A stretch of DNA of 64,000 nucleotides, from contig CDMY01000348.1 in NCBI GenBank assembly GCA_001179505.1, positions 1-64,000 of the forward strand. The letters are read 5' to 3'. A program made the position numbers and the translations under genes. The DNA comes from Vitrella brassicaformis CCMP3155 (lineage: Eukaryota > Protista > Chromerida). Position 1 is the first letter of the stretch. Each line of letters starts with the position of its first letter. Shown here piece by piece: positions 1 to 64,000 of the stretch. Below the pieces are notes generated by a model, which was not told where the DNA came from, did no database searches, and saw only the letters and a list, made by a program, of their open reading frames with translations.

Positions 1-410
1 TCTTATCAGCCATCACCGAAGTGAGATCTGTGTTGACCACCCTTCATGATGCCATACATGGACAGAAACAACTTGGACTGACTGGCCAGTCCATCGGTCT
101 TATTAAAGTAAAAGCACTCTTACTCTGGGACTTACCGCCCAGCAGATCCTCTATTCAGCTAACTACAGGAAAGGTCCTCACCGGCCTTTTCGCACACGGC
201 TGCTGGCCACGGATCGACGGCCAGTGCTCATCGTTGCTTCTTCTGCTCACGTTAGCACCCATTTCCTCGTCAACTCATCTATTTTCGAGCTCCGAGCTAG
301 GACATTTCGTGAAACTGCTCGTCGAAACCCTGAAGCCCAAACCCGTGCTTCGCTCAACAAAAACTTCAAACAAAACAGATAAACAGGAGGTGCATTCAGC
401 CTTCGCCAGT

Positions 411-885
411 CAGATAGTCGCCGAGGGTCGCAGCTGACCGTTCCGTTCTTTTTCGCCCTCAATCGTTGTGCTGGTTGGTGCTCCTGATGGGATGACTGCC
501 AAGGTGAGGAAAAGAACAGACTCGCGGCTGCCAGAGGGCATGCATGGCATGCACGTCCCGATGCATTGATGTGCTTATCGCCTGTTATTCACTGCATGCT
601 TTAGGGACGCTCTGTGACGAAGCGCCGTGGTCGTGGGAGGACTGGTCGTGGGAGGACTGGTCGTGGGAGGACGGCAGCGGTGTGGCGCAAAGTGAGGTAC
701 GCCCGGCCAAAACACCAGCTGTCAGGAAGAGAAGCGTGCCCATCGATGGGCTCACATGGCGGCTGTTCCTTTCGTTGTCTTCAGCACCAAGTCTTTGTCC
801 GAGGTCTCCACCAGGGACGATGCGTCGGCCAACCTCTCGCCCGACAGCACACCCACCGGTGCGCATAACACACCCAGCAGAAAGA
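411..885 (+). repeat. Copy A of a ~480 bp inverted duplicated element
   Basis: CAGATAGTCGCCGAGGGT (411-428), GGGATGACTGCCAAGGTGAGGA, CATCGATGGGCTCACATGGCGGCTGTT and CGACAGCACACCCACCGGTGCGCA all recur as reverse complements at 2750-3199. Confidence 0.9.
628..672. repeat. 15-bp tandem repeat x3 (TGGTCGTGGGAGGAC)
   Basis: Three perfect units, present in copy A but absent from copy B. Confidence 0.95.
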
Positions 886-1124
886 CGAAGGCATTCATGT
901 GATTGTGAGAGTGAGATATCTGAGTGTGTGCGGATCTGTAGGTATGTGCATCAGGCAGGGCACTGCTGCTGGCGGGTTCCCGTTGCTGGAAAGGGCGGAC
1001 GCTGCCAATGACACCAATGAGAAGGTGAGCGTGACACTCCAGAAAGATATCAGCCACATCATGCCTGCCTGCTTTTTTCGGCGTTGTGTTCGTGCAGCAG
1101 ACGCGCCGTCCGCCCCGCTGACTG

Positions 1125-1552
1125 GTGCAATACCCGAAAATGGTGCCCTTTGAGGCCTTCTATCGTGCTTCCAAGACCACCATCGGGCTGGGAGGGGCGT
1201 GCATCGACGAGGGGACCCTGGTGTACGGGACGCACCTGGCCTGCAGGGGCCATGTGGTCATCGGGTGGATCATCGACGGCCTTCTCGATGTGGCCGGCGG
1301 TGGGCTGGAGAGGGTCAACCTGTCCCCATGCAGCGATACTCGAGGCCGCCGAGTACGCCGAGTATCATCGGCGGCCTCGAGTATCGCTGCATGGGATACC
1401 TTCCCATCATGATCGGCACCGCTATGACCCACGAGTATCGCGAGACAAGACTGCTGCCCTTCGCCTCTGTGGGCATCGCGGCGGTGCCCGACAAGTACGG
1501 CGACGGGCTGATGGAGGCGATCCTGCGGGGGGCGGCGAGCAAGGCCACCTGA
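1125..1552 (+). pseudogene. Hypothetical protein exon(s), frameshifted at a hairpin; 5' exons unresolved
   Basis: GC3-rich codons in frame 1125 (PFEAFYRASKTTIGLGG...ERVNLS) switch to GC3-rich codons in frame 1199 (IIGGLEYRCMGYLPIM...KAT*) across 1325-1395. Confidence 0.55.
1325..1395. repeat. Perfect 28-bp inverted repeat with a 15-nt loop
   Basis: 1325-1352 (CCCATGCAGCGATACTCGAGGCCGCCGA) is the exact reverse complement of 1368-1395. Confidence 0.98.
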
Positions 1553-2749
1553 CAAGAGTGAAGACAGACCAACACACGGGGACTGGGGGGATGGATGGAT
1601 GGCCTGTGCTGTGTAAGGGGCTGCACGTTCAATTGACCGACCCGACTGTGTTGTGCTTGGGCTGGCTGCTGGATGGATGCCGCATGGAATGTCAGACAAG
1701 GATGGTCTGAGCGAGGCTTTTTCTTCGTCAGCAAGCGAGGCTCTCACTACCACGCATAAGCGCACCGAACACAAAGAGCACACCTTGCTGTATCTTTTCT
1801 ACCTTGGCCCTTCTTGCCTCGCCTGCATGTCAAGCTGCATGTCGTATGCTATATCAACTACCTCTGTGTGTCTGCAGTAGGATCGGTTTGTCCCGTCTGG
1901 CCGTCTGCTGTGCTGTTGTCCTGCGATATCGAGCATCGCATTTAATGGCGTTTGTCTCTGCCTTCTCTCCTCAAGCATGGGTACACGAGGAGGGCAGAAT
2001 TAATCAACTAGGTGGGCTGCCTTTTCGGCCGCCCCGTCGTTCATGTCTGGCTGTGCGTACCGCTGGCTGCGTGGCTGGCTGGCTGGCTGGAAGTCATGTC
2101 ATCATACGTAAGAGACAGGATACCCACGCGCTCATGGATGCAATGTGAATCTGTGCATGTCGGCCAGAATTGCGAATGTCGTGACAGTGAGTGAGTGCTT
2201 GAGCAGGTCGTCGACTTCTTGTGAGGGGTATGTAGAGCGGTAGAGAGAGGGACCCTGTGTGAGGTAGAGAGAGGGGACGGGACCTTCGCGAAGGCGACTG
2301 TGTGTGTAGCTGGGAGAGAGAGAGGGAATGGTTCGACTCATCTTCTGTGTCGATTAGCTAGCTGGCCAGACCGTTTGACGACTTTCTTTTTCGTCTGTGT
2401 GTGACTGATTGGTCCACATATTCTGAAGTGGAGATGGCCATTGCAAGGTCAACGAAGTCCAAGTCATTGGAATATAAAATGTAGGCAGCCATCCCATCAT
2501 CCATCGCTGACTGACTGACCCCCGTCAAAATCGATACACGCTCACTGTCTACAACATCGCTGTGCTGCGACAGGTGGCCACCTGCAGCAGATAGGCAGAC
2601 ACACAGAGAAATAAGAAGACACCACACACATACAGAGAGGGACAGAGACAGAGCGAGAGGGAGACAGGTAGAGATAGCCACATGGTTTCTCCTCGGTCCA
2701 CCTTGTTGGATGAGTGTACCCACCCACCGGGCATCTAGGTTTTGGGCCG

Positions 2750-3199
2750 CCGCTTCGTCCGCTGCGTGTGTTGTGCGCACCGGTGGGTGTGCTGTCGGGC
2801 GTCAGGTTGGGCGACCACTTGTCCCTGGTGGAGGCCGCGGACAAAGTGCTGAAGACAAAGAAAGAAACAGCCGCCATGTGAGCCCATCGATGGGCACGCT
2901 TCTCCTCCTGACAGTGCTCTGGCTCAGCCAAGGGCTCAGCATGGGCGTACCTCACTTTGCGCCACACCATCTTTGAGCTGTACGTCCATGGCCCTTGGTG
3001 ACAGTACGTCCCTGAAGCATGCAGTGCATAACACGCGATAGGCACATCAATGCATCGGGACGCGCATGCCATGGATGCCTTCTGCCAGCCGCGAGTCCGT
3101 CTTCTCCTCACCTTGGCAGTCATCCCACCAGCCAGCGGCATCCCGTCAATACAATTAGGGCGAAACAGAAGAGAACGGTCAACCCTCGGCGACTATCTG
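2750..3199 (-). repeat. Copy B of the ~480 bp inverted duplicated element
   Basis: Reverse complement of 411-885, with high identity in several blocks. Confidence 0.9.
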
Positions 3200-4250
3200 G
3201 CCGCTTCGGACACTCGTGGTGGAAGTTTTTCAAACCGCAGAACTTGCATGTGATCATGCACGGGTTGGGGCAGTTCCTGAGGCGGTTGGGCTTCTTGGGG
3301 GCCGGGGGCTTGCGGGAGGGCGGCGGGAGGCCGCTGTTGGTCTGCGATATGGTGGAGGGCTCTTGGTCTTTGGGTTTGCGACGCGAACGCCTCGAGGGCT
3401 GCAGGGCTCTGCCATCGTTGAGCGTGAAATCATTCAACTCTGTACGTGTCCACGCACACGAGCAATCAGCCATGGGTATAAGGTGCTTCTCTTTGGTATG
3501 AGCGTGTCTCTTCGCTGACCATTCTCCACAGATGAGAGTTTGCGCTTCTGGCCACGGCCGCCGCTCTTTTTGTTTTTCCTGTCAGCGCCCGGCACCCACT
3601 CCTCTTCGCCATCCCTCTCAACATTCACAGGACCTGCACACGCATGACACACATGATGCAGTCACTGAGTGAAGGTTTCCTGCGCGTTGCCCTCCACTGG
3701 GTACATGTACCGCTCTTGTTTGAGTGGTTCTTCCGGGCCTTTCGCTTCAGCCCGGTGGCCTCCGTGGCGGCCACCCCTTGAGTAAGCTGAGGGACGGCCA
3801 CCTGCACCAGATCGCCGAAAAGAGATGCTGTGTTGATGGACAGCAGCCGTGTCAGAATGTCGCAGAGGACCCCAGTTTGGGTGAAAGTGGTAGAGTGGGC
3901 GTTGACAAGGGCCTCGAGCTGCGAGTAACTGCCGACGTACCCGGCAATGAGAGGCACTGCTTCCTCAGGAACATCTGATGCGCGGATGGGATGCGTACTC
4001 GGAGGGGGCTGGTAGTCAGCTATTGCTGTGCTGCTGGCCCCGGGCAGGCGGCGTTGGGCTTGGTGACGCCGGACGGCTGCCTGCACTCGAACAGCCGCCC
4101 TCTGTTGCGCTTCTCGAAGTGTGCGGCGTCGGGCGTGGGACAGGACGCCTTGTGGCCATTGTGGGAGGTGCTGGGGCGTGAAGGGCGCGGCACAGCATAG
4201 CACCCAGCAGATGGGTGAGTGGTTTGGCCAGATCAAGGCTCACCATTCCA
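3120..4250 (-). CDS. Hypothetical multi-exon protein: IQ-like motif, F-box-like motif, C-terminal Cys/His cluster
   Basis: ORFs 3625-4236, 3434-3652 and 3120-3473 join through GT-AG introns with matching phase 1. Motifs: AAVRVQAAVRRHQAQR, DVPEEAVPLIAGYV, CPNPCMITCKFCGLKNFHHEC. Start codon is approximate. Confidence 0.65.
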
Positions 4251-4619
4251 TAGCTGTGCGACCGTGACGGTGTGACTAGTACGGTGATCTGAGGCTCTGA
4301 GCGAAGCGAAAGCAAGGCTAAAAAGGATACGTGGAAAAAGTGTCTCGTGAATCGCGATTTCTCGCCGCTGGGCCCCTCGACGTTGGCCCCTCGCACCGTT
4401 ATAGCGTCTGGCAGCGACTTTTTGGGTGGTGGCTCGCACATGACATTCTGGCTGGACAGATTCATGTGATGTGCGATGAATAAGGTAGATGCCTGTAGGC
4501 CTGCCTGTACTCGTGGCTGGATGGGGATGTGCACGGCCGACTTGATGGATGCATGGGTGGCTTCATCGTGCACGCACACTCTTGACGCCACGCACGGCAC
4601 GCACACGAAATGCTGTCAA

Positions 4620-5200
4620 CATACACACGAGCACAACATCTCTGTCTGTCTGTCTGTCTGTCTGTGCTTGGGCTCGCCGAGTGGCTCGGCAGCTACAGCC
4701 CTCACACTTCGATCTGCCCACCGTGTGTGTGCCTTGCCTTGTACTTGCCCATCTCCCCTCTGCTGCTGTCTGTCCTCTCCTCTCAGCCACTGAGGGAGAG
4801 GGAGCGAGAGGAGAGGAAGAGGCCAGACAGTAGGAGGGAACGAAGGATCGAGGCAGACAGAGGCAGCAAGGCAGGCAGACAGACAGACATACAGACAGAC
4901 AGACAGACGAGTGAGTCAGCCATCAATCAGGCAGAGGTATACCATCCATCCATCCAGCACCACCACACACAGCAGTAGTGTGGGGCGTACTCGTTCCCTC
5001 TCTCTGCTATCGTTCATTCCCATACCTACCCAGTCAGTCGCCCCCCCACCCCCACACAAACACACACACACACACATGCATCCCATGCAGCCCCGTCAGC
5101 TATCCCCACCCACTGCCCGCCTGCTACAAAGGAATCCACCAAGATAGCCAGCCTGACGAACAATCACCATCACACACACACACACACACACACAGAGCAG
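4620..5200. repeat. Microsatellite-rich intergenic/UTR region, (TCTG)n, (GACA)n, (CA)n, (CCAT)n
   Basis: Visible simple repeats at ~4625, 4870-4910, 5060 and 5172-5194. Confidence 0.85.
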
Positions 5201-5261
5201 ACATGCACATGGTCACACAATTGCACCGCCCTTCAGGTGAATGAGTGTCACTCCCTCACCA

Positions 5262-7482
5262 TCAGGCATGGGAAGGTGCTGTCATTTCCAACAGTGTATT
5301 GCCCCACGCCTGGGTGACGCTTGTGATGGTCAAGGCACCGATGTTGGCGCCGTCAGGGAGGGAGGCGGTGATGGAATCATGCTGCTCAGCCGACACGCCG
5401 TAGACCTTCAGCTGTACGCGCCGCAGTCCCCTGACGCGGCGGATCAGCGCTGAGAGGCGGGTGCGGACGAAGCGGCCGGCATCCTCCACATCAGCATACA
5501 CTGAAGGTGACGGAAACACACACAAGGCAGGCAGAAATGAGGATGGAAGGACGGACACGGACGCTTCCCCTCCCTCTCGGCGTACTTGTCATGGTCATGA
5601 AAGGAAGTTCCCTGATCTTCGGCAACCTGTCGCCCGCCCCCCCCAGCAGCTGGCCGACACGGAACTCCGTCCGCACCACCCCCACCTCCCTGTCCCTCCC
5701 TAGCGCCATCAACACGCCCACCTTCTCCCCCTCATCAGGCAACCACGCGTCAATCGTCACCGACTCCACCTGCTTGCCGATGGGCATCTTGTCGGCCAGC
5801 AGCCGGCCAGCTGCACCGCCCAATTCACTGAAGACACTCAGCTCTCGGGCATTTGGGAATGGCTGCATGTGGGTGATGATGGATGGATGGGGCGATGGGG
5901 TGTCGTCCGGGGGATCGAAGCCGTAGGCATCCTTGACGACCACCTCCGTGGCCTCGTCAAATGAGAGGCTGGATACGATGCCGATGGCCGATTGGCTGGG
6001 GTTGTGTGCGGGTCGGTGAGGCCCTCCTGAGTGAAGACGTACTGCACCGTGTATGCCCGCGAGGCCAGCTGCTGCATCATGGTCTTGAATGAGGCTGAGG
6101 GGCGGGGTGGAAAGTCGCTGTCGTAGAATGTGTCGAGGTCAAACTCGGATTCGGAAGGACCATGGGTGGGGAAGGAGAGTTGGGCGTCCGGTTGGCAGCA
6201 CTTCAGGATCAGCCGGTCCAGGGCAAGCAGCACGGGCAAGGTGCGGCGGCCGACGCGGTAGTCGTCAGCAAATTCCACCTGTAGCTGCTTGAGCGTACGC
6301 CGGCAGCCACGGGCAACGAGCGCTTCCTGAATACAACAACACACACATACAGGAAGGACATCATCAGCCAACCCACACAAGCTGCCGTGTGCGCTAGTTG
6401 TCACCTGAAGCTGGTCGACGCCCACCGGACTGTCTTCTACCACCACGACGGTGCCGATGCTCTCCAGCTGTGCGAGTGGCCCTCCCTGCTGCCCAGCAGG
6501 TGCCGCAGGGATGCCCTTGAACACACCCGCCCACCCCCCACTGTCAAATCCGCCGCCCACCCGCTGCAGGGAGCGGGACGAACTGATGAGTCGGCCCAGT
6601 CTGTCAGGGCGCCACTGCTCCTGCTGCACGATGGCGAGTGAGGGCAGCCGCCAGCCCCGATCGGTTAACTCCCAATGTTTGTTGCCCCTCAGACCCTCAA
6701 TGGTCGTGAGTGCGTCCAGGGTCGGGGGCGGGTCGAGAGGAGGGGGGAAGGGTGGATGAGTGAGTGGTGCATGAGTCCTTGTGACGGGCTGTCTCGCTGT
6801 GCCGGTCAGCCGAACCCCTTGTTGGAAGGTGATGGTCTCCAGGGTCCCTCCTTTCATGTTGGCTGCAGCACGTCGGCCGGCAATGTGGCCCTCCACCATG
6901 GCCACAAACACGTCCAGACACCACCGAGCAGCGCCGAACGGATAGCGGACGGTGACTGACATGAGGCGGGTGAGTCGGGCGGCCAGCTGGGTGACGAATT
7001 CGAGATGGACGTGCTGCCAAAACGACCGTTCCTCCTTGGTTGCTGAGCTGATGGTGACGTCCGAGAGGTCCGGTGCCGCCTGCTGCCAGATGGACTTGGA
7101 CAGCTGCACCATCAGGTGGAGGGGGAGGAAGGCCATCATGTAGCTGAGAACGCCCTCCTGCAACACAAACAACCACACAGCACACGGGACGGCAAGAGAA
7201 GTCCAGCAGTGCACACATGGCCCTCAGCGCGCCAGTGCCACGCACCGTGTCAGTGATTTGTCGGGGAAGGAGGCGCTCCCTCTCTTGCCGCCGCCGCTGC
7301 CGCTCATCACTCGCAACACCACTACCGCCACCAACACTACCACCAGATGCAGCAGCAGCTGCCGGCGCGTCACCCTGCACCCATACACCCAACACACAAA
7401 CACAGCCAGCACCCCTCTGGTGAAATGCGCCATCCATTGCAAGCGGTGCTGCCATGCGCCTCACCTGTCTACCCTCCTCCAT
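5262..7482 (-). CDS. Lineage-expanded hypothetical protein with an F-box-like N-terminus and degenerate LRR-like body
   Basis: MEEGRQ|GDAP...LLPRQITDT|EGVLSYMMAFLPLHLMVQL joined by GT-AG introns; further exons in ORFs 5838-7214, 5491-5943 and 5262-5558. Confidence 0.75.
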
Positions 7483-7729
7483 TGCTAGATGTAGATTTGC
7501 GCTGCGATGTCCCTCCCTGACGCACAAACACACAGCCCATGGGGGCCGCACTGATGGGAAATTCGCCTTCTCTCTGAATGGCGTACCTCAGGAACGACAG
7601 ACGCGATGATTCTTCTCACAATTGCTCAGAATTTTGCTTAGTCAACCACATCGATTCGGCCAGGTCACCGTGAGGTCGACGAACGAACGAACGAGGCCGG
7701 GGGTTAAGGAACGAACGAGGCCTCCGAAA

Positions 7730-7758
7730 GTTTAGGGTTTGACCCTAAACCCTAAACC
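7730..7758. promoter_or_regulatory. Telomere-like (TTTAGGG/CCCTAAA) telo-box palindrome
   Basis: GTTTAGGGT-TTG-ACCCTAAAC-CCTAAACC, ~250 bp upstream of the ATG at 7482. Confidence 0.5.
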
Positions 7759-8513
7759 TCCTTTGTAAGGCGGTGTGAGCGGTTTTATTGATATGAGGCC
7801 CTGATGTGGATAGTCACATGCAGCAGTACATAAACCCTGACTGACAGAGAGTGCTCTGTTCTCGATGGTGACTCGATGAAAGAACCCACCCATACATACA
7901 ACGTCTACATGACGTGGATGTCTTCACCATGAAAGAGACACGTGCCACTACCAACCAGCTGACACAAGTGCAGCCAGACATGGCATGGCCCTCATTGGAC
8001 TGCGAGAAGCAGCTCTTAAAACATATGGACACACTCCATCAAGCTGGTCTGTCTGTCTGTCTGTCTCTTTGTGTCAACGAAGGCAAGGCGATCCATCTGA
8101 TTGCAAAAAGGAGGGGAAAATGCGTGTGTGGACACGCTGATAAATAGACTGCGATAGCCGCCGATAGAGTGCGATGTACAAAGATAGATTGCTACGAAAA
8201 TGCTCCTTCCTCTGTAGACATCTCACACACGCCACTAGCCATACATGGCCATTCTTTCCATGGCCTTCCACGACAGCACCTAAAACGTATACAACCACAC
8301 ATCCATCAAGCTGTCTGCCTATAAGCATAGGCCAAGCTGGTCTACATGTATCTGACTGTCTGGCGCCTGATCGACTAACGGCCACGTGCGATGCCATACG
8401 GACACAGGAGGGAAAATCGCGTGTCTAGAGTGCGATAAACCTCTCAGGGAAGAAGTGAGTGGCCACAGAAATGAAGAAAGGTAGAGTCCGATATCGCCGT
8501 GTGTCATTGATCG

Positions 8514-11500
8514 TCATTGGTCATGTCGGCTGATGGTGCGGCGGATGAGCGATTTGATGACCAAGTCGAATATGCCCCCAAAGACGTCCTCTCGGGCCGC
8601 ATCGATGAGTGCCGCCTCCACCCGCCCCTCATCAGACCCATCGCTGTCTTGGGGCGGCTCCACCAGCAGTGACATGCTCATGCCTGATATCCCATACTGC
8701 ACACACACAAATGGAATCCATGTGCCGCATTCTGTGTGTTGTGTGTTGACTGACCTCTTTGATTTTGTCGATGACGTGTTGTAGTTTGCCGCCGTGCCGC
8801 TGCCTCTTGTCGGCCGCCATGACGCCCATCTCACGCTCGATGGCCGACACCAGACGTGCTGAGTCCCACAGCTGGCCGGCAGCCAGGCCTTCTCCGTCCT
8901 CCCTCACACCATCCCCAGGAGGCCACTGGACGGCCCCCCGTCGCTTGAGTGCCCGCAGGAAGCGCCGCAGCTGCGCTATGATGACGAGTGCGATGCCCTT
9001 TGGCAGGCCGAGGTCACGGCCGATGTCCTCATCCGCCGCCACACTGTCAGTGTCATCCAACATGTCCAGCAAACTCAGCGCCGAAACGATATCTAACGCC
9101 TACACACACAGAAGAGAAGACGACACACATACATTGAAGTCAGCCTGCCTTCACATGTGTCTGTGTGGTGTGCTGACCATGATGTTGTCGGCAACCTGTC
9201 GCATGTCGGGTGATGGGTGGGCCTTGAGCAGCTCCACCAGCTGAACCTTCGTCAACTCATCGAACGGAATCACAGCTCCCTCCCTCCCTCCATAACCATC
9301 GCCATGCCAACCATGCCGCCCCTCGCCCACCTCCCCATCCGCCATGCGACCGGCCTCATTCGGGTCTCGTTCCTGCGGCACATTGGGTGCGTGTGGGCCC
9401 TTGACGGGCTGATAGGGCGGCGGCCGCATCGTCATGTCGATGTCGGCCAGCTCGTCACCACCCGGCAGCTGCTCGTCATCTGCCGCCTTGAGCGGCTTGG
9501 GCAGGGCTGGTGTGGTGTGCTGCTGATTGGTCTTCTGAAGCTGTTTGATGAATCGACTGGCGGCCTCCTTGATGTCCTCGCCGTCACGCTGCCCAACCAT
9601 GGCCGGCAGCTCATGACGCACAAACGAGTCGATGGACGCAAAGCTGAGAGCTGGGACGGCCGCCAACATCGCCCCAATGTTGTGACCCACTTGACCATAC
9701 TCGCGACAGAGGACCATCCGCTGGGCGTGTGTCATGGGCTGCTGGTCCTCAGTGCCGTGAATGTCCATCCCCTGCTGGCGGCATGCCCAAGCGGCATCGA
9801 TGGCCGCCCCCATGGCCTCCCTGGTGGCCGCTGAGAGGGGCACCGACTGCACTGGTGACCCCGGCAGGACCACCTCGACGGCCAGCTGCGTCAGGGCAGA
9901 CCCACTCCTGAACCGCAGACACAGAGGCGTTTCGGGATGGGCTCGGCCGAGTGCCTCCAGCTGCTGGTAGAAGTGGCGAATCAAATGCCCCTGCTGGACC
10001 GGGGACACACGAGGGCCGCGACTGGCCGTGCGATGCGTCGGCAGCCCACCAGGGGGGCCCTCCCGCAGCCAACTGGAGGCCTCCGGCGAGGGATTGTGGT
10101 TGGGTCGGCCGTCTCTCCGGTCCTGGCGCTTGGTGTCAGGGCGAGCCGTAGGGTGCAAGGGAGCACCGCCCCTCAGACCACCTTGACGCAGCTGAGGCGC
10201 CAGTCGCTGTTTGACGGGCAGAGGATCGTCGCCATCGTCGGCACTTCTTGAGTCAGCCGGGTCGCCATGGCTCTCCGCCCCTCCCTCTGACGTGTCCAAT
10301 CGCTCCATCCTCTGTCTGTGCGCAATGGCGGCCTCCTTAGCGCCCTCGAAGCCAAGCTGCTTGACGTAGAAGGACTTGCGCTTCTGCTTGCCGGCCTCCT
10401 GCCAGCTGACCTGCCATGCGTTGACTTTCTTGTGGTAGCTGACGCCCTCGACGCCGCTCTGATGCTTGGATCGTCGCAAGATGGAAGCCCGGCCGGTGCT
10501 CTCCATCTCGCGACGATGCTGCTCGGCCAACCCCTGATACACGTGACAGACAGAACGAGGGCTGGCGGTGTTGGGCTGCGCGAGCGGGGTGGTGCTGTGC
10601 TGCACCTTAGCTTTGTCGAATCCATGTTTTCTGACGTAGAAATACTTGTACTCCCGCTTGCCGTCCCTCGTGTTGCACCACTTGGCTAACCACGCCTGAT
10701 GCTGCTCACACCAGTGGACGCCCGACACGTCAGACTGGTGCTCGGCAGCCCTTCGTATGCCCTGGCCGGCCTTGGTTGTCTTGTGACTGTTGGGGCTCGG
10801 CCGTCTCTCCGCTACGGATGGGCTCCTGCTGGCGAGAGCCGCATCTCGGCGGCGGTGCTTGCGAGAGCGGCTGTGGTCGGATGACTTGTCACGCACCGAT
10901 AGGCCCAGCTCCTCCTCGCCCCCCTGCTGCTGCCGGTCGAGCCATGAGAGGTCGATAATGGTCGCACGGTCGCCGAGTTGGTCACGGTGGATGCTGTTGC
11001 GGTACGCCACACATTGGCGGAGAGCATCGATGATGCTGCCACGGGAGTCGGGATCATCGATGACGAACTTGCGGAAGCCCAGGTGCTTGCCCTGGCTGTC
11101 AAAGTACGCGGCGAAACGTCTCGGTGAAGTCATACAGACGCCGAATCTGACGAGACGCCAAAGATAGGATGCAAAGATATGTCGCTCCCCCTTGTCGTGT
11201 GTAGCAATGCTCACCCTCCATTGGCCTGTGGGCAGGCGTCGTTGAAGCGTCGTATCAGTCGGTCCACCAGGGCCGTGGCGAGAACAGGTCCAGTCAGTCC
11301 ATCCAGCTCGGCCTCATCGCGCGCCCTCTTGCGGTCGACGGTCTTGCGCTTGGGGGCGGGGCGACGCGGTGGGTCCCCTTGGCCTTTCATGCGACGCGTC
11401 TGACGAGTGCCCGTTGAGTGGGGATGGGCGTCCACCGGGGCATCGCTGTTGTGCTTGCATTTGGGACAGAGCCACTGCCCCTCCGGGACGGCCGTCAGCT

Positions 11501-14500
11501 GCACGCAGTAGGTGTGGTAGGCCGCAGAGCAACGACGCTTGTCACACAACAGCAGAAGCTTCTCATTGTCGCCCTTGCCGCACTCCCAGCACCGCAACGA
11601 ATCATCTGAGCCACTGCCCGCCTCGTCGATGCCGCCGCTCTGGGCGTTTGGCAACTCACCATCCGCCAGCCCATTCAGATCCCTCCCCCTATGTGGCTGC
11701 TTGTGGCGGTGAACCATCTGCGTGCGACGGGGGCGAGACGGTGGGCACGGGCCACGTCCGTCCTGGGAGTCGCTGTCACGTCCCTCCCCACCGGATGATG
11801 GTGACGAAGAGCCCCGCCACTCTGAGTCTGAGGATGATCGGTATTCAGCAGCCCCTCGCTTGCCGCCACCGCTGGAAGGGAGGGCGCCTCGGGCCCTCTG
11901 GGTATCTGGAGGGCCTGATATCTCCTTCGCGTCGTCATTGTGCCGCTTCACTAAGGGACGCTTCCTTCGCCCCTTGCCCACCAGATGGCCGAGCCGGGGG
12001 ATGCTCTCATCAGATGACCCATCGTGGTGCCCATCGGCATCGCCCATGTGGTCGTCGAGCCAGCTGATGTCGATCAAGATAGCATCGCTGCCGAGGGCCT
12101 CAGTGAAGACCTCATTCCGGCGCAAAACACCCTGGCGAAAGGAGTTGACGATGTCGACACGGCGGATGGGGCGGCCCGTGAGCGATGTCATGTACTCACA
12201 CACGTCCTTGCCGTTCCGAGTGATGGCGACCTTGAACCGGTGGCCATGCTGGTGCCAGCTGATACCCAGCCTGAATGATGGCATGCCACACAAGGAGAAA
12301 ACGGTAGGTAAACAGAGGGCTTGTGTACGTGGATCGCGATCCTCACTCACCCGCCTCTGCCTTTGAATGTGTAGAGTTCCGGCTGCTCACGTCTTGTCCT
12401 CTCGATGAGCAGGTGTGCGAATGCGTCAACCTCTCTCGCACTGAGCCCCTTCGACCCGCCTCGATCGACGCCAGCTGAGCTGCCGGGGCAGCTGTCCTGC
12501 TGATCCCAATGCCGCGATGACGCCATGCTGCCGCCCCGCATATCGATGTCATTCTCCTGTGCAGCGGGGGGCGACGGCTGAGGGCGGGAAGCTTCGGCTC
12601 GACCGTGGCCGGCGGCAGAGTCGTGAGAAGAAGGTGGCTGATGGACGGGCTGGCTGTCGCCGCCCAGGGGTGTGTAGTGCCTCTCCTCCACCTCACGGCG
12701 GTATGCGATGGCTGCCTGTTTGGCAGGCTCATAGCCGAGCTTAGCGACGGAGAAGTGCTTGTTTATCCTCCTGCCGCCCTCCGACCAGGAAGCCACCCAG
12801 CGCTTGTATGTCTCGTCGTAGCTGACGCCCCGCACGCCGCTCTGGTGGCCAGATCTCTGCTTGCCTGCTGCTACCCGCCTGGTGCGCTCCATCTCACGAC
12901 GATGCCGCTCGGCCAACTCCTGATACACACAACACACACGAGAAGAACTTGACGATGGCAGTTGGCGTTGCTGTTGTCAGTACCTTTGCTTTGTCGAAGC
13001 CGTGCTCCTTGACGTAGAAGTACTTGTCTCCTGCTTGCCGTCGTTCTTTCTGCACCACTTCGCTTGCCAGTACTGACCCCGCTCAGACCAGTGGACGCCC
13101 TGCACGGCTGACTGATGCTCGGCAGGTTTGCGGCTGACGGTCTTGCCCTTGCCGGCCTTGCGCCTCGGCTGTCCGTCACGCGAAGACACGTCATCAGCCC
13201 AATCCATGTCGTCATCGCCACCAACACCTCCCAAATCCGCCCCGCCACCGTCATGATGCGTCGGACCCTTGGAGGCTGCACCAGCACTCGTGCCTTTGTC
13301 GACAGCATGCTTCTGTTTCGGCTGTGGGTGCAGATTGATGCGCCGCATTCCCATGCTGACTACACCGCCGCCGGCCGCAGTGTTGCAGTGCTGCGCTGCC
13401 TGGGCGAAGGCACGCAGGATGAGCCGGGATGAGGTCACGTCAGACACACTGAAGACACGCTCGTCGTGCCTGGCCTCCCCGTCTTGTCGGTAAGCCACGA
13501 AGGTGGCCTCCTCGCCGCGCCACTCGAGACCAAAACTGAGTGAAGCACACACCAAGGAAGAGGAAAATGAGTGGCCTTTCATGAGACTTCATCGTTCTGC
13601 CCACCTGTCGGCATCGTCTTGGTGTGCGTCCGCCAGCTGCCGCTGTGCCTGCTCCACCAGGCTGGCTGCCAGAGCATGGCCGCCCCCTTCACTCAGCTTC
13701 GCCGACACAATTCTTTCCTTCCCACCGCCTGACCTGTCGCGACGGCGTCTGGCCCCCGGTCGATGCGACAGCTGCTCGCCCTCACGACGGCGATGTGTCT
13801 CCGGTGTGGGTCGAATGGGAGGCGGCATGAGTTCATCCTGACTGTCCCTCCTGCTGCCCGCGTCTTCACGATGGCGCTTGGCTGCTGGCCGGTCGATGAG
13901 CAGCTCGTTCTCAGAGCTGGACGAGTCCGCTATTGGCCGCTCACTGACACGATAGGAGGGCCTGCATCTGTGGCGGCGCCCAGGCTGAATATGGGGCGCC
14001 ATGGGGTCATTGCTGTCGAGTGTGTGGTCACTGGGGTCCTCAGACAGAGACGGGGGCGGCATGGGCTTGCGCCTCGCTCCGCTGCGGCGGCGCGTCCGAG
14101 GTCGATTGCAGCCATGGGGACCGATGTCATCGAGCCAGCTGATGTCCAGGGGTGCGGAGGCCTCTCCCTCACTAGCAGTGCTCAGACGGTTGAGCTCCTC
14201 GACGGCGCGGCGAAAAGCGTCAATGACGGCCGAGCGGGAGCTGAGGTCGACCACCGGCACATCGAGAATGCGCTCAGCTGCACCCTCCCCGAGAGAGGAC
14301 GGCACACGGACACGGAAGCCGCCGTCCTGCCAACACAGCCCGCATGACCTGCCCGAAAAAAAAGAACCAATCCCACACACACATCACACACGTGACAAAT
14401 CTGGCCCTTCCTTGTCTGTCTTACTCGTCGCTGTTGAGGACTTCGACGAGGGCAGCTGCCAGGTCGCCGCCCTCCATCACACCCACGTGTGGCCTGCTGC

Positions 14501-16367
14501 TGGGGGGGCCGTGGCGGCGCGGCGAAAGAATCTCATCATCATCATCATCATCATTGTGGCGGCTGCGGGAACGGCTCTCTTCTCCCGTCGCCTCGGACTC
14601 TGAAGTGTGGCGCCGCTGCTCCATCTCTTGTCGGTATGCGATGGCCGCCTGTTTCGCCTTCTCGTAGCCCAGCTGGTTGATGGAGAAGGACTTGCTCCTC
14701 CTCCTGTCCCCCACCTGCCAGCTGGCCACCCATGCGTTGGCTCCCTTGTTGCAGTGGACGCCTCGCACGCCACTCTGGTGCTCCGACCGCTTCCTTGCTG
14801 CTGCCCTGCCCGTGCGCTCCATCTTGCGACGATGCTCCTCGGCCAACGCCTGAAGGAGCATCAGCATCACGTGTGCGGGCTGTGTTCTTTCTTGTCTCTT
14901 GCACCCAAGCTTTGTCGCCGTGCTTCTTGGCTTCAGTACCTTAGCTTTGTCAAAGCCGTGCTCCTTGACGTGGAACCGCTTGTTCTTGGGGTCCCCTCTC
15001 TCGTTCCACGATGACACCCAGACCATGCCCTTTTTCGCCCAGAAGACGCCCGGCACGTCAGACTGGTACCTGCCCTCGGTGCCATCGGGCTCCTTCTCGG
15101 GCGTGGGCGGCGGGGCCCCGTCGTGGGCTGAGGGGCTGCTGTCGAGCGGATGTGTGTGGCGATCCTTCAGCAACGGGCTGCGATCAGTGGCTGGCTCCTC
15201 ATCGGCGGGCCCTGACAGCTGGGTCAGGTCAGCTGCCTCCACGGTGGGTCGTGGCCTGTTCCTGTGATGACCCTTCTCGGCTGACGCCTTCTTGGCTGAC
15301 AAACCTGAAGAAGACAAACAATACCGACAGCCGCAATGGCTGAATGCCGATCGAGGATGGGAACGGTGTGGCTGTTGACCTCTGTCGGGAGGTGGCTCAG
15401 ACGTCCCACCACCAGTAGGGGGCGTACTCGAGGGACCGGGGGCCCTGACGGCCACCGCGTCGGTGGCGCAGCCAGGAGCGCCGCTCGACTCTGCACACAT
15501 GACAACGCAACACATGCACACGATGATACGTATCGTCCTCTCAGCTGTCTTCCGTCCTTGTCCGGGCTTACTTGGTGGACGTGTCCACTCTATGACGGTC
15601 CGCTCGACGCCATCGATGACGTCAGACACACTCTCAAAGCGATCGTCGGTGTCTGCCGTGCCGTTGTGGACGGCCAGCAGAAGACCCCCCAATATGCTCG
15701 TGTCCCACCCCCTCCCGCCGTGGTGACGGCTGACAACCCCCCGCACCCACACCGGAGGCCGATTGTCCCCATACCCCCGCCATGCCGTCACCGTATACCG
15801 CTGACCGTCGCCCTCGCCGGTAACACTGAACTCAAAACCATCGTACTCGGGCAAGTATTTGTTGCACAGCACCTCCACGAGGGGAGTTGCTGTGGGTGCG
15901 CCCGCTCCACTCGTGGATGAGCTGCCCACTTCCATTCTCGTCGGACCATCGTGTGGTGTGTGGTGCTGAGGGGTGGGGGAGCGATGCTGTCCTGCTGAGA
16001 TGACGCTCTTGTGTGCTTCTGGTGATGGTGGGTCTGCGGGTGCTGGTGTTGGTGCGCCTCGTTTGACAGCCGCGGGGACGAGACCAGTACGGACAGTTGC
16101 TGCTGCATCAGTCTGCCGCGGCTGGCTTGCTGATGCCGCATGGGATTCAGAGCCCGCGTATAGCTGTTGTGCAGCTGCTTCTGACGGTGGGTGAGGCGCC
16201 TCCGCGTCAAGAATGGATGAACGGTTGTGCTGATGTGTTCCCACTGCTGGTGCAGCCAATAATGACGGCCCATGAGTGGCTGAGGCTGCTTCTTCTGGTG
16301 CAGCTCGAGAGCCGTCCTCAGCAGCTGATGGTGCGGCGCCGGGAGGATGAGTATGTTGACTCGCCAT
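8514..16367 (-). CDS. Giant ApiAP2-type transcription factor: 6 canonical AP2, ~6 divergent AP2-like, PHD finger, 2 SAM-like; one apparent frameshift
   Basis: ORFs 14421-16373, 13589-14380, 12977-13582, 12347-12937, 11211-12350, 9151-11214, 8632-9072 and 8514-8834 join through GT-AG introns of consistent phase. AP2 signature e.g. HQSGVRGVSYDETYKRWVASWSEGGRRINKHFSVAKLGYEPAKQAAIAYR. Confidence 0.85.
8540..9270 (-). other. Two tandem SAM-like domains
   Basis: Spliced FDELTKVQLVELL...VADNIM|ALDIVSALSLLDML...DEDIGRDLGLPKGIALVIIAQL, and LWDSARLVSAI...VIDKIKE|YGISGMSMSLL. Pattern match by eye. Confidence 0.6.
10310..10739 (-). other. AP2 doublet 3
   Basis: HQSDVSGVHWCEQHQAWLAKW...YFYVRKHGFDKAK|GLAEQHR and HQSGVEGVSYHKKVNAWQVSW...FYVKQLGFEGAKEAAIAHR. 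Confidence 0.92.
11457..11592 (-). other. PHD finger (C4HC3)
   Basis: CWECGKGDNEKLLLLCDKRRCSAAYHTYCVQLTAVPEGQWLCPKC. Confidence 0.95.
12685..13118 (-). other. AP2 doublet 2 (first domain frameshifted)
   Basis: HQSAVQGVHWSERGQYWQAKW... and HQSGVRGVSYDETYKRWVASW... Confidence 0.9.
14620..15070 (-). other. AP2 doublet 1
   Basis: YQSDVPGVFW...KRFHVKEHGFDKAK|ALAEEHR and HQSGVRGVHC...KSFSINQLGYEKAKQAAIAYR. Confidence 0.92.
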
Positions 16368-16593
16368 CGTCACTTTTGTTGCTGCCGTCGCGTCGGCTTG
16401 CTCATAGGCCCTCCCTTGGCGCCGTCATGGGCACAGATAACGGTAGATGCGGTGTCTGACGTTGACTCGATGAAGCAGCCGACAGCAAAACCGCCAGATC
16501 TCTGCTCAATTGTAGGAGATCTGGGGAAGAGGCGGACTCTTTGCCGGGGGGAGTCACAATTGCTCAGTCAACCGATTCCACCGCATGGCGATC

Positions 16594-16602
16594 TGCGAGC
16601 TC
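16594..16602 (-). promoter_or_regulatory. RAGCTCGCR motif (GAGCTCGCA)
   Basis: TGCGAGCTC on the + strand, in divergent gap 16368-16653. Confidence 0.5.
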
Positions 16603-16653
16603 AAAATTCTCGCGGCCGGAGATCTTTCGCACCTTTCTCTCACGGTGACGCAG

Positions 16654-19218
16654 ATGCTTCCCTTGCAGAGTTGTGCGCTCAGACGCCTGACCAGGATCAT
16701 CCACTCCAACGACATTCGGTGCGCCTCGTCAGCAGCTCTATCCATCACCGAGGCCGCACGAGAGCACTCTGCCGCACCAGGCCCTCCCCATGCCTACGAT
16801 GCAACACCCGCGCCAGCCACGCAAGCCCCTTCCCCCGCTCCCATTTCCCCCTCCCTGAGTGACGCTGGTGCTGTGACCGTGGTGCACATGGCAGGGCGGC
16901 TGGCGTCGTCAACTACAGATGAGTCCAGCACTCAGCTGTCGGCCCACGAGATCATCGACAGGTGGAAGGCGCTCTCAGCCCGAGCCGTTGCACTCATCGA
17001 CCGGGGCGCACCGCTGCACGAGCTGACCTTCCTGCTGCTGCATCTTGCAGAGGCGGACCTCAGCCCAACTCAGCGGAGAGCTCTGGCCTTCCCATCTCGG
17101 TTCAAGGAGGCCCTACTGAAGGGCGAGAATGACACGGACAGCCTCAGCGAAGACGAGCTCGCCATTGCAGCCGACTGTCTTCAGCAATTGCGGCTGACGG
17201 ACAAGTCCACAGCTCTCTTCTTCTACCGCCGCTTCGGCGCGACTCTCCGGTTCCGCCAGCTGAGCGTGCGAAACCTGGTGCGGCTGTCGCATGGGATGCG
17301 TCAGTTTCGGTTCTTGTACCCTGTGAAGCGGCAATTCGTGGAGAAGCTGATGCGTGTGCTGCTCAAGAGGCGGGGCGAGCTGCAGGAGAGCCAGCTGCTG
17401 GTGGATGGGCTGCTGGCGGTCGGGAGGATGACCAAAGTCAACCCTGCTACATGTGGAAAGATACAGGTGAGAAAGAAACGACAAGAGAGAAATGGCAGCT
17501 AGTCGAAAGGTCTCTCGTCCTGGTCGTCACATCCAGGAGCTGTTGGCTTCCCACGTGCCCCGCATGGTGATCGAGGAGCTGGCTCTCGTGCCGTCCGTCA
17601 CGGCCGCCCTCGACCTCACAGACGAGGAGTTCTTCACCACGTACACCAACCACCTCGTCCAATCGTTGCCCATCCTCTCGTCGCGCGAGCTGCTTCTCGT
17701 CTTCCGAGGCCTCCTTCACTCTCGCGTCGGCCCGGCAGGCACCCGCCGGGCAGGGCTGCCCGCATTCCTGCAAGACGTCTTGTCGCCCCGGCTGTCCAGG
17801 CTAAGTGGGGCTGTGTTGGTCCGCCTGGCAGTGGTGTGCAGTCGGCTGGCGTGGTCACACCCCGGGCAGCGACAGCTCTGCCGCAGCGATCAGGCCATCA
17901 GGGAGGGGCTGAGTGTGTTCGTGTCGCGGCTGTTCGAGCGGATGGGGGCCATCCTGAATGTCATTAGCGGCCGGCAGCTGGTGATGGTGGCCAACGCTGC
18001 CGCCCACCTGGACGAGTATTGGACGAGGGATGCCGCAAAGAGGCGGCACTTTCTGGAGGCGCTTTACCGGGAGATTGCGTGTCAGCTGCGGCTGGTGGTC
18101 CTCCCCAATCGGCAGATGGAGCCGACAGCAGCAGAAGGAGGGGGAGTGATGACCGTCTACACGTCCCACGACCTCGCCGTCCTGCTGCGGGCCTTCTCCT
18201 TCTCAATGCATGCCCTTATCGGCTCACCAGATGAGGGCCAGAAGGCTCTCACGGCCTGCCAGGACTTCCTGACAGGATTGTTCAAGAAGGTCTGGGAGTT
18301 CCGTCGCACCAGTGTGGAGAGCTTTCACGAGGAGGATCTCGATGTGTTGGTTGCGTCGGCTTCACGCATCGTCCGGTGTGCTGCCGCAGCTGTGGAAGCT
18401 GACGACAGCCTCCTGGGCGATCCGGCATCGAATTTGGCAAAAGGTTCGACGCTGGAGCAGCCATGTGTGGAGCCAGCCGTGGACTTCCTGATGCAGCTTG
18501 AAGCTGAGAGGGAGATTCCCAGACAGTGTGCACCGGATGCTCTCCTTGCAATGGTGAGTGAAGAGACTCACAGACCGACCGTATCTGTGATGACGTTTTG
18601 TGTGCGTTGTGCTGTGTTTGTAGGTGACCCTTTTGTGTGTGCGGCCCTCTCATCTGAGTCGCCTCTCCCCAACGGTGGCCTCGCTGATGCACACCAGCAT
18701 GCAGCAAGAGGCCAGACCAGACGAAGAAGGGGAGGAAGATTCACCGCAGGAACTGTCCAATGATGTCAGCTCTCTCGTCCCTCTGCGCGTCTGCCTCGTC
18801 GCTCATACCATCATGGACAGAGCCGAGCTGCCGGAGAGACCACCTAGCCCGCCAAGCGAGAGGAATGCGCGTCGCCCACCGGTGGATGGTAAGGCCATTG
18901 TCGATGCCATCTTGGATCGGCGGAGGGTGCTGCGCCCGGCTGACTTCGCATTCTGGGGCCAGGGGCGATTTGTGTCTGTGCTGAGGGGTGGGACAGCTGT
19001 CGAGGAGCTGATGGAGAGGCTGTGGGCGCACAAAGACGACCTGCAGGTGAGTGAGTGGATGGAATGAACACGTTCAGCTTTTTATGGTGTCAATGATGCG
19101 CTGCGTGAATATGCTTGTGTGTGTGTGTGTTCAGGATGACGTGACTCGCGAGGCGCTGATGGACCTGATGCTGGCACTGAGCAAGGACGATGCGGAAGGT
19201 GCGCAAGAGCTGCCTTGA
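16654..19218 (+). CDS. Helical-repeat (HPR/OPR-like) putative mitochondrial RNA-binding protein
   Basis: Arg/Ser-rich presequence MLPLQSCALRRLTRIIHS; repeats such as LSEDELAIAADCL, LSVRNLVRLSHGM, LSSRELLLVFRGL, ISGRQLVMVANAA, YTSHDLAVLLRAF; GT-AG introns near 17468, 18554 and 19048. Confidence 0.7.
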
Positions 19219-19654
19219 CGGATGGATGGATGTGTGGAGCGGCGGACGGGTGTGTGGGTGGGTGTGGTGGATCATGAGAATCCCATGCACCTACCTCACC
19301 GGTATGTATTGTCTGTTTCATTCGTCGTGTATGCCTGTACTCGGATCGATATCATCCACGCATTCACCGGCACGACGGAGCACACACAACGGGGCTGTGC
19401 TTGGTCATATCGGTGAGTGCTGCAAAGTCATCGATCTGAGTCACGGATACCCACGCACATCACACTCATCCATCATCGACAGACACCATTCATTCATTGA
19501 CTGGACCCAGTTCGTCAACATGTCCGATGGATAGATAAATGACACGGAATCGCATCGCATGTCTCTCTCTCACACACACTCACACACACACTGCACTCTT
19601 ACCTACCTACGGTGCGGTGCCTGCCTACACAAACAATGCGGACACTGCCTGCCT

Positions 19655-19690
19655 GCCTGATGAAATCACGCAGCCTGATGAAATCACGCA
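19655..19690. repeat. 18-bp perfect tandem duplication (GCCTGATGAAATCACGCA x2)
   Basis: Seen directly, in the convergent 3' region. Confidence 0.9.
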
Positions 19691-19861
19691 CGCACATGAC
19701 ATCAATGGATAAAATGATAGACGGAGCTGAGCTACTTACAGAAACACATACAGACATACATAACACAAAAGAGCCCTACCTACCGTTCTTACCGATCCAC
19801 ACAGCTAGCTGGCCAGCCGCTTGCAAACAACACAACAGCGCCGTTCTTGACACGAATCATA

Positions 19862-22800
19862 TCATGCACTCTCGTCTTTCGCGTCTCTCCCCACCCCCTC
19901 TGCGCCTTTGCCTGGGGTGCCAGCCGACAAACTCTGGTGGCTCTGCATCAGCAGAGGCGGTATCTCGCCCTCCCCCCACCCCTCCCACCCCCGCAACCGA
20001 CCGAACATCTGCAGTCGTCTTCTCATGCGGTGCTTGGGCAGCCGCTTCATCGAGTACAGCCCCGTGTAGACCTCCTCCACCGACAGATGGAATGCCGCAC
20101 TACCACCAGGTGTAGTTGGAGTTGGTGCGTAGCCGTCGCCCCTCTCCCTCCCTCCCTCTCTGTCTCCTCCAAGGGACTCCAATTGGGACGGGCTCATGAC
20201 AAGTGGGGGACCACCCCGCCCAGCAGCACCACCAGAAGCAGCAGCACCAGGCACCGACTTGGCCTCTGTCGGCACGACCGAGTCGCCTTCCATCACCATG
20301 GCCAGCGTCGTCGCATTGGATGGGGTGGCGTGAGCAGGGTGGGCAGGGAGGGCACTCATGGATCTGCGTGGGATGGGGGTGAAGGACAGCGACGGCTGGG
20401 GGGTAAGCTCGGGTGGAGAGGGGGCAGGAGTTGGAGGGCGTGAGGGGCCGTCGCTTGGTGTGGGAGATGGTGGTTGTGGCTGTGGCTGTGGTGCGTCTGG
20501 CGGCCTGAGCTCCGCGGGCAGGACGTCGGTGATGGATCTGGGGAACCGGAACGTCAGCATGGCCATCACCTCCAGCTCGTCCTCACGCCTCTCCTGCAAA
20601 GAGAGGGACAAGCCAACCAACACGCACATCCATGCAGCACACCCCCCTCCCCGCTGGTCGGTCACTCACTGACCTCCTCTTCTCGGTCGAAGGGATCTTT
20701 GAATGTCAGCCCCGACGCACGAGAATAGAAGAGGCTCGTCTTGCGTGAGGCCGTCATCATCTGGCCGTCATCCGCCATGTCCGTCGTGTCCACCACCACA
20801 GCCGACGGCCCCCCGCGCGAATGCAGCGAGCCGCCCCGCCTGAACAGCGGTTTGAGTCCAAGGGATTCCAGCTGCCCGGTGCGCTTCCACACGAGTATCT
20901 GCCGAAAGCAGAATTCCATCCAGTCGAAGGGCAAAGACTCCAGCAGAAGGGTGTTCACGAAATAGTCCAGCATCTCGCACAGCAGAAGGGTGAAAAAGCG
21001 CCGCTCCTGCGCGCCATCGACCTTGACTGCGGCTGTGGATCTGCCGGTCTCCCTCTCCTCATTTGCTGCTCGTCGGTGGCGCAGGAAGAAGTTCCTGATC
21101 CAGCCCCAGATAGATCTTGCATCTGGGTTGGCGGGGTCTCGGTCTCTCCTCCTCTGCACGACGGTGAAGGTCCGCTGGATGAAGTCGATGTTGACGCGTG
21201 GCGCCCTGGATCGCTTCTTCTGCCGTGCTTCATTGCCGCAGAGCCTCGTCCACAGGGGGTGGGGCGTCTCCTTGTTGCTGCTCTTCTTAGTCTTTTTGCT
21301 GCTGAGTGGCGACACGAGCTTCCTTGTCCAAATCCGGAGGGTCTCGGACGAGAAGAGGAAGATGCCGAGGACGTAGACGATGAAGCCCACACATCCCGCG
21401 AAGATGAGGAAGCCCAGGAAGCGGCTGAAGACCTCATCAGGACCGGCAAGGATGACGACGGAGAGCATGAGCACCGACATGAGCCACACGAACAAAGCGA
21501 AGGTCTCGACGTGATGCAGACGCTCTGCAGACAACAAACAGCAGGCTGTCAGTTGCGCTCTGTGTGTGTGGGGGGGGAGGTTCTTACTCACCGAATTTGG
21601 CTGAGTCATACGGCTTGTTGTAGAGGTGCAGGGTGAGCGCAAAGGCGGCCACAAGCGCATAGAAGCCCAGTCGGGGTGCGACCCCGTCAGCCGATGGGCT
21701 GATGGCCATCACCAGCAGGACGCAGAACTTGCGGACGACGATCACCGTTTCCCAGTACCACCTTGAGGGCTTGTACTCCTTATACAGGAAGCCGAAGGGC
21801 CGTCTGACGTCCTGGTTGTTGAGGTGGTCCACCTGTCTGCCCACCAGGATGAAGGCGATGAGCGGCGTGCCCACGCCCCAGACCAGCAGCCCCACGCCGC
21901 CGATCCACGCCGCCGAGGCGTGAACACCCTGGGGACACACACACACACACACACACACGTACAGCAGGGAGGCAGGGATGCGGTGTGTGTGTGTGTGTGG
22001 GAGGGGACGGACCTTGTAGCACTGTGCGTTGAGGTGTGCGGCGAGGTGGAGCTCTCGCCGGATGGACTGCACCTCAAAGGGGCTGGCGAGGGCTGCGTCG
22101 CCCTCAGGGGAGTAGGGCACATCCAGCCAACGACAATTGAAGGGGCGCAGCATCTGTCAGTCATGTCAGCCAACAATCCAGCCGCCAACAGGGAGGGAGG
22201 GCAATCAATAAGCACACCGCACACGTCAGGAAGGATCCACTGCACTGCCTTGGTGCTTGCCTGTGTGACGACGATTGGGTAGATGAGAAACAAGGCGATG
22301 ATGAGCACTGGAGTCGTGTCCTTCAGGAAGTCCTTCAGCCGCTCCCCACACCCTTTGACAGCCGTCTCCTTCACGCCGCTGGTCTCATCCACCACATCCA
22401 ATGAAGGCTGCAGATGGTAGATCCGCCATATCCCCAACAGCCGCTGGCCCCCACCCCCAGCACCAGAAGGGTTCACATGCGACTTGAAGCTCAGCTTGAA
22501 GCTGTTGTTCTCTGACACAGTGCTCGACGTGTTGTAGGCTGGCAGATGATGCTCGTGGTCAGGGGGCGAGGTGCTCTTGTGGTGGTGGTGGAGGTGGTGG
22601 GTGCTGCGACGAAGAGACTTGAGCAGCGACCTGGGTATGCTCAGCCAATGGGAGGTGCCCGAGGGAGTCTGTGGCCTGCTGGCGGGGCGAGAGGGCGAGG
22701 ACGGGCGTGTGGCCAGGGTGGCGATAGAGCAGATGAGGAAGCTGATGAAGATGACGCAGAAGGCGATCAGGAAGGGCGAGAAGAACCATCCCAATGTCAC

Positions 22801-25800
22801 CCAGTGGAAGATCTTGTCAAGAGTGTTGCCCGTCATACCTGCACACAGCACACCAGACACACACACATCATCCACACCTCTCTCTCTCTCTCTCTTCGAC
22901 AAGCGTGTCCGTCCGGACTGCCTCACACTCACTTTGGGCAAGGCAGTCGACACTAAGGAAGGACACCGGCAGCACCGTGCCCCACGACACGGCCCTCAGC
23001 CCACTGGACACCCATCCATCCAGCCTAGCCTCGTCAGGGGTCACATTGGACAGCGGAAACACACACGCCGACCAGTTGACCAGGATCTTGAGCGCCGTGG
23101 TGCCCACATCGAATGGCGCTAGGCCCCGCCTGAACTGGAGTGCCGCCCAGATGATGATCAAGAAGGAGAAGAGCAGCAGACAGCCGCCTATCATCCAGAG
23201 GTTGTTGGCGAGAGAGGGGCACACGTGGCAGAATGCGGCACTGTCCTGACTCCAGTACCCTACAAGACACCCACACAGATGGATGGATGGATGGATGACA
23301 ATCGCGCCACCCCCGCCCCCGGCTGGCTTGTTTGTGGTGCCCGGGCCCGGGTTGGCTTACCTGGCCTGCAGGTCCCACAGTATAGCCCCTCCAGCCCCGC
23401 TGCACACTGATTCCGCCCAAGACACCCACGCGGCGACACACGACACTTCTCGATGTTAAGTGTGTGCCCAAGACGATAGTAGCCAGGAGCCGCCTCGGGC
23501 AGCCCACCGAGGGTGAGGTACAGCGAGGACGACTGCAGCGTGCCGCCAGGGGGAAGGACGTTGGCGATAGTGGGTTGCTGCCGGCTGTTGCGGCCATTAT
23601 TGGTGTGCCAGCGGACGGTCCAGCGGTCGTATGGGGCGGGGACGACTGGGTGGTAGAGGGAATGTCTCTCATGCTCATGTCCACTCGTGCTGCTTTCGTT
23701 GGCATGTGTCAGCTCCTGCAGACACGCACACACACATGGACTGACTGCAGCTGGCCGGAGCCGTCTGTCTGTCTGTCTGTCTGTCTCACGTGGAATAGTG
23801 TCAAGAGGTCCGATCCGTCCAGTTCCTTGGCGTTAGCCTCAAACCGGAAAAAGACCGCCGATCCGCTCTCCCCCTCCCCCCTAAAGCCATCCCCCATGTG
23901 TCTGTGCTGCCGTAGGACATCGAGCGCTGTCAGCGGATGGTGGTCGTCATAGTCATCATCATAGCTATCATCCACAGCGCCAACACCGTCGGCATACTCA
24001 TGCTCTCCGTCGACACCTCTCCGCAGCTGTCTCCTCCCTCTCGCACCCTCTCCCCCATGTAGATGATGGAATTCGGTCTCGAGCCAGTTGCTCCGATGCA
24101 CCGTCCCCAGCACCCGATTCACACCCACCCCCAGAGCCCGGGCGGCCGAGGCCACCACATCCTCCCACAGCCAGCTGTCGAGGGTGTCGTCGGTGACCAG
24201 CACCTGTCCGTCCCACCGCAGGACAGGGCCTGCCCACGAGGGGTCGCACACCTCGCCGGAAAGTTCGCGGCACTCGCGGCATCGGACCGCGTCGAAAGAC
24301 CGGTATGTGAGATTGCGAAGCGTGAACTCGTGCCTGTCAAACCGAGGAGAAGGAAGGCATGTCGATGAAATGGGTGCGTGTAAGGGTGTGTGTGTGTGTG
24401 TGTAAGTGTACCTGCAGTAGCATTCTCTGCCCGATGTGGTGGCTGTGTGTTTGGTGGTCATGTCGCTGGCCGGGCAGGGGAGGCAGTCGTGGATGGAGCT
24501 GTCCCCGAAGCCCTCATTGTAGGTGCCCTTAGGGCAGGCAGCGCACACACCGTCTGTCGCATTCTCAAAGTAGAAGAAGTACCCTAGGGGAGCATAACAC
24601 ACACACAACATCCAAGACACCCATACAGACAGACACAGACACATTGGTTGGAGTTCTGTCATGCCTTTCCTCTCTCTCTCTCTCTGCTCACCAGGCTGGC
24701 ACTTGCAGGCCGTCACGGAGTCAGGCAGCGCAACGTCCTTGTAGATGTCGACGTCATCACCCTCCCCAGCCCCTACCCCTGCCGCTGTCCGCTGCTCGGC
24801 AATGTCCGCCAGCCTGCTGGTGTCGACGTGATGGAGATTGTCGAGAGTCGTGGAATAGGCAGGGCATGCGCGGCATTGTGTGGTGCCAAAAGGCATGTCG
24901 TGGTGGGAGTAGGTGCCCGGTGGACAGAGCTTGCAGTCGTCACCGAGCCCATATGTGCCCGGGCGGCATCGGCAGAGCTGTGTGGCGTTGTAAGCGGGGT
25001 CCAGACGGACCACTCTGATAGATACACACCACACACCGACAGACAGACAGGTGGGCTGGGCTTGCTTAATTGTGACTTTGTCAGTCGGTCAATTCTCATT
25101 ATTCACCCACCTGTCTGGCGCACAGGCCTCTGTGCATTCTGCCTTCCACCCCATGGAGCTCCTGACCCGAAAGCCGTCCGCGTCCGCGTAGAGCATCGGC
25201 ACCCATCCCTCTCCCGCCCTCTCCACCCCCAGGCCGTCCCAGTGATCCCCGAACACCTCACAGTTCTGGTTCTCCCGCAGCTGCATCACGGGGCCCTGTA
25301 ACTCCTTGTTGCCCGTGACGTCCACATAGAGCGATTCGAACCATTTTGGGGCGATTTCGACGAGCTGGTTGTTGGCTATGTCGAGAGTGGGAGGTGGGGG
25401 GCCCCCTGTGCGGGTGCCCGGCCAGCCAGTCAGGTGGGTGATGTTGTTGGAGCTCAGCTCCAGACGCACCAGCTGCCGGAAGCCCTGGGCAGTGGAGCAC
25501 CCATCTGTGTCGTCCTCCAACATTTCCCACGCCTCAAAGCCCACACGACCATACAGCCCGGCATTTCGGGCAACTGAAAGAAGCACAGCACACCAGGACG
25601 GACGATAAAATCCTCCCACAACAAATCGGTCTGGTGTGCGTCCCCCACTCCCTCCCTCACCAAGTGCCGCGAGATTCGGCGCCTTGGCGATTGATCTGAG
25701 GAAGGTTGACGCTGACATATTGAGGTTGTTGTGGGAAACTACGAGCCAGTTGAGACTCGGCCAATCGACGCTGACGCCGCCCCTGGCCTCCTCAGACAGC

Positions 25801-27234
25801 ACCTCTGGCGCCACACCACGGCAGGTCAGCCGGTTTGACGCGCCCCACAACGGCCAAGATTGGAGCCTGTTGTTGGCCAGGCCCATATACACTGAATCAA
25901 CACATCAAAGGCAGACACAGTGAACTGACCGACACAGTCTGTCTGCTATTCGACTGGCTGATGTCATGTCTACCCAGGTTTGGGAGGTCTCGCCAGGAGA
26001 AGGGTATCGAGCTGAAGAAATTGTCTGCCAACTCGACGAGCTCAGCCGTCCTGGGCAAAGGCGGCGCCCTTCCTTCGAAGTAGTTGAAGTCTAGATCAAT
26101 CCACTTGAGCCGAGGCATCTCGCCGAACCACTCCGGAACTCGGCCCGCCAGCCGATTGTCGCCCAGGTCCAGCGCCATCAGGCTCGTCATGTTGCGCCAA
26201 GACGGAGGAATCGTACCTGCATTCGCGACGATGGATGCAAGAGGCGGGCCGTCGGAGTGTTGTGGGTGTACCTCTTGCTGTCTGTGCGGTCGGTATCACT
26301 CACTCACCATAGAAGGAGCTCTCCCTCATCACGAGGAAGCGAAGGTTGGTCAAATTGCCGATTGCAGAGGGCAGCGGAGCCCTGACAGACGCAGGCACAA
26401 TCACACACACAGAGCATAGTCAGTCAACCGATCACGCATACATAAAGTCGTGCTGGCTCACCTGATCCGTGTCCTCTCAAAGGCCAGCCCGCGCAGCCGT
26501 GGATAGCCCCCGAACACCTCTAGTGTGTCGGTGTTGTTGTCGACATGCACAAGCTGATCTGTCAGCCACACTACCCTCAGCTTCGACGACTCGGGTGCTT
26601 CCGGCACAGTAAGGGCGCCCTGCAGCGCCCCGCACTGCCGTACAATGAGTCCCAAGATGTGAGGCAGCACCAAAATCCGTGAGGGGAACTCGGTCCACTC
26701 AGACGTCGCGTTGCACCCCGCTCTCTGATCGACTATCAGCAGGTAGCCCAGCTCCGCCCCCCTCTCTGTCTCATTGACCTCAGTCCCCCTCTCCTCTCTC
26801 TCTTCCAAGGTAGTGCAGGCCAGCAGCCTCTCCCGCCTCAGCCCATCACAATACTCGGTCGCATTGCCGGTCCACTCGCCGCCAAGTCCCGTGCCATTGA
26901 ACACTCCCGCTAGCTCCGCAGCGTCACTCTCGCACGCGTCGCACGGCTGGTCGAGGCCGGCCACACGAGTGTAAAGGCCCAGGAAGGACGGCGACAACAG
27001 ACGGGGAGACTCATGGTCGGCGAAGAAGCTCTTGAGCTTCAGGCGCTGGTCGGGGGCCCCCAGTGCATCATCATCCTCGTCAGGTTCTGCATCTGGTAGT
27101 ACATGTTGCCGCAGCTGCCGGCTGAGCGAACGACGCTCAGACGAAGACGGGGAGGGAACGCATAATGCCAGATGGCCGAGTATAACGATGAATAACGCAA
27201 TGCGGTGCAGCATCGGTGTCATCATCACGAGCAT
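19862..27234 (-). CDS. Large secreted-ectodomain multipass membrane protein: signal peptide, LRRs, Cys-rich TNFR/ephrin-like repeats, TRP-like TM region
   Basis: Hydrophobic leader MLHRIALFIVILGHLALC; LRRs LMALDLGDNRLAGRVP, LKWIDLDFNYFEG, LVRLELSSNNIT; CKLCPPGTYS, CAACPKGTYN; RRPFGFLYKEYKPSRWYWETVIVVRK plus several TM helices. Confidence 0.8.
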
Positions 27235-27419
27235 CAAAACATGCCCGCGACGGCAACAGCTGGTGGCTCCAGAAATGAATTGGATCACGCTGACCTTTCA
27301 AGCGAATCTCTCCTGTCATCCGCCGCTTCGGCTTTCACCCGAGTCATGCTCCTCAGCAACTGGGCAGTGCTCAGAACTGCTCCCTCCCGAAAGAAAGCAG
27401 CAAAAGATCTGCAAGCTTA

Positions 27420-27428
27420 AGCTCGCAG
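27420..27428 (+). promoter_or_regulatory. RAGCTCGCR-type motif within TGCAAGCTTAAGCTCGCAG (27410-27428)
   Basis: Lies in divergent gap 27235-27518; near-identical to 52473-52490. Confidence 0.5.
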
Positions 27429-27518
27429 AGCAATATAATTGAGAAGCGGAGAAGAAGAGTTTGGGAGGGCTGACGACCAGCCGCGGGTGCTGTGCTGGCA
27501 GTGCTCAGTACAGATCTA

Positions 27519-29665
27519 ATGTCAGAGGCTCCTTTGGATTACTTCCCATTGTTCCTCAACCTCAAGGGGCGCTCGGCTCTCATCGTCGGCGGTGGCGAGA
27601 TTGCCCATCGCAAGGCGGCCTTGCTGCTCCGCTGCGGCGCACAAGTCACTGTTGTGGCCCCAGATGTCGTCGAGAAGGTCAAGAACCTGCCGCTCGAGTG
27701 GCTGGACGTACCTTATGCCTCGTCCCTGCTTCAGGAGAAGCGCTACATGCTCGTGGTTGCGGCGACGGACAGCCCCTCTGTGAATGAGCAAGTGGCGAGG
27801 GACGCGGAAGAGACCAACGCGCTGGTCAACGTGGTGTCTGACCCATCGCTGTGCAGCTTCATCTTCCCCTCCGTCATCGACCGGTCTCCCGTGGTCATTG
27901 CGGTGTCAACCGGTGGGGCCTCCCCCGTGCTGGCGAGGATGCTCCGGACCAAGCTCGAGTCGCTCATTCCGATGGCTTATGGTCGGCTGGCATCTCTCAT
28001 CGGTCGGTGTCGGGATCGGCTCAAGGCCATGGTAGAGAGCCTCAACGCCAAGAGGGGCTTCTGGGAGGAGGTGATCGAGGGGCCTGTGGCTGAGCTGGTA
28101 AGCTAAGCTGGCCGATGGATGGCGCACGGACAGCCGACTGACAACAGACGGACGTCCTTGCCTGTCTTCTATCTATCAGGTGTTCGCCAACCGCGAGAAT
28201 GACGCCGAAGCACTGCTGGAAACGAAGCTGCGCGAAGCAGCGACAGCCGCCGCGTCTGAGGAAGGACCCACCTGTCCGGCTGCCCCTCGGCCGTCTGCGA
28301 GCGACAGAGAAGCGACCAACGGTGCGATGGCGTCAGGAGCGGAGAAGAGCGGCGGTGTCGGTGAGGTCTATCTGGTGGGGGCTGGGCCTGGAGACCCCGA
28401 CCTGCTCACCTTCAGGTAGTGGAACAAACAGAGGAAACGAACGGAGGACAATATATGGGATAGAGTGACAGACTGGGTGACCATCACTCATGTGCGCATG
28501 TGTGTGTGTGTGGATATGTCACCTCACCACCTGTCAGGGCACTGCGTCTGATGCAGCAAGCCGATGTGGTCGTCTATGACCGACTCGTCTCAAAAGAGGT
28601 GCAGCCACACACACACACAAGAGAAGGGCGCCATTCCTGCCCATTCGCTGCCTGCCTGCCTGCCTGTCCAACTGCAGATTCTCGATCTTTGTCGGCGCGA
28701 CGCCGAGATGATCAACGCCGGGAAGGAACCGAAGCACCACACCATCCCACAAAGCGAGATCAACGACCTCCTGACCCAACTGGCGCTCAAGGGAAGGCGA
28801 GTGCTCAGGTACGTTGGAAGCCACCACACACGTGGCAGCCATGCCATGGGTCGGTGTGTGCACATTGTGTGTGTGTGTGTCCATCCATCCATCCATCCAT
28901 CCATTGGATGCATCGCATTGCATCGCATCGCATTGGCCATCAGGTTGAAGGGCGGCGATCCGTTCATCTTTGGTCGTGGTGGTGAGGAGCTGGTGAAGCT
29001 GTGTGCCCACCAGATCCCCTTCCAGGTGGTGCCGGGCATCACCGCCGCATCGGGATGCAGCGCATACTGTGGGATTCCCCTCACACACCGGTACAGTGGG
29101 CAGCGCACTCACCGACAGACACTTGGCTTGGACGGGATGGGAGTGTGTGCTTGTGTGTGTGTGTGTGTGTGCAGGGACTACGCGCAGTCGGTTCGTTTTT
29201 TGACTGGCCATGCGCGTGAGGACCATGTGCTGGAGCTGCCGTGGGACAATCTGGTGCACAGCAACAGGGAGACACTCGTATTCTACATGGGCATGGTGAG
29301 GGACGGAGGGAGGGAGGGAGGGCGATATCACCCACACACCAGCAACTCTTACAGATCGTCTGCATCTGCCTGTCTGCCTGTGTGTCTGTCTGTCTGTGTG
29401 TGTGTGTGTGTTGCGTCTGTCTCAGCTGAGTCTGGGTAAGATCTTCAGCGAGCTGATAAGCCACGGGATGCCGCCAGCGCGCCCGGCAGCTGTGGTGCAG
29501 CAGGGCACCACCCCCGAGCAGAGGGTGCTGGTCGGCACGCTGGAGAGCCTGCCTGGGCTGGTGGAGAGTGCCGATCCGAAGATCAAGCCGCCTGCTCTGG
29601 TGATCGTTGGGGAGGTGGTGGGCCTGCACAAGAAGCTCTGGTGGTTTGGCCAGCCGGCTGACTGA
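27519..29665 (+). CDS. cysG: Siroheme synthase (precorrin-2 dehydrogenase/ferrochelatase + uroporphyrinogen-III C-methyltransferase), 7 exons
   Basis: [102 protein letters not shown] introns 28098-28179, 28416-28537, 28599-28677, 28809-28943, 29091-29174, 29296-29425. Confidence 0.97.
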
Positions 29666-30068
29666 CTGACTGACTGATAGATTGCAGGCAGACAAGAGGG
29701 GAGGGGAGGGGTCAGAGCGTTTTTGTCGATATGAACGTGCTTTTGCTATGGGCGACTGACTTTGGGCATCTGGATCATTGCCGTTACCTGTCGCTGTGCA
29801 TTGCCATGTGGATGTAAAGGACCCCCGTGTGTGTGTAATGTGTCAAGCATCCGAGTGAGGGCATAACGAGACACTACACGGCTGACCACCACAGATGAAG
29901 GAATCCTCCGGCCGGCCCATCGCAAGTCTCATGGGATGTCCAGTCAGCTTACTTGCAAACGCATGCAAACAAATACACAAATAGATGCGTATCTGTCTGT
30001 CTCTGTCCGCCCACTGACAGCAAGTCAGTCAGTCTATTCACAGACACACACACTCAGCCAGCCAGCCG

Positions 30069-33000
30069 TCACTGTATCCGCCCCTCTTCGCCACACACAG
30101 CGGTCGCATGGGAGGGGGCGGGTGGGTCGGCCGGAGGCGAGACGTCCACAACAAAGTAGCGCCCACTATAGATCGACGAAGCGTCAAACCTGCACACGAA
30201 TGCATTCAGAGCCCTTTGCTTTCTATGGTCAATTGCCACCCACACGCAACCGACGCACCTTTCAGGGTTTCTCACACCATCCCTCCGAAACGGTGCATGG
30301 CCCTTCGACCGCCTGGGGGTGACCTCTGTCATTCCGCCGCGAAGGTGATAGAGGGGGCCGAGGGTGAAGTCACAGGGCGCTCGCTCAGCGGACGGGTCGC
30401 GTGACTTGAGCCGCTGTCTGATCGACAAGAGCCGAGGCGGCAGGCCCTCACTTTTCTGGGGGGCCGTTGAATGACACGCTGGGACATCGCCGGGCGGTGT
30501 CACCCTGATGGTCGGCCGACCGCTTTCGGCGCGTGCTTCCCCCGGCTGCTGAGGTGCTGTCATGGTGTCGAAGGCCGGTGGCCTAGACCATCCCAGAGGC
30601 GCATAAGACCGTCGATCGCGCTGTCGGCCGTTCTTCGGCTGGCCAAATGAGTTGGGGTGCCGAGGTGGCCTGCGATAATAACGATGGCTGGGATCGGACA
30701 CGGGGGACGGCTGGTGCGATGGGTCGATGCCGAACGTTTCGGGCTCCATTGGTGTGGGCGGCCGACGGACAGGCGGCTGCATTGGTCGAATGAAACCATC
30801 CCCCCTCTCTCTCCCTCTGCTGCCTTGCCCCACCAGCTGTGCGTACGAGCTGGCCATATGGCGCATCGGAAATGGGGGAGGGGTGAAGGTCAGCGTGGCC
30901 GTATCGATGGCCTTCGGATGGTGCCAATCGGCTCGGCTGTCGACTGGAGGCCGCTCTGGCTCCTGAGGTGTGTGGGGGGTATCCTGCTCGCTGGGCCGGT
31001 CGATCAGCTGTGGGGTCTGCTGCTGGATGCCGAGCTGCTGCTCGAGTCGGCAGATATGAGTGTTTTGGGCGAGGAGGCGGTCGAGCAGGCACTGGATGAT
31101 GGCGGGCGCCTCGTTCGTGAGGTCGGTGTTGGTCTGCTGGTCCGCGAGTGGCGCGGCGTCGAACGACGTGGCCTTGTTGAGCACGCTGAAAGAAAAGGAA
31201 GGAACACGGCAGATGTTGTGAGTGACGTGGATCGAGGTGCCTGTGCCACCGTCTCTTGTGTGTGAGCTGTTCGCACCTTGAGAGCACATCCATTGTCTCC
31301 TTCCTGTCCTGTCTGGCTGATGCAATGCCATCACGTGCAGCCCTCGCAGCCTGCATCGCATCGCTGTCTTTGCTGTCTTCAGCGAGGCTCTCCACGCCCT
31401 TGGCCTCCTCTTCAGTCGCCCGAGCTTCGGTGCTGCCTGTTGGCTGACCCTCGGTGGTCGTCAGCCCTCTCTCCTTCCCGGCCGCCTCGTGAGCCCTCCG
31501 ACATTCCGTCACGCTTTGATGGGTCGAAGGCGCCATGACGCAGACAGCTATGCGTTCATCGGTGGACCGGAAGATTCCACGTGCGGCCTCTTGCCCTGGG
31601 GACTTGTCTGCTGGCCGCGGTGGCGGCCGAGTGTCGGTGCTCTCTCCGAAAGAGAAGGTCTCCTGAAGGCGAGAGTGGGGGCTGCCCTCTGGCTCGTCGC
31701 GGGTGGCGGCCGTGGTGCGACTCGCCATCAGGTCGGGAATGGGTAGCTGGGCTGTGTCGTGGGGCATGAGGTGCTGCAGACTGATGGCGCGGCTGACCTT
31801 GGCAGCGTGCTCGGTGACCTCCTTTTGCCGCTGCTCCAGGTGGGTCAGCTGCTGTCTGAGGGAAGTGACGCGGCCCTCCCTTTTCTGCCAGTCTCGCAGG
31901 TGGCCCTGGTGATCGCAGGTGAGCTTCTGCTCCAGCTCGCGAAGGCGCATAAGTTGCTGCATAAAGACAGACAGACAGACAGCTCGCCTCAATGTCGGAC
32001 GCTACACTCAGGGTATCTGTACCTCACCTGCTCAATGGATGACCTCGATGCTGCCCCAGCTCCCCCAGTACAATCCTGGTCCCTCTTGACAGACGCCTGC
32101 CGCTGCTGCAAGGTTCCCTCCAGCCTGTCGATTTCTGCCTCCACTCCACGAAGCTCCCCCTGCGCATCAGCAGCACCGTCGCCTCCATCAATCTGCCGCT
32201 GCAGCTGGGCCCTTCTCTGGAAACATCTGTGCAGCTGCTGGTACTCGGCAGGTGCACCGGGGGTGGCGGCGAGAGCACCCACACCGCCGACGTATGCGCT
32301 GTGGGCTTGCTCAAGATTCTGGGAGAGGGTCTCGTACCTGCTCTGGTATGATGACAGCTGGTCCTGTTGGCAACAGGACAGTTTATTGACGTGCAGTGAG
32401 TGACAACGGTGATGTGGTGAGCATATTGCTGACCTCTGCGTCCTTGAGCTGTTTCTCGAGCCGCTCCCTCTCCTCGGCTAGCGCGCCGTTTTGGCCCTGA
32501 AGCTCACCCAGCCGACGCCGCAACTCCTCGTTAAACGAGCTCTCCTCACCCAATGCTGGCTGCTGCTGCTGCCGCCGCTGCTGCGATGGACTCCTCTCGC
32601 GGCCACTCTCCACAATTGGGATTGAGGCCGGCTCGGCGGTGCTCCTGGTCACCACGGGAGTGTGTTGAGTCTCTTGTTGGGTCTCGTCGGCAGGCTTGGA
32701 TAGACTGGCCTTGGGTGTGGGCTCAGATTGAGGCTGCGACTTCTGTGATGCACCTAGGGCCGGTGGTGCTTCGGTTGGGCCGCTTTCGTCAAGAAGATTG
32801 GCGACATCAGCATTAGCATTAGCATCAACAGGCGCAGGAGGGACCATAGCGACAGCTGGCCGATCTCTCCGTCCTTCCCTGATGGCCTCAACCTTCCTGG
32901 CCACCTCGTCCTCCTGCTCGTGCGCCATCCTAGTCTCGATGACAGGGGTGGCGAACTTGTTGAAAGAGAAGGGCACGAAGGGCGGGATTTTGAGCAGCTC

Positions 33001-36000
33001 GGACGGCCGCAGATTCTCATCTCCGAGGTGCGGGCTCATGTTGCCCACTTGCGAGAGCGAGACGGAATCGTCGTCATATGCCGGTAGTGGGGGTGGGAAG
33101 GGGCAGGGGAGGGGAGGAGCGACGGCCTTGTCCCCACTCCCATCACCACTCATTCGGTGTGGCAGCATGAACGCGGTGGCCTCAGAGGAGGCGTACAGGG
33201 GGGTGGACTCCGGCTGCCACGGTGCTGTCGTGCGGCTCTGGGATGCGACGGGCGACAAGGCTTGACTGCCCGCTGTCTTGTGGGACGCCTTGGTTTCTCC
33301 AGTGGCGGCACGGGTGGCGTGGACAGGGATGCGGGGTGAGGCCAAGAATGGGGAGGCGTGGGCTGGGGACGGAGCAAGGGCTTCTAGCTGCTGCGATTCA
33401 TAAGCAAGACGCTCTGGTCAGTAAAGACACACAAACCATGCAGGGCGATATCGATGCGTCTGTCGGTCCTCCGTGTTTTTGCACCACCCACCATCGATCT
33501 GTCCCGTCGACAGGGTGTCTGCGCTCGGCGAGAAGGTCTGTGGCGACGACATGAAGCTGAAGGGCCGCTCGCCACTGCCTTCGGCATCCGCAGCCCTCTC
33601 CCTCTCGCCACCTCCGCCCACCCCTGCCTCTTTGGCCAGAGCAGCCAGCGACACGAAATCCGATGACAATCCGCCACCTTGCTGCTCGTCTGGACGAGAG
33701 GAGCTGCGGACGACAACCGTTGGGATCTTGCCCCCACCCCCACCATCAGCTGATGGGCTGCCCGGCGACGGCTGATTGGACTGATCACTCGTCTGCACCC
33801 GTCCAATGTCGTCGAAGCTCAGCTCGACCTCCACGCTAAAAGGGTCGCCCAGTTCCCCTCCTGCCCCTTGCGCAGCCACTACCACCTCGACCTCCTCTTG
33901 CGCGGGGCCGTCGGTTGCCAATGGTCTCGGCTCGTCATCGATACAACTATGGGGGCCGTGCGATTGGGCGGCGGTGTCGACATGTGAGCGCGAAGGCGGG
34001 GCAGGCGGCGTAATGCGATAGGACTCATCCGGATGCGATGGCGATGGCGCCGGTGCGTCGTGTGCGGAATGGCTGTCAGGAGGGGGCTGAGGGTCCGCGA
34101 CGACGGGAGAAGAGGGGCCGGAAGCAGGCTCGTCATGCGCCACTGTGTGAGGTGGCTGGGCGAGGGCCGCGCGAGGGGAGGGCCTCTCTGCATGATCCGC
34201 CGTGCTGTCGAGCCCTTCGTCAAGCGGCAGACCCGCCGTGCTCTCTCCAATCTCCCTCTGATCTCGGCGGTCCGCAGCAGCCTTGCCGCCTTGTCCGCTC
34301 GCCATCAAGACGTCCTCCAGCACTCTCACGTCAGACAGCCGGCTCCCGCTCAGTGCGGGCGGTCCTCCCATATGACTCGGCCCCGCCTTCTCCTTCTTGG
34401 CCACACCATGGACAGCCGAAACGCCCGACGACGCAGTGCGGAAGCTGCCCATCTCCATGCTCACATGGGAGGGGTGCCGGAAGCGGCCTAAGCTCCCGTC
34501 CGTCGCGCCGCCATCGAAGGCGGCAGGAGGGCCGAATCCAATGATCGGGCTCTGGCCGAGCTCTCTCCTCCTCTGCTGCTGCGGGTGAACGTGTGTGGTG
34601 TGTGTGGGAGGGGAGGTGTATGTGGTGTCTGCGGGCGGGATGGACTCGGTCGCCGAGAGAGTGACAGCCGGCGTGACGGACTGCGATGGCGGGTGGACGG
34701 GGAAGCTGCCGGATGAGTCCGTCGAGTGGGGGTCCACACCCACGGAAACAAACGTCCTGACAGTGAAGACAAGACCGACCATGTAGAAGAGAGCAGCAGG
34801 ATCGTAGGCCTGTTGGCCGTGTGTGTTGCTCACCTGCCATCTGGCGCCATGGTGTGCCCGTTGTGGGGGTGTGGTGGTAGGGGAGGAAGACCGTGGCCGT
34901 TCCTCTCTCCCCGCCGTGATGACAGCCTCCGGGCAGATGAGGCAGAGGAGGGAGTCTCGAGAGCACGGTCGATTTTGGAGAACTCAACCTGCACACGCCA
35001 CGCCCACGTGCTATAGATACACACCGATCAAGGCACCCCGATCCCCCCTCCTCACTCACCTCCTGCTTGACGCGCGCAAGCTCTTCAGTGGTCTCAGCTA
35101 GCGTCTTCATTTTCTCCTCCATGAATCTGTGCATGGCGGACAGCTGATCCCTCAATGACATGTTCTCCGCCTCGAGCAGCTTGTTCATCCCCGTATCCCC
35201 ATGGGTCTCGTCCCACGTCCTCGCCCCACGCAGCCGGGACGGTGTGGCCATGGCCATGGCCGTGGCCGCCTGGCTGACCATCATATTGCCCGTGCTGTTC
35301 CTCCTCTCCATGGCCTGGCGGGCCGTCTCCCTCTCCTTCGCCCTCACGTGCTCTCCATCAAGTCGCGCCAGCTTCGGGAAGAGGACCAGTATCTGCTGCC
35401 TTGCGTAGCTCTGAGAGACCAGCGGGTTGCCGGCAATCGACAGGTCAGCGAGAGCTGGGCAGCGCGTGAGCCGTCTGAGGGCCTTGACGGTCGCCAATTG
35501 ATTGTGGGAGAAGTCCACCTGAAGGCACAAGCAGCAATGATATGCGTCACCTGCATGAACACATTGCTCGGTGCTCGGCTCGGCATACACTTCGCAGGGC
35601 GGTGAGATTGTGCATGCCGTCAGGGAGCGAGGTAATGGCGTTGCGGCTAAGGTCGAGTGACTCGAGGCAAGTGAGGGCCAAGACAAACTCGCAACTCCTC
35701 AGCCCACACGACCGCAGACGAAGAACCTGACCCACAGACAAGACAGATAGACAAGGGAAGAATGTCACATCAACGTGATGTGTCAGGTGTCAGAAAACGG
35801 AATGCTTACCTGCAGTGTGCTGCCGATTAGGCTGAGGTTATCCAGCAGCTCCGCACTGATTGTCTGGCGCTGAAACTCCAGCTGCCGCAGCACCCTCGCC
35901 TCCCGCAGAGCCTCCGGGCAGCCCAACAGGTCATGCAGCCTCACATGCATGTCATTGAGCACCTCCACTCTATCAATCGGGGCAAACGCAGCATCCTCGA

Positions 36001-36037
36001 TCTGCTCCTTCAGGACCATCGCCGCCTCTTCCTCCAT
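30069..36037 (-). CDS. N-terminal LRR + LRRcap, low-complexity and coiled-coil protein (possibly centriolar/ciliary)
   Basis: LESLDLSRNAITSL, VDFSHNQL, LADLSIAGNPLVSQSYARQQILVLFPKLARLDG; heptad-rich exons in ORFs 32383-33345, 31989-32282 and 30583-31992. Confidence 0.75.
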
Positions 36038-36107
36038 TGCGACTCTGACTGAGACAAACTTGATTGAGACTGTGATTACGTCAAATAGCAGGGGGGCTGA
36101 TCAGTAT

Positions 36108-36116
36108 GAGCTCGCG
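36108..36116 (+). promoter_or_regulatory. RAGCTCGCR motif (GAGCTCGCG)
   Basis: In divergent gap 36038-36256. Confidence 0.45.
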
Positions 36117-36256
36117 CCGCCAGCGCCCCGCGATCAAGGCCGCGATCGGAAGGAAAAGGGACGCTGAAGGACGGAAAGGAAGGAAAAGACGAACACCAGA
36201 ACACAAAAGTGACGGCAATTCGAGTTGCAACTCATCCCAAAGTTCGAGTGAATCAG

Positions 36257-39200
36257 ATGCCTTGTGACAGACTCCCGCCAGTCGCGGTGACTGCAGCTCT
36301 CGGCCGTCGGACGACGCTCGTCGTCGCATCATCAGATGGACAAGCGCAGCTCTTTTTGTGGCCTGCCGGGGCAAGCCCGACGGCGCCGCTGCCGCACTTT
36401 CGCCGGTACATGTGTCAACAGGTGAGTAAAGAAGGAGTCAGTGACAAAGATGGCTGTGCAAATGGTGTGTATACAGGTCTCGTGCGGCGACAATCATGCA
36501 CTGGTCGTGGTCCAGCGTGGCGGAACTGCATTTCTCTGGTCGCTGCAGCTTTGTGATGGAGATCATCCCAAGCCGTCTCTTGTATGGCTGCCAGAGAATC
36601 AAAAAGCTGCACAAATAGCGTGCGGCGGAGACTACTCATTGGTCGTGACGGATGCTGGTAACCTGTACGCTTGGGGAAATAATGCCTTCGGAAATCTGGG
36701 AACTGTCAGCACAGAGAACGCCACGGCACCGGTCCTGGTGAACTACTTCGTTCGAAGAACAAGGAAGAGACCCGGCGGTAGCGAACTCAGGGACAGAGAG
36801 AGGATAGTGGCCGTAGCCGCTGGAAGCAAGCACTCTTTATGCAGTGCGGAGGACGGGACCGTGTTCTCCTGGTGGGAAGGCACGCATAAGAATACTTTCA
36901 GAGTCATGAACAGAATGGCGTCTCTTTCTTCACTTGTGTTTGCAGGGGCTGTGGCGCCAACGGCAGGCTAGGGCTGGGGCCTGACCTTGAGGGGAGCTTC
37001 TATCCAAGAGAGGTTCCCATGGGACAGACAAGCGGACAGGACGATGACGATGCCGGCTCAGCCACAGAACCAACCTTTTCCCAAGAGAGGGTCAGTCCTT
37101 GTATTGCATAGAATCTTCTCACAGGTATCCGTGTACACGTGTGTATGCGCATGTGATGCAGAGTATAGTGATCGTTCAGGTGTCTGCTGGAGAGGCCCAC
37201 TCAGCTGCGCTGAGTGCGTTAGGGGAGTGCTTCACATGGGGGTGTGCTGCGCATGGGCGTTTGGGTCATGGCGAGGCGTGCGATGTGCCCTTGCCCAAGC
37301 AGGTGGACGCTCTCACTGGCATCACACTCGTACAAGTGCGTCACAAACTAAGAGGGCTACTGTATATATCATGGCAGCTTCTCACTTGCTGCCTTGTCTT
37401 ATGTCAGGTATCTTGTGGGGCCACTCATACATTGTGTCTAACAAGGCAGGGGAAGGTTTGGTCTTTTGGGAGGGCTGTCACCGGAGCTGATGTAGAGCAG
37501 ACGCCTGCACAGGTATTCTGTCCTCTCACACATGTGCTCGCAGGGTGCAATTCTTGACATCCGTTTGAAACGAATTTTCAGATTCTAGAACTGGAACGCG
37601 TCATCCAAGTACACGCCGGCCCTATGCGCTCCTTGGCGTTGACTGATGAAGGAAAAGTAGGATGGAGGGAGAATGATAGGAGAGCACTGGCATGTGGCGT
37701 GTGTTGTGTGTATTGTGATTGGTGTGGCAGTTTTTTTCATGGGGCGGTGTCTCTGCCACTCCTCACGTGATTGAAGGCCTCAAGGCCCACGCCAGCACAC
37801 TGGCTCCACTCCGAGGCTCTGTGGCCACGTGAGCGAGCACAACACCATAGATGCACATGAGTATGTCTACGTTCCTGGAAATCATCTTTCAGTGAAGGAG
37901 AAAGCGCATGTGCTATGAGACGAGACGCGGATGCTCGCAGCGATGAGGTCAGTCACCAGACGTGAGATCTGAAAGTAGGGGCATCCATCTACGATCTATC
38001 AGCCGTGGAGCATCGTCTCTATTGCGTGCGGCGCCATGCACTCGGCCATTGTCACGTATGCAGGGGACATTTGGGTAAGTCATCCCCTATTCAGTCAGCC
38101 CTTCAGAAAACTCCTTAGCCTACAGGTCTTTGGCTCCAACGAGAGGGGCCAGATAGCTCAGCCGTCGGCCATCGATGTCTGGACACCTACTAAGCTGAGC
38201 TTCAAGGCGCCCGTGGCCGCCATAGCTGCCGGTGGCTATCACACTCTCGCACTCACCAAAGCGAGGGAGGTGAGGAAGTCGATGAGAATACACACCGGGC
38301 ATATACATATTGCTACCATTTGTGTGTCCCCATTGGTGACTGCCAGGTGTTCAGGTGAGTGCAAGGCGAGAACCAGAGAGATGTATTCCCATTATCCCAT
38401 ATCTCTTCGCTTCACGTATCAATTTCCTGACAGTTGGGGTTCCGGAGAGTCAGGGCAGGTCAGTCTGGGACAGAAAGACAACGGACGGCGTGTACTGTCA
38501 ACTTACGCTTCCTCAGATAGGGTCGGGGTTGCTCTTTAACGCACCGGAGCCCTTTCATTTGTCCGCTCTCTCTGGTGCGTCAGCTATCGCAGCGGGCGAA
38601 GACAACAGCGCCGCCATAGCGGCCGACGGCCACTTGTGGACGTGGGGCAACAATGAAGGAGGCAAGCTTGGCCAGGGAAAAACAGCTGGTTCGTCCACAC
38701 TGAAAGTCAAGAACCTCACTCATACACGAACGGACAACACGGTCGGTTTCAGGTGTGCAGCTGCTTCCACGAGTGGTCACTCAGATGCCTGGAGTGTGCG
38801 AGTTTGTGTCGCTGGGCCGACATCACACACTCGCCGTCGACAGCGAGGAGGGTCTTTGGTCGTTTGGTGAGGGATGGTTCGGACGTCTCGGCCGAGGCGC
38901 CGCCAGCCCATCGCGGCAGAAGCAAGCGGTGCTTGCAGACAATGAGACAGTACCTGGACGTGTACACTTCCAAGACGATGGTGGGAGTCGGATGGACGTG
39001 AGGTGCGTCAAGTCGGCTTGTGGTGCGTATCATTCGTGCGCCGTCGACAGTGAAGGCCAGCTTTGGATATGGGGAAGGGACAAGGTGAGATTCAAGGAAG
39101 CGGCATGAGGAATGTGCCTGATTTGAGTCTATCGTTCAGTCCGTGTGTGCTTCGAGTCACTTGCTGGAGCCTCGGTAAAGAGAAAATACATTTCATGCAG

Positions 39201-42200
39201 CCGCGTGATGATGTGTGCGTGTCCAGGCTTTTTCAGGCGGTGCACCCCATCCTCAGCGATGGGCGAGACACAGTGAGCTCCAGCATGAATGTAATTACAA
39301 GAGCCAGGCAATAATATTCCGCGTGGCCAGGTGTCCGCGATCGGCAGGGTGACAAATGTTTCATGTGGCGACGAGTACACGGTCATGTGTGGCGAGGGGT
39401 GCGTGCTGTCCCTCGGCCTCAACAACAAGCACCAGTGCGGGCTGGGAAGTGGCGCTCCACAGGTATCTGTTTGTCACCGATCTCAACCGATGTCTTGAAA
39501 CTCCAGATCTTGAATGTGTCTTCAGCTCGTCGAGACGCCTACAGTGATACCCTTGCCGGCGGGTTTCCACCCTACAGCTTCTGCATGTGGCCCTTATCAC
39601 GTCTTGGTGTGTGGCCTGGAAGGAGAGCTCTTTAGGTACGCATGTACGAACAAAACTGATCACGGGTATCGCAGAGACGACGAGGTGTCCTGATTCAGCT
39701 GGGGCGACAATTGCTGCGGTCGATTAGGCCGGGGAGCTGCAAAGCGAAGAGCTGATGGACGGATGTTGACGGATGTTGAGGAGACACCTAAGGAGGGAAT
39801 TGATGCAGACGTGGCTCGTGCCCAAGAGGATCGGCCGAGTGGTGTGCCGCACAGGGTCGTGAACAAGTGGAGAGGCGATGGCGAGGGGTCACCCGATATG
39901 TCGCCGAGCAGGCCTCTAGAAGGCATGCGAACACCCACGCCAGCAAGTCAGTCGTCAGTCCATTCCGTCATCGAGGGGATATGCACTTACCGGGCTTCTC
40001 TCTCACATATAAGTTCAGGCTCCGCTGCGGAGGACGGAGAGGGAGGTGTTGTGCATACAAACTGGCGAGAAATACAGGTATACTTCTGACGAGTCAACCA
40101 TGGCATCCCACCATTTCTCGATGAGTCTCTCGTTTTGCCAGAGGATACTCCAGCGGCAGTCGGCAGAGACGAGCGTGGAAGGCCTGAGAGACGCCGAAAA
40201 TGGGCTGAGGCGCGACCTTGCTGAGCTGAATTCGAGAATAAAGGAGGCATCCGCGCATCGTGCACATCTGCAGAAGGTGTCTCTGCTCTGTGCTTGGAGC
40301 AACAGAGACGATCGATGCTTGACTCAGTGCACTTTGCCGTTCTGCAGGTATCCATGAGCATCGAAGAGAGCCTGTGTCGGACAGGTGAGCCTGCTGTGCG
40401 GACAGCTGTCTGCACAGCACCCGCGTGTTCCGCTTTTCACTTCAGCGAAGCTATTGAACATCCCCTTGCCGGGACATAACAAAGACAAGACCCACCCGGT
40501 GGTGCTGCGCAGCCTCAGCCAGCTGCACCCCATCTTGTGGACACTCCAGAGACAGGTACGAATGTGTGCAACCGGGCGTGTGAGTGAGACAGATGGACCA
40601 ATTGAATTACAGCTTTCTTCTTTCTTCCTGGGTGTATCTTATGAGTACAGCCTCTCTACATGAAAGTGCTTAGTAACGCCGTAGTCGACTCATCCAACGC
40701 GGCCGCCCGAGGCACATTCAATCGCACGGCTGACTCGGTGAGCAGGAGCACTGAGCGTTGTAAGTGCTTCCGTCTCATTTGGCATAATCGGCAGTTGTTC
40801 CGTGACCTTGAAGACCCCTTCATCTGCTTCCGCTACTTGTCGCTGGCCAAAATGATGGCACAAGCAGAGATATCTCTGCTGGCGGAGCGCGGCCGACTCG
40901 CCTCGTTGTTCAGACCGCCTGACAGCCTCCTACTCGACGCGTTGAGTGGCATGGCGTTGAAGGTGATGACGGAAAACAATGAAGAAAAATTCATCAGTTT
41001 TCTTTTCCTTTGTCAGCTGTGTTTGTCGACGGGCTGTCTCTCCGGCTTCGCTTCCTGGCTCGCGAAAGCCCCCGCTACAGAGGAGGGGGAGGATGCCTCT
41101 CCTCCTGCGCTCTTCGCCTTCTCTCTGCAGCAGCTTGCAACACATGTGCGTTCGCCAACATTAAGATGCCGTTGTAGCTGTTGACTGTTGCTGTGTCTCT
41201 TTCTGTCCTTCTTCTGTCTTCAGCTACGGAAAGAGATCACGCCGGATACCGAGCCAAAACTGCGTGCACGGCTTGCCATCGGACGTGAATCTTTCAGAGA
41301 CTCCATGAAGGGCTTCATGGACCCCTTGCGACGAATGCGGCTGCCGAGACCCCTCAGAATTCTTCTGTTTCACATATGGGTCTGTGAATACTGTGTCTGG
41401 TGACACGCACAAATGTCTGAGCTCATTTCTGCCGCCTGCATGATTTCAGGAGTCACTGGAGAGCCCATCACTGGAGAGCACACAAGAGCTGCCCACTGTG
41501 CCATGTCTACGGGTGTCGGCGGACAGAATCGGCAAGGGCGCCGACGCTGACCTGCTGGCAAGGAAGCGACACGTCGAGAATGGGAGAGTTCTCGTCGACC
41601 TGTCGTCACTTTGGCCCATAGCGAAACTCTTCTTTCACGGCGTGCTGATTCCGTTTATGTCGGCCCCTGCCACGGTCAGTGGCATCCCGAGCAACAGAGA
41701 AGACGCCGCCTTCACATTCAACTGCAAGCAGGTCAGGTCGTACCTGTGACTTCAAGCGTACGTAGAATGATATATGTCGGCACTTGTGCCGCCCTGCAGG
41801 TCTGTGAATTCTTTTGCATGGTGTGTGAAGACTCATTCGACGCATCGCAGAGCATTGAGCGGTAAGATGACCAGTGAATCAGCACTGGTGAGCACCGATG
41901 ATGCATTTGACACATTTCCTTGTTGACACCGCAGGCTTCTAGCAGACGAGGTGACGGTGTCGGTGTGTGAGGCCTTGCTCGGGGAGCTGACGGACATCCA
42001 GCCAACAGAACTCGACATCGGCTTGACGCTGTCGCTGTACCAGGACCAGCTGAGACACACCCCAAAGATCGTGACGCTCATGTCGTCAGACGTATGTGGC
42101 TTGATCAACCTGCTCATCCAGACGGCAGTTGACGGCCGGTGGCAGCTGAGAAGGGAGACAGAGGACCCCCTGCAGCGCCTGGTCGGCCAGCTGAGGCCGA

Positions 42201-43829
42201 TAGAGCCGGATGTACTCCACATCGCGAAGAAAACAGACAGATTCCACAACTTCACACTGAGCGGTGAGCGAGTGTGGTCATGATTGTGCCTGTGGTCATC
42301 ACGAGCCTTCCCTGTGCAGACATCTCGACGTATTCGGATCTCTCGAGCTCAGCAGAGGGGGCCGATGCGGATGACGTCGAGCTGTTGCGCAGCTACAAAG
42401 ATGACGACGCCCACGGTGTTGTCGGTGGGTGACAGGGGGTGGTGCGATGACTGACTTGTGCACAAAGGGTCGATTTCTTTTTCAGGGCCCCTCACCAATT
42501 CCATAGCGGCGTTGGAAAGAGGCCTAGCTATCATGCCGCCTATCAGGCCGATGCGTGACTTTGCGCTGCTGAAATTTGAAGTGGAAGAGGCGGCGGCGAG
42601 GTGAGAGTGATGACGACTCCTTCCCACTTACAAATGGTGACCGACCAATCCACACGTCAGGCTGCTCCGATCACCGTCGCCAAACATTTACGAGGCCACT
42701 ACACTGCAAGAGGCCATTCGGGAGCTCGAGAGTATCAGAGGGGTGCAAAAGACAACATCTCATTTTGTGCTATCCGTTTGCTTACCGATCGGTGCCTTGT
42801 CTGTCAGAGCGACATCACAAGTGAGGACGTCATGCGTGCCATCGAGAGGCGGATCGAGGCAAGAAAGAGACACGCAGAGTACCTCCTAAAGCTGCGGGAA
42901 GCAAAAGCATCGCTCACAGCAGATGTGCAGTTGTTCGAAGGGCAGATGGGCGCCGACAAGGAGTTCATCAAGGCGTACCAGGTCCGTCCTGGCGTACACA
43001 CACAAACAACTATATGTAGACACCCGAATGATGTGAGTGCGTCATGCGTGTCTCTTTCTGCAGGATTGTCTCGCCTTCTCTGATGGCGGCCTGGAGATCG
43101 AGCGAGAGATCCTGCGAAAGGCGAGCGAAGAGGCGGTGATGCTGAAGTTTCCAACACTCAGCAACGCCGTCACGAGACGGCCAAAGCTGGCCGCGTTTCT
43201 CCCGAAAGGCGCTAACCTGCAGCCATCATTCACCTTCCCTCTGGGCTTCCTGGTTAGCAGGGGGGTGGTGGCCCGCCTGAAGAGCTCCGCGGGTGGCGAT
43301 CATTCCCTGTCATTGTCATACGACAATGAGACACGAATGCAGGATATGGACACGGGCCAGGAACAGCACGGGACGGGGACGGCCAGAGGAGACGAACAGC
43401 AAATGTATCGGTAGGGAGATATCGATTCACACGCTGAACGGTGGATGGCGCTGCTCCTTGTTGGCTTTGCAGCTCATTAGTCTTCACCTTCACAAAGAAG
43501 GCCGCTGGCGGCTACGATGTGCAGGTCAGGCAATGGGGAAATGCAGGTTCGAAGTGACTGAGTTCATTCGTTTCTTCATCCATGTAGGTGCTGCATCGTT
43601 CCACGTCCGGCGAGCGAAGTATATGTCACTTCGCCATCGCGTTTGCGGACATCATGTCATTCAAAACGACGCACAAGAACGCACAGGTAGGCCAACGGGC
43701 CGAAATGTCGTGTATTCGGTCAATTCAAACCTGTCTCTGTCTCGTCTGGGGCAGGTCGAATACAGCGATGGCTTTGTAGTCTTCAATTGCTATCCACTGT
43801 TGCGTTTGCTGGTGTCACACGTGGCTTGA
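36257..43829 (+). CDS. RCC1-repeat protein with coiled coil and C-terminal IQGAP/Gap1-type RasGAP + RasGAP_C region; many short introns
   Basis: RCC1 units IACGGDYSLVVTDAGNLYAWGNNAFGNLG, VSAGEAHSAAL...GECFTWG...GRLG, IAAGEDNSAAIAADGHLWTWGNNEGGKLG. GAP-like LAERGRLASLFR, LFFHGVLIPFMSAP; IQGAP-like tail FPLGFLVSRGVV and VVFNCYPLLRLL. Confidence 0.75.
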
Positions 43830-44326
43830 GCAGCATTATTTCAAAGGCACTGTGGCAAGTAGGGCCGTACACGTGGTCGACGGTAGTCCGTGAATGGTGC
43901 GCATGAAGCAGGGACCAAGGACCTTGCGTAGCCCTTGCTTAAGATCGCTGTCTGCGGGCGTGGATGTGACATCTGCACATCGACCTCTAGTAGCAGATAT
44001 CAAAGGAGAGGATTGAATCGATGGCATTCTTGGTTTGGAGGCGAGCATGGTGAGCCATTCATCTCACAGACACGTCCAGCGTCATGCACACGACAACGAT
44101 ATCCATTGACATCACACACATCGTCCGGATCCATCCCATCAGAAGGTGCGTCCATCACTACAACTACCCTCCCTCTGCTGCTTATCTATCAGCTGCCTGT
44201 CTACTCCACCATCCATCCGTCATTCGGCCACGCCTGCAGCAGCTGACGACGATGGGGTGGCCGCTGCCGCAGCAGTAGCAGGACCTACAGACAGGCACAC
44301 AACCATCGAAGGTCCGTTCACACTCA

Positions 44327-46156
44327 TCAAACATTTCTTATGTGTGTTCTCTCGTGACGCTGACCACCACCAGTACCAGCAGAGGGGACAGCTACCAGCT
44401 GGTTCCCAAACAGCAGTTGTACGTCCGTCCCCAACTGCTGACGCACCAGCTGCACCGTCTGCGGGAATCGGGCGGCACCACTCTGGCCCGCCGCAGGACG
44501 CTCCGTCGTGTAGAGGTTGGCGAACACACTGTCGGGGTAGAGGCCGATGATGTGGAGATGTGCCTTGAATGAGTGATCGGGCTGGTCTCCGTGCAGCACT
44601 ATCACGCGGCCTTCATGTTGTCTCATCAGCTGTCCGACCGAGTGGCCCGTGCTGGTTGTGTGAAGCTTGAACCGCTGGAGAGAAAGAGAGACAACATGAG
44701 GGCAGCTCAGCTGGTGAGGCGGTTCGTGTGCGTGGGGCTGGCTGACCAGTCGATTGCAGCGTGTGAGATGCCCTTGCTGGACGACATTGTGGAACGCGAC
44801 GTTCGTTCCTCCATAGCGCAAGCTGATCACACGCAGCATAGCAGAGCGACGCAGCCGGTGTGTATATGTGTCTGTATGAATCTGTTACGTTACTTGTCCA
44901 GCACAACGTCGCGAATCGACGCAAACTCATAATCTGCAGGCATGCAGACATACACACCCGACCATCCGAGATGATCCATCACCAACCCACGTCTCTCCCT
45001 CCTCCTCACCTTGATACACACACACGGGGTTGGCCCGGTCGAATCTATCGCGGCGTCTTCGGGTGGGGATGGTGAGCGGATGCCCGCCCAGCAGCTCCTC
45101 GCCCTTGACGCGCCGCAGCGCCATGCCAAGGTGGCGGCCGATGAGTGAGAGCTGCCGCAGCGCCTCACACCGGCTGTCGTACACCCACCGGCTGCCCACC
45201 CCCTCCACATCGCCACTGTCCAGGTATATCGGCAACTTGCCGCCGCCCCGCCCCTGATGCTTCGCCACCCTAATGATGGGCTCCCAGCCCTCCCACTCGC
45301 CGCTCTTCTGAATGATGTACAGCAGCCGCAGCAGGTGACCGATGGATGCCAGCTCGTAGCTGATGATGCCTTTGAGGCCCTTTGCAGCAAGCTCAGCGTC
45401 GATCTGCGTCTTCACATATGCCACCGACACACGTCGGCTGCCGAGTGCGCAGGTGCTGTGGAGGTGGGACAGGCCGCCGGGGCCGAGCAGAGGGAAAAAG
45501 ACGTCACGCTCTACGTCCGATGGCAGGTCGAATAGGCGAAGCTGCTGGCCCTGCTGAACCGCAAATGGAGGCGGAGTGAGAGGTGTGTGTGTCATCTGTG
45601 TGTCTGTCTGGGTGTGTACCGTGTTGCTGTCATTCTGATCTCGATGCGCACTCTCAACTAATGTAAAACCCTCATGCACCTGGACACACCACAACACACA
45701 CATACATACACGCACACAAGGTGGATCCTTCAGCAGCCACCGGACCAATCGGCACATGAGAACGCCTGCCTACCTGTGGGCCGTGCGGCGATGTCTTGGC
45801 CATGTCCGGCACCACCACAACGAGCTGCTCACGGCGGCCGTCCACCATCTCTTTCTCAGTCATATACACTTTCGTCGCCCCACCGACATCCTCAGTGCGA
45901 GCCATAGCAGCCGTCACCCACTCCTGCTTGCCCTTCTCACGCTTGTTCGTCACCATCCACACACGAGTGCCTTTCTTGTAGCGCTCGTGGGACGACGGCA
46001 ACGTCTGACATGCACATGGATGGATGAAACCAACAAACAACAAACAAACAAACCAGCCATGTGAATGAGTGAGTGAATGAATGGGTGAAACGGATGTACC
46101 TGTTGCTGCGGCAAGTCTGCAGCAGCGGATGACGACGACGCTGCAGCAGCTGCCAT
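44327..46156 (-). CDS. Lineage-expanded hypothetical protein with an F-box-like motif
   Basis: MAAAAASSSSAAADLPQQQ| first exon; LRLFDLPSDVERDVFFPLLGPGGLSHLHSTC; ORFs 45672-46043, 44927-45757 and 44327-44839. Confidence 0.7.
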
Positions 46157-46340
46157 GGCTTGGTCAAATACGACGCACGCCTGACGCACGCCAGAGGATC
46201 AGGCACATCCCTCTCGGCATCCATCCATCCTTCTCGTGCAATCTCCTTGCTCACCGGAGTCACCGGAAGATACGATGAATGTGGCCTCTCAAGTCACCGA
46301 GAAAGCTTCTCATCCCGTGCGCATAGGCAAAGGTGGGCGA

Positions 46341-46349
46341 AAGCTCGCA
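46341..46349 (+). promoter_or_regulatory. RAGCTCGCR motif (AAGCTCGCA)
   Basis: In divergent gap 46157-46448. Confidence 0.5.
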
Positions 46350-46448
46350 CATGTGCGATCGCAAAAAGCGCCGCGAGAAGCATTCAGGAGGGCGAATTGT
46401 TCCCGAGTCGGGTTCTTTGCAATGGTATCGTGTGCCTGAGACGATAGG

Positions 46449-46990
46449 ATGACAGACTCAAGCAGCGCCGCGGCAGCCCCAGCGCTCAAGCAGGTGGCTG
46501 AGGCAGATGACTTGTTCGACAGTGAGGGCCGCCCGAAGGACCCCGAGCCGATGGAGAGGCTGGAGCTGAGAACGGTAGGTACCCGCTGCAGAAGAAGAAG
46601 AGAGAGGCGCGGATTTGTGTGATCGTGGGGCCTCTCTCCTGTGTGTCACGTCGGGCAGGTTGAGCTCTCTGAGGAGCACTGGGGGTATGTAGAGAAGCAT
46701 CCGGAGCTGCGGCAGCTCCTCACTGACTTCCTGGCATCGGTGCTCCTGCACACACCAGTAACTACTAGGCACACAAGCCAGGCATCCGACAGACAAGTGG
46801 GGCTGGCGGATGTTGGTTGCTTGTCTCTGTGTCCGAGCCACAGGAGGACGTGTTTGCGTTTGCCCGTGAGTATTTCTCAGTCTTTGTGCCAAGCGATGAG
46901 CATGAGCAGCCGCCCCAGGTGGCCGACCAGGGCGAGCAGGATGAAGAGCCAACTGCGGACGGCACAGAGGGTGCGGCCGTTTCGTCATGA
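46449..46990 (+). CDS. RIIa dimerisation/docking-domain protein (RIIAD1-like), 3 exons
   Basis: Exons 46449-46574, 46659-46757 and 46844-46990 give YVEKHPELRQLLTDFLASVLLHTP|EDVFAFAREYF. Confidence 0.85.
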
Positions 46991-47502
46991 GCTGCTGCTG
47001 ATTGACCGACGCAGGACTTGCTGTGAGGGTGCGGCTGCTGGTACTGGTACCTGCATCGACCGATGTCTGTTGGACTCGATTGTATGCGAATGGATGGAAG
47101 AAACTGTTGGTTGACAAAGCCTGCCTTTGTGGTTGGTGGTTTGCATCTCTCTGTCTCATGCAGACATCACATCCTTACACGCGCACATGCATTGGCACAT
47201 CCCCTGCTATTGGGGGCAATCACTGGCAGGCAGACAGACAGGCAGGCAGACAGACAGGCAGACAGACAGGCAGGCAGACAGACAGGCTACACTATAATTA
47301 ATTCGTTGTCTAGACCGACACACAAACTTACTCACCTACACACCACTCGCCGATAGATGTAACTTCGTTTGCAGAGCTCGATGCCACGCACACGCATACC
47401 GTCGACTGCTCACATACATAAAAACCAGAGCGGCGCACGACACACACTCCCTCGCTGCCACCCACACACATGTACTAGCTAATTAATTTTCGCTCATGCC
47501 AT

Positions 47503-50500
47503 TCACGCCGTCAGCAGCGCATCAGCGGGCCCCTTGCGCTGTGCATCATCATCACCATGGTGCGGCATCGGCCGCACATCGAGGAGGGCAAGGGCCTTGG
47601 ACTTGACGTCAGCTGGCAGCTTGGTCAGCCCTTGCACCTGACAGACAGACAGACAGACAGAGGAAGGACATCAAATGCACTTGCGCGTGTGTGTGTGGTC
47701 GGTCGCACCTCCTTGATAGCGTTGGGCAGTAGTGTATCGATGGCCTCTTGGACGAGCTGCGGTGCGGTGGCGGGGTTGTATGTGAGTTTGATGCCCTGGA
47801 GGGACAGGGCTATCACACTCTGGTAATCCTCCTCATACACCTGACAACATACACACACACACACACCTCGGAGTCATGCGGCCCAGCGATGGGGAAGAAG
47901 GGAGGGGGGGGGCGTCTTGCTCACCGTGGTGTTGCGGCCCCACTGATTGTCCAGCAGCACCTTGACCTTCTTCGCACGTGACACCCTGAACACACACACA
48001 CACACACACCATGTGCGACCTCTCCGTTTCTCCCTCCCTGTGTGTGCTTGTGGGTCTTACAGTTTTGGGAATCCCCTCCTCAGCAGCGGGGTTGCTGGTG
48101 TGAAGAGGGACGTGATGGCCACAATCATCTCCTCTGTCAGCGGACGCAGGTCGACGAGCTGTGTGTTTGAAGCACACGCACACCCACACAAAGGAAAGAA
48201 GAGACGCCGCAAGTGTGGTGTGCAGCCAGCTTTCCTTCTGTCTCTCTGTCTGTCTATCTGTCTCTCTGTCTGTCTCTTTGTCTGTCTGCAGGTAGGCCGG
48301 CAGGGCTTACGTGTACTGTCAGAGTGAGCGTCTCGCCATCGTACGTCCAGCAGTCAGCCAAGCACCTTTCCCCCAGGTCAGCACGCTCAATCTAAACACA
48401 CAACACACACACACACACTCCTCCTCCTCCCTCTCCCTCCCCTGCCCCGGTCCACCCACCAGTCTGTCGCCGATGGACACGGCCTTTGGCGGCCAAGTGC
48501 CCGCCACGCGGATCTCATACTGCCTCTCAGTCGGCAGGAAGGGCAGGACCGCGGGGCTTTTGGCTGTGCCTGGCGGGGAGATGATGATGGCGTAGCCCTC
48601 AACGCCAGACGAGTAGCTCACGTTGGTGTACGCGAAGGCACCGTCCTCATAGCTGTTCACACAAGGAAGGTCAGAACGACAGACAGAAGGGAATGTGCAT
48701 GGGGTGTCTGTCTGTCTGTCTGTGTGGTGTTGCGTCACGTACCCCTGTGACCATCCGTCGTCCTCATAGACGCCTCCGAATCCCTCCGTGTCGGTCTCGG
48801 TCATGATGCCGCCGGCGTAGAAAGTGAGACCCAGGCAGGACGGCAGCACATTTGACGTGCGTATACTCCTACATAGAGAGAGAGAGAGAGAAATCCAAGG
48901 CAGTGGGGTGGGTGGGTAAGGTGTGGTGCGTGTTGCCAGGAGGTGAGGTACCCTTGAGGCCCTTTGCATTGGCTGTCGGCCCTCATGCCGCCCACCGTGG
49001 GAATGACCTGACCCACGCGAGCGAAGACGGGCATCTCTGAGAGGTCATATGTCCAGGTCAGCTCGGCCGGGCCTTTCACACCGATGCCCCACCCCACCTC
49101 TACACACACACACACACGGCCACGCACACACGGCAGGTCGGCACAAGTGTGGATGAGTGAGTGCATGGCCCCATGCACCCTGACCGTAGAAGATGCTGCT
49201 AGGCGGTATCCATATCTTCTTCTCGGCGAGGCCGGTGGTGTTGTCGACCGGGGCGGTGACGGGCGCCACCAGCATGTCGTCGCCGAAGTAATACTGACCC
49301 TTCCCGTACCTGACAGACAGAGAGGGACAGCATCATGGCAACAGAGGGACAGATCAGCCATCGTGTGTGCTGTGTCTTACTCGTATGCCTTGTCTTCCTG
49401 CGGGTCTTGGTAATACATGGGTCGCAGCAGCGCCAGCCCGTCGTCATAGGCACGGCGGCCTTGCGAGTAGATGTAGGGGACGAGCTCGGCCCGCCTCCTC
49501 ATGAATGTGCGCATGATGTCGTAGTAGGTGTTGGGGTACACCCATATCCTCCGGTCGTTGCCGAACTCCTTGCTGGAGTGGGGCCGCATGCAGGGCGAGA
49601 AGGCGCCCCACTGAATCCAACGCGTGTACATCTCGGCTGGGCACGGCTGCACACACACACACGCACACACACACACACACGCACACACACACACACACGC
49701 ACGCACGCACAGGCAGACGGCAATGCATGTCTGTGGCCCCTGAAGGCGTGTCGCCCGTCTGGCTCACCTTGAGGTGTCCGCCGAGGTCGTGTGACCAGTA
49801 GCTGAATAGCACGTTGGCTGCGGTGAGAGTGAACTGCACCTGGAACTTGAGCGACGCCCAGCTGGGGTTGACGTCGCCACTGAAGCCCAACGCATACCTG
49901 ACAGCCACGGACGGCACGGCCACAGAGAGAGAAACGCAAAGTGAATCAGATGGCCACACGGATTTCTGCCGTGTGTGTGTGTGTGTGGACGTGCCTGTGG
50001 TTGCCGAGCCCGCCCCATCGGCCAAAGAGGATCGGCCGCCGACGCGTCTCGGGAGTACCCGACTCCATACCCTGTACGCGCACAGACACAGACAGACCAT
50101 CATCAATATGTCCTTTCACCGTCCGTGTCTGTGTATGTGAAGGGGGGGGGAGGGGACAGTGCACTGACCGATTTGGAGAAGTGTGGTTTGCTCCAGAACA
50201 GGTGGTTGAGCCAGAAGGTTGGGTTGACATCCGGCTGCTTCATCCAGGTCTCCCCCTGCTGCCAGTCCAGCCACCAGAAATCAACGCCCTCCACCTCCCT
50301 CTTGGCGAGGGTGATGTTGAACTGAGTGAGACAAGGAAAGAAGAATAGGCATATCCACCCATGCACACGAGTGAGTAATGGCCTCTCTTGCAAGCACCGC
50401 TCACCCATGCGAACATGTTGTGTGGGTCGGACGGCTTGAACGGCACGAATTTCCCGGATGCGGGGTCGATCCCCATCTCTGTCGCCACATCGGGATAGGT

Positions 50501-52315
50501 GTCCTCCCAGGGCTCGATGCCGCCAGCGGGATGCTGAGACAGACAGACAGACAGACACACAGACACACACCGTCACACAGGCAGAGACACAGACAGATGG
50601 ACTGTCTGTCTGTCTGTCTGTGGGGCGCTCGTGTATACCAGGTTGAGTGTGGTTGAGAGGCCTCTTCTGTCAATATATTGGAGGAACTTGGAGGGGCTGG
50701 GGAACAGAGTGCGGTCCCAGGTGTAGCCTGCAATGCATTTAACGCACACACACACACACACACAAGGCAGGAATGCACCACACCACCTGCTGCCGACTTC
50801 TGAGTGTCAACACCCACCCACCTGTCCATCCCTTGGGTTGGTGCGCCTGGTCTCTCGATGCGTTCATCGCCCGCTCCTTCTCGAAACTCGGGTGCCAATT
50901 CATGTCAATCACTGACATACCAACCACGCAACCACACACACACACACACACACGACTCTTTCTCCCGCTACCCCAGCCCGCGTCCCCTCTGCCCCCACTC
51001 ACCGAGCACGTCGAGTGGAATGTCCCTCTCCTCATACTCCTTGACAATGTCCCGGAGCTCCACATCGCTCCACGACCAGTAGCGCGAGTACCACCCGCCG
51101 TAGGCATATCGCGGCAGCAAAGGGATCTTGCCCATCATCTTACTCATCGCCTTAAGCGTCCCCTTGTAGTCGATGCCGTCCGGCGACCCATGGCCGATGA
51201 AGTACCAGTCGCGTGTGGCATGGCTGCGGGTGGGCACGTACCAGCATGATGGACCAGACTCGGGGTCCTCATCATAGCAGCACCCTCGACCCTGAGCAAA
51301 CGAAAGAATGAGCCACACCATGATGATGTCTGTGTCAATGGATGCCTTCCCTTCACCCTTTTCGTTCACCGACCAGGCAGTCGAGCGGCACAATGCTGTC
51401 CTCTCCGCAGCCCCGCCTCTCCTCCACCTTGACGGCCGCACACTCCTCGTCGCTCGCCTCATCGACCTGAGGTCGCTCGTACCAGCCGATGCCCATGGCC
51501 TGCATGTGCTCAGGAGGAGCGGTGAAGCGGGGGCGGTTGGTGTCGTCGACAACAGTGTAGCCCTGCGTCGACAGCAGACCATATGTGCAGTGGAGGTCGT
51601 AGCGGTCCTGGTTGGCGCAGTCCAGGTCAAGCCAGCCGTCAACGCCATCTGCAATGGGGATCAAGGAGGGAGAAGTGGGTGGATACATAAAGTTGGGAGA
51701 GCGCGTTCTGTTCTTATCCTTCCCCACCAACCAAGAGTGCGGACAGTGCCCAGCAGGTTCCCCTTGTTTGCGTCACCGACGCTGCACAGCACACAAATGA
51801 GAAACACTGTCTTCAGATAGATCGGGTCGACCTTTCCCCTCTTCAGCATGCCATGCCCACCCACCCTTCTGGCTTCGGAGTCCACACGACATCGCCCATC
51901 GTCACACGAAGATTCGACGGAGAGAACGCAGTCTGCGCACACGCACCCCAGCCAAACAGAAGACACCAGTAGTACCTTGCCCACCCCAAGATCTCCCACT
52001 CCGCCTACTCACCTTGGTCCCTTGGTCATACTCCAGCTTGAGCGCCTTGGTCGTGATGGTCACCGTCGACCCATTCCTCTCCACGTGATACCGCGGCACA
52101 TCCAGCTTCCTGTTGATGAAGGCAAACGTCGGCTCGTCCGTCCAGCGGCCGTCCTCCATACGAATGACGTCGTCCGTCAGCACCGTGAAGCGCGCGGACC
52201 CGGCTTGAACGATAGCCGCTGGGTCCGCTGCGGCAGTACTCATCGCTGAAGATGCAGATGCACGGGAGTGCATGCAACTCAATAAAGCGAGGGTGGACAA
52301 ACGGATGATCAGCAT
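47503..52315 (-). CDS. Secreted glycoside hydrolase family 31 (bacterial/GH31_u1-like) with an internal trefoil domain
   Basis: Signal peptide MLIIRLSTLALLSC; ARFTVLTDDVIRME; PLLPRYAYGGWYSRYW; DIPLDVL|VIDMNWH; DFWWLDWQQG; GFSGD; YWSHDLGGH; EMYTRWIQWGAFSP. Confidence 0.92.
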
Positions 52316-52480
52316 CGTTGGAGTGGTCAGAGCGCGAACGTCGGCCAAGACCTTTGACGTTAGGCGACGTAAGACGGACGCAGGAAAATGGCAGATTCGC
52401 GTGCCTGCGCAAGATGCATAATCAACCTTCACCATTGGGCCAATTGGAAGGCGGAACTCCCTTCCCGACCCTTGCAAGCC

Positions 52481-52489
52481 AAGCTCGCA
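52481..52489 (+). promoter_or_regulatory. RAGCTCGCR motif (AAGCTCGCA) within TGCAAGCCAAGCTCGCAGATCT
   Basis: In divergent gap 52316-52693. Confidence 0.5.
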
Positions 52490-52616
52490 GATCTTGAGCT
52501 TGCAGAGGCAAAACCGAAAAAGGACGCTGACGACGACCACAATACGACGCCGACGACGGCAGCACTTGTCAATCAATTGGAGAGGCGCTTCCTGAAACTT
52601 TCTGACTGCTTTCTGA

Positions 52617-52651
52617 GGTCATCGGCAAGGTCATCGGCAAGGTCATCGGCA
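52617..52651. repeat. 12-bp tandem repeat x3 (GGTCATCGGCAA)
   Basis: Seen directly, just upstream of the ferredoxin ATG. Confidence 0.9.
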
Positions 52652-52693
52652 GTGTGTTGGGCTCGTGCAGTGGCTCGGAGACCCATCAAAGCA

Positions 52694-53233
52694 ATGCGAG
52701 CGGCTCTTATTGAAGCAGCTGCACAGGCACCGAAGGTGACGTGTGTCCCCCGCGGGTGTCCTCTCGTCCCGTCAGTTGCCTGGTCCGCACCGCTCAGGCT
52801 ATCACAAGGCCGCATGCCACCACCATTGCCCTTCCTTCGTCGCTTCAACACGTTATCTGCATCGTCGGCCCCCAAGCTGCGCATAACGTTCGCCAGCTAC
52901 GACGGCTCAGAGTCGACCCCCTGCCCCTTCACGGCCGGCCAGACGATGCTGGACGTGGCTCTGGAGAAGGATGTGGACATCGAGGGTGCGTGCGGCGGTC
53001 AGTGTGCGTGTTCCACGTGCCATGTCATCATGAAGGAGGAGGACTACGGCAAGTTCCCCGAGCCGACGGAAGATGAGCTGGACATGCTTGACCTGGCCAT
53101 GCATCGGCAGGACACCTCTCGATTGGGATGTCAGCTTAAGCTGACGGAGGAGCATGACGGCATCGAGGTGAAGCTGCCGGCAGAGACGATAAGCCAGCTC
53201 GACGGCCCCCATGTGCCGACGGGGAAGGAGTGA
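52694..53233 (+). CDS. Mitochondrial-type [2Fe-2S] ferredoxin (adrenodoxin/Yah1 family), intronless
   Basis: IEGACGGQCACSTCHV, EDELDMLDLA, SRLGCQ; basic presequence before KLRITF. ATG at 52694 chosen over the upstream in-frame extension. Confidence 0.95.
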   Translation: MRAALIEAAAQAPKVTCVPRGCPLVPSVAWSAPLRLSQGRMPPPLPFLRRFNTLSASSAPKLRITFASYDGSESTPCPFTAGQTMLDVALEKDVDIEGACGGQCACSTCHVIMKEEDYGKFPEPTEDELDMLDLAMHRQDTSRLGCQLKLTEEHDGIEVKLPAETISQLDGPHVPTGKE

Positions 53234-53641
53234 ATGAGCATGCGGGGCTGAGCCAAATGTGTTGCTCTGAGTTGGGAGAGAGGTTTTTTGGGAGGCTGTC
53301 GTGTGTCGATCTTGCGCCCGAGCGCATGTTGATTCAACTGACCTGAGGTCCGCCAGTCGGCCGCCCTTTTTGTCTTTTTGGTGCATCATCTGTCGATTGT
53401 TTATATCCGTGTGTGAGAGAATGTGTTGCTAGTGCCAGCGTGACACTCATAAGACCATGGACTTTGTATGTTCGAATCAAGTATCGTCTTTGGATCTCGC
53501 AGACGTCTTCACCCTCCCATGTTCACCCTCTGCATGCACTCCCGTCTCTCCCACGAATTGGCAAAAAGAAAAGGAAAGGACAAAAGAAAAAGCGAACGAA
53601 ACGACCTTCCGGCTAGTATGAATGTGTTGCTGTATCTCTGG

Positions 53642-54250
53642 CTAGTAGTACTGGTACTCCATTGGCTCCTCATGTCTCTGGAGCCTCTTCCATTGTAGCT
53701 CAAGAAGGTGGTTCACCCTCTGTTGGCGGCGGCCCTCTATGTCATACGCATGCTGGAGCCACACGCAGCATGCGCAGCGGCTGAACAAGTGCTCCCGAAG
53801 CAGCGCCGTGTAGCCGTTGCGAATCCAATCCCTGCGGTTGGAGATTTTCTTGTAGGCGGCCAACACGTTTTCCACGTCACGCTGAGGCGTGCGGGCGAGG
53901 ATCGTGTTGGCCCTGTGCCAGGCGTTGTCTGCATCCTTGACGTCCTGGATCATGCCCAGGGCCTTCTCCAGGCCGCGAAGGTTGCATTCGACGGGGAAGT
54001 CTCTGTCGTCGTCTATGCCGCGGACCAGCTTCAAGACCAGGTTGCCGCCGCTCGGGCCCCACTTGGCGACGAGCTCTGCACGGAGCTGTGTCAGGGAGAG
54101 GCGCGTCGCGCAATAATGGGGGAGGTGAGGATCAACGTTGGCGCACACGTTGAGTCGGTCGTCGTCTTCCACGCCTGCGTTGGTCTCGGCATATTCGCAC
54201 CCTGCGTTGAGAAGGCGTCCGCAGCGAGAGACACACCGTACAAAAGCCAT
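53642..54250 (-). CDS. Hypothetical protein (~200 aa)
   Basis: Open frame with GC3-biased codons (DFPVECNLRGLEKALGMIQDVKDAD); no recognisable domain; start uncertain. Confidence 0.6.
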   Translation of the reverse strand: MAFVRCVSRCGRLLNAGCEYAETNAGVEDDDRLNVCANVDPHLPHYCATRLSLTQLRAELVAKWGPSGGNLVLKLVRGIDDDRDFPVECNLRGLEKALGMIQDVKDADNAWHRANTILARTPQRDVENVLAAYKKISNRRDWIRNGYTALLREHLFSRCACCVWLQHAYDIEGRRQQRVNHLLELQWKRLQRHEEPMEYQYY

Positions 54251-54663
54251 AACAGTGACACTGTTTATCCTACCTTCGGTGGGATAGCTCCCGCAATGGT
54301 ACACTGGGCCGACGAGCGTCGCATTCTCAGTGTGGGCCTTGAAAGCTGCAACGCAAATTGCATGCAGCACATCAAGCGCTGAATGCGCCGACGCAATGCC
54401 ACGTGTTTTCGTCCACTTACAGGCTTCCTTATTGCGGCTGTAGAGCGCATTTGTCGAGGAATACGCGGAGGAGATGGTGCTGATGCATCCTGCAGAAAGG
54501 AATGCATCCCACACGTGCATGCAAACGCCTGAATCATGATGCATCTGCATTCCGAGGTTCGTGCTGCCTTCAGCTCACCCTGCAGCATGCAGATAATGCT
54601 GATGATGAAAAGCAAAGGGAGGTGCGCCATCGCCGCGTGTCTTAATAGCCGCGTGTTCGTGAA

Positions 54664-54691
54664 GAGCGATCGGTTTGCGAGCGATCGGTTT
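54664..54691. repeat. 13-bp direct repeat GAGCGATCGGTTT x2
   Basis: Copies at 54664-54676 and 54679-54691. Confidence 0.9.
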
Positions 54692-54937
54692 TCGGGGCAA
54701 TCGTGATTCCTAGGCCAGGAATCACACAACGCGACTTCATTGACAGACGTTGGGCGGTGGTGAAGTCTCACTCAGTCACTTTGTCAGTCAGTCGGCCCCA
54801 CCACCCATCGACGCCCCTTGGCACATGCACACCGGCCCTTGCATAAACAGGCCATTCGTCCCGGCACCGAGATCACAGCAAAGGGATACACAGAGGGCAT
54901 GGCACGGGATGGAAAGACATCTACAAGCAAGTGACTG

Positions 54938-57900
54938 TCATGCTTCTTCTGCATCGTCGGCTTTGGGTTCTCCGTCCGGCATGAAGTGGGGATAGGCAGC
55001 GAAATCCACCGGCATGAAGGACACCTCGTCAGAACCCTGCACACACGTACACAAGGTCGTCCGCGCACTGAAGAGAAAGATACATTGCACGTGCGTCTTG
55101 ACGCACCTGTTTGGAGAATGCATGCAGGCCGACGCATTGAATGAGGTCGCTCTCCCTGCACTCATCCACCGGTCACGAGACAAAGAGACACACCTGTGTT
55201 GCCTGCACGATCAGGCTATCTCTAGGTACCTTGATGGGTTGAGCAGATGTAACGCTTGGCTCCTGAGCAGCCAGGGGTGGAGATCAGTCTCGTGCACATC
55301 CCCAATCCATACCACCTGACCCGAACGCCAATCACTTATCTGACAATTGGGGNNNNNNNNNNNNNNNNNNNNNNNNNNNNNNNNNNNNNNNNNNNNNNNN
55401 NNNNNNNNNNNNNNNNNNNNNNNNNNNNNNNNNNNNNNNNNNNNNNNNNNNNNNNNNNNNNNNNNNNNNNNNNNNNNNNNNNNNNNNNNNNNNNNNNNNN
55501 NNNNNNNNNNNNNNNNNNNNNNNNNNNNNNNNNNNNNNNNNNNNNNNNNNNNNNNNNNNNNNNNNNNNNNNNNNNNNNNNNNNNNNNNNNNNNNNNNNNN
55601 NNNNNNNNNNNNNNNNNNNNNNNNNNNNNNNNNNNNNNNNNNNNNNNNNNNNGGGGGGAATGCAATCCACCGAAAGTGCCCTCTGAATGTGTGTGTGTGT
55701 GCCTGTCTTTCTTCTTCCCACCCTGAGTCTGAAGTTGAACGTGTACATGACAGTGTCCCTTGGGAAGGTGCCCTCGAAAACCTCCACACGGATCCTGATA
55801 CCGAACAACCAACCAACCAACGCATGCAGTCCCCACCACGTGTGCTATCTGTGTGTCTCCTTTGCTCTCACCTTGGGTGTTGTGGGTCGAATGGCACATC
55901 ATGTTCCTTTACAGCAGCACGGCAGCTGTCGTCGCATGGCAGGGCCGCCCACCGGGCACGTTGGGCGGGAGGGACGCCCGCTTGCGTGGTCGCAGGCACG
56001 GCTGGCGGTGGGGGGAGCGACACGGCCTGCGCATCTGCCGGCTGAGAACCTTCGATGCGAGCCAAGCTCTGCAGACAAATGACACTCAAGGATCGGTCGA
56101 TTTGTGTTGTGTTTCCCCTGTTTTGCTGCATACCTGTCGGGGGGAGGGGAGGGGGTGAGCTGGTCCAGACACCTCAAGGGTGCGGCCGTCCGGAAGAACG
56201 CGCATACGGCTGACAATGACATCGACAAGCTCGCTCCTCTTTGACTCAATCTGAGGACATTGGTCAGATGAAGGGAGATCACCGACGGACAGAGGAGGTG
56301 TCCTTAGCGGCTCACGTACGTCCTCTGCCTTGACATCTGCAGACGGCTGCAGGCCGGCGGTGGTGAGGACGCTGTCAAGAGTGGGATTCACCACGTGGGT
56401 TACCATCTCCTGTGAGACACACACGTGTGCTGCGGTAGGCTGAACCTTGGTTACGGTGTGGATTTTCACCTTGTTGGTTAGGGGGTCGCTGAACAGCACC
56501 TTGAAGCGAAAGGTGCCATCGGCGCCCCTCTCTCGGAGAAGCGTGAGTATGCCTGACAAGCCGCTCGGCAATCTGTGTGTGCCGCGATGCAGCCGGTCCG
56601 TGTCCACGTCTGCGTAGAACACAACCAAAGAGACACACGTACATATCGCCAAATGACATCGAACCCTTTCTCTGTACCCTTGAGCGCGGGTCTTCTCTCT
56701 GGCGTGCCGCGGACAAAGTCGCCTCCCTGGACGCAAAGGCAGCCATTTCATGTCTGTCTCTATGTACGCGGAGTGAGTGGTTCACCTTGAGGAGTGAGGG
56801 TTTGAATGGTGCCTTGACGGCAAAGTACCTCTGGAAGAACCGCAGCAGCTGAATGCGAGGGGGGAAGGCGCGGGGGAAGGGCACAGATGACAGGCTGCAG
56901 CAAAAGAAAGACGAGGGAATGGCAGATTGATACATCTTGTGTCCTCCTCACCTCGTGAGTGCCTTGGGTGTGAGCGACTCTTCGGGGTACTTTTCGTCCA
57001 TTTCCAGCTGTTCCTTGGTCTTCATAGCCTGCATGAGCTGGTCGCTGTGCTTGTCGTGGATCAGACAGTGGAAGGCAAACTGATGAGATGGCTCGTATAT
57101 AGCGATCCGCAACACCCTGCCAGCAACAAGACACAGGGGACATCGAGGCATCAAGAACCAATGTGTCGATCGCTGACTGACCGTGGGTTGAAGTCATCGA
57201 CGACCACGATGGCCAGCCTGAGGCCTCCCACGTGCTTGATCTCAGTGTACACGCCAAGTGGCACGCTGGACAGCTTGTCGCCGAGAGGCAGGAAGTACAC
57301 TCCACCGCCGTCCTCCTCGCCATTGGCCGCCGAACCGCCTGTGCGGGACACCTCGAAGGCCAGCAGGAAATCCTGGCAGTACGTCTTCTTTGATATTGAG
57401 AAGTGAAGGACGTATTTCGCCTCTCCGTCGGGCTTGGCTTGTGGTGGCGTGCCGCCTCCTCGTTGGGTGGGGGGCCGGAGGCCGCCATTGGGGCGGACGG
57501 AGCGGGAGCAGGAGAAGACGACCTCAGAGTCGACCTCGAACGTGCTGTCCCTAAGGACATGCACGAGACAGCACATACAGAATTGCTGGACATCACTTGC
57601 GTGTGCCATGCCTTGGTTTGAATGGGAATGTGATGAGGGGGACGTGGGTGCTGAGGAGGCGCTGGGACTCGTCGGATGGGTACAGCTCCTGCCCTGCCGA
57701 CATGTCCTTGATCGAATCCGCAAACTCGCCATTCTCACCGAGCGTCCCAAACCTGTTTGTTAAAGGCAATTCAGTTGACCGCGTTTGTCGTCCTGTCTTT
57801 GATGTGACCTGAGAAGCTGTTCGACGATCTGTGCGACCTTCTCCCGCAGCGACCGCTCCACCAGCGTGTAGATGGCCTCGTCATGCAGAGTGAAACGAGC

Positions 57901-60900
57901 CTCCTGAAGCAATACACAAGCGAATCATTGAGGTGTGCGTTCAAAAAGTGGCGCTCCACAAACTCGACCTTTTTTGAAGTGTAGTTGTGGACGATGTATG
58001 TAACGCTGTGAGGGAAGGAGGACTCGTTCATTGCAATGTAATAGTCATTATCTCCAACACTCCTGCGATAGACAGGGACGAGTAGGTGCGAATGCCACAA
58101 GAGCTTCTTGGCATCGGCTTGCTTGCCTGTATTCTATGTAGAGCTTCTGCGGCTGCATGTCATCCTTGGTGGGCATCAGCACTTGCAGGGGGTATCTGTG
58201 CGTCGGCCAGTACACGCCCAGCCGGTGCCACTCCTTGATGCCGTACTCCCGTTTGCTGTCCACCGTCATGACCACGCCCTTCTCCCCTTCAGTGAGTGTC
58301 TCTTGCGTCTTGTACAGTCTCTTCCACCCAGTGCCCTGCACCGACGCCATGCCCGCCTCAAGCGGCGACCCACCCACTGCCAGCGGGCCGCGACGAACAC
58401 TCACACCGTCAGCCGGCCTGGATGAACACAAGCAACAAAGGATCAGCGGACAATGTGCCTCCCTGCTTGCCTACTTTGCCTCGCTCGTCACGGCGAAAGG
58501 CGATTCTTTCTCGTCTTCCGGTGGCGCTTCGGCGGGCTCGACAGGCTCGGGAGCACCTGCTGGCAGTGAGCGGCAGACAAGGGCGCGCTGAATGTCTTGC
58601 CCTGCTGTCTCGAGGGGCGTGATCTCTATCGACTGGATGATCCGCTCAAGGAGGGCCGGCTGATTTCACAGAGGAGGAAGTAGCCGAGCTTCAGAGCATT
58701 ATGGAATTGTTGCAATTGGCTAACCTTCTCTGCAGGGTCAAGGAGCGAGTGCACGTCGGATGGAAGGATGGATCCAAGGCTGCGGTCGTTCAGACGGAGC
58801 GAGAAGTATCGCTGCTCCCATTTGCTGAAGGCGACGACTAGGATGTTGTGCACACAGACGGCAGCGAGAGGCGCCTTCGGCTCGTCATAGAGGGCGATGA
58901 GCAGCGGCCCGCTGACGGCAGGGGCAATCCCATCGTCGATCTCCTTCTGCTGCAGGTGAAGGGCCACAGTGCGCTCGCGGACAATCAGTGCCTCATCTAT
59001 CTCATGCGTCATCAGCTTGTGACACTCCTGCAAGCCAGAGACACCACAAGTCTTTGCGTTGCACGCAACCCTGCTTCATCCACACGCACCTCTGCGGTGA
59101 GCGGATCGGTCTCTCCCTTGTCACGAGCAGGCGTCTCCATTGCTCTCCGGGAGAAGCCATCGCTCGCCGAGAGGACAGATTCAGGAGTCAGGTCGATGAC
59201 CAGTCTCCCTGCGTCGCCCTCGGTCAGCCTGACGCCCTTGGCCAGCTCGTAGGCAACAGCATCCCTGACCTTGGCGTCCCTCAGGTTGAGGTGGCTCGAC
59301 CCGCCGCCCTTGCCCGTCATCGCTCGGCTCACCAGGGATGGCATCTGACAGGACCGACGGCAATATCAATGTGTGCCATGTGTTGTGTGGCTTGGTTACA
59401 TGGTAGAGACGGGTAGAGTCGACGAGATACGTGCCGCGCTGTGCTGATGTGCCGTGGGTGGGAGTGGCTGTAACGATGAAGTGGATGAACGGGCGAAGCC
59501 GCTCATACACAGCCACAGTGGCACGGCATAACGTCGGCAGAGGCACCTCCTCAATCGCCTCTTCCTCTGCAGCCTTCTCTTTCGCCTCAGGAGCCTCGGC
59601 TGCCTCTGCCGCCTGTGTCTCGTCTTCCTTGGTCTCCCCTGCTGCTGCTGCTGCTGCTGCTGCTGTCGTGGGAGGAGGTTTGACCGGGAAGCTCTCATAG
59701 GTCCGCTCGACCGTGAGCAGAGGCTTTTCGCGGCTCTGCAAGGCCTTGTGTGTCAGCTCCTCCTCCACAGCCAGCCGCATCCGCTCCCTCTCATCCACCA
59801 CCTCCACAGGCCGCAACACGCCGTCCTCACCCTCACCGGGTTCCTCAACCACCCGTGGCGCCTCCTCCCTCTCCTCGTGCGTCTCCTCTGCCTCTTCCCC
59901 GGCGATCCGGGGGCCTGTTTCGGCCGCCCCGGCGGGGAGGGCATCTTCGATCAGCTCCGACTGGAGGAAGGCGAGCAGCTGGTCACGACGATTGGATGGA
60001 GGGGGGAGGGCCAGCCTGATGCGCTGCTCCGGATGGGGGTGAGACAGCACCTTGGTGAAGTCCTGATGAGTGACATTCACACGCATCTAGCGGGATTCGT
60101 TTTTTCTTGGCTCGTGCGATCCAACCTGGGTCAGAAGGACTGTTTGTGCGTAGGCCTCCCTCTGTGCGGTGATGGCCTCGACGCGGCCTGCTTGTGCGGC
60201 GCTCACGAGTGACGCCCACGCCACTCGCACAGCCACCGCCTGCTGCGAGTGCAGCTCCTCGGCAGCCAGAAGGAAAAGCAGCTCGCCGAATTGATGGCTC
60301 TCAGCAAACAGCGTCAGATTGTGCGGCGGCGCCACCAAAGCTCGCCCATTTCCTAATCGCGGTCCCGCCAGCGGCACTGTCAGCCGAGCCGTCGCGCAGC
60401 TGGCCGCCTCTGTGACACCAACCATCGCCACACGGCCACTGGCGTCCTTGCCGTCCACCAGTGGATTTCTCTTTATCCAAAAGTGGAAGAAACGGCCGCC
60501 AGCAACGATGAGGTCATCCCACACTCGCACATCGGGGGCAGCAGAGGTCGGGGGGAGAGATGGGGAGGGAAGAGTTGGAGCGGGGCGCCTGGGGCGGGTA
60601 GGGAACAGGGGTGTGATTGGTGGTGTGCCGGCCACCAGTCTGCGTGTTTTGTTGCGGTGGTCGATGGAGTCTTTGGCCTCGTCGGCCATGTCGATGTCGT
60701 TCAGGACCGTTGGAGGCGCGGCCACGTTCTCAACTGACAGAACAGAGGATGCCGAGAAAGAAGCAAATGGAGTGATCTGCCTGTCGGTATACCTGCACAG
60801 AGAATCTCGATGCGGTCCTTTTTGACCACACGGAGAGACTCTGACAGTACCTCGACGAGCTCGTGGATCATGTTGGAGTCCTGAGGAGGCACGAGCAGCT

Positions 60901-63900
60901 TGCATGCATGACGCTGTGTCCGTCCATCCATGCCCACCCTGAAGAGGTTGGTCTTTGTCCCCACGAGCACCCGCACATCGTCGATGAGCACGTGGACCAG
61001 ATAGTTGCCTCCCGTCTCGTTGTCATAGCCCACCAGCTTCACGCAGAACGGCTCAATCATCCGATAGGCAGTCAGCTGCAGTAGAGCAGTCAGTGCACAA
61101 GGATACAGACCGTCGTGTGTTCCAATGTTTTGATCTTTCATACAGCTGACCACAAGGTAGTGAGAAGAGACCGCGCGTCCCTTGCGCCCAATGAGCTCAG
61201 TAGCCTCCGCGGGCCACTGGTAGGGAGCCGTCAGCGTGCCCCTCAGGATGCACACTCCCCACACGCCGATGTCGTCAAGGATCGACCCGCCCTCAGCCAC
61301 GCAATTCGACAGCTTCCGCAACAAATCATCAATGGACTCGGCGGCCGACGGATCATCTACATACGAACAGAACCACATCAGAATGTCTTGTCTCTCTCGT
61401 CACCGTTGTTGCTGACCAACCCGCAATCTCGCAGAAGACTCGCACCAGGGGATTGTCACCGAAGTTGGGGTTGAAGGGCTTTGCTTTCCTCTTCTTGATG
61501 TCATCGTCGTCGTCGACGTCCAGTCTGGGCGGAGGTGGGTATGGGATGGTCGGCTGAGAGAACTCGGCTGCTGCTCCCTCAGGCTGCTCCTCTTCGGGCT
61601 CGTTGAGCAGCGGTCGGCTGGGGGCCTGCGGCCGCTGGACGCGATCTCGTGTGCGATGGAGCTCCACCTGCAATGTAGACAAGACCCCTGGTGTCTAGTT
61701 ACATATATGTGTGCGTGTGTACGCTGCTTGCGGAGAATGGGTGGGGGGACAAGTCTTGGTCCTCCATGTCCTCATCTCCTTGAGTCATCGGCTGCTCAGC
61801 CCGCTGCGCCTCTTTGCCCAGTGGAGGCGGCCTTGCTCCTGGTCCCTTGGTGGTAGTGCTTGCCCAGACGATGGAGCCATCCTTAAGGCTGCGCCCGTGG
61901 GTGTCCAAGATCTCCTCGTGCATCGTGTCCTCAGGCAGCTCGGTCTCCTCGAGCACCCTACAAGCAGCAAATGATGCTAAGGATGGAAACGCAGACACAC
62001 AAGCACACTCGCTTGCAGCACCTGATGCGGTTTGTGTTGATGTCGAGGGATACAGCAAGGTACTGGATGAGGCCTGCCTGCTGGTAAGCTTTCTTCCTCA
62101 CAGTGATGTAGAACGAGCCCCTGGCCAGTATAAACAGCACACAGATATGGGGGATGCATGGGATGCATGTTGTTCGACTGCTCAGATGCTTACTTGAATT
62201 CCTTCTGCATTCGGAGGAACTCTGAAGTCTCCTGCGCCCTGATGAGCTCCTGAGCGAGGAACTCGGACCGGTTAGCGAGATGCGTCACCTCTTGCACAGA
62301 CTGGGCACGGTAGTTCTCGAACTCATCCTCCTTTTGCTGCAGCTGGTTCTGAAGCTTGATCGTCTCCCTAGACGCAAGCATGAGACAAAGTACACGTGCA
62401 CATAGATGCACTGCCACCCACACCTGTCGACGGCTCTCTTCTTTTCGGCTTGCAGTGAGCTCCGCATTTCATCGATCTTCCGCGCGTGTTCCTCCTGCGC
62501 TTTCTGCAGCTCTTCTTCCTTGACCCGCTTGGCCTCATCGATGCGAATCTCAGTGTCAGACTGCAGGCAAAGAGAAACACGTAGATGGTATCAAGGAAGC
62601 GTATCGTACTTACCTCGGCCTTTTGCAGTGCCTCTTGCAGCTCATTCAGTCTTGATGCCATTACGTCCTGAGCGCTCTCCAGTGTCTTCTTCAGCGCCTC
62701 AGCCTCGTCAGACAACCGCAGCTTCTCTGAATTCCAGACGATAATTACAAGCAGAAGATCAGACCTCACGAGCGACATCTGCACTCGCTCTTCACTCACC
62801 CTTGCTTGTGGCGTCCAGTGCTTGTTTCAGCTCGTACACTTCTTTCTCCAGCGCGTCTGCGTCAGCAGGGGGTGCTGGTTGTGTTGGTGGAGGCATCCCT
62901 GCGACGGCAGAAGACCCCTCCCCTGACTGCACATCTGTCCGACAACAGATCCAGCGAACACATTAATGGACGCAGAAATGGACTGAGATACCTTACCTGT
63001 CTGTGCGGCCATTTCGGTGGCGTTGTATTCGGTCTGTGTGGTCTTCTGGGCCTCGAGCCACTGTCGTGATGTCTGGGTCTCCATGGCCGCTCCCACCTTC
63101 CCTTCCTCCTCCTCCTCTTCTTCTCCCTTCATGACGATCTCACCCGACGTCTGTGTCTCCATGGGCTGGACCTCTTGCAGGGCTGTCTGTGTCTCCATGC
63201 CCTTCAGCTCGACCTTCTCCTTCTCCCCTTCCTCTTCAACCTCCTCGTCCTTCATAGCCAGGCCAGATGTCTGTGTCTCCATCGGTTTGAGCTCACCCTT
63301 AGGAGGGGCTTCTGACGGCAGCTCGCCCGACGTTTGTGTCTCCATCACTTGGCCCTCCCTCCTTGTTTCGTCCATCAAGGTGCCTGATGTCTGGGTCTCC
63401 ATGGGCTTCAGCGCGGCTTTCTCCTTCTCTTCTCCCATGGCCAGCCCGGACGTCTGTGTCTCCATGGGTTTGAACTCGGCTTTGGGCGCCGCGGGCTCTG
63501 CTGCTGCCTCCGCTACCTCTTCGGCCTCTTTCTCTTCTTTGCCCTCAACCGCTGACTCTTCTGGTTGTTCCTCACCTTCAGCCTCTCGATCAGCCTCAGC
63601 CTCAGCCGGGACAGCCTCGCCTTTCGCCTCCTCCTCTGCTATCGCTCCTGGAGCTTCAGCCTGCTCCTGTTGTGGCTCCGCTGCCTGCTCCTGTTGTGGC
63701 TCCGCAGCCTCCTCCTCTTCCTGTGGCTCGACTGCGGGCTCCTCAGCTATCTGGAGAGGGGCGGGGGCCGCCTGTGCTGCTGCTGCCTCATCCCTCGCAG
63801 CTTGCAGCTGCTCTTGAAGCTCGCCTTCGATCTGGTCATGAAGCGCCTTGAGACTCTCGAGGGCCGTGTCCTTCTCCTGCAAAGCCTGCTCGGTGGCGCT

Positions 63901-64000
63901 CAGCTCCTACGGAAGGTGGAGGGGGCAGAGAAAATCTCCACCGCAAGGATGTGACATTGTTGGTTTGTGTACCTTCTCGAGGTCGAGTATGCGTTGCTCC
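54938..64000 (-). CDS. Very large multi-exon protein (5' end beyond the window): coiled coils, Glu-rich TQT repeat region, repeated beta-rich units
   Basis: Chain of GT-AG-bounded minus-strand exons from ORF 62827-63882 to ...KADDAEEA* at 54938. A single-gene model is an inference. Confidence 0.65.
55353..55652. other. Assembly gap (300 N)
   Basis: N run flanked by G runs on both sides. Confidence 1.
63000..63465 (-). repeat. Coding repeat array: 7x METQT, plus TTQTE and AAQTD
   Basis: GTCTG(T/G)GTCTCCAT-type units repeated on the + strand; translation in ORF 62827-63882. Confidence 0.95.

What the first reader, a model, noticed from the sequence alone, without database searches (positions are those of the whole stretch)
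8514..16367. Giant AP2 protein uniting DNA binding, histone reading and SAM polymerisation
Seen: ORFs that look like separate genes splice into one ~2,200-aa model ordered d1-[AP2-AP2]-d2-d3-[AP2-AP2]-d4-PHD-d5-[AP2-AP2]-d6-helical-SAM-SAM. Established: apicomplexan ApiAP2 proteins usually have 1-3 AP2 domains and rarely other recognisable domains; PHD fingers read histone H3 tails; SAM domains can polymerise, as in Polyhomeotic and TEL. Inference: a self-contained, Polycomb-like chromatin-spreading regulator, a fusion of functions that apicomplexans supply through separate subunits. I know of no described protein with this architecture. This is the best candidate for an undescribed system in the window.
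Basis: partly seen in the sequence, partly recalled or inferred. Interest (0 to 1): 0.88.

Follow-up and report, generated by a model that had tools for sequence, protein, structure and literature searches.

The report
Giant modular AP2–PHD–SAM-like regulator gene
This is an already annotated but unstudied gene of the alga Vitrella brassicaformis, one of a species-only family of giant DNA-binding proteins that also carry a histone-reading finger and one SAM-like domain, and this copy has a one-base deletion that breaks one DNA-binding domain.

Summary
On the minus strand, 13 exons (8514-15935, possibly from ATG 16367) reproduce exactly a public 2,187-aa Vitrella brassicaformis CCMP3155 protein (P0018).

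- **AP2 and PHD:** solid (AP2 230 bits; PHD E 1.6e-11 to KDM5A PHD1).
- **First "SAM":** no sequence-profile match. A moderate AlphaFold model (pLDDT 70) has SAM domains as its 14 best structural matches among 48,161 PDB chains (Z 5.0-6.3).
- **Second "SAM":** unsupported.
- **Four spacers:** one repeated, probably AP2-like domain (hhalign P 0.0013).

The gene is not unique. Vitrella has at least 8 giant paralogs with the same start and end modules, in tandem clusters, probably the published cluster of 50 apiAP2 genes. The C-terminal module was found only in Vitrella among 1.84 billion proteins. The scan noted similar genes on two other pieces of this genome.

This copy lacks one base in the third AP2; the annotation hides this with an atypical 47-nt intron. 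The polymerising, Polycomb-like mechanism is untested. Transcript evidence covers only the 3' end.

Verdict: a new variant of ApiAP2 regulators, of moderate interest.

The parts
8514..16367 (-). Whole gene unit. The annotated CDS (P0018, 2,187 aa) runs 15935 to 8514 with the stop codon at 8514-8516. A possible 144-codon N-terminal extension starts at ATG 16367.
   Evidence: The exon set reproduces P0018 exactly and the gene is located on CDMY01000348.1. The N-terminal extension aligns to P0021 residues 1-337 and to P0013. The 5' flank 16264-16510 is conserved with the starts of paralog genes.
15573..15875 (-). d1: family-specific N-terminal domain, fold unknown.
   Evidence: The family HMM finds it at the start of 10 members. 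No Pfam match. hhalign against AP2 or dL gives P 0.16.
14610..15077 (-). AP2 doublet 1 (AP2-1 15077-14805, split by the 90-nt intron 14939-14850; AP2-2 14789-14610).
   Evidence: Pfam PF00847; family HMM.
   Evidence: Family HMM E 2e-25. The dL profile against the AP2 profile gives hhalign P 0.0013 over 51 columns in register.
   Evidence: Family HMM E 1e-22.
12878..13126 (-). AP2-3, broken. One base is missing at about 13028-13031 (GAG-ACAAG, where 11 paralogous units have GAGNNCAAG). The annotation removes 13077-13031 as a 47-nt intron, which deletes the strands 'QYWQAKWCRKNDGKQ'.
   Evidence: Frame analysis; DNA alignment with 11 paralogous units; comparison with P0018. The 47-nt piece has no T in its last 25 nt, unlike the 11 other introns.
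12677..12856 (-). AP2-4.
   Evidence: Pfam PF00847, best stretch in P0018 865-917.
   Evidence: Family HMM E 1.5e-26.
11451..11594 (-). PHD finger with a complete C4HC3 pattern, most like readers of unmodified H3K4.
   Evidence: Pfam PF00628 at 27.9-30.4 bits against a cut-off of 24. PDB matches: KDM5A PHD1 E 1.6e-11, BAZ2B 2.6e-11, ATXR5 3.2e-11.
   Evidence: Family HMM E 1.8e-33.
10294..10749 (-). AP2 doublet 3 (AP2-5 10749-10489, split by the 72-nt intron 10605-10534; AP2-6 10473-10294).
   Evidence: Pfam PF00847.
9496..10008 (-). d6 (10008-9766) and the helical domain (9753-9496): family-specific, function unknown.
   Evidence: Family HMMs. No Pfam match. The helical domain is also present in P0015.
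8920..9267 (-). SAM1: a five-helix domain with a predicted SAM fold, split by the 78-nt intron 9177-9100.
   Evidence: AlphaFold2 pLDDT 70.3 with five helices. VIA wide search: ranks 1-14 are all SAM domains, Z 5.0-6.3. PHC3 SAM Z 5.7. 44 of the 100 nearest language-model clusters are SAM_1/SAM_2. No Pfam or PDB sequence-profile match.
8517..8880 (-). It is split by the 58-nt intron 8754-8697.
   Evidence: Nearest paralogs are 88-92% identical over its last exon, 8696-8517, and many columns are invariant. Language-model scores are at most 0.58. hhalign against SAM1 gives P 0.036. Intron removal is seen in probable-RNA run X1 and in paralog transcripts.

Best explanation
The stretch is one gene of Vitrella brassicaformis CCMP3155, already in public databases as an uncharacterised 2,187-aa protein. 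It belongs to a Vitrella-only, recently expanded and tandemly clustered family of giant modular ApiAP2 proteins.

Full-length members share a fixed N-terminal module (d1) and a fixed C-terminal block (d6, helical, SAM-fold, conserved C-terminal helices). Between them lies a variable string of AP2 doublets and AP2-like 'dL' units, often with one PHD finger.

The most likely function is inferred, not shown. It would be a multivalent sequence-specific DNA binder (three AP2 doublets). A PHD finger of the unmodified-H3K4-reading type would tie it to chromatin. The conserved C-terminal SAM-fold block would let it associate with itself or with its paralogs.

In this copy, one missing base in the third AP2 breaks the frame. 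The locus therefore makes one of three things:
- a truncated 1,013-aa product;
- a protein lacking the core of AP2-3, if the atypical 47-nt piece is really spliced out;
- the intact protein, if the deletion is an assembly error.
For: Gene model:
- The exon set equals P0018 and the locus is annotated as one gene.
- The order of modules is the same as in P0010, which is 50-61% identical over its whole length. The start and end modules are shared by P0010, P0014, P0018 and P0019.
- Junctions DNIM|AL and KIKE|YG are read through in MMETSP transcripts of paralogs. The 58-nt intron is removed in probable-RNA run X1.

Domains:
- AP2: six stretches, 229.9 bits.
- PHD: passes the Pfam cut-off, and E is 1.6e-11 to KDM5A PHD1.
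- SAM fold.
- dL is AP2-like: hhalign P 0.0013, with 12 control pairs at P 0.025 or worse.

Family:
- The C-terminal module was found in 8 cluster representatives out of 1.84 billion, all from Vitrella.
- There are tandem arrays on two other contigs and mosaic DNA similarity of 68-96%.
- dN/dS is 0.32-0.81 with low dS.
- A cluster of 50 apiAP2 genes in Vitrella has been published (PMC4501334).

Deletion.
Against: - No transcript evidence covers the gene beyond its last ~1 kb. Run X1 covers only 8600-9625, and part of that comes from paralogs.
- SAM is not detectable by any sequence profile. Foldseek gives no significant match, with best E 0.9-1.5. The Z scores of 5-6 lie in the range the tool calls 'middling' for helical models. 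The model itself is only moderate (pLDDT 70) and rests on 11 close paralogs.
- The PHD ligand, any oligomerisation and DNA binding are all inferred from relatives.
- dN/dS of about 0.5 indicates only weak constraint, so some copies, perhaps this one, may be decaying.
Confidence: 0.62

Rival explanations
1. One reading: a self-contained Polycomb-like regulator. AP2 arrays would target it, the PHD would read H3 tails, and two SAM domains would polymerise head-to-tail to spread a repressed state along chromatin.
For: AP2 and PHD are real. One SAM-fold domain is predicted, and many of its best structural matches are polymerising SAMs: PHC3, Scm/Sfmbt, L3MBTL3, tankyrase, BICC1, SARM1. The C-terminal block is the most conserved part of the family.
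Against: A shared fold does not show polymerisation, and many SAM domains are monomeric or bind other partners. The second SAM has no support. Nothing here bears on repression or spreading. The PHD resembles readers of unmodified H3K4, which is not a Polycomb-type mark reader. This copy has a broken frame.
Confidence: 0.12
2. This particular copy is a young pseudogene of the family. The one-base deletion is real, the 47-nt 'intron' is a gene predictor's patch, and the mRNA, if made, ends in a premature stop after 1,013 codons.
For: All 11 paralogous AP2 units keep the base that is missing here. The 47-nt piece is coding in those units. It is shorter than the other 11 introns (58-90 nt) and has no T in its last 25 nt, whereas the others are T/GT-rich there. 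Three probable DNA runs show no inserted base at that place (table 4). The family also has other degenerate copies (L001/P0006).
Against: The 1,365 codons downstream remain open and the rest of AP2-3 is intact, so the change is either very recent or an assembly error in a highly repeated region. The DNA runs may be the reads the assembly was built from, and I could not confirm that a contig from this locus itself spans the site. The donor GTCAGT is of the same type as two real donors in this gene.
Confidence: 0.4
3. The stretch holds several independent genes that only look joinable.
For: In paralogous loci the public annotation does cut similar arrays into back-to-back models: 2226+440+1197+180+515 aa and 1849+572+863 aa. 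RNA evidence here covers only the 3' end, and MMETSP transcripts encode only the last ~233 aa.
Against: All exon junctions keep the frame through canonical short introns with no in-frame stop apart from the deletion. The d1-start and Ct-end rule holds in four full-length paralogs. Coverage limited to the 3' end is expected from poly-A-primed, shallow libraries of a 7-kb mRNA.
Confidence: 0.08

Closest known systems
ApiAP2 transcription factors of Apicomplexa and chromerids (Balaji et al. 2005; the Vitrella cluster of 50 homologous apiAP2 genes in Woo et al. 2015, PMC4501334)
   Same: Pfam AP2 domains well above the cut-off, arranged as tandem doublets with a conserved linker. A large protein with long low-complexity linkers. 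Lineage-specific duplication, as described for chromerids.
   Different: Six canonical AP2 plus four AP2-like dL units, a PHD finger and a SAM-fold domain in one chain. From my own knowledge, apicomplexan members usually have 1-4 AP2 domains and few other domains. The C-terminal block was found in no organism other than Vitrella.
TEL/ETV6 and Yan (ETS factors with a polymerising SAM/Pointed domain); plant LEAFY with its N-terminal SAM oligomerisation domain
   Same: A sequence-specific DNA-binding domain and a SAM-fold domain in the same polypeptide. These are the nearest working analogy for 'a DNA binder that self-associates'.
   Different: No sequence relationship was detected. The DNA-binding domains are AP2, not ETS or LEAFY. 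The SAM-fold domain is C-terminal and followed by a further conserved helical segment. Oligomerisation is untested here.
Polyhomeotic/PHC3, Scm, Sfmbt, L3MBTL3 and SAMD1 SAM domains
   Same: Among the best structural matches of the SAM1 model: PHC3 Z 5.7 with 69 of 70 residues aligned, Scm-Sfmbt entry 5j8y Z 5.4, L3MBTL3 Z 5.3, SAMD1 Z 5.0.
   Different: Sequence identity is 9-20%, and there is no profile match to Pfam SAM_1 or SAM_2 even at E up to 10. Nothing shows a mid-loop/end-helix interface.
PHD fingers that read unmodified H3K4: KDM5A PHD1, KDM5B PHD1, BAZ2A/BAZ2B PHD, ATXR5 PHD
   Same: These are the best sequence matches in the PDB (E 1.6e-11 to 9e-10), sharing the 'CxxCgkgdnEdkLLLCD-C...YHtyC...vP.G.W.CPkC' pattern.
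   Different: Here the finger sits inside a multi-AP2 protein, not a demethylase, remodeller subunit or methyltransferase. Ligand preference is inferred from my knowledge of those relatives only.
KRAB zinc-finger gene clusters of vertebrates (analogy only)
   Same: A large, young, tandemly clustered family in one lineage. It has a variable array of DNA-binding units joined to a conserved non-DNA-binding end, with mosaic copies and pseudogenes.
   Different: Unrelated domains. No evidence of any link to transposons or of diversifying selection on DNA-contact residues.

Membership tests
ApiAP2 / AP2-ERF superfamily | At least one AP2 domain passing the Pfam PF00847 gathering score (33.3 bits) | tested here: met
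   P0018 scores 229.9 bits over six stretches. The individual ORFs score 58-77 bits.
ApiAP2 / AP2-ERF superfamily | Encoded in a myzozoan (apicomplexan or chromerid) nuclear genome | tested here: met
   The window encodes P0018 of Vitrella brassicaformis CCMP3155, contig CDMY01000348.1.
ApiAP2 / AP2-ERF superfamily | Sequence-specific DNA binding by the AP2 domains | not testable with these tools
   Needs a protein-binding microarray, DAP-seq or EMSA.
PHD finger | Complete C4HC3 zinc-ligand pattern and a Pfam PF00628 score above the cut-off (24 bits) | tested here: met
   The sequence reads C-x2-C-x11-C-x4-C-x4-H-x2-C-x12-C-x2-C. Pfam scores are 27.9-30.4 bits. PDB match E 1.6e-11.
PHD finger | Binding of a histone H3 tail, and which methylation state | not testable with these tools
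   The closest relatives read H3K4me0 (my own knowledge). Needs peptide binding assays.
SAM domain (Pfam SAM_1/SAM_2 and related SAM families) | Sequence-profile match to a SAM family | tested here: not met
   No SAM family appears at E up to 5-10 in P0001, P0004, P0018 or the isolated segments. No SAM chain is found in the PDB by profile search.
SAM domain (Pfam SAM_1/SAM_2 and related SAM families) | Compact five-helix SAM fold (first candidate, P0018 1983-2072) | tested here: inconclusive
   The model has pLDDT 70.3, pTM 0.56 and five helices. The 14 best of 48,161 chains are all SAM domains, aligned over whole domains, but Z is only 5.0-6.3. Foldseek finds nothing significant. The language-model neighbours lean towards SAM, with scores under 0.9.
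SAM domain (Pfam SAM_1/SAM_2 and related SAM families) | SAM fold of the second candidate (P0018 2086-2187) | tested here: inconclusive
   The only model has pLDDT 38. Language-model scores are at most 0.58. hhalign against SAM1 gives P 0.036 over 23 columns. Nothing supports it.
SAM domain (Pfam SAM_1/SAM_2 and related SAM families) | Head-to-tail polymerisation through mid-loop and end-helix surfaces | not testable with these tools
   Needs SEC-MALS, EM or a crystal structure of the purified domain.
Polycomb-like repressive system | Association with a repressive histone mark or modifier, and spreading over chromatin domains | not testable with these tools
   No enzymatic domain is present in the protein. 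No chromatin data were available.

The most novel reading that the evidence does not exclude
Vitrella has evolved its own large family (about 50 genes) of giant regulators. A variable, rapidly reshuffled array of AP2 and AP2-like DNA-binding units is coupled to a fixed chromatin-reading and SAM-based assembly end. Paralogs would then co-assemble on chromatin, and the family would diversify quickly, functionally parallel to KRAB zinc-finger clusters, perhaps in genome defence. In that case the SAM-fold block would be a previously unrecognised, sequence-divergent SAM family.
Probability: 0.15. Interest if true: 0.75.

Novelty: new variant of a known kind. Interest (0 to 1): 0.45.

Why it matters
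ApiAP2 proteins are the main transcription factors of malaria and toxoplasmosis parasites, and they usually recruit chromatin readers and assembly factors as separate subunits. A free-living relative that fuses many AP2 domains with a PHD reader and a SAM-fold domain in one chain gives a natural model of how such modules work together. It also shows how a transcription-factor family can grow by shuffling modules.

The practical gains here are smaller. The report gives a corrected reading of a public gene model: a hidden frameshift, a possible longer N-terminus, and one SAM-fold and one AP2-like domain that Pfam (and the PDB sequence search, for the SAM-fold block) did not detect. It also gives a domain rule that can be used to re-annotate the fragmented paralogs.

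Tried and rejected
- **Pfam on the raw ORFs and on spliced paralogs:** no SAM family at E up to 10.
- **Profile search of the C-terminal alignment against PDB sequences:** only a spurious glycine/arginine-rich match.
- **AlphaFold2 of the whole last 232 residues:** pLDDT 38, unusable, so no fold search was run on it.
- **Foldseek of the SAM1 model against the PDB and Swiss-Prot models:** no match under E 0.9.
- **RNA evidence:** the first two calls to find runs failed because the service was busy. The only probable RNA run that was laid (X1) covers just 8600-9625 and includes paralog reads. Runs X2-X4 behave like genomic DNA, since they carry the introns. Their 'joints' are contigs of paralogs, not splicing.
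- **Alternative donor at 9154 for the intron before SAM helix 3:** it gives an immediate stop, and paralog transcripts read DNIM|AL, so I rejected it.
- **Real splicing as a way round the frameshift:** no other GT-AG pair of plausible length keeps the frame.
- **d1, d6, the helical domain and Ct against AP2, dL or SAM1 by hhalign:** no relationship (P 0.025-0.26).
- **A mobile-element origin of the family:** considered, but no transposase, integrase or nuclease domain is present.
- **Neighbouring ORFs:** no Pfam match.
- **Third database-wide protein search:** not used, because the chance of finding a transcript across the deletion was low.

Full report
**What is there**

The region is 60-66% G+C. 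It carries a string of long minus-strand ORFs.
- Pfam finds two AP2 domains in ORF 14421-16373, one in 12347-12937 and two in 9151-11214.
- It finds a PHD finger in 11211-12350.
- The ORFs are separated by short stretches with clear GT...AG ends and T/GT-rich 3' parts.

**Gene model**

I joined the ORFs through ten such introns. The frame stayed open from ATG 16367 to the stop at 8514-8516, except at one point near 13030.

Database searches then identified the organism and the public model.
- The best relatives are all from Vitrella brassicaformis CCMP3155.
- One of them, P0018 (2,187 aa, named 'PHD-type domain-containing protein' by UniProt), is this gene. It is 98.2% identical to my first model over its full length.
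- P0018 differs from my model in only three ways: a later start, one further 75-nt intron, and a short skipped piece.
- With these three changes, a set of 13 exons reproduces P0018 exactly.
- The locus is annotated as one gene of 7,422 nt on contig CDMY01000348.1.

**The frameshift**

DNA alignment of the first AP2 of the second doublet with 11 paralogous AP2 units shows that this copy lacks one base. It reads GAG-ACAAG where all the others read GAGNNCAAG.

The public model avoids the resulting frameshift by removing 13077-13031 as a 47-nt intron. That deletes 'QYWQAKWCRKNDGKQ', the central strands of the AP2 domain. Three things argue that this piece is not a real intron.
- It is coding in every paralogous unit.
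- It is shorter than the other 11 introns, which are 58-90 nt.
- It has no T in its last 25 nt, whereas the others are T/GT-rich there.

If it is not spliced, translation from 16367 ends after 1,013 residues.

Three runs that behave as genomic DNA show no inserted base there (table 4). They may be the reads the assembly was made from, and I could not confirm that a contig from this locus itself spans the site. The 1,365 codons downstream are intact. So the change is either very recent or an assembly error.

**Is it one gene?**

Direct RNA evidence is thin.
- The one probable RNA run that was laid (X1) covers only 8600-9625. It confirms removal of the 58-nt intron 8754-8697.
- MMETSP transcripts of close paralogs (88-89% identical) read straight through the last two junctions.

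The stronger argument is comparative. Family HMMs give the order d1-AP2-AP2-dL-dL-AP2-AP2-dL-PHD-dL-AP2-AP2-d6-hel-SAM1-Ct for P0018.
- P0010 (2,058 aa) has nearly the same order.
- P0014 (2,622 aa) and P0019 (2,296 aa) also start with d1 and end with d6-hel-SAM1-Ct.
- P0010 aligns with this gene in the same order along its whole length at 50-61% identity.
- The 5' flank and the stop codon line up with the starts and stops of paralog genes.

**The domains**

- **AP2.** Six stretches, 229.9 bits.
- **PHD.** The C4HC3 pattern is complete and the Pfam score is above the cut-off. The best solved relatives are KDM5A PHD1 (E 1.6e-11), BAZ2B, ATXR5 and KDM5B PHD1. From my own knowledge, all of these read the unmodified H3K4 tail.
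- **Spacers d2-d5.** These are one repeated domain, 37 copies in 16 family proteins. Its profile aligns with the family's AP2 profile over 51 columns in register at P 0.0013. Twelve control pairs gave P 0.025 or worse over short stretches. This supports an earlier scan note (s1-197260) that they are AP2-like.
- **d1, d6 and the helical domain.** These remain unassigned.

**The SAM claim**

No sequence profile supports it. A language-model search of the first candidate (P0018 1988-2072) put SAM_1/SAM_2 clusters in 44 of the 100 nearest, with all scores under 0.9.

Folding the last 232 residues failed (pLDDT 38). Folding residues 1983-2076 alone gave a moderate model: pLDDT 70.3, pTM 0.56, five helices.
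- Foldseek found nothing significant.
- An aligner that does not depend on Foldseek ranked SAM domains in places 1 to 14 of 48,161 chains. These were SARM1, CNK2, TIR-1, BAR, the Scm-Sfmbt SAM heterodimer entry (5j8y), Hyphen, Shank3, liprin, L3MBTL3, tankyrase, neurabin and BICC1. Z was 5.0-6.3 over whole domains.
- PHC3 SAM came first in the re-alignment of Foldseek's own list.

The Z values are modest, but the ranking is one-sided. I rate a SAM-like fold at about two in three.

The second candidate has no support. It is nevertheless the most conserved part of the family.

**The family**

- A full HMMER scan of 1.84 billion representative proteins with the C-terminal block found eight, all from Vitrella.
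- Paralogs sit in tandem arrays.
- They share mosaic DNA similarity of 68-96% with this locus.
- Nearest paralogous segments differ with dN/dS 0.32-0.81 at low dS. This indicates recent duplication or gene conversion under weak constraint.
- Woo et al. 2015 reported 'one cluster of 50 homologous apiAP2 genes' in Vitrella without describing the extra domains (PMC4501334).
- The scan has noted two similar genes elsewhere in this genome.

**Reading**

Shown:
- one annotated gene;
- six AP2 domains, one PHD finger and four AP2-like repeats;
- a Vitrella-only C-terminal block;
- a one-base deletion in this copy.

Probable: one SAM-fold domain.

Inferred only: multivalent DNA binding, reading of unmodified H3K4, and self- or paralog-association through the C-terminus.

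Unsupported: a second SAM, polymerisation and Polycomb-like spreading.

The thing is a new variant of a known kind. Interest is moderate, mainly as a family rather than as this single, possibly broken, copy.

Noticed in passing
L003:47-17721 and L005:1664-13195: In two paralogous loci the public annotation places same-strand gene models back to back with gaps under about 100 nt (except ~870 nt before the last model in L003): 2226+440+1197+180+515 aa and 1849+572+863 aa. By the rule that genes start with d1 and end with Ct, several of these look like pieces of larger genes or fused tandem copies.
   Followed up: partly
L001:166-2733 (protein P0006, contig CDMY01000961.1): This is a truncated copy, about 80-94% identical to window 13537-10876. 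Its public protein reads out of frame through an AP2 domain ('WPSSIVSRWSALAG...'). Its DNA jumps from the dL-4 region to the helical-domain region and then to sequence like window 4413-5087.
   Followed up: partly
window introns 15571-15491, 14424-14349, 12983-12920, 9177-9100, 8754-8697: Most introns of the gene have a GT-rich 3' half (0.55-0.84 G+T), and some have an AC-rich 5' half, as an earlier scan note said for another place in the window. Predicted folding is not unusual: z -1.9 to +0.9 against mononucleotide shuffles.
   Followed up: partly
protein P0014 (2,622 aa, another contig): The most divergent full-length member has ten AP2-like dL units and only one AP2 doublet. So dL units can replace AP2 doublets in the variable middle of the protein.
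   Followed up: no
protein P0022 (1,504 aa): This paralog's model goes straight from the glycine-rich linker to the Ct segment and lacks SAM1. That is either a deletion or a skipped exon in the model.
   Followed up: no
window 7500-8500: G+C drops to 49-52% just downstream of the stop codon, against 60-66% in the gene. This fits a 3' untranslated or intergenic stretch.
   Followed up: no
window 16654-19218 (+ strand): A 778-aa gene is annotated in the opposite direction, starting only 287 nt from ATG 16367 or 718 nt from the annotated start at 15935. Its long ORFs have no Pfam match.
   Followed up: partly
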